The notes below the pieces were generated by a model that had not been told where the DNA came from, made no database searches, and saw nothing but the letters and a program-made list of their open reading frames with translations. From the sequence record NC_006883.2: DNA of 64,000 nucleotides. The stretch is one strand, 5' to 3'. Made by a program: the position numbers and the translations under genes. Numbering within the stretch: position 1 is the first letter of the stretch; each line of letters opens with the position of its first letter. This document shows, piece by piece, positions 1 through 64,000 of this stretch.

Positions 1-2
1 GT

Positions 3-371
3 AATGTCTTTTTTGTTCATGGTGGAGTGGATACCCAAGACCGAGAGAGAGTTCGAGAAATCACTGAGCAAGAGAATAATGCGATTATCGTGGCCTCGTA
101 TGGAACCTTTTCCACTGGTATTAACATCAAGAATTTACACAACATAATATTCGCTTCTCCTTCTAAATCTAGAATCAGAAATTTACAATCTATCGGGAGG
201 GTTCTTAGAAAAGGTAATCAAAAATCTAAAGCTACTTTATATGATATTGCCGATGATATTAGTAGTAAGTCTAGAAAAAATTATACGTTAAATCATTTGA
301 TAGAAAGAATTAAAATTTATAATGAAGAAAACTTTAATTATGATATTGTAAATATACCGCTTAAGAAATAA
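3..371 (+). CDS. uvsW: UvsW RNA-DNA/DNA helicase, C-terminal part (5'-truncated by window)
   Basis: SF2 helicase C-terminal motifs ASYGTFSTGINI and QSIGRVLR; frame is open from the window edge; sits upstream of gp55 as in T4-like cyanophages. Confidence 0.9.
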   Translation, partial: NVFFVHGGVDTQDRERVREITEQENNAIIVASYGTFSTGINIKNLHNIIFASPSKSRIRNLQSIGRVLRKGNQKSKATLYDIADDISSKSRKNYTLNHLIERIKIYNEENFNYDIVNIPLKK

Positions 372-784
372 TGGGAGAAGAATTCTACGGAGTCATAAAG
401 TTAGTAACTGGAGAAGAAATCTTTGCTTTGATTTCTGTAGAGGAAAATGACCACGGTAATCCAGTTGTTTTAGTTCAAACTCCTGTAGTTATGAAGGTAT
501 TAAGTCATGCTCATGGACAGTATGTAAAAATAAAACCTTGGTTAGAATTAGCTGATGAAGATATGTACTTAATTAATTATGATAGAGTTGTTACAATGAC
601 TCAAGTAAAAGATTCTGATTTAATTGGTTTCTATGAAAGATATCTTAAAGATGATGAAGTAGATATTGAATTAGATGGTAAAGTTAAACTTCATGAAAAT
701 ATGGGATTTATATCAACTGTAGACGATGCTCGTAAAAAACTTGAAGATATCTTTAAAAATACTAATAAACCTGAAGAAGATTAA
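371..784 (+). CDS. conserved cyanophage hypothetical protein (Sm-like fold candidate)
   Basis: 137 aa ORF, KLVTGEE...KPW pattern, start adjacent to uvsW stop. Confidence 0.7.
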   Translation: MGEEFYGVIKLVTGEEIFALISVEENDHGNPVVLVQTPVVMKVLSHAHGQYVKIKPWLELADEDMYLINYDRVVTMTQVKDSDLIGFYERYLKDDEVDIELDGKVKLHENMGFISTVDDARKKLEDIFKNTNKPEED

Positions 785-833
785 AGCCATCCCATCAACC
801 CTTACAGAGTTATTGTACTGATATTTTGTTACC

Positions 834-862
834 TTGTCAAGTCGAGTAAATAATGTTATAAT
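834..862 (+). promoter_or_regulatory. sigma70-type early promoter for gp55
   Basis: TTGTCA-N17-TATAAT. Confidence 0.65.
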
Positions 863-895
863 ATAAACAATTATTAATAAGGATATATTAATGTT

Positions 896-1375
896 ATGGC
901 TAAGAAGAAATCAGAACATTATGTTAATAATAAAGAACTCTTAGCAGCGTTAATAGATTATCGTGCTGAAGTTGCTGTAGCAAAATCAAAGGATTTACCT
1001 AAACCACGTATTAGTAATTACCTTGGATCTTGTTTTTTAAAGATTGCTACACACCTTTCTTATAAACCAAACTTTGTAAACTATATGTTTAGAGATGATA
1101 TGATCTCTGATGGTATAGAGAATTGTGTACAATACATTCATAATTTTGATCCTAATAAGTCTAGAAATCCATTTGCTTACTTTACTCAGATCATTCATTA
1201 TGCTTTTTTAAGAAGGATTCAGAAAGAGAAGAAGCAATTAGAAATTAAGACAAAGATAATTGAGAAAACTGGATTTGATGAAGTTATGGTGGTTGATGAT
1301 GGAGCACTTACTGGTAGTAGTTCCGATTATAATACTATCAAAGATAATATTCAGTATAAGTCTGGTAATAGATGA
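896..1375 (+). CDS. gp55: late transcription sigma factor gp55
   Basis: HYVNNKE, YMFRDDMISDG and NPFAYFTQ motifs. Confidence 0.95.
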   Translation: MAKKKSEHYVNNKELLAALIDYRAEVAVAKSKDLPKPRISNYLGSCFLKIATHLSYKPNFVNYMFRDDMISDGIENCVQYIHNFDPNKSRNPFAYFTQIIHYAFLRRIQKEKKQLEIKTKIIEKTGFDEVMVVDDGALTGSSSDYNTIKDNIQYKSGNR

Positions 1376-2412
1376 AGATAGCGATAATAACGGATCAGCA
1401 CTTCGGTGCTCGTAAAGGATCTAAATCATTTCATTCTTATTTCAAAAAGTTTTACGATAATGTCTTTTTCCCATATTTGGAAGAACACAAAATCGATACT
1501 GTTATTGATATGGGTGATACCTTTGATAATCGTAGATCTATAGATTTATGGTCTATTGATTGGGCAAAGGAGACTTACTTTGATAGGCTCCAAGAAATGG
1601 GAATAACACTTCATAGTGTTGTTGGTAATCATACTGCTTATTATAAAGATACGAATGAAGTTAATACTATAGATCTGTTATTAAAAGAATATAATAATAT
1701 AACAACCTATTCCGAAACAACTTCTATTGAAGTGGGTGGATGTAATATTCTTCTTGTTCCTTGGATTAATGAAGAGAACAGGGAAATGAGTTTGGGACTT
1801 ATTAAGAAGTCAAAGGCTCCTGTTTGTATGGGGCATCTTGAGTTGAATGGATTTGTTGCTACTGCTGGTCATGTAATGGATCATGGTATGGATATGGATC
1901 CTTTTAAGAAGTTTAAAAAGGTTTATTCTGGTCATTATCATACAAGATCTAATGTTGGTAATATCTACTATCTTGGTAATCCTTATGAGATGTTCTGGAA
2001 CGATTGTGAAGATTCTAGAGGATTTACTATCTTTGATACTGAAACACTAGAACAAACACCAATCAATAATCCATATAGATTGTTCTATAAAGTTTATTAT
2101 GAAGATCATAACTATAAATTATTCAATACAAAAGAACTGAAAGATAAAATTATTAAACTGATTGTAAGGAAGAAAACCGACCAAAAACAGTTTGAAAAAT
2201 TTATAGATAAATTATACTCTACTGGAATATTAGAATTAAAGATTATAGAGAACTATGTTCTAAATGAGAGTGAAGACTTTGTAGCAGAAGAAGATGAGAA
2301 TACGATGAGCACTTTGAATCGGTATATTGATGATTCTGATTTTGAGTGTGATAAGAATATAATAAAGGGTATTTTACAGAAAATCTATGCAGAGGCTTGC
2401 GAGGTTGATTAA
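1372..2412 (+). CDS. gp47: recombination endonuclease subunit gp47 (Mre11/SbcD-like)
   Basis: Metallophosphoesterase motifs TDQHFG, GDTFD, GNH, GHYH. Confidence 0.95.
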   Translation: MKIAIITDQHFGARKGSKSFHSYFKKFYDNVFFPYLEEHKIDTVIDMGDTFDNRRSIDLWSIDWAKETYFDRLQEMGITLHSVVGNHTAYYKDTNEVNTIDLLLKEYNNITTYSETTSIEVGGCNILLVPWINEENREMSLGLIKKSKAPVCMGHLELNGFVATAGHVMDHGMDMDPFKKFKKVYSGHYHTRSNVGNIYYLGNPYEMFWNDCEDSRGFTIFDTETLEQTPINNPYRLFYKVYYEDHNYKLFNTKELKDKIIKLIVRKKTDQKQFEKFIDKLYSTGILELKIIENYVLNESEDFVAEEDENTMSTLNRYIDDSDFECDKNIIKGILQKIYAEACEVD

Positions 2413-2690
2413 TGTATCTTCTTACTTTAAAAGATTCAATTACCGATGGTGCTTATGCTGTTGCCAATAAGTATGGTGAGAATGTATTATTTCTCTTTCA
2501 AAAGGAGGATGATGCTGAGAGATATGCTATGCAAATTGAAGACCAAGAAGATAAATCAATGTCAGTTGTAGAGGTTGATGATAACCTTGCAATTATTACG
2601 TGTAGACGCTATAATTATAAGTATGCTGTGATTACTCCTAATGACATCGTTATTCCACCAAAGTTGAATGATAATATTTCAAAAAATTAG
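2412..2690 (+). CDS. hypothetical protein (DUF3110-like)
   Basis: 92 aa, LFQKEDDAERYA motif, located between gp47 and gp46. Confidence 0.6.
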   Translation: MYLLTLKDSITDGAYAVANKYGENVLFLFQKEDDAERYAMQIEDQEDKSMSVVEVDDNLAIITCRRYNYKYAVITPNDIVIPPKLNDNISKN

Positions 2691-4380
2691 ATGGAAAAAT
2701 TTCCTTAGTACGGGTAATCAGTTTACTGAGGTTGATTTTCAACAGAATGCAACAAATTTAATTATTGGGACAAATGGTACAGGTAAATCAACTGTGCTTG
2801 ATGCCCTTACTTTTAGTTTGTTTAATAAACCCTTTCGTAAGATTAATAAGGGGCAGTTGGCAAATAGCACCAATGAGAAAGATTGTCTTGTAGAAGTTGA
2901 ATTCAGTATCAATAATAAAGAATATATTGTAAAAAGGGGAATAAAACCTAATCTTTTTTTAATAATTGTAGATGGGACTCCTATGCATAAGGAGGCAGAT
3001 GATCGTGTAATGCAAAAAATGCTTGAGGAAAATATCCTTAAGGTGAATTATAAGTCATTTACTCAGATCGTTATATTGGGTAGCACTAACTTTGTTCCCT
3101 TTATGCAATTATCAGGATCAAATCGTAGAGAAGTTATTGAGGATTTATTAGATATTCGTATATTCTCTGCTATGAATAGTCTCATTAAAGATAAGATCAG
3201 GGGACAGAAGGATGAAATTAAAACATTAGATCTAAGTAAGGATAATATAAAAGATAAAGTTGAGATGCAAACTAACTTTATTAATGAGTTAGAGAGTCAA
3301 GGTAAGCAAATAATAGATGAGAAGAGATCTAAGATTGATACTCTTTTGTGTGAGGCAGAAGATTATGTTATGCAAAATGAGCAGTTATCTGATGATGTTA
3401 TTGATCTAACTAGGGAGCAAGAAAATGTAACAGGTGCGAAAGGTAAGTTAAAGAAACTAAACACACTTAAGGGTAAAATGTCTAATAAAGTAGCAACCCT
3501 TACCAAAGAACATAAGTTTTTCACAGAGCATACGGTTTGTCCTACTTGTACCCAGAATATAGAAGAAGAGTTCCGTGTAAATAGAATTACTGATGCTCAA
3601 ACTAAAGCAAAGGAGTTGCAAACTGGTTACAGGGAACTGGAAGACGCAATTCAAAAAGAAGAGGAAAGAGAGCATCAATTTACAAAACTAACAAAGGAGA
3701 TTACTGAACTCAATAATGGCATTTCTAAGAATCATACTCTCATCTCTGGATGTAACAGACAGGTCAGGGATTTGGAATCGGAAATTCAGAGACTTACCGA
3801 CCAGCATGCAAACAGAAATACTGAACAAGAAAAATTAGCAGAGTTCAATCAAAACCTCCAAGAAGTATTTAAAAAATTAGCAGATAAGAAAGAAGAAGTT
3901 ATGTATCATGACTTCGCATATTCTCTGTTAAAGGATGATGGAGTAAAGACAAAAATAATTAAGAAGTACCTTCCTCTTATTAATCAGCAAGTAAATCGTT
4001 TCTTGCAGATGATGGATTTCTATATCAATTTTAAACTTGATGAGGAGTTTAGTGAAACTATTGAATCACCAATTCACGAGAAGTTTTCTTATGCTTCTTT
4101 TTCTGAAGGAGAGAAGATGAGAATTGACCTTGCACTTTTATTCACTTGGAGAGAAGTTGCTAGAGTTAAAAACTCTGTGAATACAAATCTTCTAATTATG
4201 GATGAGATCTTTGACAGTTCTCTTGATGGGTTTGGTACAGATGAGTTTCTTAAGATCATTCGCTTTGTGATCAAGGATGCGAATGTATTTGTTATATCAC
4301 ATAAAGCAGAACTACAGGATAAATTTGAGAGTGTGATTAGATTTGAGAAAATAAAGGGATTCTCAAGAATGGTAGTATGA
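2668..4380 (+). CDS. gp46: recombination endonuclease subunit gp46 (Rad50/SbcC-like)
   Basis: Walker A GTNGTGKS, zinc hook CPTC, FSEGE signature, MDEIFD Walker B. Confidence 0.95.
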   Translation: MIIFQKIRWKNFLSTGNQFTEVDFQQNATNLIIGTNGTGKSTVLDALTFSLFNKPFRKINKGQLANSTNEKDCLVEVEFSINNKEYIVKRGIKPNLFLIIVDGTPMHKEADDRVMQKMLEENILKVNYKSFTQIVILGSTNFVPFMQLSGSNRREVIEDLLDIRIFSAMNSLIKDKIRGQKDEIKTLDLSKDNIKDKVEMQTNFINELESQGKQIIDEKRSKIDTLLCEAEDYVMQNEQLSDDVIDLTREQENVTGAKGKLKKLNTLKGKMSNKVATLTKEHKFFTEHTVCPTCTQNIEEEFRVNRITDAQTKAKELQTGYRELEDAIQKEEEREHQFTKLTKEITELNNGISKNHTLISGCNRQVRDLESEIQRLTDQHANRNTEQEKLAEFNQNLQEVFKKLADKKEEVMYHDFAYSLLKDDGVKTKIIKKYLPLINQQVNRFLQMMDFYINFKLDEEFSETIESPIHEKFSYASFSEGEKMRIDLALLFTWREVARVKNSVNTNLLIMDEIFDSSLDGFGTDEFLKIIRFVIKDANVFVISHKAELQDKFESVIRFEKIKGFSRMVV

Positions 4381-4964
4381 AGAAACCTTTTGTTGCGAAA
4401 ATATATCCAACATTAGTATTTAAATTAGATTGTAGTGATCTAATAAAACAAGTATCTGATATTTGTAATAAGGTTGAATGGAAAGGTAAAGATTTTAATG
4501 ATTCTAGTTCTAGTAATTTTATACTATCTAAAAATGTTAACTTAACTTCTACCTTTAATGAAAGAATAAATTTGTGTTTAAAGGAATTAGATTATAAGGT
4601 TCCTTTTAAAATGAGTACCAGTTGGTTTACTAGAACTAAACCAGAAGATTCTGTTTGGCAGCATAAACATACTAATTCTGTTTGGAGTGCTGTCTTTTAT
4701 TTTGATGATAATTTATCTAATCTTGTTTTTGATAAAAGAGAACTGCCTATGATAAGTGTTGATTTTAATAATACAGATCCTTCAACTATACCTTATGGTC
4801 TTTGTATATTTCCTGTTACTATTGGTGATTTAATTATATTTCCTAGTGATTTGTATCATGCTTCTCAACCAAACACTAGTAATAAATACAGATATTCTCT
4901 TGCAATGAATTTTATGCCTTATGGTATGATAGACCAAGGCGATTCAAGCTACCATTACCAATGA
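4377..4964 (+). CDS. 2OG-Fe(II) oxygenase-like protein
   Basis: HKH..S(A)VFY, LIIFPSDLYH and RYSLAMN motifs. Confidence 0.8.
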   Translation: MKKPFVAKIYPTLVFKLDCSDLIKQVSDICNKVEWKGKDFNDSSSSNFILSKNVNLTSTFNERINLCLKELDYKVPFKMSTSWFTRTKPEDSVWQHKHTNSVWSAVFYFDDNLSNLVFDKRELPMISVDFNNTDPSTIPYGLCIFPVTIGDLIIFPSDLYHASQPNTSNKYRYSLAMNFMPYGMIDQGDSSYHYQ

Positions 4965-5176
4965 ACACTCCAAATTGGCAACATCATTCTAAGAAGGTTG
5001 CCAAACGAAAACTTAAACCCCAAGCATTACGCCAAGCGAAAGCAAGGCGTGGACAGTTGATAAACCGTCTGAAACCCCCCACGAAGGGGGTTTTTTCATA
5101 TATAATAAAAAACAAAAAGAAATGCCTAATACTCCTGCGAGAAAGGAATTGCGTGAGGAACGCTTTGAATGGTTAA
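4961..5176 (+). CDS. small basic hypothetical protein
   Basis: MNTPNWQHHSKK N-terminus; the 3' part runs through a regulatory hairpin and may be incidental. Confidence 0.5.
   Translation: MNTPNWQHHSKKVAKRKLKPQALRQAKARRGQLINRLKPPTKGVFSYIIKNKKKCLILLRERNCVRNALNG
5051..5106 (+). promoter_or_regulatory. early-promoter-associated motif with hairpin
   Basis: GGACAGTT-N3-AAAC, CCCCC-acgaa-GGGGG hairpin with T run, then TATAAT; matches element at 8716. Confidence 0.55.
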
Positions 5177-5397
5177 GAGAAAGTAAGAGAAATAAACCTT
5201 GTGCTGATTGTGGTGGGATATTTGATCCTGTATGTATGGACTATCATCATATAGACCCTTCTACCAAGTATCATCCTGGTGGAGTGGGTGGTGTCATTAA
5301 GAGTGGATATAGTATGAAGAGGATACAGGAGGAAATTGATAAGTGCGTGTGCCTCTGTGCAAACTGTCACAGGATTAGGCACAAGGATGATCCCTAG
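5122..5397 (+). CDS. HNH endonuclease
   Basis: CADC...DYHHIDP...CVCLCANCHRIRH. Confidence 0.85.
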   Translation: MPNTPARKELREERFEWLRESKRNKPCADCGGIFDPVCMDYHHIDPSTKYHPGGVGGVIKSGYSMKRIQEEIDKCVCLCANCHRIRHKDDP

Positions 5398-5429
5398 AGT
5401 TATAATAGGTACATCAAACAAAGAGAACT

Positions 5430-7643
5430 ATGTTGGTTAAGCACGAAATCAAATCACAACTAGCAAAACTCCTTGCTACAGAAGATCTTATAGTAGAGAA
5501 CAAAAAAGTAGAAACTGCTGAGTTTAATGTTCACACTCGTGTATTAACTCTTCCAAGATGGGAGCAAGCAAGTAATAATGTATATGATTCTTTAGTTGCC
5601 CACGAAGTAGGACACGCTCTTTTCACCCCTGATGTGGATTGGAGAGAGACCCACGATATCCCACATGTATTTGTAAATGTATGTGAGGATGTAAGAATTG
5701 AAAAGTTGATGAGAAGAAAATATGCAGGAATTGCAAAAACCTTTTATAATGGATACCACGAACTAAGTGATAATGATTTTTTCGATCTTGCTGATAAAGA
5801 TATTTCTGACCTTAATCTTGCTGATAGGATTAATATATACAATAAAATTGGGAGTTTCGTTGATGTATCTTTTTCAGATGCTGAGAAGAAGATTCTATCG
5901 TTAGTAGAAAGTTGTGAAACATTTGAACAAGTACTGGATGCGTCACAAACTCTTTATGAGTATTGCAAAGACGAAGTTAATTCTGATGATGATGAATCTT
6001 CAGAACAAGTTGCTGAAGTGGAACCAACAGAGGATGGTACTGAAGAAATAGAAGCAAATGATCAAGGTGAAGAAACTGAAGAAGAAGAGTTTCAAACACC
6101 AGAATCTTCCACTCAAGGATCTTCTCAATATGATCCAGTATTGGAAGATTTTGAAGATATGGATATGGGTGGACAAGAAGGTAGTGAGGAACCAACAGTA
6201 GAAACTGCTGAAGCATTAGCAGATAAACTTAAGGATTTGATCAACCTTGATGGTGTAGAGAATGCTTATGTAGAACTACCAAAACTAAACTTGGATGATG
6301 TTGTTGTTCCTAATGATGCCATTCATAAAGTTTGTAATGATTCTTGGGAAGAATCTATTGCATATAATAAACAGTTCATCGATAAAAAAGACTTTCATTC
6401 TGAAGCAAATATTTTTGAAGATGTTGATGCTGAGTATGTTCAGTTCAAAAGAGAAGCACAGAAAGAAGTTAATTATCTTGTAAAAGAGTTTGAGTGTAAG
6501 AAGGCAGCAGACAGTTATGCTCGTGCCACTACTGCTAGAACTGGTGTTTTAGATTGCTCTAAACTTCATACCTATAAGCATAATGAAGATCTATTCAAAA
6601 AAGTAACTACACTTGCAGATGGTAAGAACCACGGATTAGTTTTCATCCTTGACTGGTCTGGATCTATGCATACAGTTTTGAAGGATACTGTTAAGCAACT
6701 CTATAACCTAATCTGGTTCTGTAAAAAAGTGAATATTCCTTTTGAAGTTTATGCTTTCACTCAGGAATATCCTCTAGTTAGATATGATGATGAGCGTGGA
6801 GAAATGTCAAGAATCACACCATATACTCCAAAGAATAATATGGCACAAGTTCCTGATTGGTTTTCTTTGATGAACTTCTTCTCTAGTAAAGTAAATGCAA
6901 AAACTTTAGATGATCAATTGAAGAATATCTGGAGAGTTACTTCTTCTATAATGGGATACGGTTATCATGCTTCTCACAGTGGTTATGCTAATCGCTATAA
7001 TTTCAGAACTCCACTTGGATTGAATCTTTCTGGAACACCTTTAAATGAAACTCTAGTTGCTCTACATCAGATACTACCAAAATTCAAGAAGGAGAATAAG
7101 TTACAGAAAGTTCAATGTGTAATTCTTACTGATGGTGAAGCACAACCTCTTAGATATCATAAAGAAGTTCAAAGACAGTGGGAAGATGAGCCATATCTAG
7201 GAACCTCATACTTTAGTTCTAATGTTTTTCTAAGAGATAGATCTATTGGTAAAACATATTCCTTCAGTAAAATGGTTCAGTATTCTGATATGACTGATAT
7301 TCTTTTGGAGAATCTAAGAGATAAGTTCCAAGATATAAACTTTGTTGGTATTCGCATTCTTGAAAGTAGAGATGCTGGTCAGTTTGTTCGTAGATATACT
7401 GGGTATTGTGAGTTGTATGAGAAGGTTATGAAGGAGTGGAGAAAAGAAAAAGCATTTAGTCTTAAGAATAGTGGTTATCATCGTTATTTTGGACTATCAT
7501 CTAAGATGTTGAACACCGATGCTGAGTTTGATCCTATTCACGATGCCACAAAAGCACAGATCAAGAGAGATTTCATCAAGAGTCTCAAAGGTAAAAAAAT
7601 GAATAAGAAAATCCTTAGTGAGTTTATTGAGTTAGTAGCATGA
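5430..7643 (+). CDS. CobT-like VWA protein with N-terminal HExxH metallopeptidase-like domain
   Basis: AHEVGHA motif, acidic linker, VWA MIDAS DWSGSM and LTDGE. Confidence 0.8.
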   Translation: MLVKHEIKSQLAKLLATEDLIVENKKVETAEFNVHTRVLTLPRWEQASNNVYDSLVAHEVGHALFTPDVDWRETHDIPHVFVNVCEDVRIEKLMRRKYAGIAKTFYNGYHELSDNDFFDLADKDISDLNLADRINIYNKIGSFVDVSFSDAEKKILSLVESCETFEQVLDASQTLYEYCKDEVNSDDDESSEQVAEVEPTEDGTEEIEANDQGEETEEEEFQTPESSTQGSSQYDPVLEDFEDMDMGGQEGSEEPTVETAEALADKLKDLINLDGVENAYVELPKLNLDDVVVPNDAIHKVCNDSWEESIAYNKQFIDKKDFHSEANIFEDVDAEYVQFKREAQKEVNYLVKEFECKKAADSYARATTARTGVLDCSKLHTYKHNEDLFKKVTTLADGKNHGLVFILDWSGSMHTVLKDTVKQLYNLIWFCKKVNIPFEVYAFTQEYPLVRYDDERGEMSRITPYTPKNNMAQVPDWFSLMNFFSSKVNAKTLDDQLKNIWRVTSSIMGYGYHASHSGYANRYNFRTPLGLNLSGTPLNETLVALHQILPKFKKENKLQKVQCVILTDGEAQPLRYHKEVQRQWEDEPYLGTSYFSSNVFLRDRSIGKTYSFSKMVQYSDMTDILLENLRDKFQDINFVGIRILESRDAGQFVRRYTGYCELYEKVMKEWRKEKAFSLKNSGYHRYFGLSSKMLNTDAEFDPIHDATKAQIKRDFIKSLKGKKMNKKILSEFIELVA

Positions 7644-8170
7644 ACATTTTTGTAACCAACCCTGATCCCCATAAGGCTGCCACAGAATTGCCTGACAAGC
7701 ATGTGGTTAAGATGCCATTAGAAACTTGTCAGATGCTTTCTATCATATACTCTAAGTGGTATTATGATTGGGGTACTCTTAATAAAAAAGATGGTACTCC
7801 TTATGAAACTAAGAAAGGTGCTTTTCGTAATCATCCTTGTACTCAATGGGCAGCAGATAGTATATACAATACTGCTTGGTTGATTCAACATGGATGTGCT
7901 TTAGCAGATGAGTATTCTTATCGTTATGGTAAGGTTCATGGATGTGCTAATACTTTATTTGAAGCAAAGAAGATGTTTCATAGATGTGCTGGTGAGGTGA
8001 TTACTTGTTACTGTATGGTAGAAGGTTTCACAAGAGCGATGCCTGATGAGATCAAGACTGATAGAACTATTGATACCTTTACTGCATATCAAAAGTATAT
8101 CAATACTAAACCTTGGGTGAAAGATAACTATCTCCGTAAACCAGAACGTAAACCTGAATGGGTCTTATAA
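7640..8170 (+). CDS. pyrimidine-dimer DNA glycosylase-like protein
   Basis: MNIFVT...DKHVVKMPLETCQMLS and NHPCTQW motifs. Confidence 0.65.
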   Translation: MNIFVTNPDPHKAATELPDKHVVKMPLETCQMLSIIYSKWYYDWGTLNKKDGTPYETKKGAFRNHPCTQWAADSIYNTAWLIQHGCALADEYSYRYGKVHGCANTLFEAKKMFHRCAGEVITCYCMVEGFTRAMPDEIKTDRTIDTFTAYQKYINTKPWVKDNYLRKPERKPEWVL

Positions 8171-8173
8171 ATA
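8166..8173 (+). promoter_or_regulatory. T4-type late promoter
   Basis: TATAAATA upstream of small ORFs. Confidence 0.65.
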
Positions 8174-8195
8174 AAACACCTTACATATTTTTACG

Positions 8196-8333
8196 ATGAG
8201 AATTACACCTAAAGATGCAGAAGGATTATTGGCTGCATATGCTAAGGTTCATGCACCAAAAGAAGAACCTAGTATAAAGGAACCTGCTGATGAGACCCCT
8301 CCACCTGCAGAGCCTTCTGAAAATAATAAATAA
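8196..8333 (+). CDS. small hypothetical protein (45 aa, not in ORF track)
   Basis: MRITPKDAEGLLAAYAKVHAP... read from sequence, downstream of late promoter. Confidence 0.55.
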   Translation: MRITPKDAEGLLAAYAKVHAPKEEPSIKEPADETPPPAEPSENNK

Positions 8334-8356
8334 CTAAAAGAATTGAGTCTGGAAAG

Positions 8357-8716
8357 ATGAGTAAGTTTTCTGATTTCGCACATTTAGGAACAACAACACA
8401 TGAGTCAGGAGTTACTGAAACAACTGCTCCTCCTGTTGCACCTACACCACCAGAACCAGTAGTAGAAGAATATGTGCCTCCTGTAGAAGCACCTCCTACT
8501 ACTCCACCTGAATATGAGAATCCTTTAGATGATATGCCAGTTGCTGTTGCACCTTCAGCAGAGGCAGAAGCATTTTCTGTTGATGATCTTCAGTGGATGT
8601 CAAAGATTAAATTAGAAGAGATTGGTAGATCTCTTGGTGTTGAGTTAGATAGAAGATTATCTCAACCAAAACTTGTTAGACAATTAAAAGAAGTTATAGA
8701 ACAACAGCAAGATTAG
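8357..8716 (+). CDS. Pro/Glu-rich hypothetical protein
   Basis: Low-complexity N-terminus; C-terminal KLEEIGRSLGVELDRR helical module. Confidence 0.65.
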   Translation: MSKFSDFAHLGTTTHESGVTETTAPPVAPTPPEPVVEEYVPPVEAPPTTPPEYENPLDDMPVAVAPSAEAEAFSVDDLQWMSKIKLEEIGRSLGVELDRRLSQPKLVRQLKEVIEQQQD

Positions 8717-8773
8717 GACAGTTAACAAACTGGCATACTAGGGGTCGTAAGACCCCTTTTTTAGTCTTATAAT
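8716..8773 (+). promoter_or_regulatory. early-promoter-associated motif with terminator-like hairpin, upstream of cobS
   Basis: GGACAGTT-N3-AAACTGGCA, GGGGTC-gtaa-GACCCC plus T6, then TATAAT. Confidence 0.6.
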
Positions 8774-8800
8774 AGGTTCAACTAAATAAAGCACTACATC

Positions 8801-9895
8801 ATGGCATTTGAAATCAAAATGACCGAAGACCAAATTGTTGATGGATTGAGAGGATCATATGGAACTGAATTCACTGCTGCTGATATTCGTGGATTCTGTG
8901 CTGTTAATGATATCTCATATCAAACAGTTACTAAGAAACTAAAAAAATATAATGTATCAAAGGGTAAGTGGAACCTTGAAGTTACTGTACAGGCAGTTGA
9001 AAAGATTGAAAAAGCATTTGCTGCTCCTGCTGTTCAAGACGCTGTTACTCAAAACCTTGTACCAGAACAGGACAATACCTTTGTTAAGTTTGGACCTTTT
9101 AATGATCTAAAGAACATTATAAAATCCAAGCAGTTCTATCCTACATTCATTACAGGACTTTCTGGTAACGGTAAAACTTTTGGTGTAGAACAAGTTTGTG
9201 CTCAACTTAAGAGAGAGTTAATCCGTGTCAACATCACAATCGAAACTGATGAAGATGATCTTATTGGTGGTTTTCGTCTTATTGATGGCAACACTGTTTG
9301 GCACAACGGACCTGTCATCGAAGCTTTGGAAAGGGGAGCTATCCTCCTTTTAGATGAGATCGATCTAGCATCGAATAAGATTCTATGTTTGCAACCTATT
9401 CTTGAGGGTAAGGGTATCTTCCTTAAAAAGATTGGTAGGTTCATTCAACCAGCAGCAGGTTTCAACGTAGTTGCTACTGCTAATACTAAAGGTAAAGGAT
9501 CTGATGATGGTAGATTCATAGGAACTAATGTTCTTAATGAAGCGTTCCTTGAAAGATTTCCTGTAACCTTTGAGCAAGAGTATCCACCTATTTCTGTAGA
9601 AAAGAAGATTCTTGGTGGTATTGCATCACAGTTAGGTGTTACTGATACAGACTTTATTGCAAGGTTAGTTGATTGGGGTGATATCATCCGTAAGACATTC
9701 TACGATGGTGGTATTGAAGAGATCATCAGTACTCGTAGATTGGTTCACATTGTTCGTGCTTTCAGTATCTTTAATGATAAGGCAAAGGCAATCCAAGTTT
9801 GCATCAACCGTTTCGATGATGAGACCAAGCAAGCATTCCTTGAGTTGTATGATAAAGTAGATGCAGATTTCCAATTACCAACTGAGGAAGTTTAA
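8801..9895 (+). CDS. cobS: CobS-like MoxR-family AAA+ ATPase
   Basis: GLSGNGKT Walker A, LLLDEID Walker B, ATANTKG, ISTRRL. Confidence 0.9.
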   Translation: MAFEIKMTEDQIVDGLRGSYGTEFTAADIRGFCAVNDISYQTVTKKLKKYNVSKGKWNLEVTVQAVEKIEKAFAAPAVQDAVTQNLVPEQDNTFVKFGPFNDLKNIIKSKQFYPTFITGLSGNGKTFGVEQVCAQLKRELIRVNITIETDEDDLIGGFRLIDGNTVWHNGPVIEALERGAILLLDEIDLASNKILCLQPILEGKGIFLKKIGRFIQPAAGFNVVATANTKGKGSDDGRFIGTNVLNEAFLERFPVTFEQEYPPISVEKKILGGIASQLGVTDTDFIARLVDWGDIIRKTFYDGGIEEIISTRRLVHIVRAFSIFNDKAKAIQVCINRFDDETKQAFLELYDKVDADFQLPTEEV

Positions 9896-9897
9896 AT

Positions 9898-10578
9898 ATG
9901 AGTGATTATAATACTAGTTGTCCTTTTGGACCCCTGATATACAAAGCAAATATATCAGGGGATTTTCAAAATTTTCTTGTAGATGGTTTATCTGCTAGTA
10001 GGATGGGTGATGATGCTAGAAAACGTTTGGTTGGAAATATTGAAGGTCAACGTAGAGCTTTAAATTATGAGGAAGATAAATTTGTTAAATTTGTTGATCC
10101 TCATGTAGTGAACTATCTTGTAGAAAAGCATAAGAGACATAATGTAATAAAGGATACTTGTTCCAAACCTACTATAGAATGGAATTATGAATGTTCTAGA
10201 ATTGCATATGATTTAGATAAAGGACCTTGGATTAATTTTCAAAATTCTAATGAGTTTAATCCATTACATAATCATGCTGGTATAATTAGTGCTGTTATTT
10301 TTATAGACATACCTGAAGAAATTTCTAAAGAAAGGGAAGAATCTACATTTAACGCAAAAGTTAATGGATGTTTAGAGTTTGTTTATATGAATCAGCATAT
10401 AATACTTAATCCTGAATCTGCTACTTTACTTTTATTTCCTGCATATCTATGGCATACTGTTTATCCCTACCACAGCGATGTTGAGAGAATAACAATGTCA
10501 TTTAATGTGCATAATTTAACTATTGATGATTACCCAGTACCAGGAAATGATGACATTATTTTCTACCAAGATACTTGA
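9898..10578 (+). CDS. 2OG-Fe(II) oxygenase-like protein
   Basis: EFNPLHNH, LFPAYLWHTVYP, RITMSFN. Confidence 0.8.
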   Translation: MSDYNTSCPFGPLIYKANISGDFQNFLVDGLSASRMGDDARKRLVGNIEGQRRALNYEEDKFVKFVDPHVVNYLVEKHKRHNVIKDTCSKPTIEWNYECSRIAYDLDKGPWINFQNSNEFNPLHNHAGIISAVIFIDIPEEISKEREESTFNAKVNGCLEFVYMNQHIILNPESATLLLFPAYLWHTVYPYHSDVERITMSFNVHNLTIDDYPVPGNDDIIFYQDT

Positions 10579-10603
10579 CTAAAACCTTTTACTTTGATAT
10601 AAT
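10575..10603 (+). promoter_or_regulatory. sigma70-type early promoter
   Basis: TTGACT-N17-TATAAT. Confidence 0.75.
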
Positions 10604-10609
10604 GCAACT

Positions 10610-11272
10610 ATGAATGCTTGGGCTTTACTTTACGATGAACTTTATGGAGATGAGAAGATGACAGATGATAATAGAGTCACCCCACAAGAGAGTGATGAAT
10701 ATGATCCAAAACCAAAATCAGATGTAGAAGATTCTGATTGGAATGATCCTGTAATAAGTGCTGGAGATTCAATTAATATAGGTGGTGGTGTTGATTTCGA
10801 TTATGGTGGTTTCACTTTAAGTGATGATTATCTTGTAGGAGTTTCAACAGCATCAGCAGATACATCAGCGTATTTTGTTGATACTAGTGACTATGAGGTG
10901 ACTATTGACACCTCTAATTTTGATACTGTTACCTTTGGTGGTGAAGATTCTCCAACACCAGGAATAGAATCAAATAATCCTAGAAAATATAAAGAGGATG
11001 AAGCTATCAAAGCCCTTCAGGATTATATCTCTACCACTTATGGTGGACACTATACTTCCAAAGAAAACAATGTCCAAACACTTGATCTTATTGAATCTGT
11101 AGGAGATGCTGAATCATTCTGTAGATCTAATGCAATCAAATATCTAAGTCGCTATGATAAGAAGGGACAAGCAAAACGTGATATACTAAAAGCACTACAC
11201 TATTCACTCCTACTTTATCACTTCAGTGGGCAACTAAAAGAGACAACTACCCGTGGTTATGAAACTTTCTGA
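10610..11272 (+). CDS. hypothetical protein with C-terminal DUF3310-like domain
   Basis: GGHY...NAIKYLSRYDKKG...DILKALHY motif after an acidic N-terminus. Confidence 0.7.
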   Translation: MNAWALLYDELYGDEKMTDDNRVTPQESDEYDPKPKSDVEDSDWNDPVISAGDSINIGGGVDFDYGGFTLSDDYLVGVSTASADTSAYFVDTSDYEVTIDTSNFDTVTFGGEDSPTPGIESNNPRKYKEDEAIKALQDYISTTYGGHYTSKENNVQTLDLIESVGDAESFCRSNAIKYLSRYDKKGQAKRDILKALHYSLLLYHFSGQLKETTTRGYETF

Positions 11273-11924
11273 AAAAACTTTAACAGTTCTAAAAAACTTT
11301 GCTGGAATTAACAATTCTATTCTTGTAAAAGAAGGCAATCAACTTCGCACTATTTCTGTTGCTAAGAACATTCTAGCAGAGGCAAATATAGATGAAGAGT
11401 TTCCTAGACAATTTGGTGTATATGATTTAAATCAATTTCTTAATGGATTGAGTTTACATCAAGATCCTGATTTGGATTTTACTGAAGAATCATATCTTAA
11501 TATTCGTGAAGGTAAGCGTAGAGTAAAATACTTCTTTGCCGATCCCCAAGTTATTATTTCTCCACCAGACAAGCAGATTACTTTACCATCTGAGGATGTA
11601 CATTTTCAATTAGAGAGTAGTGCTTTGGATAAGTTACTCAAAGCAGCAGCAGTATATCAATTACCAGATCTTTGTGTTGTTGGTGAAGCAGGTGCAGTTA
11701 GACTTGTTGTTCGTGATAAAAAGAATGATACTTCAAATAGTTATTCTGTTGCTGTAGGAGAAACTGATAAGGAGTTTAGTTTCAATTTTAAGGTGGAGAA
11801 TATTAAAATTATTCCTGGTTCTTATGACGTTGTAGTATCTTCTAAGTTACTTTCCGAGTTTACTAATAGTAACTATAACTTAAAGTATTATATTGCTTTA
11901 GAACCTGATTCTACTTTTGGATAA
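11259..11924 (+). CDS. gp45: DNA polymerase sliding clamp gp45
   Basis: MKLSEKTL..LKNFAGINNSI, YDLNQFL, YYIALE. Confidence 0.95.
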   Translation: MKLSEKTLTVLKNFAGINNSILVKEGNQLRTISVAKNILAEANIDEEFPRQFGVYDLNQFLNGLSLHQDPDLDFTEESYLNIREGKRRVKYFFADPQVIISPPDKQITLPSEDVHFQLESSALDKLLKAAAVYQLPDLCVVGEAGAVRLVVRDKKNDTSNSYSVAVGETDKEFSFNFKVENIKIIPGSYDVVVSSKLLSEFTNSNYNLKYYIALEPDSTFG

Positions 11925-11926
11925 TC

Positions 11927-12079
11927 ATGGCAAATTGGGAAGTAACATATAGATTACCTACCACAGGAACCAAATATCATAAGGCTATTGTGCAAGCAGA
12001 TAACCAAGTTTATGCTGGTAAAATATTTGATGCACAATATCCTACTGCTAAAAGATGTGGTAATGCTAGGAGATTATGA
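11927..12079 (+). CDS. small hypothetical protein (50 aa, not in ORF track)
   Basis: MANWEVTYRLP... fills the gap, ATGA overlap with next gene. Confidence 0.6.
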   Translation: MANWEVTYRLPTTGTKYHKAIVQADNQVYAGKIFDAQYPTAKRCGNARRL

Positions 12080-12660
12080 ACAAGGATCTTGTTTGGACTC
12101 ATAAACTTCAATGTCATTCTGATATAAAATCTAATATCTTAGGTCTTATTGATGAATATGAACAAAATGGTGATTGCCCAGATGCAGTTACTAAAACTGA
12201 TTTTTATGATGATACATTAAAATCTTTGCCAAATTATTTTAACGTATTAGGGCAAAATGCGGATTTATTATGGCAAGATATTTGTAATAAGTATTGGGTT
12301 TCTGATTTTAATGTAATTAGTTCTTGGTTTCAACAATATTATTGTAAAGATTTTCACGGATGGCATATACATCCAAATTCTAATATTTCTATATCTTATT
12401 TTTTAGAATTGCCTGATAGTAAATACAGCACGGAATTTATTGATACTGAAACAAATAGTATATTTCAATCTAATGTTGAAGAAGGAGATGTTATAATATT
12501 TCCATCACATATAATACATCGTTCTCCACTTATTACAGATAGTAATGTTAGAAAAACTACCATTGCTATTAATTTAAATCTGGGTGATGTTAATACAAAT
12601 TTGATTAATCCAATCGATCCTATTTTTGAAGGAACAATTAATGAAAAAAATACAAATTGA
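12076..12660 (+). CDS. 2OG-Fe(II) oxygenase-like protein
   Basis: HGWHIH, EGDVIIFPSHIIHRS, RKTTIAIN. Confidence 0.8.
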   Translation: MNKDLVWTHKLQCHSDIKSNILGLIDEYEQNGDCPDAVTKTDFYDDTLKSLPNYFNVLGQNADLLWQDICNKYWVSDFNVISSWFQQYYCKDFHGWHIHPNSNISISYFLELPDSKYSTEFIDTETNSIFQSNVEEGDVIIFPSHIIHRSPLITDSNVRKTTIAINLNLGDVNTNLINPIDPIFEGTINEKNTN

Positions 12661-13198
12661 TGATTGTATTTGTCATAGTAAGATAAAAAATCATTTTCAA
12701 ATCAGGGATAAAATTTTATCTGAAATTGATAAGTGTAATGATAATAGTGTATATTTTGATAACGTTCCAGAGGATGTCATTGCCGATAGTATTTCAAAAT
12801 TAGATTGGGACAATTCTGGAGATGAAGAAAGACCTTGGCTTAAAATATTTTTACCAGAATTTTGTGAGGATATAAAAGAAATATTTTCTAGTATGTGCTA
12901 TACTGGAATTAATATAAAACAAGTGTGGTATCAACAATACTTAGAAGGTGATACTCATGGATGGCATATTCATGGACATCACTTTACTGGTGTTTATTAT
13001 CTTGAGTATCCTGAAGGGTGTTCTAAGACGGGGGTTTGTTCTCCTTTTACTTTAAAGGAAAGGCAAATGGATACTGTTGAAGGAGATCTTATAGTATTTC
13101 CTGCACATTATATCCATCGTGGATTGCCTAATAGTAATATTAGGAAAACTATTGTATCTTTTAATTTTGATGTAGTTGGTAATTTAAAACCAAACTGA
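12641..13198 (+). CDS. 2OG-Fe(II) oxygenase-like protein
   Basis: HGWHIH, EGDLIVFPAHYIHRG, RKTIVSFN; tandem paralog of previous gene. Confidence 0.8.
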   Translation: MKKIQIDDCICHSKIKNHFQIRDKILSEIDKCNDNSVYFDNVPEDVIADSISKLDWDNSGDEERPWLKIFLPEFCEDIKEIFSSMCYTGINIKQVWYQQYLEGDTHGWHIHGHHFTGVYYLEYPEGCSKTGVCSPFTLKERQMDTVEGDLIVFPAHYIHRGLPNSNIRKTIVSFNFDVVGNLKPN

Positions 13199-13211
13199 AC
13201 TATTTTAAATC

Positions 13212-14153
13212 ATGAGTGACTTTATTTGGGTTGAGAAATATCGCCCACAGACAATTGAAGAATGTATCTTACCTGAAAGCACAAAGAAAATGTTTCAGGA
13301 TTTTTTATCTAAGGGTGAGATTCCTAATATGCTTCTTTCTGGACCACCTGGTATTGGAAAGACTACTGTTGCTAAATGTTTATGTAACCAGTTAGGGGCA
13401 GATTATTATGTCATTAACGGATCGGATGAGGGGCGTTTTCTTGACACTGTTAGGAATAATGCCAAGAACTTTGCGTCTACGGTATCTCTCACGAGTGAGT
13501 CGAAGCACAAGGTTATCATCATCGATGAAGCAGACAATACCACTCCCGACGTACAACTCCTTCTCAGAGCGAGTATTGAGGAGTTCTCCAAAAACTGTAG
13601 ATTTATCTTCACCTGCAACTATAAGAATAAGATCATCGAACCACTCCATAGTCGTTGTGCTGTCGTTGAGTTTTCAGTAAATGGAAAAGAAAAACAAACA
13701 ATTGCCTCCCAGTTTTTTAAAAGAATTAACTACATATTGGAGCAAGAAAGGGTTGAGGCAGATAAGAAAGTTCTAGCAGAACTCATCAATAAGCACTTTC
13801 CTGATTGGAGAAGAGTTCTTAATGAGTGTCAAAGATACTCGGTGGGAGGTAAGATAGATAGTGGAATACTAGCTCACTTTAGTGATGTAAAGGTTAATGA
13901 TCTCATTAAAAACCTCAAAGCGAAGAACTTTTCGGAAGTACGTAAATGGTGTGTCAATAACTTGGACAATGATCCTAATGTTTTATTGCGTCGCCTTTAC
14001 GATAGTTTATACGAATCCCTTGTGCCTTCCACTATTCCTGCTGCCGTTCTTGTTATTGCGAAGTACCAGTACCAAATAGCATTTGTAGCAGATCAAGAGA
14101 TAAATATGCTTGCATGTTTAACTGAAATCATGGTGGAGTGTGAATTTAAATGA
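13212..14153 (+). CDS. gp44: clamp loader large subunit gp44
   Basis: WVEKYRP, GPPGIGKTT, IIDEAD, LHSRC. Confidence 0.95.
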   Translation: MSDFIWVEKYRPQTIEECILPESTKKMFQDFLSKGEIPNMLLSGPPGIGKTTVAKCLCNQLGADYYVINGSDEGRFLDTVRNNAKNFASTVSLTSESKHKVIIIDEADNTTPDVQLLLRASIEEFSKNCRFIFTCNYKNKIIEPLHSRCAVVEFSVNGKEKQTIASQFFKRINYILEQERVEADKKVLAELINKHFPDWRRVLNECQRYSVGGKIDSGILAHFSDVKVNDLIKNLKAKNFSEVRKWCVNNLDNDPNVLLRRLYDSLYESLVPSTIPAAVLVIAKYQYQIAFVADQEINMLACLTEIMVECEFK

Positions 14154-14275
14154 AGCAAACTAACCTTGAAGAAAAAATTAAAATCGCAGAGGAGCGAATT
14201 AGTGAATTGAACATCTTAATTACACAATGGAGAAAACAAAATGATGAACAGAGAAAAGGTACGGAATCAAGTTAA
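14150..14275 (+). CDS. small coiled-coil hypothetical protein (41 aa, not in ORF track)
   Basis: ATGA overlap with gp44 stop; MKQTNLEEKIKIAEERISEL. Confidence 0.4.
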   Translation: MKQTNLEEKIKIAEERISELNILITQWRKQNDEQRKGTESS

Positions 14276-14438
14276 GAGTAGATTTTATTATCTGTTCTGG
14301 GGAATAGCAACATTTTCTGTAGTAGCAGGTCAAGTATATGTTGGGGTTGGATATAGAACTTTTGCCAGATCATTGAATAGAATTTTTGATACTATTGAAG
14401 TTCAAGTTAGTGATGAATATGAACAGTTTTATTACTAA
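14241..14438 (+). CDS. small membrane protein
   Basis: Hydrophobic stretch FYYLFWGIATFSVVAG. Confidence 0.6.
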   Translation: MMNREKVRNQVKSRFYYLFWGIATFSVVAGQVYVGVGYRTFARSLNRIFDTIEVQVSDEYEQFYY

Positions 14439-14982
14439 ATTAAAAAATCCCAAAACAAAAGAATATAATATTCTAAAAAAAGAAATATTATCTATGCATT
14501 TTCCTTGGAATTATAGGGAATCTACTAATCCAGTTGATAATATTGATAGTAATGAATTTACACCAAATCCAGTTTATCAACACACTATTGTTGCTGGTGC
14601 TGATGTTAATCCAGAATTTTTAATTCCAGTTGTAGAATCTCAATATGCGGAACCTATGTTCTGTATAATTAGACAGATACTTGATTATAATAGGATTGAA
14701 TATACCCAAATTCATAGATGTGTTGTTAATCAACTTCATTATTGGGATGGTAAACCAAGTCCACCTCATTTAGATCATCATACATTTTTTCATAGAAATT
14801 GTTTAATTTATTTAAATTCGTTTGATAAAGGTGAAATATCTCTCTATGATGAGAATTGTGAACTTATGGAATCATATAAACCATATGAAGACGATATTGT
14901 AATCTTTGATGGATACAATCATTCAGTTAATCAATGTGAACCTATGCAAAGAAGAGTGGTTATTGTTTTTACATACTCATGA
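14413..14982 (+). CDS. 2OG-Fe(II) oxygenase-like protein
   Basis: PHLDH, IVIFDGYNH, RRVVIVFT. Confidence 0.75.
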   Translation: MNMNSFITKLKNPKTKEYNILKKEILSMHFPWNYRESTNPVDNIDSNEFTPNPVYQHTIVAGADVNPEFLIPVVESQYAEPMFCIIRQILDYNRIEYTQIHRCVVNQLHYWDGKPSPPHLDHHTFFHRNCLIYLNSFDKGEISLYDENCELMESYKPYEDDIVIFDGYNHSVNQCEPMQRRVVIVFTYS

Positions 14983-15191
14983 GAATAGAAACTAGAGAAG
15001 CAATGGAAATGTTGTTTTCTGCTAAGTGGAACTTGCCAAAAGCAGCAAAACACTGTAAACTATCACGTAAGGAAATGATGATTACCTTTAGTGAGTACTG
15101 TGCATTTCATCAACCAACTTACAATAAGTTTGAAACAGAACTTCAATTAGAATTAGATTATGAGCAAAAAGGGACTGAAAACCCCACTTAG
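14979..15191 (+). CDS. hypothetical protein
   Basis: 70 aa, ATGA overlap, possible HTH (WNLPKAAKHC). Confidence 0.6.
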   Translation: MRIETREAMEMLFSAKWNLPKAAKHCKLSRKEMMITFSEYCAFHQPTYNKFETELQLELDYEQKGTENPT

Positions 15192-16020
15192 ATATCCTGG
15201 TGGTAAATCTCGTGCCTGTACTAAGATGGGAGAATACTTTCCCGATCTTAGAGAGTATGTAGAATTTCGTGAACCCTTTCTAGGTGGTGGAAGTGTTGCG
15301 ATACATGTTAGTAAGTTATATCCACATCTAAAGATTACTGTTAATGATCTTTATGAACCTTTAATAAACTTCTGGATGAATCTCCAGATGTTTGGTGATG
15401 AATTATCTACCAATCTAAAGAACCTTAAAATTGCTCATCCTAATCAAGATTCTGCAAGATGTTTATTTGCAGAGATGAAAGATGTTATTAACGATAGTAC
15501 ACAGACTAATCTTGATAGGGCAGTTGCTTTTTATGTTGTTAATAAGTGTAGTTTCTCAGGTCTTACTGAATCATCTTCTTTCTCAGCACAAGCAAGTGAT
15601 TCTAACTTCTCTATGAGAGGTATTGAAAAGTTACCAGAGTATTCTGAGATCATTTCACACTGGCATATCAATTCATATTCTTATGAATATTGTTTCAGAA
15701 CAGATATTCATGATGGATTGTTTATGTACTTAGATCCTCCATATGACATAAAGGATAACCTCTATGGAAAGAGTGGAGCGATGCACAAAAGTTTTGATCA
15801 CGACAAATTTGCTGCTGATTGTGACGAGCATAACAATATTAATATGCTAATTAGTTACAACTCTGATCAGTTGGTCAAAGATAGATTCAAAAACTGGAGT
15901 GCTAGTGAGTTTAAATTAACTTACACAATGCGTTCAGTTGGAGAATATATGAGAGAGCAACAAGAAAGAAAAGAGTTACTATTATTCAATTATAAATTAG
16001 GAGGACTTTTAGATGGATGA
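15160..16020 (+). CDS. dam: DNA adenine methyltransferase (Dam/D12 family)
   Basis: YPGGKSR, EPFLGGGSV, YLDPPY. Confidence 0.92.
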   Translation: MSKKGLKTPLRYPGGKSRACTKMGEYFPDLREYVEFREPFLGGGSVAIHVSKLYPHLKITVNDLYEPLINFWMNLQMFGDELSTNLKNLKIAHPNQDSARCLFAEMKDVINDSTQTNLDRAVAFYVVNKCSFSGLTESSSFSAQASDSNFSMRGIEKLPEYSEIISHWHINSYSYEYCFRTDIHDGLFMYLDPPYDIKDNLYGKSGAMHKSFDHDKFAADCDEHNNINMLISYNSDQLVKDRFKNWSASEFKLTYTMRSVGEYMREQQERKELLLFNYKLGGLLDG

Positions 16021-16189
16021 GGAACATTACCACTTAAATGATCTATATGAAGATATGGATCGCCTTAACGCTTTGTATGAAGAACTAATGTGGCCTCATG
16101 ATGCTCCACTTGATTTCTCTGCCGATTATGAAAATAATCGTATTATAATCTCAGTAAGAGATCTAGATTTAAAACGACCTGCTTTATAA
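16013..16189 (+). CDS. small acidic hypothetical protein (58 aa, not in ORF track)
   Basis: GGAGG SD then MDEEHYHLNDLYEDM... Confidence 0.6.
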   Translation: MDEEHYHLNDLYEDMDRLNALYEELMWPHDAPLDFSADYENNRIIISVRDLDLKRPAL

Positions 16190-16191
16190 AA

Positions 16192-16494
16192 ATGATTTTT
16201 CTATCAAAACCATCTGTATATAACTTACCAGGAACATGGGAGAAACAACCTATGATTCAGCATCTTAATCTATCACCAGAACAAGGATTTATTTTATTCT
16301 TTGGTTTACTTCTTTTTGGTTTAGTAGGATGGGGATTATATCTTACTGTAGGAGCAGGAAAGAAGGAATTGAGAGATCCTATTGATGAACACGCTAAAAT
16401 GCACGAACTAGGAATTGCTCACGGTCACGGTGGAAATAAGGAGGCATATGAGATGTCTGGAAAGTTAAAGCACAACCACGATGACGCTGAATGA
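16192..16494 (+). CDS. psbN: PsbN-like membrane protein
   Basis: TM helix followed by GAGKKELRDPIDEH, resembling the PsbN C-terminal ..KELRDPFEEH. Confidence 0.6.
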   Translation: MIFLSKPSVYNLPGTWEKQPMIQHLNLSPEQGFILFFGLLLFGLVGWGLYLTVGAGKKELRDPIDEHAKMHELGIAHGHGGNKEAYEMSGKLKHNHDDAE

Positions 16495-16630
16495 TCATAT
16501 AGGTAAACCAAGGAAAGATTGGACTGATGAGCAGTGGTTACAACACGCTCAAATAATGGTTCATTCTCCTTGGATTAGTCAAGATGATCGAGAATACTGG
16601 GTAGATAAGATTAAAGAAAAAAGAAAGTGA
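16481..16630 (+). CDS. small hypothetical protein (49 aa, not in ORF track)
   Basis: MTLNDHIGKPRKDWTDEQWL... fills the gap. Confidence 0.5.
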   Translation: MTLNDHIGKPRKDWTDEQWLQHAQIMVHSPWISQDDREYWVDKIKEKRK

Positions 16631-17223
16631 TGAATAGTCCTAATACCAAATTGAGTGATCTTATACATGTTGTAAATGGTATTATTCCATCAAATATTTG
16701 TGAAGATGTTATTGAAGAAATAGAAAGGAGAGATTGGAGTCCACATCAATGGTATAATCCAACCTCAGATTCTTCCCTTTCAAAACCAAAAAAAGAACTT
16801 GATGTTCAACATATAACACCTGAATTGCAGGAGATATTAACTCCTTTTGTGATAGAGTCTGGTAGAGAATATAATAACAAATATGCATATCAACATCCAT
16901 CTTGTTATATAAACACAAGATCGATAATGGATAATTTTTGTCAAATTCGTTTTAATAGGTATAGTGGGGATCAAATTATGCATCAACATATAGATCATAT
17001 CTATTCTCTTTTTGATGGGACAAATAAAGGAATACCAGTTTTAAGTTTTATTTTGAATTTTAATGATGATTATGAAGGTGCTAATTTATTTTTTTGGGAA
17101 GATACTATAGTTAAATTGGGTAAGGGTGATATTATTATGTTCCCTTCTAATTTTTTGTTTCCACACGGAGTAACTGAAGCAAAAAAAGGAATACGTTACT
17201 CAGGGGTTTGTTGGGGTTGGTAA
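16627..17223 (+). CDS. 2OG-Fe(II) oxygenase (prolyl-hydroxylase-like)
   Basis: HID, YEGANL, FPSNFLFPHGV, RYS. Confidence 0.85.
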   Translation: MMNSPNTKLSDLIHVVNGIIPSNICEDVIEEIERRDWSPHQWYNPTSDSSLSKPKKELDVQHITPELQEILTPFVIESGREYNNKYAYQHPSCYINTRSIMDNFCQIRFNRYSGDQIMHQHIDHIYSLFDGTNKGIPVLSFILNFNDDYEGANLFFWEDTIVKLGKGDIIMFPSNFLFPHGVTEAKKGIRYSGVCWGW

Positions 17224-17230
17224 TTTAATT

Positions 17231-17719
17231 ATGTTTTATGTTGAGGTATATGATAATTTCTTTACTGAAGAATTACATATGGAAATATTTAATAAGTTGA
17301 TGGAACCAAAGTGGCAATTAACTGGCGGTTCTCCTAATAATAAATTCTGGCATATTGAGGATCTTCATGATGAAGAATATTTTAATACGTATCTTTTTGA
17401 TATTATAAAGAAAAAAATAGGCGAAGATTTTACTTATGAGAGAATATATGCAAATGGTCAAACTGCAGGTCAATGTGGAACACCTCATAAAGATGAAGGT
17501 GATTTAACCTTTTTATATTATCCATCACCAATATGGGATGTTACTTGGGAGGGTCATTTGGCATTTTTGGATGAAGATTGTAAGTATGTTAAGATGATTC
17601 CTCATGCAGCAAATAGGGCTGTTTTATTTGATGCTAATGTTACTCACTATGCAAATGCACCGTCTAGGTTTTTTAATGATCTTAGAATTTCATTAGCATA
17701 TAAACTATGGAAAAAATAA
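17231..17719 (+). CDS. 2OG-Fe(II) oxygenase-like protein
   Basis: PHKD, NRAVLFDANVTH, RISLAYK. Confidence 0.8.
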   Translation: MFYVEVYDNFFTEELHMEIFNKLMEPKWQLTGGSPNNKFWHIEDLHDEEYFNTYLFDIIKKKIGEDFTYERIYANGQTAGQCGTPHKDEGDLTFLYYPSPIWDVTWEGHLAFLDEDCKYVKMIPHAANRAVLFDANVTHYANAPSRFFNDLRISLAYKLWKK

Positions 17720-17828
17720 TTTTTCTTTCTATAATATTTTTTGAAGAGTTTGTCAAAAGAACTCTTATTGGTGTATACTATATGTGGCAGAAGTTTGATT
17801 ACTGGAACTTCAATAGAAAATTACCTAA

Positions 17829-17993
17829 ATGAAAAAAGCATGGAGGATATGGAAGTATGCGTTGGGTAGCTTCTCTGACGAAAAAACTAAACGATACGAC
17901 AACTACATTGTTCTGGTACGTTCTGTTATTTTCGTATCTTATCTCATCACTAACTGTTTTATTATTGCAGGGGTCATAAGACATTGGAATTAA
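17829..17993 (+). CDS. small membrane protein (54 aa, not in ORF track)
   Basis: MKKAWRIWKYALGSFSD...TNCFIIAGVIRHWN, co-oriented with neighbours. Confidence 0.65.
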   Translation: MKKAWRIWKYALGSFSDEKTKRYDNYIVLVRSVIFVSYLITNCFIIAGVIRHWN

Positions 17994-18364
17994 AAGACTG
18001 GTTGAACTCAATCAACCTAACAAAAAAGAATTTGATTGATGAAGATCCATCCATAGAAAAGGAGTATGCTCCTTATATAATTAACCGCATTTATTCAGGT
18101 CATCTTGATTCTGTGATGTTTGCAAATGAAATGAATAAGTATTCCTTTCTATCAAAGAAGATTCAATATGATTTTTATCTAAATAGTTTACGATCTAAGA
18201 AGAGGTTCTCTCCTTGGCTCAGAAAAGATAAGATTAAAGATCTTGATTATGTAAAACGTTACTATGGTTATAGTAATGAAAAGGCACAACAAGCATTGAA
18301 AATCCTAACTAAAGAACAACTTAATTTTATAAGATTAAAATTTGAAACTGGAGGAAAGCAATGA
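17984..18364 (+). CDS. gp62: clamp loader small subunit gp62
   Basis: YAPYIINR, QYDFY, YYGYSNEKA; TTG start. Confidence 0.9.
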   Translation: MELKDWLNSINLTKKNLIDEDPSIEKEYAPYIINRIYSGHLDSVMFANEMNKYSFLSKKIQYDFYLNSLRSKKRFSPWLRKDKIKDLDYVKRYYGYSNEKAQQALKILTKEQLNFIRLKFETGGKQ

Positions 18365-18804
18365 GTGTGGTTAAAGAACCCGAAGTGAGTTGGTCGCAAG
18401 ATCAAATGGTAGAAGTGACTCTAAATGAGCCAGATGACTTCCTAAAGGTAAGAGAAACCCTTACAAGAATTGGTGTAGCATCAAGAAAAGAAAAGAAGAT
18501 ATATCAATCTTGTCATATACTTCATAAGCAAGGAAGATATTTTCTTGTCCACTTTAAAGAATTATTTGCCTTAGATGGGAAACACGCTAACCTTACTTCT
18601 AACGACGTTCAGCGTCGCAACCGTATTGCTCAGCTCCTTGCTGATTGGGGATTGGTTGGTATCGTAGATACTGATAGGATACAGGACATTGCTCCACTTA
18701 ATCAGATAAAGGTTTTATCTTATAAAGATAAAGGAGATTGGATTTTAGAAACTAAGTATAATATTGGTGCAAAGAAAAAGAAAGTAGAGGAAGGGGGGAC
18801 TTGA
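18361..18804 (+). CDS. regA: translational repressor RegA
   Basis: DDFLKVRETLTRIG, HILHKQGRY, VHFKELF. Confidence 0.95.
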   Translation: MSVVKEPEVSWSQDQMVEVTLNEPDDFLKVRETLTRIGVASRKEKKIYQSCHILHKQGRYFLVHFKELFALDGKHANLTSNDVQRRNRIAQLLADWGLVGIVDTDRIQDIAPLNQIKVLSYKDKGDWILETKYNIGAKKKKVEEGGT

Positions 18805-18828
18805 CACCCTCTTTTTTTATGCTATAAT
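18801..18828 (+). promoter_or_regulatory. sigma70-type promoter upstream of ncRNA
   Basis: TTGACA-N16-TATAAT with TGn extension. Confidence 0.7.
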
Positions 18829-18854
18829 ATATTTGTTGAATCGACGGGTTCAAC

Positions 18855-19030
18855 GGGGAGTGACTGAATAAACTTTCTGGCATATAGCTGGTTAAGGTGA
18901 CGAGACACAGGTGGTGCTGCTACTCGCAAGAGTAGAATCGACTTACCAGTCGGGTCTCAGGCAAGGACGTAAAATTTACTACTGTAGTAATGCCCGTTCT
19001 TTGTTGGTAATACAGAAACCCAACCTCCCA
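18855..19030 (+). ncRNA. structured ncRNA, probably the manA RNA motif of cyanophages
   Basis: GC-elevated intergenic region; terminal GGGAG/CTCCC pairing, GAGAC/GTCTC stem, CTACTC-gcaa-GAGTAG GNRA hairpin. Family name is from recall, not a search. Confidence 0.6.
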
Positions 19031-19049
19031 CCCCAATATTTTTTTGATT

Positions 19050-19373
19050 ATGAGATTCAAAGCATTAGTTTTTGTTAGGTTAAGAGGATCTGTATCTGAT
19101 GCTGCTGGTAACGCAGTGATGAATAATGTAAAAATGGTTGCCCCTAAACTTAAACCACATTTGTTGAGGATAGGTAAGGCAATTGATTTTTGGTTTGATG
19201 CTGAGACTGAAGAGATAGCAAGAGAACAAATGGATCTTCTTTCTGATAGAATGCTTTCCAATACTGTGATAGAAGATTGGGAATATGAATTAGAGGAAAC
19301 CGAAGAAACTGGTATAGGAAATATATCAAATGATAATGCTGGTACATCAAAGCATCATCTATTTGGAGAATAA
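19050..19373 (+). CDS. purS: FGAM synthase subunit PurS
   Basis: VRLRGSVSDAAG..V, RIGKAI, LSNTVIEDW match the PurS pattern DPQG/RVGK/LANPVIEDY. Confidence 0.85.
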   Translation: MRFKALVFVRLRGSVSDAAGNAVMNNVKMVAPKLKPHLLRIGKAIDFWFDAETEEIAREQMDLLSDRMLSNTVIEDWEYELEETEETGIGNISNDNAGTSKHHLFGE

Positions 19374-19388
19374 CCGAATAAATAGGTA

Positions 19389-19411
19389 GGGGATACAACA
19401 TCCCCTTTTTT
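19389..19411 (+). terminator. rho-independent terminator
   Basis: GGGGAT-acaac-ATCCCC followed by T6. Confidence 0.75.
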
Positions 19412-19424
19412 AATGCTTTATGGT

Positions 19425-19483
19425 TAAATAGTAATGTACGCCTTCGGGGTACAAATTACACACTCGCTTATTTAAGGAGAACC
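19425..19483 (+). promoter_or_regulatory. late-type promoter and two-hairpin hsp20 leader (ROSE-like thermometer candidate)
   Basis: TAAATA; UUCG hairpin; CUCGCUU/AAGGAG stem over the SD. Confidence 0.55.
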
Positions 19484-19942
19484 ATGAACGCATTACAACG
19501 CTACCACGCTGAAAATCTTCCAGAACTAATGGATAAGATTTCAAAGCATGGAATTGGGATGGATGACTATCTGGATCGTTTTTTTAATTCAGATTTCCCA
19601 CAATCAAATTATCCACCATATAATTTAATTCAATTGAATAATCATGAGTCAACACTGGAGATCGCACTTGCAGGGTTTAAGAAAGATCAGTTACAAGTCT
19701 TCACGGAGTTTGGAAAACTATTTGTTGAAGGCAGAAAAGAAGAATCGGAAGTTGATGGAACGTTTATCCACAAAGGATTGGCCCAACGTAGTTTTAAACG
19801 AGTCTGGACGGTCTCCGACGATACAAAGGTTGGATCCGTCAAGTTTGAAGATGGACTCCTCACAGTGGAACTAAAGAAGATTGTACCAGAGCATCACGCT
19901 CGTAAAACTTACTTGGGAGGTAATGATCATGAAACTAACTAG
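19484..19942 (+). CDS. hsp20: small heat shock protein Hsp20 (IbpA-like)
   Basis: YPPYNLI, EIALAGF, HKGLAQRSFKR, DGLLTV. Confidence 0.95.
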   Translation: MNALQRYHAENLPELMDKISKHGIGMDDYLDRFFNSDFPQSNYPPYNLIQLNNHESTLEIALAGFKKDQLQVFTEFGKLFVEGRKEESEVDGTFIHKGLAQRSFKRVWTVSDDTKVGSVKFEDGLLTVELKKIVPEHHARKTYLGGNDHETN

Positions 19943-20027
19943 TCCTTTCAGCATTATAAAGAATGCTATTAGTGATCTCAAACGAGTTCCTAAAGAGAAG
20001 AAGCAAAAAGAAAAATCTGTGGTATAA
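19929..20027 (+). CDS. small basic hypothetical peptide (32 aa)
   Basis: GGAGG SD, MKLTSPFSIIKNAISDLKR. Confidence 0.45.
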   Translation: MKLTSPFSIIKNAISDLKRVPKEKKQKEKSVV

Positions 20028-20047
20028 TAAAAGAGTCAGAGAAATAC

Positions 20048-20102
20048 TGGCTGCGGTTATCTCCTTTGGTAGGTTCAGGATAAGCGGCTATAGGAATCTA
20101 CC
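20048..20102 (+). ncRNA. putative H-type pseudoknot RNA element
   Basis: S1 TGGCTGC..TTATC/GATAAGCGGCTA; S2 GGTAGGTTC/GAATCTACC. Confidence 0.45.
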
Positions 20103-20116
20103 ACAATATTATTTCA

Positions 20117-20791
20117 TTGTATATGCCAGCATTGATTTGTAACTTACCTTCTTATGAGGTATGGGTTAGAAAAGAATATCTCACTGATCATCAAAGTGGT
20201 CATGGAGAATATGTAAAGGGCGTTTGGGTATCGGCAAAATCGATACCTGGACGTGCTTTTTATTTTGAAACTTATCTACCAGAATACGCAGCAGTTTACG
20301 ATAAACTACCTATCAGTGCTTTTCTCTCATCACCAGAGAAACCAGAACCAGATATGGAATTACATAATCTACAGTTTTGGAACTGTATGGATTATGGATT
20401 AGTTGTTGTTCAAAAGCAATTCATTGGTTCAATGCATTATGAAATAATGACTCGTGATTATGGTAAACAAACTGGCACATATATTTGTACGCTAGATAAT
20501 TATCATCAAGACCCTGATCTAATAGATTATTCTACGAGTGAGAATCCTGGTGAACATAAATCTCATAACTTAATTGAATTGGATAATGGGCAGTTTGCTT
20601 TGTATCCTAATAATAGAATGAGAATCTATGACAATAGTTTGACTCCTGAGACACCAAAAACTCCTGACTTTAAAGTATCAACAGTTTATTATCAAGTTGA
20701 GAATGGTCACGATAGAGATGGATTAGGATCAGAAGAAAATTATTTTTGGAAAACAGCAAAGGAGAGAGATGGCGAATCGGAATTGGGATGA
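20117..20791 (+). CDS. conserved cyanophage hypothetical protein
   Basis: 224 aa; CNLP, LQFWNC, EHKSHN, YPNNR motifs. Confidence 0.7.
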   Translation: MYMPALICNLPSYEVWVRKEYLTDHQSGHGEYVKGVWVSAKSIPGRAFYFETYLPEYAAVYDKLPISAFLSSPEKPEPDMELHNLQFWNCMDYGLVVVQKQFIGSMHYEIMTRDYGKQTGTYICTLDNYHQDPDLIDYSTSENPGEHKSHNLIELDNGQFALYPNNRMRIYDNSLTPETPKTPDFKVSTVYYQVENGHDRDGLGSEENYFWKTAKERDGESELG

Positions 20792-21764
20792 TCCCCTTGA
20801 TTTTAAAGAAGAGGGTATTGTATTAGATTATAAAACTGCTGGTGTTGATATAGATGCTGGTAATAAGTTTGTAGAAGATCTTAAAACTAAAGTTCCTAAT
20901 CTTGGTGGGTTTGGTGGAATGATAAAGGTTCCTTCGGGATATGAGGAACCTATTTTAGTATCTGGAACTGATGGTGTAGGAACTAAAATTGATATTGCAC
21001 AAGCCGCTAATGACTATACAACTATTGGTATAGATCTTGTTGCCATGTGTGTGAATGATATAATAACCTGTGGTGCGAAACCATTATACTTCTTAGATTA
21101 TATTTCTACTCAGAAGTTAGATGATAAGATACCTGATATTATGACAGGTATTATTAAGGGTTGTGAGATAGCAGGTATGGATCTCTTAGGTGGAGAAACT
21201 GCTGAACATCCTCAGTATCAGATGAAGATTGACCTTGCTGGTTTCTGTACGGGTATAGTAGAAAAGAAAAAGATTATTGATGGATCTGTTATTAAACCAA
21301 GTGATAGAATTATTGGATTAGCAAGTAGTGGTGTTCATAGTAATGGATACAGTATTATTAATTATTTGGCACGTAGACTTAAGTTAGGGTATTATAGTCA
21401 CCCTGAGTTACTTACACCAACAACCATCTATGCTCCTGTTGTAGAACGTCTCTTAAATGAGGTTGAAGAGGTTTATGGTATGTCACATATTACTGGAGGA
21501 GGAATCCCTGAGAACCTTCCTAGATGCCTTCCAAAGGGACTTAAAGCACACGTTGATTGGAATGCTTGGAGTGTCCCAGAGATCTTCTTAGAGATCCAAA
21601 GACAGGGTAATATGGATGAGTTGGAGATGAGAAGAGTATTTAATCTAGGTATCGGATATTGTGTAATTGTTCCTGCTAATCGTGCTGAGTTGACTATGGA
21701 TATTATTAGAGGTGAAGGTATAGAGTGTTGGGAGATTGGTGAAGTTTATGAGGATAAGTGTTGA
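20769..21764 (+). CDS. purM: phosphoribosylaminoimidazole synthetase
   Basis: YKTAGVDI, TDGVGTK, GGETAE, HSNGYS, HITGGG. Confidence 0.95.
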   Translation: MANRNWDDPLDFKEEGIVLDYKTAGVDIDAGNKFVEDLKTKVPNLGGFGGMIKVPSGYEEPILVSGTDGVGTKIDIAQAANDYTTIGIDLVAMCVNDIITCGAKPLYFLDYISTQKLDDKIPDIMTGIIKGCEIAGMDLLGGETAEHPQYQMKIDLAGFCTGIVEKKKIIDGSVIKPSDRIIGLASSGVHSNGYSIINYLARRLKLGYYSHPELLTPTTIYAPVVERLLNEVEEVYGMSHITGGGIPENLPRCLPKGLKAHVDWNAWSVPEIFLEIQRQGNMDELEMRRVFNLGIGYCVIVPANRAELTMDIIRGEGIECWEIGEVYEDKC

Positions 21765-23479
21765 TGGCAGATGTATGTATTCATACTGGACCGCATGATT
21801 CTTCAGTTTCCATTATAAAAGATGGAAAACTTTATCATTTTATTGAAGAGAGATTTTCTCATATAAAACATGCATCAACAGCAATGTACGCTGTTGATCA
21901 TATTAAAGAGCATTGTGATGAGATTGAAAACTTATCATTTTCTAATTTATTTTTTCAAAATACTGATTTTGGGTGCTATCAGGCATTTATAAGTGAGATA
22001 TTAAAAATAAAAACGCCTCTACTGGAGGGGTTGGTGCATATAGATCATCATTATCTACATGCAAATACCTCATATCGTCATTCTGGGTTTGATGATGCTA
22101 TTGTTTTGGTTATAGATGGTGCAGGTTCTCAATATACTTTTGGTAAAGAAAATCTCTCAGTATATAAAGCATCAAATAATAATCTTGAACCAGTTTATAA
22201 AACCGTTATTGGTAATGGAGAATCTATTACTGAGGATGCTCCAGATTTTGTTGATAAAAAAACAAATATAGGAGCAGGATATGTATATACTGCAGTTACA
22301 GAATGGTTAGGTTTTGATACTCTTGATGCAGGTAAAACTATGGGTCTTTCTGCATATGGGAATAATGATGGAAGAATATCTGAATTAATTTCAATTGAGT
22401 ATTGTGGTACTAAAAGTTGTAAATTAAAGGATAATATGTATAATAATGATGGTGGAATAGAGTATGTTAAAACTTCAAGTATAGGACATTGTGGTGCAAT
22501 TATCAATAATCTACCAGAAGATAATTTAGATACTATAAAAGGATATAGAGATGAAAATCTTATCCATTCTGTTAAGAAAACTGCTAATGAATTTAAACAA
22601 AATATTGCATATAGAGTTCAAAAGGATTATGAGAAATATTTAATTCATACTTGTAAGAAAGTATTGAGTATGTCTAAATCTAAAAATCTAATATTAACTG
22701 GTGGATGTGCTTTAAATTGTGTTGCCAACTATAAGTTATTAAAATCTTTACCTGTAGATGTTAATCTATATGTAGATCCAACTTGCGATGATTCTTCGGT
22801 TAGTATTGGTGGTGCATATACCACTTATAATAATCAAGAAAGGACACTTAATTTTAAATTAACTGATTTATATAAAGGAAGATCCTTACAGTATGAATAT
22901 GAGTTGCTAGATGGTGAAGATGAATATGAAGTAACTGCAAAAGATATTACTAAGATAATATCTAAAGGTAATATAGTTGCTATTGCTCAAGGAAGGAGTG
23001 AGATTGGTCCTAGAGCACTTGGAAATAGATCTATTCTATTTGATCCTAGAGTGAAGAATGGTAAGGATATAGTGAATAGAGTAAAGAAGAGAGAGTGGTT
23101 TAGACCTTTTGCTGGAACAGTTCTTTTAGAACACTCTAGAGAATGGTTTGATATGAATAGATTAGAAGAAAGTCCATTTATGATGTATGCTGTTGATGTA
23201 TTACCTGAGAAAAGGGATCTAATACAATCAATAGTTCATGTGGATGGGACTTGTAGAATACAAACAGTTACTAGAGAACAGAATAAACATTACTATGATT
23301 TGATTTCTGAGTTCTATAAATTAACTGGAGTTCCTATTCTTTTCAATACTTCATTTAATCTTGCTGGTGATACTATGGTAGATACTATTGAAGATGGTCT
23401 TTGGACCTTAAGGAATAGTGAAATAGAATATATGTATCTACCAGAAACTAGTTCATTAATACACGTTCCCAATAAATAA
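21764..23479 (+). CDS. carbamoyltransferase (NodU/CmcH family)
   Basis: HDSS, EER, HHYLHA, GKTMGLSAYG, GPRALGNRS, FRPFA, NTSFN. Confidence 0.9.
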   Translation: MADVCIHTGPHDSSVSIIKDGKLYHFIEERFSHIKHASTAMYAVDHIKEHCDEIENLSFSNLFFQNTDFGCYQAFISEILKIKTPLLEGLVHIDHHYLHANTSYRHSGFDDAIVLVIDGAGSQYTFGKENLSVYKASNNNLEPVYKTVIGNGESITEDAPDFVDKKTNIGAGYVYTAVTEWLGFDTLDAGKTMGLSAYGNNDGRISELISIEYCGTKSCKLKDNMYNNDGGIEYVKTSSIGHCGAIINNLPEDNLDTIKGYRDENLIHSVKKTANEFKQNIAYRVQKDYEKYLIHTCKKVLSMSKSKNLILTGGCALNCVANYKLLKSLPVDVNLYVDPTCDDSSVSIGGAYTTYNNQERTLNFKLTDLYKGRSLQYEYELLDGEDEYEVTAKDITKIISKGNIVAIAQGRSEIGPRALGNRSILFDPRVKNGKDIVNRVKKREWFRPFAGTVLLEHSREWFDMNRLEESPFMMYAVDVLPEKRDLIQSIVHVDGTCRIQTVTREQNKHYYDLISEFYKLTGVPILFNTSFNLAGDTMVDTIEDGLWTLRNSEIEYMYLPETSSLIHVPNK

Positions 23480-23490
23480 CAATTTTAACT

Positions 23491-23724
23491 ATGCCTGAAC
23501 AACAAACTATTAAATTTACTATAAGCCAAGATGGCATCGTTTCTGAAGAAGTTATGGGTGTTATTGGTAATGAATGTGAAAATATAACTAAATCCATAGA
23601 AGAAAAACTTGGTAATGTTACTTACACGGAAACGAAACCAGAGTATTATCTTGCTCAACCCATAGAAAATTTTTGGAAAAATACAACAGATGTCACACTT
23701 CAGCACGATCAAGACCAAGATTAA
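23491..23724 (+). CDS. DUF2997-like protein
   Basis: FTISQDGIVSEEVMGVIG..CE.IT..IEE.LG. Confidence 0.7.
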   Translation: MPEQQTIKFTISQDGIVSEEVMGVIGNECENITKSIEEKLGNVTYTETKPEYYLAQPIENFWKNTTDVTLQHDQDQD

Positions 23725-24070
23725 AGAGAAACCTTATTTGATTAAGGCACTTCAACTTCTTCAGTATGATGTTCAAGAGGATCAAGAATTAGTTAATCCT
23801 ATTGATCATCAACATGAAAAGGTAAAGGTGGATGTTTCTATAGGAAATGATATTGGATTTCGTTTAAACAAAGATGGTGTATATGAATTAGTAGCAGATA
23901 TACAAACTTGGAAAGATCCAGTTCCACCTAGAAGGTTTGTTGAAAAGGTTACTCAACAATATGCAAAGGCTACGATATTGGATACGATTCAGCAAGAGGG
24001 ATTTACAATTGCGGAAGAATCGACTACAATAGATAACGAGATTACAATTACTGCAACTAGATGGCAATAA
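23690..24070 (+). CDS. DUF1257/Ycf35-like protein
   Basis: MSHFSTIKT, DIGF, YELVAD, QQYA. Confidence 0.8.
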   Translation: MSHFSTIKTKIKEKPYLIKALQLLQYDVQEDQELVNPIDHQHEKVKVDVSIGNDIGFRLNKDGVYELVADIQTWKDPVPPRRFVEKVTQQYAKATILDTIQQEGFTIAEESTTIDNEITITATRWQ

Positions 24071-24402
24071 AACTAACCCTCCTAAAATCAGGAGAACTTC
24101 TCATATCAGATGCAAAGGAATTGGTTCAAGAAGATGGGCAATTAGAACCTTATGCATATCTTTTAAATCATCCTCATGCAGTTATAATATCCCATAGGCA
24201 AGAAGATACTGAACAAGTAGACGTTGTTTTTAGACCTTGGATTGTTATTTCTAAGGATAATAATATTGTAGTTCCTACTGATTGGGTTGTAACTATTGTT
24301 GAACCACTTGACAGTATTAGAGAAATGTATGTTGAAAAACAAAAAACATTTCCAAAAGAAAAAACTTTAGATTTTACGGAGACTAAAAAAGATGGCGATT
24401 AA
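24061..24402 (+). CDS. hypothetical protein (Sm-like fold candidate)
   Basis: LKSGE, FRPW, VVT. Confidence 0.65.
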   Translation: MAIKLTLLKSGELLISDAKELVQEDGQLEPYAYLLNHPHAVIISHRQEDTEQVDVVFRPWIVISKDNNIVVPTDWVVTIVEPLDSIREMYVEKQKTFPKEKTLDFTETKKDGD

Positions 24403-24640
24403 ATGCGTTCTGGTTAACATTGATAATGTTCTCATCAGTGAATTGGAAGAAGTTATGTCAGAACCAGGTGAACCTGATTGTCGTTTAATTAATCCATATC
24501 TATTCAATTCTATAGATGATATGACACCTTGGTTAGAAGCTTCCAATCAAAAGGAATATATGCTAAGATCAGAGAACATTCTTACTATTGCCGATCCTAC
24601 TGAAGAGGTAATAGAAAAATATAAAGAACTCACTACATAA
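24392..24640 (+). CDS. hypothetical protein
   Basis: 82 aa directly upstream of DNA polymerase; LINPY, TPW. Confidence 0.65.
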   Translation: MAIKCVLVNIDNVLISELEEVMSEPGEPDCRLINPYLFNSIDDMTPWLEASNQKEYMLRSENILTIADPTEEVIEKYKELTT

Positions 24641-27135
24641 TGCGATTTTATACAAACGTTCAGATGGTTGGGGACAACTTCTTGGTTCGTGGTTATGAAG
24701 ATGGAAAACACTTTGCAACCCGTGAGAAGTTTTACCCAACCCTTTTTGTTGATTCAAAAAAGAAATCAAGATATAAAACTCTAACAGGTGATCCTGTAGA
24801 AGCGATTGAGCCAGGTACGGTTAGAGAAACAAGAGAGTTTATAAAGAGATATGATGGTGTAGAGAATTTTAATGTATATGGAAATGAGAGATTTATATAT
24901 CAGTATATTTCTGAGAAGTATCCTGAAGAAGAATTAAAGTTTGATATTGATAAAATTAAATTAGTTACTCTTGATATTGAGGTTAAATCTGAACAGGGTT
25001 TCCCTGATGTAGAATCTTGTGCTGAAGAGATACTTCTTATATCAATACAAGATTATAATACAAAGCAGATTATAACTTGGGGTCAAGGACCTTTCAAAAA
25101 TACAAAGAAAAATGTTTTATACAAATCATTTAGAACTGAGTATGAACTTCTAAATGATTTTATTAACTGGTGGATGATTGAATCCAATACACCAGAAGTT
25201 ATTACTGGATGGAATAGTAAGTTATATGATATTCCATATATGTGTCGTAGGATAGATCGTATTCTTGGAGAGAAGTTAAAGAAACGTATGTCTCCTTGGG
25301 GTCTTGTAACTGAGGATACAACTGTTATTATGGGTAGAGAGCATATAACCTATGATATTGGTGGTGTATCTCAGTTAGATTATCTTGATCTTTATAAGAA
25401 GTTTACTTATAAGGCACAGGAATCATATCGTTTGGATTATATTGCTAGTGTAGAACTTGGGCAAAAGAAACTCGACCACTCTGAGTTTGATACATTTAAG
25501 GACTTCTATACTAATGGGTGGCAAAAGTTTGTAGAATACAATATAATTGACGTAGAACTTGTTGACCGTTTGGAAAGCAAGATGAAGTTGATTGAACTTG
25601 CTCTTACTATGGCATATGAAGCCAAGGTGAACTATGAGGATGTGTTCTATCAAGTACGGATGTGGGATACAATAATCTATAACTATTTAAAGAGAAGGAA
25701 TATTGTTATTCCTCCTAAGAATAGATCCGACAAAAACGACAAATACGCAGGTGCTTATGTCAAGGAACCGATTCCAGGAAAGTATGATTGGGTGGTCAGT
25801 TTTGATCTCAATAGTCTGTATCCTCACCTTATTATGCAATATAACATTTCCCCAGAGACCATCAGGGAAACTAGACATCCCAGTGCGAGCGTTGAAAGGA
25901 TCTTAAACAAGGATTGTGAATTTGATGGAGATTATGCAGTTTGTGCGAATGGAGCACAATATCGGAAGGATGTTCGTGGTTTCCTTCCTGAACTTATGGA
26001 CAAGATGTATGGGGATCGTGTCATCTTCAAGAAGAAGATGCTTCAGGCAAAGCAGCAATATGAGAAGACTCCCACGGAAGCATTGGAGAAGGAGATTGCT
26101 AGGTGTAACAATATTCAGATGGCGAAGAAAATATCTCTTAACTCTGCTTATGGTGCTATCGGCAACCAGTACTTTAGGTATTACAAACTTGCTAATGCAG
26201 AAGCCATTACTTTGTCTGGCCAAGTATCCATACGTTGGATAGAAAATAAGATGAATGCCAAGATGAATAATATTTTGAAAACTAAGGAGGTTGATTATGT
26301 TATTGCTTCAGATACTGATTCCATCTATCTTAATTTGGGTCCTTTGGTTGAGGCTGTATACAAGAGCAGAGAGAAAACTAATGAGAGCGTTGTTGGGTTC
26401 CTTAATAAGGTGTGTCAAAATGAATTTGAACCTTTTATTGAGAGTTCTTACCAAGAACTGGCCGATTACGTAGGTGCTTATGATCAGAAAATGGTTATGA
26501 AACGTGAGAACATCGCTGATCGTGGTATTTGGACTGCCAAGAAAAGATATATCTTAAATGTGTGGGATAGTGAGGGTGTTCGATATGATGAACCCAAACT
26601 AAAGATGATGGGTATTGAGGCAGTTAAATCTTCTACACCAGCACCTTGTAGGGCAATGATTAAGGATGCTCTAAAGTTAATGATGAATGGAACAGAAGAA
26701 GAAGTTCAGACTTTTATTGAGGAGTGTAGAACTAAATTTAGAAAACTCCCACCAGAAGATATTGCCTTTCCAAGAACCGCATCTAATGTGCAAAAATATA
26801 AGGCACATGCTACAATATATGCAAAAGGAACTCCTATACATATACGTGGTGCATTACTTTTTAATCACTATGTAAATCAAAAGAAATTGGATAATAAATA
26901 TTCTCCCATCGGTAATGGTGAGAAAGTGAAGTTTCTGTATTTAAAGAAACCAAATATTATTCAAGAGAATGTAATATCTTTCATTCAAGACTTTCCACAC
27001 GAACTCGGTCTTGATATGTACATTGATTATGATTTACAATTTGATAAGAGTTTCGTGGAACCACTTAGAGCCATTTTAAATGCTATAGAATGGAGTGTGG
27101 AAAAAACTGTAAACTTGGATTCATTTTTCTCTTAA
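24640..27135 (+). CDS. gp43: family B DNA polymerase gp43
   Basis: DIE exonuclease, SFDLNSLYP, KISLNSAYG, ASDTDS. Confidence 0.97.
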   Translation: MRFYTNVQMVGDNFLVRGYEDGKHFATREKFYPTLFVDSKKKSRYKTLTGDPVEAIEPGTVRETREFIKRYDGVENFNVYGNERFIYQYISEKYPEEELKFDIDKIKLVTLDIEVKSEQGFPDVESCAEEILLISIQDYNTKQIITWGQGPFKNTKKNVLYKSFRTEYELLNDFINWWMIESNTPEVITGWNSKLYDIPYMCRRIDRILGEKLKKRMSPWGLVTEDTTVIMGREHITYDIGGVSQLDYLDLYKKFTYKAQESYRLDYIASVELGQKKLDHSEFDTFKDFYTNGWQKFVEYNIIDVELVDRLESKMKLIELALTMAYEAKVNYEDVFYQVRMWDTIIYNYLKRRNIVIPPKNRSDKNDKYAGAYVKEPIPGKYDWVVSFDLNSLYPHLIMQYNISPETIRETRHPSASVERILNKDCEFDGDYAVCANGAQYRKDVRGFLPELMDKMYGDRVIFKKKMLQAKQQYEKTPTEALEKEIARCNNIQMAKKISLNSAYGAIGNQYFRYYKLANAEAITLSGQVSIRWIENKMNAKMNNILKTKEVDYVIASDTDSIYLNLGPLVEAVYKSREKTNESVVGFLNKVCQNEFEPFIESSYQELADYVGAYDQKMVMKRENIADRGIWTAKKRYILNVWDSEGVRYDEPKLKMMGIEAVKSSTPAPCRAMIKDALKLMMNGTEEEVQTFIEECRTKFRKLPPEDIAFPRTASNVQKYKAHATIYAKGTPIHIRGALLFNHYVNQKKLDNKYSPIGNGEKVKFLYLKKPNIIQENVISFIQDFPHELGLDMYIDYDLQFDKSFVEPLRAILNAIEWSVEKTVNLDSFFS

Positions 27136-27284
27136 TGGAATTACCTATCAATCATAAAGATTTGGATACTATTATTAATGCACTATCTCTTGGTGGTGAT
27201 ACTCGACTTTATTTCGTATTAAAAAATGTTAGAGATGATAATAGATTAAATGATGTCTGGGATGAAGTGGAGTGTGATATCTAA
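27135..27284 (+). CDS. small hypothetical protein
   Basis: MELPINHKDL..., start adjacent to gp43 stop. Confidence 0.55.
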   Translation: MELPINHKDLDTIINALSLGGDTRLYFVLKNVRDDNRLNDVWDEVECDI

Positions 27285-27985
27285 TGAATGATAGTTGGTA
27301 TATGATTCTTCCTCCAAATATTCCTCTTTTAAAGTGTGAATTGGGGAAAGATGCTGTAGAGTATCTTTGGAAACAGATAGAGAAAGCAAAGATAGAAAAC
27401 AAAAATGCTAATAAGTATCTTGCAGGAAATATAAAGGAAAGTCTTTATTTGGAAGATGAAGATGATTACTTTTTTAATACACATCTAAGGGATAATTTTG
27501 AAAGGTATGCTGGTGAGTATCTTCATGGAGTTTGTTTTAGAAATGCGTTTAGTAATGTAAAAACAAATAAATTGATATTGCAAGAGTTCTGGGTTAATTT
27601 TTCAAAGAAAACTGAATTTAACCCATTACATAATCATGGTGGTTGTTTATCTTTTGTTATTTGGATGAAGATACCAACTAAATCTGAAGAGCAACACAAT
27701 CTTCCGATTTCTAAAAATACATCTCTACCTGCTTCTTCAGATTTTATGTTTACCTATACTGATATTCTTGGATCTATACAACCAATGACTTGGGAAATGG
27801 ATCCTGAAATAGAAGGTACTATGATTGTATTTCCAGCAACTTTAAGTCATCAAGTATATCCTTTTTATGGAAGTGATGATGAAAGAGTATCAATATCGGG
27901 TAATGTTTATTTTGATACTGATATATTGCGTAATGAATCTGGCGAAGTAAAATTTGAAAGTAAATCAACATTGGATAAAACATAA
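27284..27985 (+). CDS. 2OG-Fe(II) oxygenase-like protein
   Basis: EFNPLHNH, FPATLSHQVYPF, RVSISGN. Confidence 0.8.
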   Translation: MNDSWYMILPPNIPLLKCELGKDAVEYLWKQIEKAKIENKNANKYLAGNIKESLYLEDEDDYFFNTHLRDNFERYAGEYLHGVCFRNAFSNVKTNKLILQEFWVNFSKKTEFNPLHNHGGCLSFVIWMKIPTKSEEQHNLPISKNTSLPASSDFMFTYTDILGSIQPMTWEMDPEIEGTMIVFPATLSHQVYPFYGSDDERVSISGNVYFDTDILRNESGEVKFESKSTLDKT

Positions 27986-27999
27986 ATTTGTGTTATAAT
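27971..27999 (+). promoter_or_regulatory. sigma70-type promoter for uvsX
   Basis: TTGGAT-N17-TATAAT with TG extension. Confidence 0.55.
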
Positions 28000-28019
28000 A
28001 TTATTATTGAGGCTATAGA

Positions 28020-29027
28020 ATGGACTTTTTAAAAGAGATTGTAAAAGAGATTGGAGACGAATACACCCAAGTCGCAGCAGACATCCAAGAAAACGAACGA
28101 TTCATCGACACAGGTTCGTACATCTTTAATGGATTGGTGTCGGGTTCCATTTTTGGTGGCGTATCTAGCAGCCGCATTACTGCCATCGCTGGTGAAAGCA
28201 GTACTGGGAAAACTTACTTCTCCCTCGCAGTTGTCAAGAACTTTTTGGATAACAATCCTGACGGTTACTGTTTGTATTTCGATACTGAGGCTGCTGTTAA
28301 TAAAGGATTACTTGAGTCTCGTGGTATAGATATGAACCGCCTAGTGGTGGTTAATGTAGTTACTATTGAAGAGTTTAGAAGTAAGGCACTTCGTGCTGTA
28401 GATATATACTTGAAAACATCCGAAGAAGAACGCAAACCTTGTATGTTTGTTTTAGATTCTTTGGGTATGCTTTCCACAGAAAAAGAGATTAGAGACGCTC
28501 TAGATGATAAGCAAGTAAGAGATATGACTAAATCTCAACTTGTAAAAGGTGCTTTCAGAATGTTAACTCTGAAGTTGGGTCAAGCAAATATTCCACTAAT
28601 AGTAACAAATCACACCTACGATGTCATCGGATCTTATGTCCCTACTAAAGAAATGGGAGGAGGCTCTGGTCTCAAATATGCCGCAAGTACGATCATTTAT
28701 CTCAGCAAAAAAAAGGAAAAGGATCAGAAAGAGGTTATTGGAAACCTTATCAAAGCTAAGACGCATAAATCAAGACTCTCCAAAGAAAACAAGGAAGTCC
28801 AAATTCGCCTCTATTATGACGAAAGAGGATTAGATCGTTATTATGGTCTTCTAGAATTGGGAGAGATTGGTGGCATGTGGAAGAATGTTGCTGGTCGTTA
28901 TGAAATGAATGGTAAGAAGATCTATGCTAAAGAGATTCTAAAGAATCCTACAGAATACTTCACAGATGATATAATGGAACAGTTGGACAACATTGCGAAG
29001 GAACACTTCTCTTATGGAACGAATTGA
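28020..29027 (+). CDS. uvsX: RecA-like recombinase UvsX
   Basis: GESSTGKT, FDTE, LDSLG, GGSGLKY. Confidence 0.95.
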   Translation: MDFLKEIVKEIGDEYTQVAADIQENERFIDTGSYIFNGLVSGSIFGGVSSSRITAIAGESSTGKTYFSLAVVKNFLDNNPDGYCLYFDTEAAVNKGLLESRGIDMNRLVVVNVVTIEEFRSKALRAVDIYLKTSEEERKPCMFVLDSLGMLSTEKEIRDALDDKQVRDMTKSQLVKGAFRMLTLKLGQANIPLIVTNHTYDVIGSYVPTKEMGGGSGLKYAASTIIYLSKKKEKDQKEVIGNLIKAKTHKSRLSKENKEVQIRLYYDERGLDRYYGLLELGEIGGMWKNVAGRYEMNGKKIYAKEILKNPTEYFTDDIMEQLDNIAKEHFSYGTN

Positions 29028-30396
29028 AACCACCATTCTCAGGAATCTGGTATTCAATGAAGATTTTTCTCGCAAAGTTATTCCGTTCATAGAACCAGAT
29101 TATTTTGAAGAAAGAAAGGAAAAAATAATATTTGAGGAAGTAACTAAGTTTATTGTTAAGTATGGATCTGCTATAACGGTAGAGGCACTTAATATTGAGA
29201 TAGAAAATAGAACAGACTTGAATGAGTCTGAGATAAAAGAAACTAGAGATATTTCAAATACTTTACATGATTCTGCTGTAGAACCACAGTGGTTGCTAGA
29301 TACTACTGAAAAGTGGTGTAGAGATAGAGCAATCTATCTTGCACTTATGGAGTCAATTCATATTGCTGATGGTGAGGATGAACAGAAGAATAGAGATGCT
29401 ATTCCTTCTATCCTATCAGATGCTTTAGCAGTATCTTTTGATAGTCATATAGGACACGATTATTTAAATGATTATGAGGAAAGATACGAATCGTACCACA
29501 GGAAAGAAGACAAGATTCCGTTCGACCTCGAATACTTTGACAAGATTACGAAAGGAGGTCTCCCGAATAAAACTCTCAACATTGCTCTTGCTGGCACAGG
29601 GGTTGGAAAGAGTTTATTTATGTGCCATATGGCTAGCAGTGTCCTCCTCCAAGGGAAAAACGTCCTCTACATCACTCTCGAAATGGCAGAGGAAAAGATT
29701 GCGGAGAGGATCGATGCTAATCTACTTAATGTCAATATACAGAACATAACAGATCTTCCTAAACCTATGTTTGAAAATAAGGTTAGTAGCCTTACTAAGA
29801 AGACACAGGGATCTTTAATCATCAAGGAGTATCCAACTGCTTCTGCCCACTCAGGTCATTTCAAATCATTGCTACAAGAGTTAGCGTTGAAGAAATCATT
29901 TAGACCTGATATAATATTCATAGACTACCTTAACATCTGTGCTAGTTCACGATATCGTCAAAACGCCTCTGTCAATTCCTACTCGTTCATCAAAGCGATT
30001 GCGGAAGAACTCAGGGGTCTCGCAGTTGAGGCGAACCTTCCGATTGTATCTGCCACTCAAACTACTCGTAGCGGTTTTGCTAGTAGCGATGTGGACCTTA
30101 CTGACACCTCTGAATCTTTTGGACTCCCTGCTACTGCTGACCTTATGTTTGCCCTTATTTCTACAGAAGAGTTGGAGGGGTTAAATCAAATAATGGTAAA
30201 GCAATTGAAGAATAGGTATAATGATCCTACAATCTTTAAAAGATTTATTGTAGGTATTGATAGAGCTAAAATGAGGTTGTATGATGTTGAACAAAAAGCA
30301 CAAGAGGATATTCTTGATAGTGGAAAAGAGGAAGAATATGATCCACATGAAGAAAAGAAACCTAAAAAATCATTTGCAGGATTTAAGTTTAATTGA
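29014..30396 (+). CDS. gp41: replicative helicase gp41
   Basis: AGTGVGKS, TLEM, IDYL, SATQTTR, QLKNRY. Confidence 0.95.
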   Translation: MERIETTILRNLVFNEDFSRKVIPFIEPDYFEERKEKIIFEEVTKFIVKYGSAITVEALNIEIENRTDLNESEIKETRDISNTLHDSAVEPQWLLDTTEKWCRDRAIYLALMESIHIADGEDEQKNRDAIPSILSDALAVSFDSHIGHDYLNDYEERYESYHRKEDKIPFDLEYFDKITKGGLPNKTLNIALAGTGVGKSLFMCHMASSVLLQGKNVLYITLEMAEEKIAERIDANLLNVNIQNITDLPKPMFENKVSSLTKKTQGSLIIKEYPTASAHSGHFKSLLQELALKKSFRPDIIFIDYLNICASSRYRQNASVNSYSFIKAIAEELRGLAVEANLPIVSATQTTRSGFASSDVDLTDTSESFGLPATADLMFALISTEELEGLNQIMVKQLKNRYNDPTIFKRFIVGIDRAKMRLYDVEQKAQEDILDSGKEEEYDPHEEKKPKKSFAGFKFN

Positions 30397-31040
30397 TGAA
30401 TATACAAACAATTGATATGGCAGGTCTGGATGTCAGTACCTCAAATGAGACTGATGGATTTGGATTTAAAACATGTCAAGAAGCTGTTTCTATTTTTCAT
30501 CAATTTGCGGATGGAAGAAAATTTGATAATGCCCTAGAGTGGTGCTGTGGTCCTGGATATTATGGATTGGGTATTTGGAAAACAGGATTAGTAAGGACAG
30601 TATCTTTTAATGATATTGCACCTGAATCTAAAGAAGTAATGGGAAGAACATTTGAAGATAATGATATAGATTTTCCTTTCTACTTATCTGATAATTTTGA
30701 TGATATTCCTAAACAAAAATTTGATTTAATTGTTGGTAATCCCCCTCATTTTAATTTTAGTATTCCCTTTGATGATGATCTCAAACCTGATCATCATGAA
30801 GATAGAAAAATGAGAGATTTGGATTGGGAAGTTCATAAGAAATTTTATAGGCAAGTTGGAGAATATTTGAGTGATGATGGTTCTATAATGTTAATGGAAA
30901 ATTGGAAGGGTTCGAGTGTAGAAACTTTTAAATCTATGTGGGAAGAAAATGGACTTCATTTGACAAAATTTTATTCAAGTGAAGATAAGGAATCCAGGAA
31001 TTATTATATTGAAGTAAGAAAGAATTGTGCTATAATATAA
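30393..31040 (+). CDS. class I SAM-dependent methyltransferase (NPPx type)
   Basis: LEWCCGPG motif I; DLIVGNPPHF motif IV. Confidence 0.8.
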   Translation: MMNIQTIDMAGLDVSTSNETDGFGFKTCQEAVSIFHQFADGRKFDNALEWCCGPGYYGLGIWKTGLVRTVSFNDIAPESKEVMGRTFEDNDIDFPFYLSDNFDDIPKQKFDLIVGNPPHFNFSIPFDDDLKPDHHEDRKMRDLDWEVHKKFYRQVGEYLSDDGSIMLMENWKGSSVETFKSMWEENGLHLTKFYSSEDKESRNYYIEVRKNCAII

Positions 31041-31056
31041 GAAAGAAAATAAATTA

Positions 31057-31473
31057 ATGAGTAAACAAGTAGATACCCAGAAGTATACTGAGTTTGTAGA
31101 CGCAGTTACATCTCAAGAATCAAAGGATTATATTGCATTTAATTCTAGATGTTTTGAGATACAGAAAGACCCTGATGCGATACCTGTTCATCGTTTATTA
31201 ACTGCTGCTCTTGGTATTTGTGCTGAAGGTGGTGAGTTTACTGAAGTAGTAAAGAAGATGGTGTTTCAAGGCAAACCCGTAAATGATGAGAACATCTTTC
31301 ATATGAAAAGAGAACTTGGAGATATTATGTGGTATGTTGCTCAGGCATGTATGGCACTTGATACTGACTTCAATGAGATTATTGAAATGAATGTGGAGAA
31401 GTTAAAAGCAAGATATCCTGGTGGAGAGTTTGATGTTCACTACTCAGAAAATAGAAAGGAAGGTGATGTATAG
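31057..31473 (+). CDS. mazG: MazG-like nucleotide pyrophosphohydrolase
   Basis: EGGEFTE..KK, ELGDIMWY, NVEKL..RYP. Confidence 0.9.
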   Translation: MSKQVDTQKYTEFVDAVTSQESKDYIAFNSRCFEIQKDPDAIPVHRLLTAALGICAEGGEFTEVVKKMVFQGKPVNDENIFHMKRELGDIMWYVAQACMALDTDFNEIIEMNVEKLKARYPGGEFDVHYSENRKEGDV

Positions 31474-31708
31474 TATTAGATTTAATGAAGAGTTAATACA
31501 CGAGTGTCTTCCAAAAGAAGAGTGTGAGATGTTGTTAGATAAGTATAAAGAAAGATATGAAAGTGGAACAGTAGAATGGCCACTTGAATATCAGAAAATG
31601 AAGATTGAAGAATTTTCTGGTAAATTTATTCTCGTTGATGAGAAAGAAGTAAAGAAAGTTCAAAAAGATTATGATGCATCATTAAAGGAGAATAAAGAAC
31701 ATGCATGA
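31466..31708 (+). CDS. hypothetical protein
   Basis: ORF between mazG and purH. Confidence 0.5.
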   Translation: MYSIRFNEELIHECLPKEECEMLLDKYKERYESGTVEWPLEYQKMKIEEFSGKFILVDEKEVKKVQKDYDASLKENKEHA

Positions 31709-32642
31709 TTCATCTAAGTTATTAACTGGATTAAAGTTCAAACAAACTTTAAGATATGGTGAGAATCCGCAGCAACAAGCAACTTGGTGTGTTTACCCAG
31801 ATCACGGTTTATCATCAGCAAACCAATTACAAGGTAAGGAATTAAGTTATAACAATCTTATAGATTTAGATGCAGCAGTATCAACAGTAAAGGAATTTCC
31901 CGATGAACCTGCTGCTGTTGTAATTAAGCATACTAATCCTTGTGGAGTTGCTATAGGAAAGACAATAGATTCTGCCTTAACCAGAGCATTAGATTCTGAT
32001 AGAGTCAGTTGTTTTGGTGGAATTATTGCTCTGAATAGAGAGGTAAATACTGAGTGTGCTAATGAAATTATAGGTGCTTTTTATGAATGTATCGTTGCTC
32101 CATCGTTTAGTGATGAAGCGAAGGAAATACTTGCTTCTAAAAAGAACTTAAGATTACTTGAGTTGGATATTGATAATATTCAATTAAAACCATATAACGT
32201 CAGAAGTATTCTTGGTGGAGTATTGGTTCAAGAAAAGGATAATGATCCAGTTAATATTGATGATTGGAAAGTGGTTAGTGAAAGACAACCATCAGTTCAA
32301 GAAAGAATTGATCTTACTTTTGCTTGGAAGGTATGTCGTCATGTCCGTTCAAATGCAATTTTAGTTGCTAGTGATGGTGCTACGTTAGGAGTTGGTGCAG
32401 GACAAATGAATCGAGTGGGTTCAGCAAAGATTGCACTAACTTCATATACTCAGGTTAGTGGTGCTGCATTAGCTAGTGATGGATTCTTCCCATTTGGGGA
32501 TACTGTAAGATTGGCATATGATTATGGTATTAAAGCACTCATTCAACCAGGTGGAAGTATCAAAGATCAAGAATCTATTGATGCTTGTAATGAACTTGGT
32601 ATGACGATGATATTTACAAACAAACGACATTTCTTACATTAA
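31701..32642 (+). CDS. purH: AICAR transformylase domain of PurH (stand-alone)
   Basis: LRYGENP, LSYNN, IKHTNPCG, SNAI, GQMNRV, ASDGFFPF, RHFLH. Confidence 0.92.
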   Translation: MHDSSKLLTGLKFKQTLRYGENPQQQATWCVYPDHGLSSANQLQGKELSYNNLIDLDAAVSTVKEFPDEPAAVVIKHTNPCGVAIGKTIDSALTRALDSDRVSCFGGIIALNREVNTECANEIIGAFYECIVAPSFSDEAKEILASKKNLRLLELDIDNIQLKPYNVRSILGGVLVQEKDNDPVNIDDWKVVSERQPSVQERIDLTFAWKVCRHVRSNAILVASDGATLGVGAGQMNRVGSAKIALTSYTQVSGAALASDGFFPFGDTVRLAYDYGIKALIQPGGSIKDQESIDACNELGMTMIFTNKRHFLH

Positions 32643-32648
32643 ACAATT

Positions 32649-33239
32649 ATGGCTAATTACGCATTATTAAGTGTATCCAATAAAACTGGTATTGTAGATT
32701 TTGCAAGATCTCTAGTTGATTATGGATATACTATCATTTCTAGTGGTGGAACACATTCTGTAATAGCAGCAGAAGGAATACCTGTAACTAAGGTTTCTGA
32801 TTATACTGGATCACCAGAGATTCTTAATGGAAGAGTGAAGACATTACATCCAAAGATTCATGGTGGTATTCTTGCACAGCGTGGTAATCCTGTACATGAT
32901 ATGGATCGTAATGCAAATGATATTGGATTGATTGATATTGTTGCAGTAAACTTATATCCTTTCGCAGAAACAGTTGCTAAACCAGATGTAACTCTTGCAG
33001 ATGCAATAGAGAATATTGATATTGGTGGTCCTAGTATGGTGAGATCAGCAGCAAAGAATTATAAGGATGTTGCTGTAATGACTAACCCACATCAGTATGG
33101 GATTTATATGGATTCAATAAAAGGTAATCTATCAATTAAACCTGAGACTTTAAGAGAACAATTTATGGTAGAAGCATTCAGACATACTGCTGAATATGAT
33201 ACTACTATTAATAGATGGATGGAAGACCAAGTCCTTTAA
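32649..33239 (+). CDS. purH: IMP cyclohydrolase (MGS-like) domain of PurH (stand-alone)
   Basis: ALLSVSNKTG, GRVKTLHP, VNLYPF, IDIGGP, AAKN. Confidence 0.92.
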   Translation: MANYALLSVSNKTGIVDFARSLVDYGYTIISSGGTHSVIAAEGIPVTKVSDYTGSPEILNGRVKTLHPKIHGGILAQRGNPVHDMDRNANDIGLIDIVAVNLYPFAETVAKPDVTLADAIENIDIGGPSMVRSAAKNYKDVAVMTNPHQYGIYMDSIKGNLSIKPETLREQFMVEAFRHTAEYDTTINRWMEDQVL

Positions 33240-33262
33240 ATAAATACTTAAAAAGTATTTAA

Positions 33263-33940
33263 ATGGCAGGGCAACAGGGATTTGCTTATGAAAGTAGAGT
33301 CCACAATAAATTAAAAAGTGGTGGATATGTTCCTGCTGGATTTTCTCCTGCAGGATCTAATCCCAGTGCTCCTGATGCGATGTTTATGTATGGTGGAGGA
33401 ACTCATAAATTAGAAGTTAAATTAAATATGGCAGCAGACTACGGTCAAGGTACTTTAAATTATAGTCAAGGTGTTTGGACTTTAGGTGGTGCTAATACTG
33501 CAGCAGCACAAGAATTAAGAACTTTAATGAGAGCAGTTGGTGTTGAACCTTTTGTAAATCGAGTATGGGGAGTTCAAGGTCCTCCAAATAAAGGAACGGT
33601 AATACCTGCACAATTTACTCAAGCAATGGTGACTGAAGACTATAGAAAGTTTGCTGATAAATTTGTAGCGATACCATCGTCAGCATTACATAGTTATTAT
33701 GCTGCTAAGGGAACATATTATATTCAAGTTGGTGGATATGGACTTTATTATATGGCAGCAAATCCAGCAGGATTAGATGTGCCACAATTTACACCAGGAT
33801 TGAGAGTAAGAATAAGAACAAAAAGAGGTGGTAGTACACCCATATATAATTACAGATTTACTACAGCACTTCAGGTAACTCAAAAACCTGCTAGATCTTC
33901 TGTAGATATAGATCGTAATCTTGATTTCTTGGTTGAATAA
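33263..33940 (+). CDS. hypothetical protein, possible PD-(D/E)xK nuclease
   Basis: PDAMF...LEVKL spacing; preceded by ATAAATA. Confidence 0.5.
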   Translation: MAGQQGFAYESRVHNKLKSGGYVPAGFSPAGSNPSAPDAMFMYGGGTHKLEVKLNMAADYGQGTLNYSQGVWTLGGANTAAAQELRTLMRAVGVEPFVNRVWGVQGPPNKGTVIPAQFTQAMVTEDYRKFADKFVAIPSSALHSYYAAKGTYYIQVGGYGLYYMAANPAGLDVPQFTPGLRVRIRTKRGGSTPIYNYRFTTALQVTQKPARSSVDIDRNLDFLVE

Positions 33941-34143
33941 TGAATAATTTGATAGATCAACTCATTATTGAGTTTAAAAAATTGAAAGGAGTTAAAGGTA
34001 ATATATTTGAAAATTTTCTATCTTTTGTGCATTTATGCTTAACAGGTAACAAAGATGATAAATATAAGGTAAAGAAGACTCAAATATTAGAATATATTGT
34101 TGCCAATAGGCAATCAATTAAATCGAAATTAATACAAAACTGA
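33940..34143 (+). CDS. hypothetical protein
   Basis: 67 aa ORF coupled to both neighbours. Confidence 0.55.
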   Translation: MNNLIDQLIIEFKKLKGVKGNIFENFLSFVHLCLTGNKDDKYKVKKTQILEYIVANRQSIKSKLIQN

Positions 34144-35417
34144 TGAAATCTTTTTCGCAATTTTTAACTGAAACTACTGCTACTCAACAAGCTGCTCGTC
34201 TAGGATTAGAGGGTGATGGGCATGGTGGGTGGTATGATAGGTCTACTGGAGAGTTTGTTGCAAAAACCGAAAAGGGAAGATTAAAGTTTTATAATAAGAG
34301 ACAAAAGGTAGGTGCTCAAGATCCAGCACAATCCGAGAAAGAAAAGAATTTATCATCACCTAATACTCAGGCTCCACCTGAAGAACAACAACCAGAACAG
34401 GAAGTAGCACCTGAACAAGAGCAACAACCTTTACCTGTTCAGAGTCCTGATCTTGCTGCTGGACCTCCACCAGTTCCTAAAACTAAAGGAACATTAACAC
34501 TTGCATTTGGTAGATTTAATCCACCACACGCAGGTCATCAACAATTAATGGATATTGCTGCTGCTTCTGCTGAAGAACAGGAGAGTGATTACATTATTGT
34601 TCCTTCTCGTAGTAATGATAAAAAGAAAAATCCATTAGACGCTGATACTAAGATTTCTATGATGAGGCAGATGTTCCCTCAACATAGTGAGAGAATTATT
34701 AATGATACTGGTAATAGAACTATCTTCGATGTTTTAAAGAAAGCTCATAATGATGGGTATGCAAATGTAAGAATAGTTGCTGGTGATGATAGAGTAAAGG
34801 AATTTGATAAACTATCTCAAAATTATAATGGTACTTTATATGATTTTGAAGGATTAGAAGTTATATCTTCTGGGGAAAGAGATCCTGATTCTGATGGTGT
34901 AGAAGGTTTATCTTCATCAAGGATGAGATTGGCGGCAATGGAAGGTGATTTTAAAACTTTCCGTTCTGGTCTTCCTGAAGATGTTCCTAGAAAACAAGCA
35001 ATGACTTTGTTTGATACTGTTCGTCAGGGAATGGGTGTTGATGAAGTTAAAGAGTGTTGGAACATATGGGAAATAGCACCTAAAGATGATCCAGAAAACT
35101 TACGTGAAGCATACATTAAAAAAGAAGTTTTTGATATAGGAACTAAAGTTGAAAATGTAAATACTGGTTTAATTGGTAGAATTATTCGTAGAGGTGCGAA
35201 TCATTTGATCTGTGTAACAGAAGATAATATAATGTTTAAATCGTGGATTAAGGATGTAACCGAAGCAGTAGTAAACGGAACTACTATATCTGGTGTTTCT
35301 TCAGATAATAGACTAGTTGGTACAGATAAACATCTTAAGTATGTTGCCTCTATGGTTCCTGGAGCTACATGGGGAATAAGTTTCATAAATAAATACAAGG
35401 TAAGAAAAAAGTCGTAG
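34143..35417 (+). CDS. cytidyltransferase-like nucleotidyltransferase with N-terminal extension
   Basis: FGRFNPPHAGH (HxGH), VAGDDR, SSSRMR. Confidence 0.85.
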   Translation: MKSFSQFLTETTATQQAARLGLEGDGHGGWYDRSTGEFVAKTEKGRLKFYNKRQKVGAQDPAQSEKEKNLSSPNTQAPPEEQQPEQEVAPEQEQQPLPVQSPDLAAGPPPVPKTKGTLTLAFGRFNPPHAGHQQLMDIAAASAEEQESDYIIVPSRSNDKKKNPLDADTKISMMRQMFPQHSERIINDTGNRTIFDVLKKAHNDGYANVRIVAGDDRVKEFDKLSQNYNGTLYDFEGLEVISSGERDPDSDGVEGLSSSRMRLAAMEGDFKTFRSGLPEDVPRKQAMTLFDTVRQGMGVDEVKECWNIWEIAPKDDPENLREAYIKKEVFDIGTKVENVNTGLIGRIIRRGANHLICVTEDNIMFKSWIKDVTEAVVNGTTISGVSSDNRLVGTDKHLKYVASMVPGATWGISFINKYKVRKKS

Positions 35418-35429
35418 TGAAGTTTTCCA

Positions 35430-36785
35430 ATGAGTAAAAATATCGTTGAAGAATTACCAGCAAGAAAACATGCACCTGCTGCAGCACCTGAGGCTAAGAA
35501 AGAGGGTGGTAAACCAGAGGCAAAGAAAGGTGGTGGTTCTGTAGAGGAAGGTTCTGAGAAGAAAATTCGTCAGGCTGTATATGACATAAGATATCGTGCT
35601 CGGAGAGAAGATATTGATCTGAAGGCTGCTTACGCTCAATATATGTCTAATAGTAGTTTAAGTCAGGCAGAAAGAACTGCTGTTAGAGCTAAGTTATTTG
35701 GTAAAGAAGGTGGTGGTGTGAAGGAGCAAGCAATGCTTAATGTTGATGAGATTGCATCTGATAATCTAGCAAATGCATTATTTAAAGTGTTCGTTGAAAA
35801 AGAAGAAAATAAAGAAATAGAACTTGCATATCTTCAGCAATTAGAAGAGCAAGAAGGTGGTAAGTATAAGATAAGAGTTAAAGATAAGAACGGTAAATCA
35901 TATGTAAGGTATGCTGACCGTGCTAAGATCACACAACTTCGTTCTAATCCAAATATTCAATCGGTTGAAATGACTGATCATGGCGAACCTTATGAAGGTG
36001 AGCGTAAGAAGGGATCCGATACTGCTAAGGCAAAAGGTGGTGGTAAGTTAGATCCTGTTGGTAAGGAAGATGCTGATGTGGATAATGATGGTGATGTTGA
36101 TAAGAGTGATAAGTATTTACTAAAACGTCGTAAGGCAATTGGTAAGGCTATTAAGACAAGAGCAGAAGCATTTATCGCTGATGGAACTATTTCTACCGAA
36201 CCTAAAGGTAAAAAGGTAGGTGAAGGTGCTGTTGACAATTATAAGTCTGGTGCTGTAAAGGTTGCTCCAGAAGATAAGTCTGAAGAGAGTTCTAAGAATG
36301 CTGCTAGAGGTGGCATCTATGCTTCATTCGCACATCAGAGAATGCTTAAGAATCTTGCAGAGAAAAGAGCATTAGAAGAAAAGAAAGCAGAAGAAGTTGA
36401 AGAGTCAACTATTAATACTGCTGACTGTGAAAAGAAACCTGAAGAGAAAGAGAAAGATATGCGTGGAACTTACGCAAAGATCAATCTCATAAGAAACAAA
36501 CTACGTTCTATGGGTCAGAAAGATCCTATAGTTATGCTTTCTGCTCTTGATGGTGATGAGGATGACAACGCTGATAAGGTAAAAGAAGAGAGAACTGCTG
36601 CTGATCCTGGAGCACCTGCCAGAATGGGTAGAGGTGTTCCTACTCCAAAAAAACAAGGACCAAAAACAGAAGAGCAAGCACCAGAAACAACAAAAGGTCA
36701 AGGACCAAAAACAGAAAAACCAAGATATAATCCTTTTAAAGATGGTAGAACACCAACCAGTGCTTCACAAACAACTGGTCCATAA
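35430..36785 (+). CDS. charged hypothetical protein with EF-hand-like loop (probable virion protein)
   Basis: DVDNDGDVDKSD loop; late-type ATAAATA upstream. Confidence 0.65.
   Translation: MSKNIVEELPARKHAPAAAPEAKKEGGKPEAKKGGGSVEEGSEKKIRQAVYDIRYRARREDIDLKAAYAQYMSNSSLSQAERTAVRAKLFGKEGGGVKEQAMLNVDEIASDNLANALFKVFVEKEENKEIELAYLQQLEEQEGGKYKIRVKDKNGKSYVRYADRAKITQLRSNPNIQSVEMTDHGEPYEGERKKGSDTAKAKGGGKLDPVGKEDADVDNDGDVDKSDKYLLKRRKAIGKAIKTRAEAFIADGTISTEPKGKKVGEGAVDNYKSGAVKVAPEDKSEESSKNAARGGIYASFAHQRMLKNLAEKRALEEKKAEEVEESTINTADCEKKPEEKEKDMRGTYAKINLIRNKLRSMGQKDPIVMLSALDGDEDDNADKVKEERTAADPGAPARMGRGVPTPKKQGPKTEEQAPETTKGQGPKTEKPRYNPFKDGRTPTSASQTTGP
36654..36716 (+). repeat. 18 bp direct repeat (QGPKTE twice)
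   Basis: CAAGGACCAAAAACAGAA at 36654 and 36699. Confidence 0.7.
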
Positions 36786-36794
36786 TGTGCTATA

Positions 36795-37037
36795 ATGAGT
36801 GAAGTTATTATTACACCTGATTATGACGGTCTATATGATGACTGGTTCGACCCCCCTATGGAGATTAAAATGAAAATGAATGAAGACATCGTGATTAACA
36901 CGACTGAAGGATTAGAAGTGGTTAATGTCCCACAATCTTTACATGAGATAGCATACGATTTTGCTACAAAAGGTATTACAACCACTATTAATACTACTGG
37001 TGGTTCAGAAGTTTTTAACGTCCCAGATGATGCTTGA
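36795..37037 (+). CDS. hypothetical protein
   Basis: 80 aa ORF. Confidence 0.55.
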   Translation: MSEVIITPDYDGLYDDWFDPPMEIKMKMNEDIVINTTEGLEVVNVPQSLHEIAYDFATKGITTTINTTGGSEVFNVPDDA

Positions 37038-37248
37038 AGAGAATAAATTTTCGGATTTTTATCATAAGGCAAGAAAAAAAGTCTTAGATAAAAAGAAAAA
37101 GAAGGAAGAAAAGAAACCTGAAAAGGCACAAGATGCTGGTGCTAGAGCACGAAGGGTATTAAAACGCAAAGAACACGCTAAGTATGTGTCTGGATCGACA
37201 GAAAACGTTCCAGATGATATACGAGACCATAAAGAATTTTATAAATAA
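37027..37248 (+). CDS. basic hypothetical protein
   Basis: Lys-rich ORF; in-frame ATG at 37027. Confidence 0.55.
   Translation: MMLEENKFSDFYHKARKKVLDKKKKKEEKKPEKAQDAGARARRVLKRKEHAKYVSGSTENVPDDIRDHKEFYK
37240..37247 (+). promoter_or_regulatory. T4-type late promoter
   Basis: TATAAATA 22 nt upstream of the aaRS-like gene. Confidence 0.65.
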
Positions 37249-37269
37249 ATTCAGTTTTGCGAAGAATTA

Positions 37270-38073
37270 ATGACAAGCCTGATTGATCCGAAAAAATATA
37301 CCAAAACACTTGACCTATTAAGGTCATTTTTTTTGTCTAAAGGTTTTTATGAAGTCCATACTCAGAACCGTTTAAGTATCCTTGCTGCATGTGAAGATCC
37401 AGAAACAGTAGCAACCTATAATTATGGTGATAATGTTTGGCCATTACCTCAAACTGGACAGATGTGGTTAGAGTATGAATTACTCAAAAACCCAGAAGCA
37501 GCAGGATTCTTCTGTTTATCTACATCCTATAGAGCAGAACCTAATCCAGTACCAGGTAGGCATGAAACTATCTTCCCTATGTTTGAGTTTGAAATGCACG
37601 GTGGTGTAGAAGAACTTGAAAAGATGGAAGTTGAATTGTGCGAACATCTTGGGATACCCTTAGATCAAGAGAATATCCTTTCTTATGATGATTGGGGTAA
37701 TATGTTTAATGCAAAAGAACTTGAGCATGAACATGAAGAGAAGATTGGTCGTGGTATGATTACTAAGTTCCCTGAGTGGACATCACCATTTTGGAATATG
37801 GCAAGATACGATGATGGTGTAACCAGTAAGAAGATTGATGTTATATTAAATGGTATGGAAACTATTGGTAGTGCAGAACGCAGCACTGATAAGAAACAGA
37901 TGCGTGATACATTCCATACTATTTCTGATGGTGAATATGCTAATTTACTTTACAAATTATTTGGTAAGGAAAGAGTAGAAGCAGAACTTGAAGAGTTTCT
38001 TGACTTTGACTTCTTTCCTAGAAGTGGAGGAGGAATCGGTGTAACACGTATCATGCAAGCAATCCCTGATTAG
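37270..38073 (+). CDS. class II aaRS catalytic-domain protein (AsnRS/AS-AR-like, no anticodon-binding domain)
   Basis: Motif 1 FFLSKGFYEVHT, motif 2 SYRAE..GRHETIFPMFEFE, motif 3 SGGGIGVTR; only 267 aa. Confidence 0.85.
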   Translation: MTSLIDPKKYTKTLDLLRSFFLSKGFYEVHTQNRLSILAACEDPETVATYNYGDNVWPLPQTGQMWLEYELLKNPEAAGFFCLSTSYRAEPNPVPGRHETIFPMFEFEMHGGVEELEKMEVELCEHLGIPLDQENILSYDDWGNMFNAKELEHEHEEKIGRGMITKFPEWTSPFWNMARYDDGVTSKKIDVILNGMETIGSAERSTDKKQMRDTFHTISDGEYANLLYKLFGKERVEAELEEFLDFDFFPRSGGGIGVTRIMQAIPD

Positions 38074-38082
38074 GGATTCCTT

Positions 38083-38168
38083 TGTGAGGTGACGAAATTG
38101 GTAAACGTGTCAGTCTGTTTAACTGATGTTCCTGGCGGGACTTGAAGGTTCGACTCCTTCCCTCACAG
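38083..38168 (+). tRNA. tRNA-Asn(GTT) with long variable arm
   Basis: Acceptor TGTGAGG/CCTCACA plus G73; D loop TGG; anticodon stem TCAGT/ACTGA with loop CTGTTTA; 17 nt variable region; T arm GAAGG-TTCGACT-CCTTC; no encoded CCA. Confidence 0.85.
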
Positions 38169-38203
38169 TTTAGATTACTATATAGTTCAGTTGCGTTTAG
38201 CAA

Positions 38204-38818
38204 ATGACTTGTACAGGAACACTCCCAAAAGAGGTAGTTCTCGAAGCACTTCGGTGTTGTAGGGACGTCTACCCACATGAGCAAGATTATTTGGTTAGTA
38301 GGAAAGTTGCAGGACATACTATTCTTGCAGTAGAAGGTACGAATGAAACTACTGATTGGATTACTAATCTTAAGTTCTTAATTAAGAGGGATGATTGTCA
38401 TAGGGGATTTAAAAATAATGCTAATAGAACATTAGCACAATTAGTAGTTGCCTATGAAGGATTAAATCCAGAAAGAAAACTTGTTATTGCAGGTCATTCA
38501 CTTGGTGGTGCTACTGCCACATTAATAGCAGATCTCCTTTGGGAATCTGGTAATACAAATATTGCACTTATTACTGCTGGTTCTCCGAGACCAGGAGGAA
38601 GAAGATTGAAAAGGAGGATTAAGGATCTTGAACACTACAGGTTTGTACACGGTAATGATATTGTTCCAACGACTCCTCCATGGCTTGCTGGATACGTTCA
38701 TACTCATCCAGTTACTAAACTTGAGGATGCAAACGACACAAGATTTGATGGGGTCGCAGATCATAACATGGGCGACTACTATGACGCAGCAGTAAAACAC
38801 TACGAAAATCACGAGTAA
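38204..38818 (+). CDS. lipase class 3 (alpha/beta hydrolase)
   Basis: VEGT..DW, GFK, GHSLGG nucleophile elbow, DIVP, DH. Confidence 0.88.
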   Translation: MTCTGTLPKEVVLEALRCCRDVYPHEQDYLVSRKVAGHTILAVEGTNETTDWITNLKFLIKRDDCHRGFKNNANRTLAQLVVAYEGLNPERKLVIAGHSLGGATATLIADLLWESGNTNIALITAGSPRPGGRRLKRRIKDLEHYRFVHGNDIVPTTPPWLAGYVHTHPVTKLEDANDTRFDGVADHNMGDYYDAAVKHYENHE

Positions 38819-39030
38819 TGTGGAGTCTTCTTCTACCTCTCGCTAAGAAGGTAATTATAAAGCAGTTGGCAAAACCAACTGTTAAAAAGTTAGTTATTGA
38901 ATTGTTGGAAGCAGTTGTCAGAACTACTGATACTGATCTTGATGATATGATGCTTAAGAGGTTGAAGAAGTCTATTCTCGCCCCTACGGGTAAACCACTC
39001 TCTAAGCAATTGCTTGGGGAACAGAAATAA
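38818..39030 (+). CDS. small amphipathic basic protein
   Basis: Coupled to lipase stop; LLEAVVRTTDTDLDD. Confidence 0.6.
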   Translation: MWSLLLPLAKKVIIKQLAKPTVKKLVIELLEAVVRTTDTDLDDMMLKRLKKSILAPTGKPLSKQLLGEQK

Positions 39031-39031
39031 T

Positions 39032-39039
39032 TATAAATA
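39032..39039 (+). promoter_or_regulatory. T4-type late promoter
   Basis: TATAAATA. Confidence 0.7.
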
Positions 39040-39065
39040 TTGATATAAAGTTTAAGGAAAGTCAA

Positions 39066-39359
39066 ATGTCACTTTGGGGAAAAACTGACACTAGTGGTGA
39101 CGAACCAAAGTTCGGTGCAGCACTTAATTCAGCAACTTCAGCAACAATAGAAGTATTTGGTGTAGATGCCACCGAGCAAGGTGTTGCTACTGCTGCTTCT
39201 GGAGATGCTGGTAAATATGCTCCACAACATGCAGGTTGGGTAGGTATTGCAACTCATATGGATTGCCACGGTAATCTAAGAGTTAAAAATGAAACTCTTG
39301 TAGCAATGGGTTCTATAACTGGAGACCAAGCAGACGACGCAACATTCGCAGATAGTTAA
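39066..39359 (+). CDS. late hypothetical (putative virion) protein
   Basis: MSLWG N-terminus, HAGWVG, ETLVAM; downstream of late promoter with AAGGA SD. Confidence 0.65.
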   Translation: MSLWGKTDTSGDEPKFGAALNSATSATIEVFGVDATEQGVATAASGDAGKYAPQHAGWVGIATHMDCHGNLRVKNETLVAMGSITGDQADDATFADS

Positions 39360-39372
39360 TTAATGGTTTAGT

Positions 39373-39744
39373 ATGAAATTTGATGAATTGAATGAGAGCA
39401 ATTATATGCTCTTCGCTATAAAATTCTATGATAATCCACAAGCAGTTACAAAGGACGACTTTGAATCTGACTTGAAAAGGATTCGTTATATAAAACGACT
39501 GCTGAAAAGGTATAAGAATACTGGTGAGTTAAAGATTCATCTTATATTAAATCATATTACTATATTGTTTAATGTCTTTAATGAAGCAGCAGTCCCTTTG
39601 TTATTTTATAATTTGGAAGAAGAACTTTGGCCTTGCATCAAAAGTTTTCTAGTATTTTTAAATAGGATACCAGAATACCCAAGAACAAAGATTAATGATA
39701 TAGAAGTAGATGATGATTGTCTTAAGCAATTAAATACAGTTTAA
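39373..39744 (+). CDS. conserved T4-like hypothetical protein
   Basis: YDNPQ..F..DLKR..YIKRL..Y..GELK.HLILNH. Confidence 0.75.
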   Translation: MKFDELNESNYMLFAIKFYDNPQAVTKDDFESDLKRIRYIKRLLKRYKNTGELKIHLILNHITILFNVFNEAAVPLLFYNLEEELWPCIKSFLVFLNRIPEYPRTKINDIEVDDDCLKQLNTV

Positions 39745-40046
39745 TGGACATCAATAAAGCCATTGAAATTATTAGAGAATCTAAGAGGAAGTCTAAATGT
39801 CCTCCAGGTTCTAAGTGGGATAAGAAATTAAAATCATGTGTTCCAAAAAAATACTCTGGTAGAGTATATGTTGGATGGGGAAGAAATCGTGACGAAAAGG
39901 ATGAAGGTGATGATGATTCTAAGAAGAATGGTAAAAACGGGTCTAATGGGAATGGGCATAATAATGGTGGCTCTGGGAACGGTAATGGTGGTAACGGCAA
40001 CGGTGGAAATGGTAACGGGGGTGGAAACGGAGGTGGTGGAGAGTGA
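39744..40046 (+). CDS. Gly/Asn-rich hypothetical protein
   Basis: CPPG..WDKKLKSC motif then (GNG)n tail. Confidence 0.6.
   Translation: MDINKAIEIIRESKRKSKCPPGSKWDKKLKSCVPKKYSGRVYVGWGRNRDEKDEGDDDSKKNGKNGSNGNGHNNGGSGNGNGGNGNGGNGNGGGNGGGGE
39945..40040 (+). repeat. GGN/AAY low-complexity coding repeat
   Basis: Tandem Gly/Asn codons encoding GNGNGG. Confidence 0.6.
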
Positions 40047-40690
40047 AAACTTTTAAACAATTCCAAGAAGCTGCTTTAGCGATACCTGCTGCTGGTTTTA
40101 TAAGTAAATTTCTCCCTGCTGCTGCAGCAACTATCGGTGCTGCTGGAACAATAATGCAGATTAAAGATAGAGCAGGTGGTAATAGGAAAAAAATTAAGGG
40201 TAGAATTGGAGGACAATCACCTGAAGTTAAACAAAACCATATGACTCCTAGACAAAGGAGAACAATGGAAGCACAGGGATTAATACCAAAACAAGATCCT
40301 CTTAAAAATAATCAAGGACCAGGATTAAAACCTGGATCGGGTACAAAACCTGGTGGAAAGTGGGATAAATTACCAAAAGGACAGAGTTCAAATTGGAGTA
40401 AGGGTAATAATCTTACGGGCATTGCTAATGAAGTGCAGAAGAATCAGAATAAAATTAAGTTAAAAGATTTTATTAAGAAAAAATATGGTAATAAGGATCA
40501 ATTAACAGGTGGAACATTACCAGAAGAAATGATGGGTGCAGGAGCAATAGCCAATAACGTTGGTGATGGTAAGATTGCTGGCACAGTAGAAGCAGGAGAC
40601 GATCCTCCAGTAAAGAAGAAGAAAAAAAGTAAGAAGAAAAAGAGATATGTTTACGGTGGAAAAGGATCTCGTAAAATGTGGTTGACCTAG
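40043..40690 (+). CDS. putative internal head protein (CTS-like N-terminus)
   Basis: MKTFKQFQE; GTG start. Confidence 0.6.
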   Translation: MKTFKQFQEAALAIPAAGFISKFLPAAAATIGAAGTIMQIKDRAGGNRKKIKGRIGGQSPEVKQNHMTPRQRRTMEAQGLIPKQDPLKNNQGPGLKPGSGTKPGGKWDKLPKGQSSNWSKGNNLTGIANEVQKNQNKIKLKDFIKKKYGNKDQLTGGTLPEEMMGAGAIANNVGDGKIAGTVEAGDDPPVKKKKKSKKKKRYVYGGKGSRKMWLT

Positions 40691-40749
40691 ATTTACTAGT
40701 TTGTATATAATGATACATTAGAATAAATATTACGGTATATCTACCTATA

Positions 40750-41124
40750 ATGGAGAATAATAGTCCCCTGATACAAAGATTAGAAAGAGTTATTGATACT
40801 CTACAGGACAACTCCGTGAAGATGGGGCAGATGCTTGCCGTCCACGATGAGAAGTTAGACAAACAGGATAGGATCGATGCCGTATTATTCGAGAAAGTGG
40901 AATCGCTTCATAGGGAACTTAACCGTTCGACTCAGGAGATTAAGAAGGGATGTGAGAGAGATATTCGCAAGGTAGATGATAGACTCCGCATTATGGAAAA
41001 GAAGATGTGGAGTATGTTTGGTGCGATAGGTATAATAACTTTTATAGTAAGTCCAATTGGAATGAGAGTTATGGGTAATGTCTTGACTACAGCAACAACA
41101 CCGAGTATAATACAAAAACGATAA
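40750..41124 (+). CDS. coiled-coil protein with C-terminal TM segment
   Basis: Heptad region followed by WSMFGAIGIITFIV. Confidence 0.65.
   Translation: MENNSPLIQRLERVIDTLQDNSVKMGQMLAVHDEKLDKQDRIDAVLFEKVESLHRELNRSTQEIKKGCERDIRKVDDRLRIMEKKMWSMFGAIGIITFIVSPIGMRVMGNVLTTATTPSIIQKR
41083..41111 (+). promoter_or_regulatory. sigma70-type promoter for primase
   Basis: TTGACT-N17-TATAAT. Confidence 0.7.
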
Positions 41125-41136
41125 TAATTTTTTATA

Positions 41137-42108
41137 ATGGATTTGACTGATACCAAGTATATTGGACTGGTATCATCTCGCTTGCCAAAATTTAAAAAGG
41201 TTAAACCTGATCTTTATAACTTTCGTTGTCCTCTCTGTGGGGATTCCCAGAAGCAAAAGAATAAGGCGAGAGGGTATATCTATGCTAAGAAGGCAGATGC
41301 TAACTACAAGTGCCATAACTGTGGTGCATCTACAACTTTTAGTAACTTTTTAAAGATCTTAGATTCTACTCTTTATAAGCAATATATTTTTGAAAAATTC
41401 CAAACCAGAAATACTGGAAAGGGATCTATATTTGAGGAACCAAAGTTAGAATTTAAGAAACCAGTATTTAGAAAAAAGTTAGATCTTCCAAAAGCATCAG
41501 AGGTTAAGATTGCTAAACAATATCTGGAGAATAGAAAATTAGATCCTACTAAATTCTATTACACGGATAAGTTTAAAGAATGGACAAATACTCAAAAACA
41601 GACCTTCGATTACATAGGGAAAGATGAACCCCGTATAATCATACCGATGTATGATACCGAACAGAAGATGATCGGGTTTCAGGGAAGAAGTCTAATTCCA
41701 AACTCGGTTAAATATATTACCATCATGATTGATGAAGAAGCACCGAAGATCTATGGACTCGACAAAATTAATAAAGAAAAACCCATTTACATCATTGAAG
41801 GACCTTTCGACTCGTCCTTGGTTGAAAACAGTATTGCTATGTGTGGGGCCGATGTTGATATTGGGTCGCTTGGTTGGAGCGATTATATTTGGGTTTATGA
41901 TAATGAACCTCGGAGCAGAGAAATCACAGACAGAATCCGTAAAACCCTTGATAGAGGAGATAAGGTAGTTATTTGGCCAACAAGTATAGAGGAGAAAGAT
42001 GTTAATGACATGATACTCGGTGGACACGATGTAATGGGTGTGTTAAAATCAAATACATACTCAGGATTAAAAGCAAAGATTAAATTTAACAACTGGAAAA
42101 AAATATGA
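41137..42108 (+). CDS. gp61: DNA primase gp61
   Basis: CPLCGDS...CHNCG zinc finger, EGPFDS, DNEPR TOPRIM. Confidence 0.95.
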   Translation: MDLTDTKYIGLVSSRLPKFKKVKPDLYNFRCPLCGDSQKQKNKARGYIYAKKADANYKCHNCGASTTFSNFLKILDSTLYKQYIFEKFQTRNTGKGSIFEEPKLEFKKPVFRKKLDLPKASEVKIAKQYLENRKLDPTKFYYTDKFKEWTNTQKQTFDYIGKDEPRIIIPMYDTEQKMIGFQGRSLIPNSVKYITIMIDEEAPKIYGLDKINKEKPIYIIEGPFDSSLVENSIAMCGADVDIGSLGWSDYIWVYDNEPRSREITDRIRKTLDRGDKVVIWPTSIEEKDVNDMILGGHDVMGVLKSNTYSGLKAKIKFNNWKKI

Positions 42109-44432
42109 GTAACGGTACAACTGTTAAGAAGAGAAATGGAAGAGGTGTAGAACCTCTTAATCTTGAAAAGATTCATGTAATGTGTGAGGAAGCATGTGAG
42201 GGGTTAGCAGGAGTATCTGCTTCTCAAGTGGAGATACAATCAGGAATACAATTCTATGACGGAATCACGACAGCAGAAATACAAGAAATACTCATTCGCA
42301 GTGCTTCTGATCTTATTGACCTTGATCATCCTAACTACCAGTTCGTTGCTGCTAGGCTTCTTTTATTTTCTTTGAGAAAGCAGTTGTTTGGTAGATTGCG
42401 TGAGTGTCCAACTGTAATAGATCACGTTCAAAAATGTGTGAAGAAAGGTATATACGATGCAGAAATTCTTGACTTGTATTCTGAAGAAGAGTATAATAGA
42501 TTACAATCATTTATAGATCACAGTCGTGACTTTCTTTTTACTTATGCTGGACTACGCCAAGTAGTTGATAAGTATTTGGTACAGGATAGAAGCACTGGAG
42601 AGGTGTATGAAACACCACAGTTCATGTATCTTATGATCGCTGCGACTATATTCTCAAAGTATCCAAAAGAAACGAGGTTAGACTATGTCAGAAAGTACTA
42701 CGACGCAATCAGCAGACACCGCATCAACATCCCAACGCCCATTATGGCAGGTGTCAGAACACCCATACGTCAATTTGCATCTTGTGTTCTGGTTGATATT
42801 GACGATACCCTCGATAGTATCTTTAGCTCTGATATGGCTATTGGGAAATACGTTGCACAGAGGGCTGGTATCGGTATTAACGCTGGAAGAATCCGAGGAA
42901 TCAACGCTAAAATCAGAGGTGGAGAGGTTCAGCACACAGGTGTTGTACCCTTCCTTAAAAAATTTGAGTCAACTGTCAGATGTTGCACACAAAACGGTAT
43001 TAGAGGCGGCTCCGCAACTGTCCACTTTCCTATCTGGCATCAAGAGATCAGCGACATCTTGGTACTCAAAAACAACAAAGGAACAGAAGACAACCGTGTC
43101 AGAAAACTCGACTACTCCATCCAATTAAGTAAATTATTTTATGAGCGATTTATCCAAAACCTACCTATTACTTTATTCAGTCCTCATGATGTGCCTGGGC
43201 TGTATGACGCTTTTGGTAGCGATACCTTTGACGAACTCTATACTCAATACGAATCAGACGAGTCTATCCCCAGAACCACAATCGGTGCTCAAGAGTTAAT
43301 TCTTGACCTATTGAAAGAAAGAGCAGAAACTGGTAGAATATACTTGATGAACATAGATCATTGTAATTCTCACTCATCCTTCTTGGATAAAGTTGAGATG
43401 AGCAATCTATGTCAAGAGATTACTCTACCAACCAAACCTATACAACACATTGACGATGAAACTGGAGAAATTGCTCTCTGTATCCTTTCTGCTATTAATA
43501 TTGGCAAAATTAGGGATGTTTCGGATCTTGAAGGTCTTTGTGATCTTAGCATTCGGTCTCTTGATGAACTCATTGATTTTCAAGGATACCCCGTCAGAGC
43601 AGCAGAGATCGCTACAAAGGCAAGAAGATCCTTGGGAGTTGGTTTTATTGGACTCGCACACTACCTTGCCAAGCAAGGGGTTAAGTACGAAGATCCAGAG
43701 GCATGGAAACTAGTTCACGATCTTACTGAGGTATTTCAATATAATTTGATTAAGTCATCAGTTAATCTTGCTAAAGAGAAAGGTGCTTGCACCTATTCTG
43801 ATAGGACTAAGTACTCTCAAGGTATTCTTCCTATTGATACGTATAAGCAAGATGTAGATGAATTAGTTCCTAATAATCTTAGTTGTGATTGGGAATCACT
43901 TAGAGAGGATGTAAAACAATATGGTATTCGTAATAGTACTCTGTCTGCTCAAATGCCCTCAGAGTCTTCTTCTGTTGTATGTAATGCCACTAATGGTATT
44001 GAACCACCTAGAGGATATCTCTCTATTAAGAAATCAAAGAAAGGACCACTCAAACAGATAGTTCCTTCTTATAATACTCTTAAGAATAACTATACTCTTC
44101 TTTGGGATATGCCAAACAATACTGGTTATATTAATATCGTTGCAGTAATGCAGAAATTCTTTGATCAGGCGATCTCTGGTAACTGGTCTTATAACCCACA
44201 ACACTTTGATGAGGGAGAAGTTCCTACAAGTGTTATGGCACAAGATCTTTTAACTACATATAAGTACGGTTGGAAGACTTCTTATTATCAGAATACTTAT
44301 GATGTTAAAACTGATGAGATTGATCTATCAGTTTCTAATCCTAATGATGTTGGCATTCAGGGGTCAACTAGATTGGAAAACTTAATATCTGAATTAGAAA
44401 ACCAAGAAGAGTGTGAATCCTGTGCAATTTAG
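42105..44432 (+). CDS. nrdA: class Ia ribonucleotide reductase alpha subunit
   Basis: ATP cone KRNG, PTPIM, SCVL, SNLCQEI, ECESC. Confidence 0.97.
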   Translation: MSNGTTVKKRNGRGVEPLNLEKIHVMCEEACEGLAGVSASQVEIQSGIQFYDGITTAEIQEILIRSASDLIDLDHPNYQFVAARLLLFSLRKQLFGRLRECPTVIDHVQKCVKKGIYDAEILDLYSEEEYNRLQSFIDHSRDFLFTYAGLRQVVDKYLVQDRSTGEVYETPQFMYLMIAATIFSKYPKETRLDYVRKYYDAISRHRINIPTPIMAGVRTPIRQFASCVLVDIDDTLDSIFSSDMAIGKYVAQRAGIGINAGRIRGINAKIRGGEVQHTGVVPFLKKFESTVRCCTQNGIRGGSATVHFPIWHQEISDILVLKNNKGTEDNRVRKLDYSIQLSKLFYERFIQNLPITLFSPHDVPGLYDAFGSDTFDELYTQYESDESIPRTTIGAQELILDLLKERAETGRIYLMNIDHCNSHSSFLDKVEMSNLCQEITLPTKPIQHIDDETGEIALCILSAINIGKIRDVSDLEGLCDLSIRSLDELIDFQGYPVRAAEIATKARRSLGVGFIGLAHYLAKQGVKYEDPEAWKLVHDLTEVFQYNLIKSSVNLAKEKGACTYSDRTKYSQGILPIDTYKQDVDELVPNNLSCDWESLREDVKQYGIRNSTLSAQMPSESSSVVCNATNGIEPPRGYLSIKKSKKGPLKQIVPSYNTLKNNYTLLWDMPNNTGYINIVAVMQKFFDQAISGNWSYNPQHFDEGEVPTSVMAQDLLTTYKYGWKTSYYQNTYDVKTDEIDLSVSNPNDVGIQGSTRLENLISELENQEECESCAI

Positions 44433-45609
44433 AAAATCAACAGAAAGAAAGTCAATGGCAGAAGTTAAAGGAATGACTGTCTTCAATACTGAAGAAGTTA
44501 ATACTAAAAAACAACCGATGTTTTTTGGCAAACCTTTAGGAGTTCAGAGATATGATAATTTTAAATATCCTTCTTTTGAGAATCTAACAAAGCAGCAGTT
44601 AGGATATTTTTGGAGACCAGAAGAAGTATCGTTACAGAAAGATCGTGGAGACTATCAGACGCTTCGTCCAGAACAAAAGCACATCTATACGAGCAATCTT
44701 AAATACCAGATCATGCTCGATAGTGTACAAGGTCGTGCTCCTGGTATGGCTTTCTTACCTTACTGTTCTCTACCTGAGTTAGAAGCATGTATGGAAGTAT
44801 GGTCTTTTATGGAGATGATCCATAGCAGATCATATACCTATGTGATTAAGAATGTATATGCAGATCCATCTGAAGTATTTGATAAGATTCTTAGTGATGA
44901 TAGAATTTTAAGTCGTGCTGCTAGTGTTACTGAGTCCTATGATGACTTTATTAATGAGGCACAAGGATGGGGGCAAAGTAATTTGTGGAGAGATATGGAT
45001 AAGTCCTTGGACACATCCTTACCTGTTTTAGAAATGAAAGAGGTTAAACGTAAACTTTATAGAGCAGTAACTAATGTCAACATCTTGGAGGGTATTCGTT
45101 TTTACGTATCTTTTGCTTGCTCTTTCGCTTTCGGTGAGCTCAAAGTCATGGAGGGATCAGCAAAGATTATATCCCTCATTGCACGAGATGAGAATCAACA
45201 CCTTGCAATCACCCAAAACATTTTAAATAATTGGAGAAAGGGTGATGATCCAGAAATGGTTGAGATAATGAAAGAAGAAGAGCAATGGACATACCAGATG
45301 TTTGAGAAGTGTGTGAATGAAGAGAAGATGTGGGCAGAGTATCTATTTAAAGATGGTTCCATGATCGGTTTGAATGATAAGTTATTACATCAATATGTTG
45401 AATGGGTAGCAAATCGTAGAATGAGATCTATTGGAATGAAACCTGTATATGATATTGCTGCTAAGAACAATCCATTACCTTGGACAGAGCATTGGATTAG
45501 TTCTAAAGGATTGCAAGTAGCACCACAAGAAACAGAAGTAGAATCTTATATTGTAGGAGGAATTAAGCAAGATGTTAAAAAAGACACCTTCGCAGGATTT
45601 AAACTCTGA
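44413..45609 (+). CDS. nrdB: class Ia ribonucleotide reductase beta subunit
   Basis: FWRPEEV, EMIHSRSY, LEGIRFY, DENQH, PQETE. Confidence 0.97.
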   Translation: MNPVQFRKSTERKSMAEVKGMTVFNTEEVNTKKQPMFFGKPLGVQRYDNFKYPSFENLTKQQLGYFWRPEEVSLQKDRGDYQTLRPEQKHIYTSNLKYQIMLDSVQGRAPGMAFLPYCSLPELEACMEVWSFMEMIHSRSYTYVIKNVYADPSEVFDKILSDDRILSRAASVTESYDDFINEAQGWGQSNLWRDMDKSLDTSLPVLEMKEVKRKLYRAVTNVNILEGIRFYVSFACSFAFGELKVMEGSAKIISLIARDENQHLAITQNILNNWRKGDDPEMVEIMKEEEQWTYQMFEKCVNEEKMWAEYLFKDGSMIGLNDKLLHQYVEWVANRRMRSIGMKPVYDIAAKNNPLPWTEHWISSKGLQVAPQETEVESYIVGGIKQDVKKDTFAGFKL

Positions 45610-45709
45610 TGAAGAGTTTAGAAGGATTTGGATGGAGATGGATCGTTTAGAACCTCTTACACCAACTCCTATTTGGCATCCTGATAATTATAAGAAAGAA
45701 GATAGATAA
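45572..45709 (+). CDS. small hypothetical protein (45 aa, overlaps nrdB end)
   Basis: MLKKTPSQDLNSDEEFRRIWMEMDRLEP... Confidence 0.4.
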   Translation: MLKKTPSQDLNSDEEFRRIWMEMDRLEPLTPTPIWHPDNYKKEDR

Positions 45710-45736
45710 ATATTAAAATATAGTGTCTGGATTCAG

Positions 45737-47458
45737 ATGAAATCTTTAAGTCAGTTTATAATAGAGACTCAATCTGGTAGTAATAAACCTAGTACTGATC
45801 CTTGGTTTCCAGATGAAGACAAGAATGGGAAGAATAAAAAATCTACTAATGGTAAGAAGAAATCAATTAAGAATACTCAGAAGAATCTGGAGCAAAATAC
45901 AAAACCAGGAAATAAGAGTAATAAGGGTATAGATCCTAAAGAAGTAAATAAAAGATTATCAGCATCTACAACAAAAGGCGATCAAGCAAGAAGTCAATAT
46001 AATACTTCTGGTATACAAGGTGATAGTAATGTTGGAGATCCAACTCAGAGTAAGTCTAATACACCGAAGAAAACCCCAACACCAAAACCTAAACCTCTAA
46101 CTGGTGCTGAAAGAAATATTTTACAGAAAACTAATCGCCAAAGTGGTGGAAAAATTTCTGTCAATTTTGCTGAACCAATAGATAATAGATCCCAGATGAG
46201 ATCTATTGAAGGTGATCCACAGTCTAATAAGATAAAAGCTGAAGTAGAAAAATCTGTTAATCAAAAAACTAGAGAATTTACTCAGAAGAAAGGAGTAACT
46301 TCAGGTAATGAATTTAAGTATAGTGGTGGTAAAAAACCCTATACTAAAGGAGCAGATAAATTATTAGATAAAATATTTAATGTTAAGAAAGGAGAGAAAA
46401 AACCAGTTAATCCAAAAACAGGTTCTAGGATACCTGATCTTAAAAAGGGTGAACTTGGTAAGTTATATCAAACATCTACTAAAGCGGATCCAAAAAGAGG
46501 AGGTAGTGTAAGAACTACTGATAAAATAAATCAAGAATTAACAGCAAAAAGAGCAGCACGTATAAACCCCAAAACAGGTAAGGCAACAAGGAAAGGTGTT
46601 GAGAATTTTGCTATAAACCAACAAACTAAAGGTTTGAGCACTAAAGGTGATGCTGGAAAGCAAGCCATGGCAAATGCTAAGAAAATTGCTGGTAATGCTC
46701 GTAGTGCTGCATATAAGGATATTGCAAATAAGATTAATACTAGTGATTATGCTGGTAAGAGAGCAAAATTAGCAAGTACTAAAGAACTTGATAGGATTGT
46801 AAATGATATAAAAACCTCAAAAACTATTAGTAGGTCTGTTGATGTTGGTACAACAACTAAAGCACCAACTGTTCTTAGGAAACCACTTTCATCATATAAG
46901 ACTTCACTTAATACTGCAACGAGAAAAGTAAAAATTACGCCCCTTACTAAAACATCAGGAATTAAATATAAACCTTCTGAGACTCCGAAGACAGGTAATA
47001 AAACATTTTCACAGTTTAGAAATGTTAGTGGTCAAAAATCTAATCTTGCAAAATTAAAGATTAAACCTGGTAGATTATTAGGAAAGGGATTTGCTGCATG
47101 GAATGCGATTGATAATTATAAAGCAGCAAAAGGTAGTCCACTTAGGAAACTTGCTAAATCTGCGGTTACAACTGCAGCATATTACAAGGGTGGTACTGCT
47201 GGTGCTTCTTTAGGAACTGGTTTTGGTGCTATAACTGGACCTGGTGCAGTAGTAACTGGAACTGCTGGATTTATTGCTGGTTCTGAAACAGCATCAAATC
47301 TTACAAGTAGAGCATTTGATAAAGTTTGGAAACCACCTACCACTAAAACTAAGGATAAGGATAAGAATAAGAAGATAATTGGTGGTACTACTAGTGGTGG
47401 TATGAAACCTTTTAAATGGAAGAGTGGTATTGCAATTGAAAGTGGTCCAAAGAAATAA
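45737..47458 (+). CDS. large Lys-rich putative internal/ejected virion protein
   Basis: MKSLSQFIIE N-terminus; very basic; C-terminal glycine-zipper-like segment; ATAAATA upstream. Confidence 0.6.
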   Translation: MKSLSQFIIETQSGSNKPSTDPWFPDEDKNGKNKKSTNGKKKSIKNTQKNLEQNTKPGNKSNKGIDPKEVNKRLSASTTKGDQARSQYNTSGIQGDSNVGDPTQSKSNTPKKTPTPKPKPLTGAERNILQKTNRQSGGKISVNFAEPIDNRSQMRSIEGDPQSNKIKAEVEKSVNQKTREFTQKKGVTSGNEFKYSGGKKPYTKGADKLLDKIFNVKKGEKKPVNPKTGSRIPDLKKGELGKLYQTSTKADPKRGGSVRTTDKINQELTAKRAARINPKTGKATRKGVENFAINQQTKGLSTKGDAGKQAMANAKKIAGNARSAAYKDIANKINTSDYAGKRAKLASTKELDRIVNDIKTSKTISRSVDVGTTTKAPTVLRKPLSSYKTSLNTATRKVKITPLTKTSGIKYKPSETPKTGNKTFSQFRNVSGQKSNLAKLKIKPGRLLGKGFAAWNAIDNYKAAKGSPLRKLAKSAVTTAAYYKGGTAGASLGTGFGAITGPGAVVTGTAGFIAGSETASNLTSRAFDKVWKPPTTKTKDKDKNKKIIGGTTSGGMKPFKWKSGIAIESGPKK

Positions 47459-47460
47459 AA

Positions 47461-47468
47461 TATAAATA
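47461..47468 (+). promoter_or_regulatory. T4-type late promoter
   Basis: TATAAATA. Confidence 0.7.
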
Positions 47469-47492
47469 TTACTGATAGTAGTATTTGTAGAA

Positions 47493-48905
47493 ATGTCTTA
47501 CAAGAAATTTGAAGATATACAATATCTTTATGAGAATATAGATGGGCAAGATAGTGATATAGAGGATCTTTCTAATCTTATAATAGAGAAATTAATATCT
47601 GAAGGGTATTCTGATAATGCCATCAATTCCTTTATGGAAACTGCTGATGAATTTGCATTACAAGAAAAAATAATGCAGTTGGATGAAAAAGATTTAAGTA
47701 AAATTCAAAAAGGTTTACAGTTATTAAGAAAGTTTGGCAGAGCTGCATATACTAGACTTAGAAGAAATACTCCTGTAAATGTTAGAAAAAATATAAATCG
47801 AAAAGGGACTCAAGTAAAGGATGGTGTAAATAAGACAAAAGATAAGTTTGTTGATACTGTAAAAAATAATCCAAAGACGTCTTCTGCTGTTGCCATCTCA
47901 GGATTAACTGCATCAGCAATAGCTAGTAAGGAAAATAATAAAAATAAAACTGACGATACTGAAACTAAATCTGGAACATTTAAAGATTCACAAGGTAAGG
48001 AGTTTCCAACTACAGACACTATTCGTGGTACAAAACCAGATCCTAATGCAGGTAGATTAACATATTCAACATCTAAAGGACAGGGAAATCAAACAGTAGC
48101 TACTAATCCTAATAGGCAAGGTGGTGAAAAAGCTAAGGAAATACTTGATAAGAAATCTTCTGATGCTAAGATTGATAAGGAAGTAGATAAGTATGTTGCT
48201 GATAGAAAAGTACCGATTAATAAAGATTTAACTATTGATAAATCGGAAGAAGGAAAGGCAAAATACGCAGAGAAGGCAGCAGAAAGAACAGCAAAAGAAA
48301 CTGAGAAAGATATAAAGGTGGATCCACCTAAACCAGTTAAAATGCATTCTCTTGAAAAGAAAAATAGAGCAAGATTTGGTGATGATGCAATTGATAAATT
48401 AAAGGCAAAGCAAGTTGACTTTAAGAAGATGCAGAGTAAGGATATGAGTAAGGATGACTTCATTAAGAAGTATCCAAAATCTATTACCGCACAGAAAGCA
48501 GCAGGTCTAAGAGATCATTATGATCCTTTTGATATCGTTCTAGGATATCTTGTAGAATCAGAACAAGTTGATTCTATGGATGAAGCACTATACATTATGA
48601 TGGAAATGGATGCTACAACCATTCAAGGTATTGTAAGAGACTTTGAAATGCTTACTGAAGAAGAAGCAGATCGTATGAAAGATGAACGCCTTGAGAAATA
48701 TGGTATAGGACATGATGGATCAGATAGAAAGGCTGGTTCAGGTGGTAGATCCGATTCTAAAAAACCAAAAGGAAAAACCAATCTTCAGAAAGAAACTGAG
48801 AAAAAGCACGGGAAGGGTAAATCTCCACTTGACGTTGCAAAGGCAAACATTATAGCCAAATATGGTAAAGGTGCTATTGCTCCATCTAAGAAGAAAAAGA
48901 AGTGA
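47493..48905 (+). CDS. putative internal virion protein
   Basis: Downstream of late promoter; alternating acidic and basic blocks; several (I/L)xE sites. Confidence 0.55.
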   Translation: MSYKKFEDIQYLYENIDGQDSDIEDLSNLIIEKLISEGYSDNAINSFMETADEFALQEKIMQLDEKDLSKIQKGLQLLRKFGRAAYTRLRRNTPVNVRKNINRKGTQVKDGVNKTKDKFVDTVKNNPKTSSAVAISGLTASAIASKENNKNKTDDTETKSGTFKDSQGKEFPTTDTIRGTKPDPNAGRLTYSTSKGQGNQTVATNPNRQGGEKAKEILDKKSSDAKIDKEVDKYVADRKVPINKDLTIDKSEEGKAKYAEKAAERTAKETEKDIKVDPPKPVKMHSLEKKNRARFGDDAIDKLKAKQVDFKKMQSKDMSKDDFIKKYPKSITAQKAAGLRDHYDPFDIVLGYLVESEQVDSMDEALYIMMEMDATTIQGIVRDFEMLTEEEADRMKDERLEKYGIGHDGSDRKAGSGGRSDSKKPKGKTNLQKETEKKHGKGKSPLDVAKANIIAKYGKGAIAPSKKKKK

Positions 48906-49654
48906 AGACTTATCAACAATTTAATGAGAGCATTGGTAAAGCTCTAGTGAAACTAGGAAGTGTTGGGTTGCGTAAACTTCCCAAGTATCTTCCTAAGTTT
49001 AAGTCCACAATAAAGAATTTATCTAAACCTAAGTTTGAGAAAACTTTATTAAAGAAAATTGGTAGTGGAAGTGAGCAAACAAGAGAGACTGCAAAGAATC
49101 TCCTAGCAAAATCTCAAGTATCTAATCCAAAGAATAGTGGATTTACTTCAACTGTAAAACCTTTAGGTAGTAGTACTGCTAGTAGAGTTGATACTGCAAC
49201 AAAGGATCTTCAATTCCAAGGCAATCTTAAAGGTGCTGAATATAAACCTAGACTAGGTGGTAAGGGTGATAAAGGTCCTTTGGGTCCTGTTATTGGTAGT
49301 AGAGGAAAAGGTAATAAAGCATTAAGAAGATCTGGACAATCAGATAAGATAACTGATTATGAAGGAACTGGTAGGAAACCAACTCCCATGTTTAGGAAAA
49401 CTGAAAAGGAGATGGGTACTTTATATCAAAAACACGAAGTAACTTTAGATCCTAGCAATCCAAAACCTGAACCACATAAGTGGAAGGCAGGTGATATTTA
49501 TATGCAATCCGTTAATATCAAACAGAGTAAAGCACATTCTCGTGCTATAAGAAATCAATTAAAAGATCGGCAAAGGAAATTGTCAAACGTAAAAAATAAG
49601 ACACCCAAATCAGAGATTGAGAGGATGAGAAAAAGACTAGAGTCTGGTAACTGA
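48902..49654 (+). CDS. putative internal head protein (CTS-like N-terminus)
   Basis: MKTYQQFNE; basic. Confidence 0.6.
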   Translation: MKTYQQFNESIGKALVKLGSVGLRKLPKYLPKFKSTIKNLSKPKFEKTLLKKIGSGSEQTRETAKNLLAKSQVSNPKNSGFTSTVKPLGSSTASRVDTATKDLQFQGNLKGAEYKPRLGGKGDKGPLGPVIGSRGKGNKALRRSGQSDKITDYEGTGRKPTPMFRKTEKEMGTLYQKHEVTLDPSNPKPEPHKWKAGDIYMQSVNIKQSKAHSRAIRNQLKDRQRKLSNVKNKTPKSEIERMRKRLESGN

Positions 49655-49984
49655 TTTCTTAACTAATGCCACACCTTCAACAACTCTTGTTGTGGTTCCG
49701 TTTGGACTGTTTAATAATAAGTCGTAAAAATATTTTCCTGGTTTTAAAGTAGAGGTTACGCTTTCTAACATCTCTATTGATAGTCTCCCAGTATTCCTAT
49801 CACTTGCAAAGGATATTGCGAAATCTGCTGTCTTTGTAGAAGATTCAAATCTTTTTAATTGAGCACAACCAGTATAATCGTTTAGATTCATTACACTATT
49901 TGATTGGGTATCTTCCAATACAAAAGTTTGTGCGAAATCTGTCCCAGTATATATTGTTATGTTTGTTGTAAAAACTGCTTGCAT
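49637..49984 (-). CDS. BppU-N-like beta-sandwich putative virion protein
   Basis: GTDF..TF, G..AQL, GKYFYDL, VVEG. Confidence 0.6.
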   Translation of the reverse strand: MQAVFTTNITIYTGTDFAQTFVLEDTQSNSVMNLNDYTGCAQLKRFESSTKTADFAISFASDRNTGRLSIEMLESVTSTLKPGKYFYDLLLNSPNGTTTRVVEGVALVKKSVTRL

Positions 49985-49988
49985 GTTA

Positions 49989-50585
49989 TTAATCCAATGC
50001 TGTTAGGAATGGTTGAATCCAATCTTCTTGATTGTTTGTTACGCTAATAACTGTTATATTCCTTTCGTTTAACTTTGCAATAAAGGCATCGTAAGATGCT
50101 TGAACGGATGAAGTTCCACCATCAACAAATAAAGCAATTTTAGATCCATTAGGTAAACTATCTATATCACATATGCTATACCAATCACTATCAGAACCTA
50201 TTTGAACTGGTCCGAATGTTTTACCAGTAGCAGTTTGACCTGTGTTAACTGAAGTATCAATAATTGACACTTCCTCTGATGTTGCTAATAAGGTTCCTGT
50301 GCTAGATCCACTTCTTATTTCTATTTGAAATATTTCAATTTCTTCTGTAGATCTATCTCCTACAATAGTTTTGGAGATAGAACCAACACCACTAGTATTA
50401 ATACCAACAGAACCAATTAAAGTCCCATCTGTAAAATCTGTAGTAGCAATTAATCCTTTTACTTGTTCTGTTGAGTAATATAGAGTACCAGATGTACCAA
50501 TACCTATTGCGTCAGTAGTTATTGTAAAACTGACTGTGCCTCTTTCATTTACAGATGTTGAAGATTGTGTTATTTGTGTTGCCAT
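49989..50585 (-). CDS. putative virion structural protein (Calx-beta-like N-terminus)
   Basis: SVNERGTVSFTITT; Thr/Gly-rich. Confidence 0.55.
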   Translation of the reverse strand: MATQITQSSTSVNERGTVSFTITTDAIGIGTSGTLYYSTEQVKGLIATTDFTDGTLIGSVGINTSGVGSISKTIVGDRSTEEIEIFQIEIRSGSSTGTLLATSEEVSIIDTSVNTGQTATGKTFGPVQIGSDSDWYSICDIDSLPNGSKIALFVDGGTSSVQASYDAFIAKLNERNITVISVTNNQEDWIQPFLTALD

Positions 50586-50586
50586 A

Positions 50587-51177
50587 TTAAATTAGAGGTG
50601 GGGTATTTACAATGCTTTCTGAAAGAAAGTTATCTGGACAATCTAGATCATCATAATTTGTGTTAGTTACACTTACACCAAAACCAACTGATGTTTTTTG
50701 TAAAAGATAGAATATCCTATTTGGATAAGTTCCTCTAAAGGAATACCATTTATCTGATAATGTACTAACTCCAACATTAGAATCTGGGATAACAGCAATA
50801 CATGTTCTTTGAGCACTATTTGGTAATGAAAAGTCACATCCAGTTGAAATACCTGCTCGTACTAATACGCTACCTTCTAGAACAATTTCCTTTTTTCCAC
50901 CAGGTTTAGTTACAAGAACATCATATACATAACGACCTTGTTTTAAATTGGATGTAGTCCAACTTGGAATTGATAGGTTTATTTTTCCAAATGCTCTATT
51001 AGGAAATCCAACAGTAAAACTAATTGCAGTTGAACTATCAGGGTGCTTTCTTATTTGTGCTTTGGCAGTATAGTTGGTTAGGTTTATAGTATTCCCACCA
51101 GTTTCAATCAGGTCAAAGTCCTGTTCAAAATCTTCACCACTATTAACTGTAAGATTATTTACATATACGACTGCCAT
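50587..51177 (-). CDS. BppU-N-like putative virion protein with C-terminal extension
   Basis: GEDFEQDF, AKAQIRK, GRYVYDV, VLEG; paralog of 49637-49984. Confidence 0.6.
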   Translation of the reverse strand: MAVVYVNNLTVNSGEDFEQDFDLIETGGNTINLTNYTAKAQIRKHPDSSTAISFTVGFPNRAFGKINLSIPSWTTSNLKQGRYVYDVLVTKPGGKKEIVLEGSVLVRAGISTGCDFSLPNSAQRTCIAVIPDSNVGVSTLSDKWYSFRGTYPNRIFYLLQKTSVGFGVSVTNTNYDDLDCPDNFLSESIVNTPPLI

Positions 51178-51239
51178 ATTCTAGTGTATGATTATCTTAG
51201 ATATTTATCTTCTATATACCTTGTAATCAATTATTAGTA

Positions 51240-52697
51240 ATGAGTGATAGTGATTTTATTGTAGTTGGTGGAGGAAATGCTGGATGTATATCTGCATTAC
51301 TTTTACAATGTTCCTTTCCCAATAAGAAGGTATCGATAATTAAATCTGAAAATATTGGTACTGTTGGAGTTGGTGAGAGCTCAACAGAACATTTTGCACA
51401 ATTTTGTAATACTTGTGGTATTAGTATACTTAATGTCTTATTAGCTACTAAGGCAACTTTCAAAGGTGGGGTTTATTTTGAGAATTGGTCTGATGAAGAT
51501 TTTATGCATGTTGTAAATCTTGATAATGTTAATCAACCAATAGGACATTTCTTTCCTTATTTGCAGAGAGTTGTTGCATATAATAAACCAAATCGTGAGA
51601 TGAATATTTATGGAGCTTGGGATCGTAAAGTTCCTCTTAAGTTTTTCAATGATATGAATAATTCACCAACAAATCAGTTTCATTTTGATACACTTGCATT
51701 AAATAAATTTTTAATTGATAAATGCCTTGAGAGAAATATTAATATTATTGAGGATGAATTGATGGGTGCTATTGTCCATCCAGAATCAGGAGATATAGTT
51801 TCTGTTAATGGTGAAACTGATAAGTATAGTGCAGATTTCTTTATTGATTGTTCTGGGTTTTCAAGATTATTATTAGAGAAAACTCTAGGTGTTAAGTGGA
51901 AATCTTATTCAGAGTATTTGCCTCTCAATTCTGCAATTTCATTTGCTACTGATGAAATGGAAGAATATAATATGTACACAAAATCAACTGCTAGAGATTA
52001 TGGATGGAGTTGGCAGATTCCAACTCAAGGTAGAACTGGTAATGGATATGTCTTTTCTGAAAAATTTATTAATGAAACTCAAGCACACGAAGAGATGGAG
52101 AAATCATATGGTCATGAAATTGATGTTGCTAAAACTTTTAAATTTGATCCTGGTAGATTAGAAAAGGCATGGTGTAAGAATTGTTATGCAGTTGGTTTAT
52201 CTCAAAGTTTTGTTGAACCTTTAGAAGCAACCTCAATTGGCAGTGTAATACAGCAGATGGTTGCATTTATTCATTATTATCCATCTAATAGTATTGATGA
52301 ATGTAATGAAATTGTTAATGGTATTTTTGATAATATATTTGATTATGTTCAAGCACATTATCTTGTAAAGAAAGAAGATACTCCATTTTGGAGGGAAGTT
52401 AAAAATGATCTTAAGATTACTCCATCTCTTCAAAATTTATTGGATAAATGGAAAAAAAGATTTCCTTTAGTTGGAGATGTGTTCTGTAGATGGGGTATGT
52501 TTAGTGAAGTGAATTATATTATTATATTGCAAGGATTAAAATGGTTTGATAGTGAAAAAGTTATGCAAGAATATAAAAATATAGAACATATACCATTAAT
52601 AGATTGGAAAGATACTAGTGATAGATGTTTAAGTATGGGACATAAAAACTTTATAAAAGAGCTTGTTAGGATACATAATCTAAATAAAGAAAATTAA
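51240..52697 (+). CDS. tryptophan-halogenase-family flavin-dependent halogenase
   Basis: GGGNAG, VGVGES, FIDCSGF, WSWQIP (WxWxIP), FVEPLEATS. Confidence 0.9.
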   Translation: MSDSDFIVVGGGNAGCISALLLQCSFPNKKVSIIKSENIGTVGVGESSTEHFAQFCNTCGISILNVLLATKATFKGGVYFENWSDEDFMHVVNLDNVNQPIGHFFPYLQRVVAYNKPNREMNIYGAWDRKVPLKFFNDMNNSPTNQFHFDTLALNKFLIDKCLERNINIIEDELMGAIVHPESGDIVSVNGETDKYSADFFIDCSGFSRLLLEKTLGVKWKSYSEYLPLNSAISFATDEMEEYNMYTKSTARDYGWSWQIPTQGRTGNGYVFSEKFINETQAHEEMEKSYGHEIDVAKTFKFDPGRLEKAWCKNCYAVGLSQSFVEPLEATSIGSVIQQMVAFIHYYPSNSIDECNEIVNGIFDNIFDYVQAHYLVKKEDTPFWREVKNDLKITPSLQNLLDKWKKRFPLVGDVFCRWGMFSEVNYIIILQGLKWFDSEKVMQEYKNIEHIPLIDWKDTSDRCLSMGHKNFIKELVRIHNLNKEN

Positions 52698-52710
52698 TTA
52701 AGATTATGAA

Positions 52711-53148
52711 ATGGAAGGAGATTATGAAAATCCCTGGTACTACAAAGGTACAGCTTTCACTTCTGATGATATTGGCGATTTCTTCGGTTTCGTCTACTGT
52801 ATTACTAATATCCAGTCGGGTAAACAATATATCGGAAGAAAGTATTTCCAACAAAAACGTAAGCCTAGAGGTGGTAAGAGACGGGTTACGTCTGAGAGTG
52901 ACTGGAAAAAATACTATGGAAGCTCTGACGAGCTTAGTGCAGATAGAAAGTTACTTGGAAACGCAGCGTTCAAACGAGAGATCTTATCCCTCCATACCAG
53001 ACTCGGAGATGTAAACTACGAGGAAACAAAGCAGTTATTTTTAAATAATGTTCTTCAAGAATCTCTTGACAATGGAGAACCAGCATACTACAATAGCAAC
53101 ATCCTTGGACGGTATATGAAAAAAGATTATGGTAATTTTGGAAAATAA
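52711..53148 (+). CDS. GIY-YIG family endonuclease-like protein
   Basis: FVYCITN....YIGRK, YYGSS, YYN. Confidence 0.75.
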   Translation: MEGDYENPWYYKGTAFTSDDIGDFFGFVYCITNIQSGKQYIGRKYFQQKRKPRGGKRRVTSESDWKKYYGSSDELSADRKLLGNAAFKREILSLHTRLGDVNYEETKQLFLNNVLQESLDNGEPAYYNSNILGRYMKKDYGNFGK

Positions 53149-53714
53149 TGTTACACAATACTTTTACTCATTATATTCATAATGAAATAATTCCTCCGAA
53201 TAAGGATGAATTATTATATGAACTTGAAAATGCAGAATTAGATGAGCATCAGAATTTTGAATGGAATGATGCATGTTTAGTTGATTTGGAGAGATTGGAT
53301 TTAGGCGAAAAAACTATTAGCTTGTTTAGACCTACCTTAGAGATATTCTTTGAGGAGATGAATATAGATGCTAGTAAACTAAAAATATTTTTGAGTGAGA
53401 TTTGGAGAAATACTTATAAGAAAGGATTTTTTCAAGAAGTCCATGACCATACACCTTTACATTTATCGGGTGTTGTTTTTCTTACTGATGAACAGGATGG
53501 TGATGGTAGATTTTATTTTCATCATAGACATGATGCAGAGATTTCTAAAGAGTGGAGAGATCTAGATGTTTTTCATGGAAGAGCTTGGATTAAAGCAGGA
53601 AGAGGTAAAGTTATATTGTTTCCTTCCTTTATGTTGCATGGTGTAAGTATCCATAAGACTGATAATATAAGAAAAACTGTATCTTTTAATTTGGCATTTG
53701 ATACAAGATCTTGA
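53148..53714 (+). CDS. 2OG-Fe(II) oxygenase-like protein
   Basis: QEVHDH, LFPSFMLHGV, RKTVSFN. Confidence 0.8.
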   Translation: MLHNTFTHYIHNEIIPPNKDELLYELENAELDEHQNFEWNDACLVDLERLDLGEKTISLFRPTLEIFFEEMNIDASKLKIFLSEIWRNTYKKGFFQEVHDHTPLHLSGVVFLTDEQDGDGRFYFHHRHDAEISKEWRDLDVFHGRAWIKAGRGKVILFPSFMLHGVSIHKTDNIRKTVSFNLAFDTRS

Positions 53715-53739
53715 CATTCAACGTTTACTGTATTACAAT
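53711..53739 (+). promoter_or_regulatory. sigma70-type promoter
   Basis: TTGACA-N17-TACAAT. Confidence 0.7.
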
Positions 53740-53760
53740 AATTACATCTTAAATAAAAAA

Positions 53761-53967
53761 ATGGATCTTTTAGAAGAGACGCTAAAGAATAGTTATGATT
53801 ATGCGATTCATCGTATGGATGTATTGTGCAAGTTAGGAACTATTGAAGATATAGAAGATGCAGAATCGATTCGACAAGAATTTAAAGAATGGATTCAACC
53901 TACCAATGATGATCATGATATTCTTTCTCTTGAATATTTTGGAGAAGGAAGTCAGTTTGATAAATAA
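53761..53967 (+). CDS. hypothetical protein
   Basis: ATG 21 nt downstream of the promoter. Confidence 0.6.
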   Translation: MDLLEETLKNSYDYAIHRMDVLCKLGTIEDIEDAESIRQEFKEWIQPTNDDHDILSLEYFGEGSQFDK

Positions 53968-53988
53968 GAATTACTTAGGGGAAAAATT

Positions 53989-54255
53989 ATGCAAAAAATT
54001 ATAAATGTACTTGCTATTGCGTCTGGTCTTGTATCTGCTGCCGTTGTCGCTAGTGGTGTACTTGTATATGTCAACAGAGATTCAATTGTTGATAGCATCA
54101 AGTCTCAAGCTATTGAAGCAGTTACTGGGTCTTTAGGTGGTGGATTAGGAGGAGATCTTCCTATTGGTACTCCTGATCTTGCTGCTCCTGATAATGCAGC
54201 AACTGCACCTCAAGGTGCTAGTATGGGTCTTCCTGTTCCTAGTTCTGCTTTTTAA
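53989..54255 (+). CDS. membrane-anchored hypothetical protein
   Basis: N-terminal hydrophobic helix. Confidence 0.65.
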   Translation: MQKIINVLAIASGLVSAAVVASGVLVYVNRDSIVDSIKSQAIEAVTGSLGGGLGGDLPIGTPDLAAPDNAATAPQGASMGLPVPSSAF

Positions 54256-54260
54256 TAACA

Positions 54261-54641
54261 ATGGCAATTTATGATGATGTAAAGATCTCTATCAACCTTA
54301 ATGAGTTGGTAGAGATCAGAGCGAAACTTATTTCTCAGTATGATGATTACTCAGACAAAGTAGTTAAAGGTGAGTACTTAGATGGTGGTGATATTGATCG
54401 TATCGCAACTGGATTAAGAGATACTTTAACTTGGGATACTCTTTATCAAATGGTTGATGATGCTGTATTGGATTACTTAGGTATGAAAGAAACTCATTAT
54501 GGTGAGAGATCTATTGAAACCATTGAGATAACAATGGAGAAGGAACGGAAAGAAAAAGAGAAGGAGTTTAAAAAGAACTTTGATCTAGTTAAATTAGAAT
54601 CATCTTCATGGACTATTGAGGTTCCTGTAAGAAAGAAATAA
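54261..54641 (+). CDS. hypothetical protein
   Basis: 126 aa ORF. Confidence 0.6.
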   Translation: MAIYDDVKISINLNELVEIRAKLISQYDDYSDKVVKGEYLDGGDIDRIATGLRDTLTWDTLYQMVDDAVLDYLGMKETHYGERSIETIEITMEKERKEKEKEFKKNFDLVKLESSSWTIEVPVRKK

Positions 54642-54674
54642 ACTTGCTATATAGTAGGATGTTGCTATATTGTA

Positions 54675-55166
54675 ATGGCAGAAGAAGTAAAAGAAGAGAT
54701 TCTGGAAGAAGAACCTAAAGAAGAAAAGAAGGGGTTGCTTCAAAAGGCAAAAGATGCTATACTACCTGATGCTGATGAACAAGCAGCCATAATCAGTACA
54801 TTCGTCAGAATTACTGTCCTTGCCTGGTCAGGTGGAATATTGACATTAAATTATGTTGCCATTCCAGGTGTACCACAACAGAAAATTGACCCAACATTTA
54901 TAGCTTCGGTATTTACAGGAGTTTTAGCTTCCTTCGGAATTCAGACTGCATCTAAGAAAGGTGACGGAACGATGAAGATGCAGAACAACGGTAACGGAAA
55001 TGGAAATGGTGGTGGCAACGGTGGCGGTGGCATTAGCAAAAAAGACCTTGAGTTGTTAATCGAAAAAGCTTCCCAGACTGGTCCTACTCAAACAATTAAG
55101 ATTGAGCAAGCACCTATTAAGATTAGTACTGTTGACGACAAACCAACAGATACATTCAAGATGTAA
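54675..55166 (+). CDS. membrane protein with NG repeat
   Basis: Two hydrophobic segments; NGNGNG tract. Confidence 0.65.
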   Translation: MAEEVKEEILEEEPKEEKKGLLQKAKDAILPDADEQAAIISTFVRITVLAWSGGILTLNYVAIPGVPQQKIDPTFIASVFTGVLASFGIQTASKKGDGTMKMQNNGNGNGNGGGNGGGGISKKDLELLIEKASQTGPTQTIKIEQAPIKISTVDDKPTDTFKM

Positions 55167-55180
55167 AATCCGTGTTTTTT

Positions 55181-55795
55181 ATGATGGACAAACAAATAAA
55201 TTGGACTAAGTGGTCTGCCCTTGGATTGGGTGGGTTACTTGGTCTTTCGCATATTGGTATGCTTGTAATGCTTGCTACCAGAGACAATAGTAAGTATCCT
55301 AAGATTGCTATCCCTCCTGTGAATCAATACTCTTCAGTTAGAGTAATGGCAGGAGAAGATGGATATAGTCTTGAGTATCGTGGGAATGATCCTAAGAGTA
55401 TGTTTACTACCAAAACTGTAAACAGAGGTGGGTTCCTTAAGAAAGGTGATACAACTACTGTCACACAAGAATATACTATGGATGGTGCAGTACATCATGG
55501 TGGTCCAGTATCTAATGGTAGAACTTGGATTGACCCTGTAGCTGTAGGTAGTTTAGGCGAAAAAAAGAGTAGTGCCAAAACCGAGGAATGTATTGAAGCT
55601 AGAGGTGGTGGAAAGCAGACAGGAAGAATTGTCGGTGGTAGCGTTGGTGCTGCTGCTGGTTCTGGTCTCTCCTCTATTCCTTTCGTTGGCTGGGTTTTGG
55701 CTGGTGCTGCTACGATGATTGGTATGAATGAAGGTGCTGATCTAGGTGGTGATGTAGCAGAAAGATTTAGTGATTCTTGTGAAGAGGAAATCTAA
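55181..55795 (+). CDS. glycine-zipper membrane protein
   Basis: N-terminal TM; GRIVGGSVGAAAG...GWVLAG. Confidence 0.65.
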   Translation: MMDKQINWTKWSALGLGGLLGLSHIGMLVMLATRDNSKYPKIAIPPVNQYSSVRVMAGEDGYSLEYRGNDPKSMFTTKTVNRGGFLKKGDTTTVTQEYTMDGAVHHGGPVSNGRTWIDPVAVGSLGEKKSSAKTEECIEARGGGKQTGRIVGGSVGAAAGSGLSSIPFVGWVLAGAATMIGMNEGADLGGDVAERFSDSCEEEI

Positions 55796-55827
55796 AGCAG
55801 ACCTTAAATAACTAACTAATTAGGAAA

Positions 55828-56031
55828 ATGACCAATCCATATCCCAAGCCACGGTGGGATTTAGAGAATGATGTCCTTCGATTAGAGCAAATGATTATCA
55901 TCTACGAGCAAGAAATCGAGCAATTGAAAATAGAAAAGAAAGAGTTAAAACAGGAAATTAAATTTCTTAGAACTCAACTTGAATATAAATCATTAGGTAA
56001 TCCAAATAGTGGAATAGATGTGGAATCTTAA
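55828..56031 (+). CDS. coiled-coil hypothetical protein
   Basis: Heptad pattern; GGAA SD. Confidence 0.6.
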   Translation: MTNPYPKPRWDLENDVLRLEQMIIIYEQEIEQLKIEKKELKQEIKFLRTQLEYKSLGNPNSGIDVES

Positions 56032-56173
56032 TCTAAAAGAAGCTTTTACCAAAGTTAAGGATTGGGACAAGGCGATGGCAAAGAAATTACAAGAGAAGTT
56101 TAAACTAACTGATTATCAGATGTTAGTTCTAGCATTTGGTAAAGGATTTATCATAGGTGCTATACTCTTATGA
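56018..56173 (+). CDS. small membrane protein (51 aa, not in ORF track)
   Basis: ...LTDYQMLVLAFGKGFIIGAILL; ATGA overlap with next gene. Confidence 0.55.
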   Translation: MWNLNLKEAFTKVKDWDKAMAKKLQEKFKLTDYQMLVLAFGKGFIIGAILL

Positions 56174-56496
56174 TATTTGCGATACTGTATATACTAATAA
56201 GCGTTGCTATGTTAGGTGCAGCATTCGCTTTAATTTTTAGGAACCTAAGAGATATTGATAAAATTGAAAAAGGAGAGTATAATATTAGAGAGAAGACGAC
56301 GTTTGTTACTAAATCTGTTCATCCAGAAATGGAAGAGGTAGAAGTTGGTGACGAACTTTTGGTAGTTAGGTTTGATGAACCTGAAAAGGAAGAAGATCCT
56401 AGATTCAAATTAGATTCACCAGAACTTCATAACCTTGGAGATTCTTTACATAAATCCTTACAGGATAGAATTGATGAATTGAAAGAGGATGAGTGA
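56170..56496 (+). CDS. DUF2973-like membrane protein
   Basis: N-terminal TM; HPEMEEVEVGDELLVVRF. Confidence 0.55.
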   Translation: MIFAILYILISVAMLGAAFALIFRNLRDIDKIEKGEYNIREKTTFVTKSVHPEMEEVEVGDELLVVRFDEPEKEEDPRFKLDSPELHNLGDSLHKSLQDRIDELKEDE

Positions 56497-56779
56497 CAAT
56501 CAGTATGAGTATCTGAAAAGACAACATTATTTGGCAACACATATGGAATTAACAGAAGAGAATGTAGTAAGGGTTCTTGAAGAACTTGCTCCTTATGTTG
56601 AGGCAGATGGAGGGTTTCTTCAGTTTGTAGAAATAGAAGAAGAAACTGGGTATGTTAAAGTAAGATTGGGTGGTGCGTGTGAGACATGTGCTATGAGTGC
56701 TATGACATTAAAACAGGGTATAGAAAAGAAAGTAATGAGTGAGATACCTGATTGTGTGGGAGTTGTTCAGGTTCTCTAA
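56489..56779 (+). CDS. NifU/NfuA C-terminal domain Fe-S protein
   Basis: PYVEADGG, VKVRLGGACETC, TLKQGIE. Confidence 0.9.
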   Translation: MSDNQYEYLKRQHYLATHMELTEENVVRVLEELAPYVEADGGFLQFVEIEEETGYVKVRLGGACETCAMSAMTLKQGIEKKVMSEIPDCVGVVQVL

Positions 56780-56860
56780 CTGAGTGTGGAACTCCACATA
56801 TTAATGCGTAAAAATACCTATATGGTATAATAAATAACCATAGTACGGGATTGAAAAATC

Positions 56861-57085
56861 ATGCCCCTGACGCAACAAAAGCATTACACTGTTGGTTATC
56901 ACGATAATCAACATAAGCATTATGAGATCTGTGAATACGCAGAAAGTTCATATCAAGCAATACAAAACTGTAAAGAGGATATCCCTTCATTAGGGGAGCA
57001 TCCTTCTTCTATTGACTATTGTGTAACAGAAGAAGTTCAGAAGATATCTGATTTCTTGTCCTCTGGAATTCCTATGGGACATTAA
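56861..57085 (+). CDS. hypothetical protein
   Basis: 74 aa, His/Cys-containing; TATAAT and TAAATA upstream. Confidence 0.6.
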   Translation: MPLTQQKHYTVGYHDNQHKHYEICEYAESSYQAIQNCKEDIPSLGEHPSSIDYCVTEEVQKISDFLSSGIPMGH

Positions 57086-57087
57086 TT

Positions 57088-57447
57088 ATGAAACACGAAA
57101 TAATGTGGTGGATGAGTAGATTAACTATTATGCTCACTTCACTTTTCTTATCGTTCTCACTAGCACAATCAGCTTGGGCAACAGAAGTTACGATGGGTTC
57201 AAATGGGAACTTAGTTTTTGAACCAAATGATATTACTATTAACGCTGGTGATACAGTTACCTTTACTAATGGAGCATTACCTCCACACAATATGATAGTA
57301 AAGGATCATCCAGAATTATCACACGGAGATCTAGCATTTGCTACTGGTGATAGTTTCGATGTTACATTCCCAGATGCAGGAGACTTTGAGTTTCAATGCG
57401 ATCCTCATGCTGGTGCAGGTATGAAGGGGGTTATCCATGTTCAGTAG
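57088..57447 (+). CDS. petE: plastocyanin
   Basis: Signal peptide AWA; Cu ligands PHN...C-DP-H-AGAG-M. Confidence 0.95.
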   Translation: MKHEIMWWMSRLTIMLTSLFLSFSLAQSAWATEVTMGSNGNLVFEPNDITINAGDTVTFTNGALPPHNMIVKDHPELSHGDLAFATGDSFDVTFPDAGDFEFQCDPHAGAGMKGVIHVQ

Positions 57448-57571
57448 TTTTGTAGAATGGATAGGGGAGAATATGAATACTCTCGCCCTATTCAGTTGGG
57501 TAATATTTTTACCAATAGGATTCATGACAATAGACGCACCAAGAAACCCAGAGAAGTATAAGCATAAGTGA
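57437..57571 (+). CDS. small membrane peptide (44 aa, not in ORF track)
   Basis: Hydrophobic LALFSWVIFLPIGF. Confidence 0.45.
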   Translation: MFSSFVEWIGENMNTLALFSWVIFLPIGFMTIDAPRNPEKYKHK

Positions 57572-57762
57572 CAGGTGAAGTTGTTTGGGGTGTAATATGG
57601 ATGGTTGCAATACTTCTTGTATTAGTAACTATTGCCATATACTACATATTCATGTATGATACATGGTATCCAAATGACGAAGCAGGGCATGGAGACCAAG
57701 ATAGCAGTCTTGGAAGCGAAAGTAGAACACATGATGGTTCATACGAAAGAACTCACTCTTAG
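57568..57762 (+). CDS. small membrane protein
   Basis: Hydrophobic N-terminus; GTGA overlap. Confidence 0.4.
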   Translation: MTGEVVWGVIWMVAILLVLVTIAIYYIFMYDTWYPNDEAGHGDQDSSLGSESRTHDGSYERTHS

Positions 57763-58144
57763 AGTTCGTGCAAATGAGAAGGTAGTTGCGTCTGTTAGTC
57801 TTTTAGGAGTTATAGCCTGTACTTTTATTGGTGCAGGTTATTTTGCTCCAAAGGCAGATGCTTCTATTGCTGGTGAATGGATACAGAGACTAAGAGATCA
57901 TGAATCAGAACAAACTCGAACTGCTCCAGAAGACTCTATAAATAACTCACTACAAGAACTGGAGTGGGACTATGGGAGCGATGACACCCCCAAGCAGGAA
58001 GAGTTGTTACAACTTCCGAGTAACGGAGATAGTGAAAGTATTAGACGGGGATACGATAGATGTTCTGATCGATCTTGGATTCGATTTATTCAAGAAAGAA
58101 CGGGTAAGAATTGCTGGAGTGGACACCCCAGAGAAAAGAACTAG
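57674..58144 (+). CDS. hypothetical membrane protein
   Basis: Coiled coil plus TM; 3' end overlaps the nuclease. Confidence 0.45.
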   Translation: MTKQGMETKIAVLEAKVEHMMVHTKELTLRVRANEKVVASVSLLGVIACTFIGAGYFAPKADASIAGEWIQRLRDHESEQTRTAPEDSINNSLQELEWDYGSDDTPKQEELLQLPSNGDSESIRRGYDRCSDRSWIRFIQERTGKNCWSGHPREKN

Positions 58145-58433
58145 AGATTTAGAGGAGAAAGCACTTGGTATTGACGCAACTAACTGGCTTAAAGACAAGC
58201 TCGAAAGTACTATTGACGGTGATGATGAGCTTACTATTAGGACTGAACTTGTTGGTGGGGTCGGTAAATATGGTCGTCTTCTTGGGTGGCTTTATATCGG
58301 GGATTCAGACCTGTCGCTTAACGAACAAATGATTACTGAAGGATACGCATGGAGTTATGATGGTGGAACTAAGCAGAAGAATTTTGACGATTTGCGTGAA
58401 ATTAGGAGATCGTTTGGGACTCTGGTCGAGTAA
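57972..58433 (+). CDS. SNase/thermonuclease-like endonuclease
   Basis: VLDGDTI, RVRIAGVDTPE, GKYGRLLG, GYAW.Y. Confidence 0.9.
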   Translation: MGAMTPPSRKSCYNFRVTEIVKVLDGDTIDVLIDLGFDLFKKERVRIAGVDTPEKRTRDLEEKALGIDATNWLKDKLESTIDGDDELTIRTELVGGVGKYGRLLGWLYIGDSDLSLNEQMITEGYAWSYDGGTKQKNFDDLREIRRSFGTLVE

Positions 58434-58520
58434 CAATCAAGTGTATATTGATATACACGGTAAAACTGGTAGAAGATTATATGCTGAATGGTCTATACCA
58501 ACTAAAGAATATGAAGAAGC

Positions 58521-59069
58521 ATGAAGGTTGAAGTATATGATGATTTTTTAGAAGATGAAAAATTCCGTTGGGTTCAAAATCAAATGCTCGGAACATCTTT
58601 TAATTGGCATTTTTCGACAGTATTAAATCCAGAAGTAGATACTATAGATTGTAATGAATTAGAAAATATTCAATTCTCTAATTGGTTATATCATGGTCTT
58701 GAACCAGGAGGACCTGAATATGGTATTGTTGAACCTTTTATTAGTGATCCTAGATTGGGTATAACAGCTTTGGTAAGAATCAAAGCTAATTTAACTATGA
58801 GAACACCTAAAGTAATTACGCATGGTTTTCATAAAGATGGTAAATGTCATCATACTAGTGCTATATACTATGTTAATAGTAATGATGGATATACTGAATT
58901 TGAAGATGGAACTCAAATTGAAAGTATAGGGAATAGATTACTTGTATTTGATTCTCAAATATCACATACAGGATCTACTTGCACTAACGCTAGAGTTAGA
59001 TGTGTGATTAATTTTAATTATTATACCAGTAAACATATTATAGAAGATGGACATACAAAAGGTAGCTAG
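58521..59069 (+). CDS. 2OG-Fe(II) oxygenase-like protein
   Basis: FHKD, NRLLVFDSQISH, RCVINFN. Confidence 0.8.
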   Translation: MKVEVYDDFLEDEKFRWVQNQMLGTSFNWHFSTVLNPEVDTIDCNELENIQFSNWLYHGLEPGGPEYGIVEPFISDPRLGITALVRIKANLTMRTPKVITHGFHKDGKCHHTSAIYYVNSNDGYTEFEDGTQIESIGNRLLVFDSQISHTGSTCTNARVRCVINFNYYTSKHIIEDGHTKGS

Positions 59070-59304
59070 TACAGGCACAGCAGTAGCAGTTCTAGGAACT
59101 GGTGCTTTTGTTGGTGGTAATCACCAGATTGATAAGATGCAAGGTGGTCCTCAGAAGAGAGAGGATGCTAAGATAGAAGCAATCCGACAGGTAGTAAGAG
59201 AAGAAATTTATATACAGTTAGTTAATAACTGGCCTAAGAGCTCTGGACCCGTTAAAGGTCTTACAGTTCCCAAACAAGATTATAGAAAGGAGGTTCCTAA
59301 GTAA
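59047..59304 (+). CDS. hypothetical protein
   Basis: N-terminal hydrophobic segment. Confidence 0.55.
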   Translation: MDIQKVASTGTAVAVLGTGAFVGGNHQIDKMQGGPQKREDAKIEAIRQVVREEIYIQLVNNWPKSSGPVKGLTVPKQDYRKEVPK

Positions 59305-59939
59305 TGGGTATACCTACACAAGCAGATGATGACGGAGTTGTTCGTGGATGGGGAAATGTTTTTGATGTTGGTAAGGAACTTATAATAGATAATTTACCAC
59401 AGATAGAAACTCCTTTCTTTAGAACTAAATTTGAAGAACCAGATATAGAAGAATATATTGGAAGAGTTCGTGAACATGAACGTCTTCATCAGTTTTTAGA
59501 GTGTGAAGAGAAACATACTGATAATAAAGAGAATGATCCTTTAAAAATATTTCAACAAGATGGTAATGGTAAAGCAACTAATGCTGCTGTAACACCAGAG
59601 GAGAATGATTTACGTGGATGGAGAGAAGGATTACAAACAGTTGGTGAAGAGAACTGGGAGTTTTATCCTGATGATGATATGAATAATCCCCAAGGACAAT
59701 TCCTTGGACCAATAAGAAACGATGATTATTACTTATCTGGTTGCCATGATACTTATTCGGAAGTTATGTTGGGTGAATATGCAGCATATAAAGGTGCTCA
59801 ATTTGAACTAACAACACTTGGTATAATATTACTTACTATGGTATCGTGGTCTTTTAAAAATTATATTTGGAAAATAATAAAAGAAAGAGGTATTGCGGAT
59901 GGTAAAAAAGTAATTGATAAGATGAAAGGTGGTAAGTAA
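59304..59939 (+). CDS. hypothetical protein with C-terminal TM
   Basis: Acidic body; LGIILLTMVSW. Confidence 0.55.
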   Translation: MGIPTQADDDGVVRGWGNVFDVGKELIIDNLPQIETPFFRTKFEEPDIEEYIGRVREHERLHQFLECEEKHTDNKENDPLKIFQQDGNGKATNAAVTPEENDLRGWREGLQTVGEENWEFYPDDDMNNPQGQFLGPIRNDDYYLSGCHDTYSEVMLGEYAAYKGAQFELTTLGIILLTMVSWSFKNYIWKIIKERGIADGKKVIDKMKGGK

Positions 59940-60205
59940 TGAAAGGTTATACCAAAGAAGATATTAAAAGGATCTTAGGATCTTCTTGGCCTACTATGCC
60001 TGAAGGTCATGAAACGGGTAATCAATTAAGAAGAAGAAAGGGTAGGGAGATGAGAGAAGGGAAAAGACCTTATCCTACATACCCTGCAAAGAAGGTAGGT
60101 CCAAACTTTGATGAGAATGGAAAATATATTTACCCTGAAGGTAGTGGATTTAATTATATGGATAGATTAGATCCTAATTCTGAATGGGGTGGTAAAGTAT
60201 CATGA
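59939..60205 (+). CDS. hypothetical protein
   Basis: 88 aa, coupled to neighbours. Confidence 0.55.
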   Translation: MKGYTKEDIKRILGSSWPTMPEGHETGNQLRRRKGREMREGKRPYPTYPAKKVGPNFDENGKYIYPEGSGFNYMDRLDPNSEWGGKVS

Positions 60206-61209
60206 GTGGGATACGTAACATACGTCGTGTTACAACTTACGATGCTTCTATACCTCATACTAATAATGTACAAGTAAATGGTGCAAATACAATATATCCA
60301 GTAAATGTAAATGGTATACCATTAAGTAATACTGATTTAATAGTAGTTGATAGTGCTGATAATATACAAGTAGATGGTAATGAGGTGCAATTTGTGAGAA
60401 GTATTCAATCAACAGATACAAATATAAGACCTATTGGTGTGGGTAAGATTGCTGATGCTAGAATATTTGAGAATGGTGCTCCAACAGTAATACCTCCAAC
60501 TGTTCCTGTTACTGAAGTTATAGGAGTTCCTATAGTTAATATGCCTGGTTGTGTAAAGGTACACAAGGAGAATTTAAAGCAGAGATCGAGAAATAAGATG
60601 TTGGTCGATGATGACCCTAAAGGTAATACAGTATTGTGTGATGCTGGTGCTCCTTATTACGATCCAGCAAACTATGATTATAGAGGATTAAGTTGGCAGA
60701 CTGTATATAATGAATCAAACGAAACACCTGAAGGTATTGATACTGGAGAACCACCTGCACCTGAGATACCAGATGCTCCATCAGCACCTGAAACACCAGG
60801 AAAAACTGCTGAAGGACCAGTAGAATGTCCACCACCTAATGCAAGACGTATAGGAGACTTGAATCAGGCAGGAACAGAAAAAGTTGTTGGATATAAATTA
60901 ACTCCTGACGGAAAAATTTGTGAAACACAATGGGAAACACTTGGTTTTACTGAAAAATATCTACCCAGTGTTCCTATTGTATCTACGACTGCTACTATTG
61001 CTGTGGTTGCGACCAGCTCTGCCCTACTTGCAAAACCCCTAGCGGATTTGCTTTTGAAGGTGATAAAACCTGTTGTGAAGAAGGTTTTAGCCAAGGTAGA
61101 TAAGATAAGGGGGAAGAAGGAGAAGGTTCTTTCTGTACGGGAACGACTTCTTGCTCAACGAGATCGGAATCGGGCGGTGATGGAACTTCGGAAAGCTCTG
61201 AAGAAGTAG
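60202..61209 (+). CDS. hypothetical protein (Pro-rich linker, C-terminal TM and basic tail)
   Basis: PGCV.VH, CPPP, TTATIAVVAT..ALLAKP. Confidence 0.65.
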   Translation: MSGIRNIRRVTTYDASIPHTNNVQVNGANTIYPVNVNGIPLSNTDLIVVDSADNIQVDGNEVQFVRSIQSTDTNIRPIGVGKIADARIFENGAPTVIPPTVPVTEVIGVPIVNMPGCVKVHKENLKQRSRNKMLVDDDPKGNTVLCDAGAPYYDPANYDYRGLSWQTVYNESNETPEGIDTGEPPAPEIPDAPSAPETPGKTAEGPVECPPPNARRIGDLNQAGTEKVVGYKLTPDGKICETQWETLGFTEKYLPSVPIVSTTATIAVVATSSALLAKPLADLLLKVIKPVVKKVLAKVDKIRGKKEKVLSVRERLLAQRDRNRAVMELRKALKK

Positions 61210-62068
61210 AAGTATTAGTATTAGGATTAGTCCACTGTGGTTGTGGTATCTGGTGTTCGTGTGGAATTATCTTTCCACCAGGTGCAGTAACAACTACATC
61301 AGCACATACACTAAAGTATGGTGAGTTAGGGTGGAACATAATACCTTGTTTTTTGAGCTCACCACAATTTTTTAATCTTGCGATCTCAAAGTCTAATCTT
61401 TTGTTAGCAACTAATTGAGCAGCCATAGCATTTTGATTTGCTGCTGCCTCATGACATTGCCTTTGGAATTTTCTATTGAGGGGTAATGAAAGAGTACCAG
61501 AGAGACCTACGTTAAATGATTGGTTTGCTCTCATGTCTGTACGCACAGGTTTAAACCATGATGGTTCCATTTTTCCACCACTATCAACTACATCAGGAAC
61601 ACCATTAGGACTGTCTATATCTTGGATGATACTTATATCTGATCCATCAGGGAACCATCTAATTACTTCTCCAATAGTATTACCATCAGTTCCATCAGAG
61701 ACATATGTTCTATCATCATACCATTCTTCCCACGGGTAGTTCTTGACGGTCACATATGTGGGAACCATCTTACCTGTGGCATCAGTAGTATTGTATTGTG
61801 GTTCATCATAATAATCTTCCCAAGGCCACTTTCTACTATCAGCATATTGTACATACGGTGTAAGGTTAAATGTACTACCTTGACACTGCACACCACCACC
61901 ATAGGTGTTAGTTATGTAAGGACCTTGTAAGACTTGAATTGCTTGGTTAGTGACTGAGCCAGAACTATTCGCTATCGGATTCGCTGTGGCACTCACACCC
62001 CCTACACCCTGTGCATTCACAGGGGCAGTCACAACCACACTCAGAGCAGATAGACATATTGCTTTTAT
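60995..62068 (-). CDS. secreted/periplasmic-type hypothetical protein (probable ATA start)
   Basis: Signal-peptide-like IKAICLSALSVVVTAPVNA; downstream NQAIQVLQGPY. Confidence 0.6.
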   Translation of the reverse strand: MKAICLSALSVVVTAPVNAQGVGGVSATANPIANSSGSVTNQAIQVLQGPYITNTYGGGVQCQGSTFNLTPYVQYADSRKWPWEDYYDEPQYNTTDATGKMVPTYVTVKNYPWEEWYDDRTYVSDGTDGNTIGEVIRWFPDGSDISIIQDIDSPNGVPDVVDSGGKMEPSWFKPVRTDMRANQSFNVGLSGTLSLPLNRKFQRQCHEAAANQNAMAAQLVANKRLDFEIARLKNCGELKKQGIMFHPNSPYFSVCADVVVTAPGGKIIPHEHQIPQPQWTNPNTNTSTSSELSEVPSPPDSDLVEQEVVPVQKEPSPSSPLSYLPWLKPSSQQVLSPSKANPLGVLQVGQSWSQPQQ

Positions 62069-62538
62069 TGGGTAAATGTACTTGTTGTATCGGTAACGCT
62101 TTGTATTGTTGTTACTCTTTGTATTACTGTTTGATTGGTCATTCCTGGTCCAGAATACGTCTGGGTAAATTGAAAGGCTCCACCAGGTTCGCTTATCGTG
62201 AAGTTGTTTTGACCGTTGAAGTTTAATGAATCGAACGAAGAAGTTGTCGCTGCTGCGGTTGCTCCTGTTTCGTCTGTCCCTACGGTTGGTGCTATTTGCA
62301 CTGTTGATGTACTCACACTGGGATTGAGGGCTTCGCCATTGTTGTCTACGCCTACCCCAGTAACGCTGTATTCCCATCCTGTCCTATAGTCAATTGAATT
62401 TATAGTTTCCGTGACCGTAGATTCAGTCTCGGTGTGGCTCGTCATTGAACCCTGCTGGAAATTGGGGACCACTGGCACTGCTCTTACAGCACCAGCACTA
62501 CCTAATAACACTAATATAGTTATAAGACTTTTCATCAC
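62065..62538 (-). CDS. signal-peptide-bearing hypothetical protein
   Basis: AVRA|VPVVPNF; Thr/Ser-rich. Confidence 0.7.
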   Translation of the reverse strand: MMKSLITILVLLGSAGAVRAVPVVPNFQQGSMTSHTETESTVTETINSIDYRTGWEYSVTGVGVDNNGEALNPSVSTSTVQIAPTVGTDETGATAAATTSSFDSLNFNGQNNFTISEPGGAFQFTQTYSGPGMTNQTVIQRVTTIQSVTDTTSTFTQ

Positions 62539-62546
62539 CTAGTTTC

Positions 62547-63047
62547 CTAGTTAATTGTCAACTCAGTTACAAACTGTCCAGTAGCTGAAGTTCCAGCTCC
62601 ACCAGCCGTTACAGTCAAAGCACCTTGCGAAGTTACAGTTCCAGCCAAGGATCCAGCACTTCCTGCAGCAGTAGACAACTGATCACCGTATGCCGAAACA
62701 TCACCGATGTCAGGTCCAGTTGTATCAATTGCGTCAGCTTGGGTAAATGCCTGAGTGAAGCTAAAAGATTCACCAGGATCATCCTGTGTTGCAGCAATAG
62801 TACCAGGAGAATATACACCTGATGCTATAGTACCAGCACTAATTGTGTTAGCTGTCGTTCCATCAGTTGTATCCACATTATTACCTGTGATACTAAATGA
62901 AGATCCAATTCTTTGCATTTGTGTTGCAGCAGCATTGACTGTTAGCTGAACACTAGAAGTCATTCTGGATGTCATATCAGCCTTAGCTGATGGTGCTACC
63001 ACAGCACCAGTCATCAATAACATTACAATGGGTAAGAATCTTTTCAT
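62547..63047 (-). CDS. signal-peptide-bearing Thr/Gly-rich protein
   Basis: AKA|DMTSR; FSFTQ motif similar to FQFTQ in neighbour. Confidence 0.7.
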   Translation of the reverse strand: MKRFLPIVMLLMTGAVVAPSAKADMTSRMTSSVQLTVNAAATQMQRIGSSFSITGNNVDTTDGTTANTISAGTIASGVYSPGTIAATQDDPGESFSFTQAFTQADAIDTTGPDIGDVSAYGDQLSTAAGSAGSLAGTVTSQGALTVTAGGAGTSATGQFVTELTIN

Positions 63048-63148
63048 ATTTCTGAGTATTTCTTACTGTAGCTATATTTAGCATTTGCTAATTTAATACA
63101 CAAATACTAAAAGTATGTTATAATATATAATAAAATTTAGTGTAACCG

Positions 63149-63373
63149 ATGACACAAAATAGTCAGCATCAAACACATTTAGAGTCCGCAATAGAGCAGC
63201 AGAAACAGTTATTGAACGATGTTCAAGAACTTAATAATCAAGTTGCTACTAAAAAAGAAATAATTCTAAAGGTACAAGGTGTGATAGAATATCTACAGCA
63301 AGTAACTGCTGCACCCGAAGAACCAACTGAACCAGTTGTAGTCCCAGAAGAAACTAAGAAATCAAAATCATGA
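63149..63373 (+). CDS. coiled-coil hypothetical protein
   Basis: Heptad repeat; TATAAT upstream. Confidence 0.6.
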   Translation: MTQNSQHQTHLESAIEQQKQLLNDVQELNNQVATKKEIILKVQGVIEYLQQVTAAPEEPTEPVVVPEETKKSKS

Positions 63374-64000
63374 AAATCTTTTTAGATACTGCCGATACTG
63401 ATGCTATTAAACAGCATTATGATACAGGCATCATTGATGGTATTACTACCAATCCAACTTTAATTAGAAAGAGTGGTAGAGATCCTGAAGAAGTATATCA
63501 GGAACTCATTGACTATGGTATCAATGATATTAGTATGGAAGTCGTGGGTGACTATGGTACTATGTTTGAGGAAGGAACTCGTCTTTCTCGTAAGTTCGGT
63601 AAAGCATGTACTGTTAAAGTTCCTTGCACTCCAGATGGTTTGAAAGTTTGTAGAGAACTTTCTAGGGATCTTGTAAATGTTAATGTTACTTTGATTTTCT
63701 CTGCAGCACAAGCAATCCTTGCTGCTAAGTCTGGTGCGAAGTATGTATCACCATTCGTAGGAAGAGTTGATGATAATTCTTTCGTTGGTATGGATCTTAT
63801 AGAACAGATTTCTGACATCTATACTATTCAGAATGTTCATAAGACAGAAATTCTATCAGCATCCATTCGTGATGTGAAGAGTGTTTCTGATTCCTTTGCT
63901 TCAGGTGCTCACGTAGTAACTATGCCACCAACAGTATTTGAGAAGATGTATAACCATGTTCTTACTGATAAAGGTTTATATCTTTTTGATATGGATTGGG
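63370..64000 (+). CDS. talC: transaldolase TalC (3'-truncated by window; absent from ORF track)
   Basis: Translated by hand: MKIFLDTAD, GITTNPTL, VKVPCT, NVTLIFS, YVSPFVGR, SASIR. Confidence 0.95.
   Translation, partial: MKIFLDTADTDAIKQHYDTGIIDGITTNPTLIRKSGRDPEEVYQELIDYGINDISMEVVGDYGTMFEEGTRLSRKFGKACTVKVPCTPDGLKVCRELSRDLVNVNVTLIFSAAQAILAAKSGAKYVSPFVGRVDDNSFVGMDLIEQISDIYTIQNVHKTEILSASIRDVKSVSDSFASGAHVVTMPPTVFEKMYNHVLTDKGLYLFDMDW

Follow-up and report, generated by a model that had tools for sequence, protein, structure and literature searches.

A linked gene pair of marine phages encoding an AsnRS-like catalytic core and a type II tRNA of leucine origin that carries the asparagine identity set

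In the PylRS-tRNAPyl system a synthetase gene lies beside an unusual tRNA gene, recognition of the tRNA is independent of its anticodon and the pair is orthogonal to the host set. A different arrangement is found in the allo-tRNAs and in the Candida tRNA-Ser(CAG), in which a type II body bears the anticodon of another amino acid; the Ser identity of these tRNAs is retained, and their charging by the host SerRS leads to codon reassignment. The identity set recognised by AsnRS comprises the anticodon and the discriminator base G73. The U1-A72 pair is known as a determinant for GatCAB (PMC1635274, PMC2330236). The amino acid pocket of AsnRS is characterised by Glu, Arg and Leu, and that of AspRS by Lys and Arg (PMC7387524). 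The Candida tRNA-Ser(CAG) is further marked by an unusual base at position 33 (PMC2246281). Some phage tRNAs are documented to escape tRNA-targeting defences by means of an altered anticodon stem-loop (PMC11555353).

The window considered in the current analysis is a stretch of 64,000 nucleotides (NC_006883.2) of Prochlorococcus phage P-SSM2, as seen from 100% identity over the tested 1.9 kb. A single tRNA has been identified by ARAGORN in this 64-kb window, at 38082-38169 on the + strand, with Asn as the assigned type and gtt as the anticodon. The Rfam tRNA family RF00005 matches positions 38083-38168 with 52.5 bits against a gathering score of 29, and the score against a covariance model built in this analysis is 108 bits. 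It is the only tRNA of the 252-kb P-SSM2 genome (PMC3037559) and is labelled tRNA-Asn in GenBank entry GU071092. The gene is already known, and its architecture is without discussion in the literature found. The ligase open reading frame immediately upstream ends 9 nt before the tRNA. The features of the locus are given below with the evidence for each.

37270..38073, + strand: 267-residue catalytic core of a class IIb aminoacyl-tRNA synthetase, called 'tRNA ligase' in GenBank (Pfam, AF2 model, Foldseek, profile search)
38061..38078, + strand: 7-bp hairpin AATCCCT/AGGGATT with loop GATT, around the ligase stop codon TAG at 38071-38073 (folding, comparison of junctions)
38083..38168, + strand: type II tRNA of 86 nt with anticodon GUU and without templated CCA (ARAGORN, Rfam, covariation in 46 homologues, own covariance model)
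38083..38089, + strand: 5' strand of the acceptor stem, TGTGAGG (U1 to G7), pairing with 38161-38167 and including U1-A72 (sequence, covariation)
38091-38108, + strand: D region GACGAAATTGGTAAACGT, with a 3-bp D stem and an 11-nt loop (sequence)
38092..38108, + strand: Leu-type D arm, stem ACG/CGT with the 11-nt loop AAATTGGTAAA (sequence, covariation, matches to annotated phage tRNA-Leu genes)
38110..38126, + strand: anticodon arm TCAGT-CTGTTTA-ACTGA, with GTT at 38117-38119 and U37 at 38120 (sequence, covariation)
38127..38143, + strand: 17-nt variable arm, stem GTTCC/GGGAC with loop TGGC (sequence, covariation, fold)
38144..38160, + strand: T arm GAAGG-TTCGACT-CCTTC (Rfam, covariation)
38161..38168, + strand: 3' strand of the acceptor stem, CCTCACA, and discriminator G73 (38168), followed by a T-rich trailer without CCA (sequence)

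The tRNA shows the four arms general to its class (acceptor, D, anticodon, T), has G18G19 and a TTCGA-type T loop, and folds at minimum free energy into a five-arm type II cloverleaf. The variable arm has one unpaired base on the 5' side of its stem and two on the 3' side, like the aligned phage tRNA-Leu genes. Each of the features listed in the initial annotation, which had described the molecule as a chimera (GTT, U1-A72, G73, the 17-nt variable region, the Leu-like D region and U37), is read directly from the sequence.

With bacterial tRNA-Asn, a class I tRNA, the phage tRNA shares the complete Asn identity set of anticodon GUU, G73 and U1-A72, which is used by AsnRS or by ND-AspRS and GatCAB (PMC1635274). 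The body, however, is not that of a class I tRNA-Asn, which has a variable loop of 4-5 nt and a D stem of 4 bp, whereas the phage tRNA has a variable region of 17 nt (up to 39 nt in its relatives) and a 3-bp Leu-type D stem with an 11-nt loop. Position 37 is A in bacterial tRNA-Asn and U in the phage tRNA, so that t6A is precluded; U33 is present in P-SSM2, and position 33 is not fixed as U in the family. The resemblance to phage and bacterial tRNA-Leu lies in the D arm, the core layout and the geometry of the variable arm, and some relatives of the phage tRNA share an identical 5' anticodon-stem strand with cyanophage tRNA-Leu(UAA) genes. It differs from tRNA-Leu in having U1-A72/G73 in place of G1-C72/A73 and GUU in place of a Leu anticodon, both G73 and GUU being found in all 59 relatives compared, and the main LeuRS determinant, A73, is lost. 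The G73 of tRNA-Ser is present, but the D arm is of the Leu type when compared with a tRNA-Ser from a phage tRNA array. The molecule fits neither the structural definition of a bacterial tRNA-Asn nor the identity definition of a tRNA-Leu.

Sequence comparisons show that the body descends from a phage tRNA-Leu that was rebuilt with the Asn identity set. In blastn searches with one relative, annotated tRNA-Leu genes of many cyanophages match its positions 6-33 with 96-100% identity, and a tRNA-Leu of an Aeromonas phage matches positions 7-73 with 80%. Alignment with phage tRNA-Leu reveals a common D arm and variable-arm layout, and the differences are concentrated at the acceptor end (G1-C72/A73 to U1-A72/G73) and in the anticodon loop. 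A blastn comparison of the phage tRNA with the tRNAs of E. coli gave a weak and uninformative T-arm match to tRNA-Tyr only. The description of the molecule as a set of Asn identity elements on a type II body is borne out, the identity set being fixed in 58-59 of the 59 relatives and the body being Leu-type.

More than 200 marine phage loci were compared, and in about 95% of them the ligase and the tRNA occur together. The searches for these loci used single ligase proteins from three clades. In the first clade, the upstream ligase protein of P-SSM2 served as bait and 80 IMG/VR loci were gathered; the tRNA follows the ligase in 76 of the 76 loci with room for it, and the four other contigs stop at the ligase stop codon. 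In the second clade, whose protein is about 55-60% identical, a tRNA with anticodon GUU lies downstream in about 70 of the 77 loci with room, several of these tRNAs with very long arms having been missed by ARAGORN and recovered with the covariance model. Of 74 loci in the third clade, 69 have the tRNA adjacent to the ligase, and in a further one the distance is 4.3 kb. When a sequence pattern of the tRNA was used as the starting point instead, the ligase was directly upstream in 95 of the 105 viral matches with room. The surroundings of the pair are not conserved. In P-SSM2 it is situated between purine and nucleotide metabolism genes, followed by a lipase gene, and in P-SSM7 between gp23 and gp3, after three other tRNAs; the contexts are unrelated, and the pair thus moves as a unit. 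About 5% of the ligase loci, ten in number, are without a nearby tRNA, and three phage tRNA arrays contain this type of tRNA beside a normal class I tRNA-Asn with no ligase in the stored flank. A search of 236 loci for a third conserved gene found no flanking ORF family in more than 11% of them and none resembling an aminoacyl-tRNA transferase. The whole module is the ligase and the tRNA.

The tRNA is real and structurally constrained. The 76 tRNAs of the first clade comprise 46 distinct cyanophage sequences, in which 99.9% of the stem cells of the specified cloverleaf form standard pairs. Compensatory changes on both sides are seen in 18 of the 24 pairs; the pairing falls to 41-48% when the partners are slid, and none of 500 shuffles reached the observed score, so that chance is far from sufficient to account for the pattern. 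Covarying pairs also occur in the variable stem, which answers the question of its conservation among phage homologues. The copy in P-SSM7 is 85% identical to that of P-SSM2, with compensatory differences in the D, anticodon, T and variable stems, and the two share the same acceptor stem, G73 and loop CUGUUUA. Since covariation extends to all five stems, the view that this is a decaying, functionless pseudo-tRNA, for which U37 and the missing CCA template could be taken as signs if considered alone, is effectively excluded, and the thousands of ligase clusters in marine metagenomes with the tRNA retained and the way in which CCA templating follows the host lineage also stand against it.

The wider comparison comprised 59 distinct ligase-linked tRNAs from the three ligase clades. 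U1 is present in 59, A72 in 58, G73 in 59 and G34-U35-U36 in 59 of the 59 sequences. The rest of the anticodon loop is far less restricted, with U, C and A at position 33 in 39, 14 and 6 sequences, U, G and A at position 37 in 46, 8 and 5 sequences, and variation at positions 32 and 38. The variable region spans 5-39 nt, being at least 13 nt in 49 of the 59 tRNAs and 5-7 nt in the other 10. A templated CCA occurs in 41 of the 59 distinct sequences and in none of the cyanophage clade. This templating tracks the host lineage and argues for a maturation like that of a normal tRNA in each type of host. A four-base anticodon GUUU was also considered and rejected, the loop having 7 nt and not 8, and position 37 being other than U in 13 of the 59.

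The protein encoded upstream, a partner gene that had been missed in the initial annotation, is matched over its whole length by the Pfam family tRNA-synt_2 (PF00152) with an E-value of 7e-13, and no other domain is found. An AF2/AlphaFold model built from an alignment of 38 diverse relatives has a pLDDT of 95.8, and the best Foldseek matches of this model are AsnRS 1x54 (1e-17) and the catalytic domains of AspRS. A profile search against PDB sequences lists AsnRS 2xgt first (1e-13), followed by AspRS (1e-10); paralogues that consist of the core only are more distant, EpmA at about 1e-5 and the archaeal asparagine synthetase 3p8t/1nnh at 1e-5 and 2e-4. The ligase aligns to the catalytic part only, at about residues 140-430 of the AsnRS and AspRS chains, and the N-terminal OB-fold anticodon-binding domain is absent. 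The same organisation is conserved in all 668 of 668 clusters of the ligase family in a library of 1.8 billion proteins, which are core-only and about 260-300 residues long. The annotated coding sequence of the P-SSM2 ligase starts 63 nt too late; the longer ORF aligns to the P-SSM7 orthologue from residue 1 with 82% identity.

The motif 2 residues R88 and E90 and the motif 3 residue R260 are present. When aligned to AsnRS 2xgt and human AspRS, the pocket has L67 at the position of the carboxylate-binding Lys of AspRS (QSPQLYK versus QTGQMWL), E106 at the position of an AspRS Asp, and R204, which is the AsnRS pattern. In the family alignment the conservation of both L67 and E106 is 90% or higher. 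The protein falls far below the cut-offs of the NCBIfam models, scoring 17.6 bits against 342.6 for the equivalog asnS, 25.3 bits against 353 for ND-AspRS, and 17.8 bits against 264 and 11.3 bits against 286.9 for EpmA/PoxA. General similarity does not have the power to separate AsnRS from non-discriminating AspRS for this protein, and the call of Asn specificity is drawn from the three pocket residues. In class II motif 1 the otherwise invariant proline has given way to another residue (EVHTQ), and the quaternary structure may therefore differ. Insertions in the ligases, such as a basic insert of 24 residues after PFWNM, bear no consistent relation to the length of the variable arm of the partner tRNA. 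As judged from the conserved residues and the predicted model, the ligase looks like an active class IIb core of the AsnRS type without an anticodon reader.

The junction of the two genes also has a conserved element. A hairpin around the stop codon is found in 36 of 37 distinct junctions of the cyanophage clade, with 6-7 bp and differing stem sequences, and these hairpins end 3-5 nt before the tRNA, the 3' end of the P-SSM2 hairpin being 4 nt upstream of it. The P-SSM7 hairpin, AGCCCT/AGGGCT, is at the matching place. The junctions fold with a mean minimum free energy of -9.6 kcal/mol and the control windows with -2.4; 3% of the controls reach -7.8. Neither a promoter-like nor a terminator-like site was found between the ligase and the tRNA, and the two genes are probably co-transcribed.

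Among 50,697 cultured or deposited phage genomes the tRNA is present in P-SSM2, P-SSM5 and P-SSM7 only, and the ligase in these three and in two huge uncultured phages, which have no such tRNA within their 3 kb flanks. In an earlier comparison of 16 cyanophages the ligase was reported in P-SSM2 and P-SSM7 only (PMC3037559). The representation in marine metagenomes is much wider, with more than 8000 ligase clusters at 90% identity. A pattern scan of 185,579 species, with one genome per species, yielded 48 stretches, few of which are true members, and these look like phage contigs in MAGs; none was found in Prochlorococcus or Synechococcus. The possibility that long-arm tRNA-Asn is simply common in the host lineage, which had been set against the chimera from the start, is countered by this absence from both genera and by the mere handful found anywhere. 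In the papers found, the pair and the architecture of the tRNA are undescribed, the only mention being the gene-table label 'tRNA ligase' for P-SSM2 and P-SSM7 (PMC3037559). The near-constant place of the tRNA directly behind the reduced ligase gene suggests a self-contained enzyme-tRNA pair.

We tentatively favour the reading, to which we would give slightly less than an even chance, that an anticodon-blind mini-AsnRS charges its own structurally marked tRNA and thereby supplies Asn-tRNA(GUU). The ligase and the tRNA would then constitute a two-part module carried around by marine phages. From a joint transcript RNase P would free the tRNA, leaving a ligase mRNA that ends in the conserved hairpin, and in cyanobacterial hosts CCA would be added to the phage tRNA by the host enzyme. 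Since the ligase is blind to the anticodon, its choice of tRNA must use the acceptor end. In the class IIb synthetase family the region of U1-A72 and G73 is contacted by the motif-2 loop. The ligase would select the tRNA by U1-A72 and G73, with probable help from the unusual Leu-type core. Since U1-A72/G73 is also found in host tRNA-Gln and tRNA-Asn, recognition by the acceptor end only would be dangerous and a distinctive body makes sense; the combination of a Leu-type core with U1-A72/G73 occurs in no host tRNA, which would make the phage tRNA a private substrate, and host tRNA-Gln and tRNA-Asn would thereby not simply be mischarged by the ligase.

The most likely product, Asn-tRNA(GUU), would read AAU and AAC codons and would render the decoding of Asn by the phage independent of the host AsnRS and of the two-step host route through amidation of Asp-tRNA. 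In the large ORFs of the window Asn accounts for 5.9% of the codons, with AAT and AAC in a ratio of 4.5 to 1. Host modification enzymes or nucleases directed at the anticodon loop may in addition be kept away from the tRNA by the weak constraint on positions 33 and 37. GUU is fixed although the ligase cannot see the anticodon, and codon reading is the simplest explanation for this. The structure and conservation of the tRNA, its Leu ancestry, the fold and pocket residues of the ligase and the linkage of the genes are established here, whereas charging of the tRNA by the ligase, Asn as the amino acid and ribosomal use of the product are inferred. The suggestion in the initial annotation that the tRNA could be a dedicated enzyme substrate proved the closest of its guesses, in view of the co-inherited core-only AsnRS-like gene 9 nt upstream; the accompanying words, 'rather than a decoding tRNA', go beyond what is established, and the fixed GUU beside an enzyme unable to read it speaks for codon reading or else for a host enzyme that recognises it.

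The ribosomal step is the one most exposed to doubt. Among ribosomal decoders it is very unusual to find U37, present here in 46 of 59, or a base other than U at position 33, present in 20 of 59. Those reading ANN codons normally need t6A37. This modification is ruled out by U37, and poor decoding would weaken the ribosomal step of the favoured reading; a sizeable probability is accordingly kept for a non-ribosomal role or for recognition of GUU by a class IIb enzyme of the host. In a broader form, which we would place somewhat short of an even prospect, the two genes would be a natural orthogonal pair of a minimal, anticodon-blind class IIb synthetase and a private, rebuilt tRNA-Leu marked by its body. 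At its furthest, this form would take the loosely built anticodon loop to mean that the tRNA is no ordinary decoder, and would make it an Asn decoder proof against defence or else a carrier of the aminoacyl group in some reaction.

The non-ribosomal role deserves attention in its own right, unlikely as we consider it. The ligase would charge the tRNA, and the aminoacyl-tRNA would serve as a donor or a scaffold for tRNA-dependent transfer or for transformation of the amino acid. U33 and a purine at position 37, which are near-universal in decoders, are not conserved in the family, and some of the phages also have an ordinary class I tRNA-Asn, which suggests that the two are non-redundant. Against such a carrier, no transferase and no third conserved gene accompany the pair in the 236 loci; the elbow and the T loop are canonical, and the absolute conservation of GUU is hard to explain with a ligase that lacks an anticodon-binding domain.

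The conservation of GUU fits a charging of the tRNA by the host, through AsnRS or through ND-AspRS followed by GatCAB, a possibility to which we attach a similarly low probability. In that case the ligase would either make asparagine, as do the archaeal AsnRS paralogue and AsnA, or modulate the host AsnRS or AspRS, and, as part of the same reading, the pair would boost both the supply of Asn and its decoding. The invariants of the family are exactly the anticodon, the discriminator and U1-A72, which AsnRS, ND-AspRS and GatCAB need; core-only class IIb paralogues known not to charge tRNA (3p8t, 1nnh and EpmA) are among the PDB matches, and some ligase loci are without the tRNA. The profile of the ligase is, however, far nearer to AsnRS and AspRS (1e-13 and 1e-10) than to the archaeal asparagine synthetase (1e-5), and neither the near-obligate adjacency nor the remodelled body would be expected for a mere extra tRNA-Asn of the host type. 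In class II complexes a long variable arm faces the side of the synthetase, and such an arm may hinder the full-length class IIb enzymes.

It is improbable, as an explanation on its own, that the tRNA is a nuclease-proof or modification-proof spare tRNA-Asn surviving a tRNA-targeting defence, with the ligase present only because the host AsnRS rejects it. Resistance to host anticodon nucleases, one of the guesses of the initial annotation, would be consistent with the odd bases at positions 33 and 37, and positions 32, 33, 37 and 38 vary freely while GUU is fixed. Queuosine insertion requires U33-G34-U35 and would also be blocked by a base other than U at position 33. Phage tRNAs evading defence in this manner are documented (PMC11555353), but no defence specific to tRNA-Asn is known in these hosts, and the explanation overlaps the favoured charging by the mini-AsnRS without replacing it.

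The mischarging by which Ser or Leu would be inserted at Asn codons, raised in the initial annotation, is less probable still. It would have the host SerRS or LeuRS charge the long-arm tRNA and so recode Asn codons. A long variable arm together with G73, both present here, resembles the identity elements of the bacterial SerRS. The D arm and the geometry of the variable arm are nevertheless of the Leu type and not of the Ser type, G73 is invariant where LeuRS needs A73, and the 10 of 59 relatives with a variable loop of 5-7 nt cannot be Ser acceptors. Replacement of Asn by Ser or Leu throughout the proteome would be without obvious benefit, and an Asn-type ligase is encoded alongside.

Should the ligase charge the tRNA, it would be a rare natural example of a synthetase that consists of the catalytic core only and keeps a dedicated tRNA, and the pair would document a change of amino acid identity achieved by swapping the acceptor end and the anticodon on a foreign type II body. 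This bears on the evolution of tRNA identity, on the minimal size of a synthetase (the 'operational code' of the acceptor stem) and on the reasons for which phages carry parts of the translation apparatus. The module is very common in ocean viromes and includes the sole tRNA of P-SSM2, and it is probably of importance when phages infect Prochlorococcus and other marine bacteria. For engineering of the genetic code, a compact pair that works independently of the anticodon would, moreover, offer a tool that is ready to use.

Among the described systems, the archaeal asparagine synthetase (AsnRS2/AS-AR), AsnA and EpmA/PoxA are similar to the phage ligase in being class IIb proteins of 260-330 residues that comprise the core only, without an OB-fold. 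None of them charges tRNA or has a tRNA gene linked to it, and the profile of the phage ligase is nearer to AsnRS and AspRS. The defence-evading phage tRNAs share with the phage tRNA an anticodon stem-loop unlike that of the host isoacceptor; they are otherwise ordinary, class-matched and host-charged, with neither a synthetase of their own nor a swapped body (PMC11555353).

The allo-tRNAs and the Candida tRNA-Ser(CAG) are comparable in that a type II body bears the anticodon of another amino acid. The phage tRNA, unlike these, has an acceptor end that was changed as well, in agreement with the anticodon, and its locus also encodes a dedicated enzyme. The PylRS-tRNAPyl pair may be regarded as a functional analogue, with adjoining genes and, if the favoured charging by the mini-AsnRS is correct, anticodon-independent recognition and orthogonality to the host. 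PylRS is an unrelated synthetase of class IIc that serves a non-standard amino acid at a stop codon, whereas the phage pair has an Asn-like pocket and would serve ordinary sense codons.

The coding sequence of the ligase, the AsnRS-like catalytic core encoded 5' of the long-arm GUU tRNA of P-SSM2, is given in the GenBank records as 741 nt, with a start located 63 nt downstream (window 37270-37332 lying between) of that of the 804-nt open reading frame. The longer start is probably the correct one, because the 804-nt frame matches the P-SSM7 protein from residue 1 (MTSLIDP...). The junction of ligase and tRNA and the region 3' of it have the following features.

Window 38061-38078: hairpin of 7 bp that spans the ligase stop codon and ends 4 nt 5' of the tRNA
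Window 38204-38818 (+): class 3 lipase / alpha-beta hydrolase gene, directly 3' of the tRNA in P-SSM2

The hairpin is kept, with covarying stems, in 36 of the 37 distinct cyanophage junctions and may serve as a stabiliser of the 3' end of the ligase mRNA once RNase P has cleaved, or as a regulatory element. The lipase / alpha-beta hydrolase gene is not linked to the ligase-tRNA cassette in P-SSM7 or in the other loci. The window also contains the manA RNA motif over its full length, matching Rfam RF01745 at 181.6 bits; this cis-regulatory RNA is known to occur in marine cyanophages.

Window 18837-19034 (+): manA RNA motif

Homologues of the ligase have been identified in two uncultured huge phages and in a bacterial contig, listed here in the coordinates of the collected loci.

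L169 3001-3825: ligase homologue, huge phage LR756501
L170 3001-3795: ligase homologue, huge phage LR756508
L084 2501-3349: ligase homologue, bacterial contig, flanked by lpxB and the genes of ribosomal proteins L28 and L33

The huge-phage proteins, encoded in genomes of 484-735 kb, are 46-50% identical to the ligase, and the family tRNA is absent within 3 kb of them. The L084 homologue, 34% identical and also without the tRNA, has changed catalytic residues (SYRHD, AEH, SGAIG); it is possibly a cellular paralogue that performs a different function. Similar degeneracy is seen in several metagenomic relatives.

Three phage-like tRNA arrays encode a normal class I tRNA-Asn together with a long-arm GUU/U37 family member of 95-99 nt, and the ligase was not found in their stored flanks.

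L260 638-713 and 2161-2256: the two tRNAs
L311 3077-3153 and 4049-4143: the two tRNAs
L217 3185-3260 and 6553-6651: the two tRNAs

Other tRNAs of unusual organisation have also been identified.

L002 4903-4975: P-SSM7 tRNA annotated as tRNA-Leu, 73 nt, class I, anticodon UAA, A73, 5-nt variable loop
L182 5941-6034 and L219 3042-3134: Leu-bodied type II tRNA, two copies on the same 411-kb contig of Streptomyces sp. CA-251387
L175 3361-3446 and L192 6640-6725: Leu-identity type II tRNA of Solirubrobacteraceae MAGs, G1-C72, A73, anticodon GUU, A37

P-SSM7 carries a short-arm 'Leu' tRNA and a long-arm 'Asn' tRNA in one phage. The viral contigs L235, L282, L322 and L317 encode Leu-type tRNA 5' halves (GGTGGCGGAATTGGTAGACGC) followed by 40-60 extra nt, after which the T arm and acceptor strand are normal; these loci, at which ARAGORN makes no call, may represent interrupted or very long-arm tRNAs. 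The Streptomyces tRNA, with G1-C72, A73, a templated CCA and the anticodon loop UGUUUUG, is called tRNA-Lys (ttt) by ARAGORN; it possibly combines Leu identity with the reading of a Lys codon. The Solirubrobacteraceae GUU tRNA is the reverse sort of chimera when compared with the phage tRNA.
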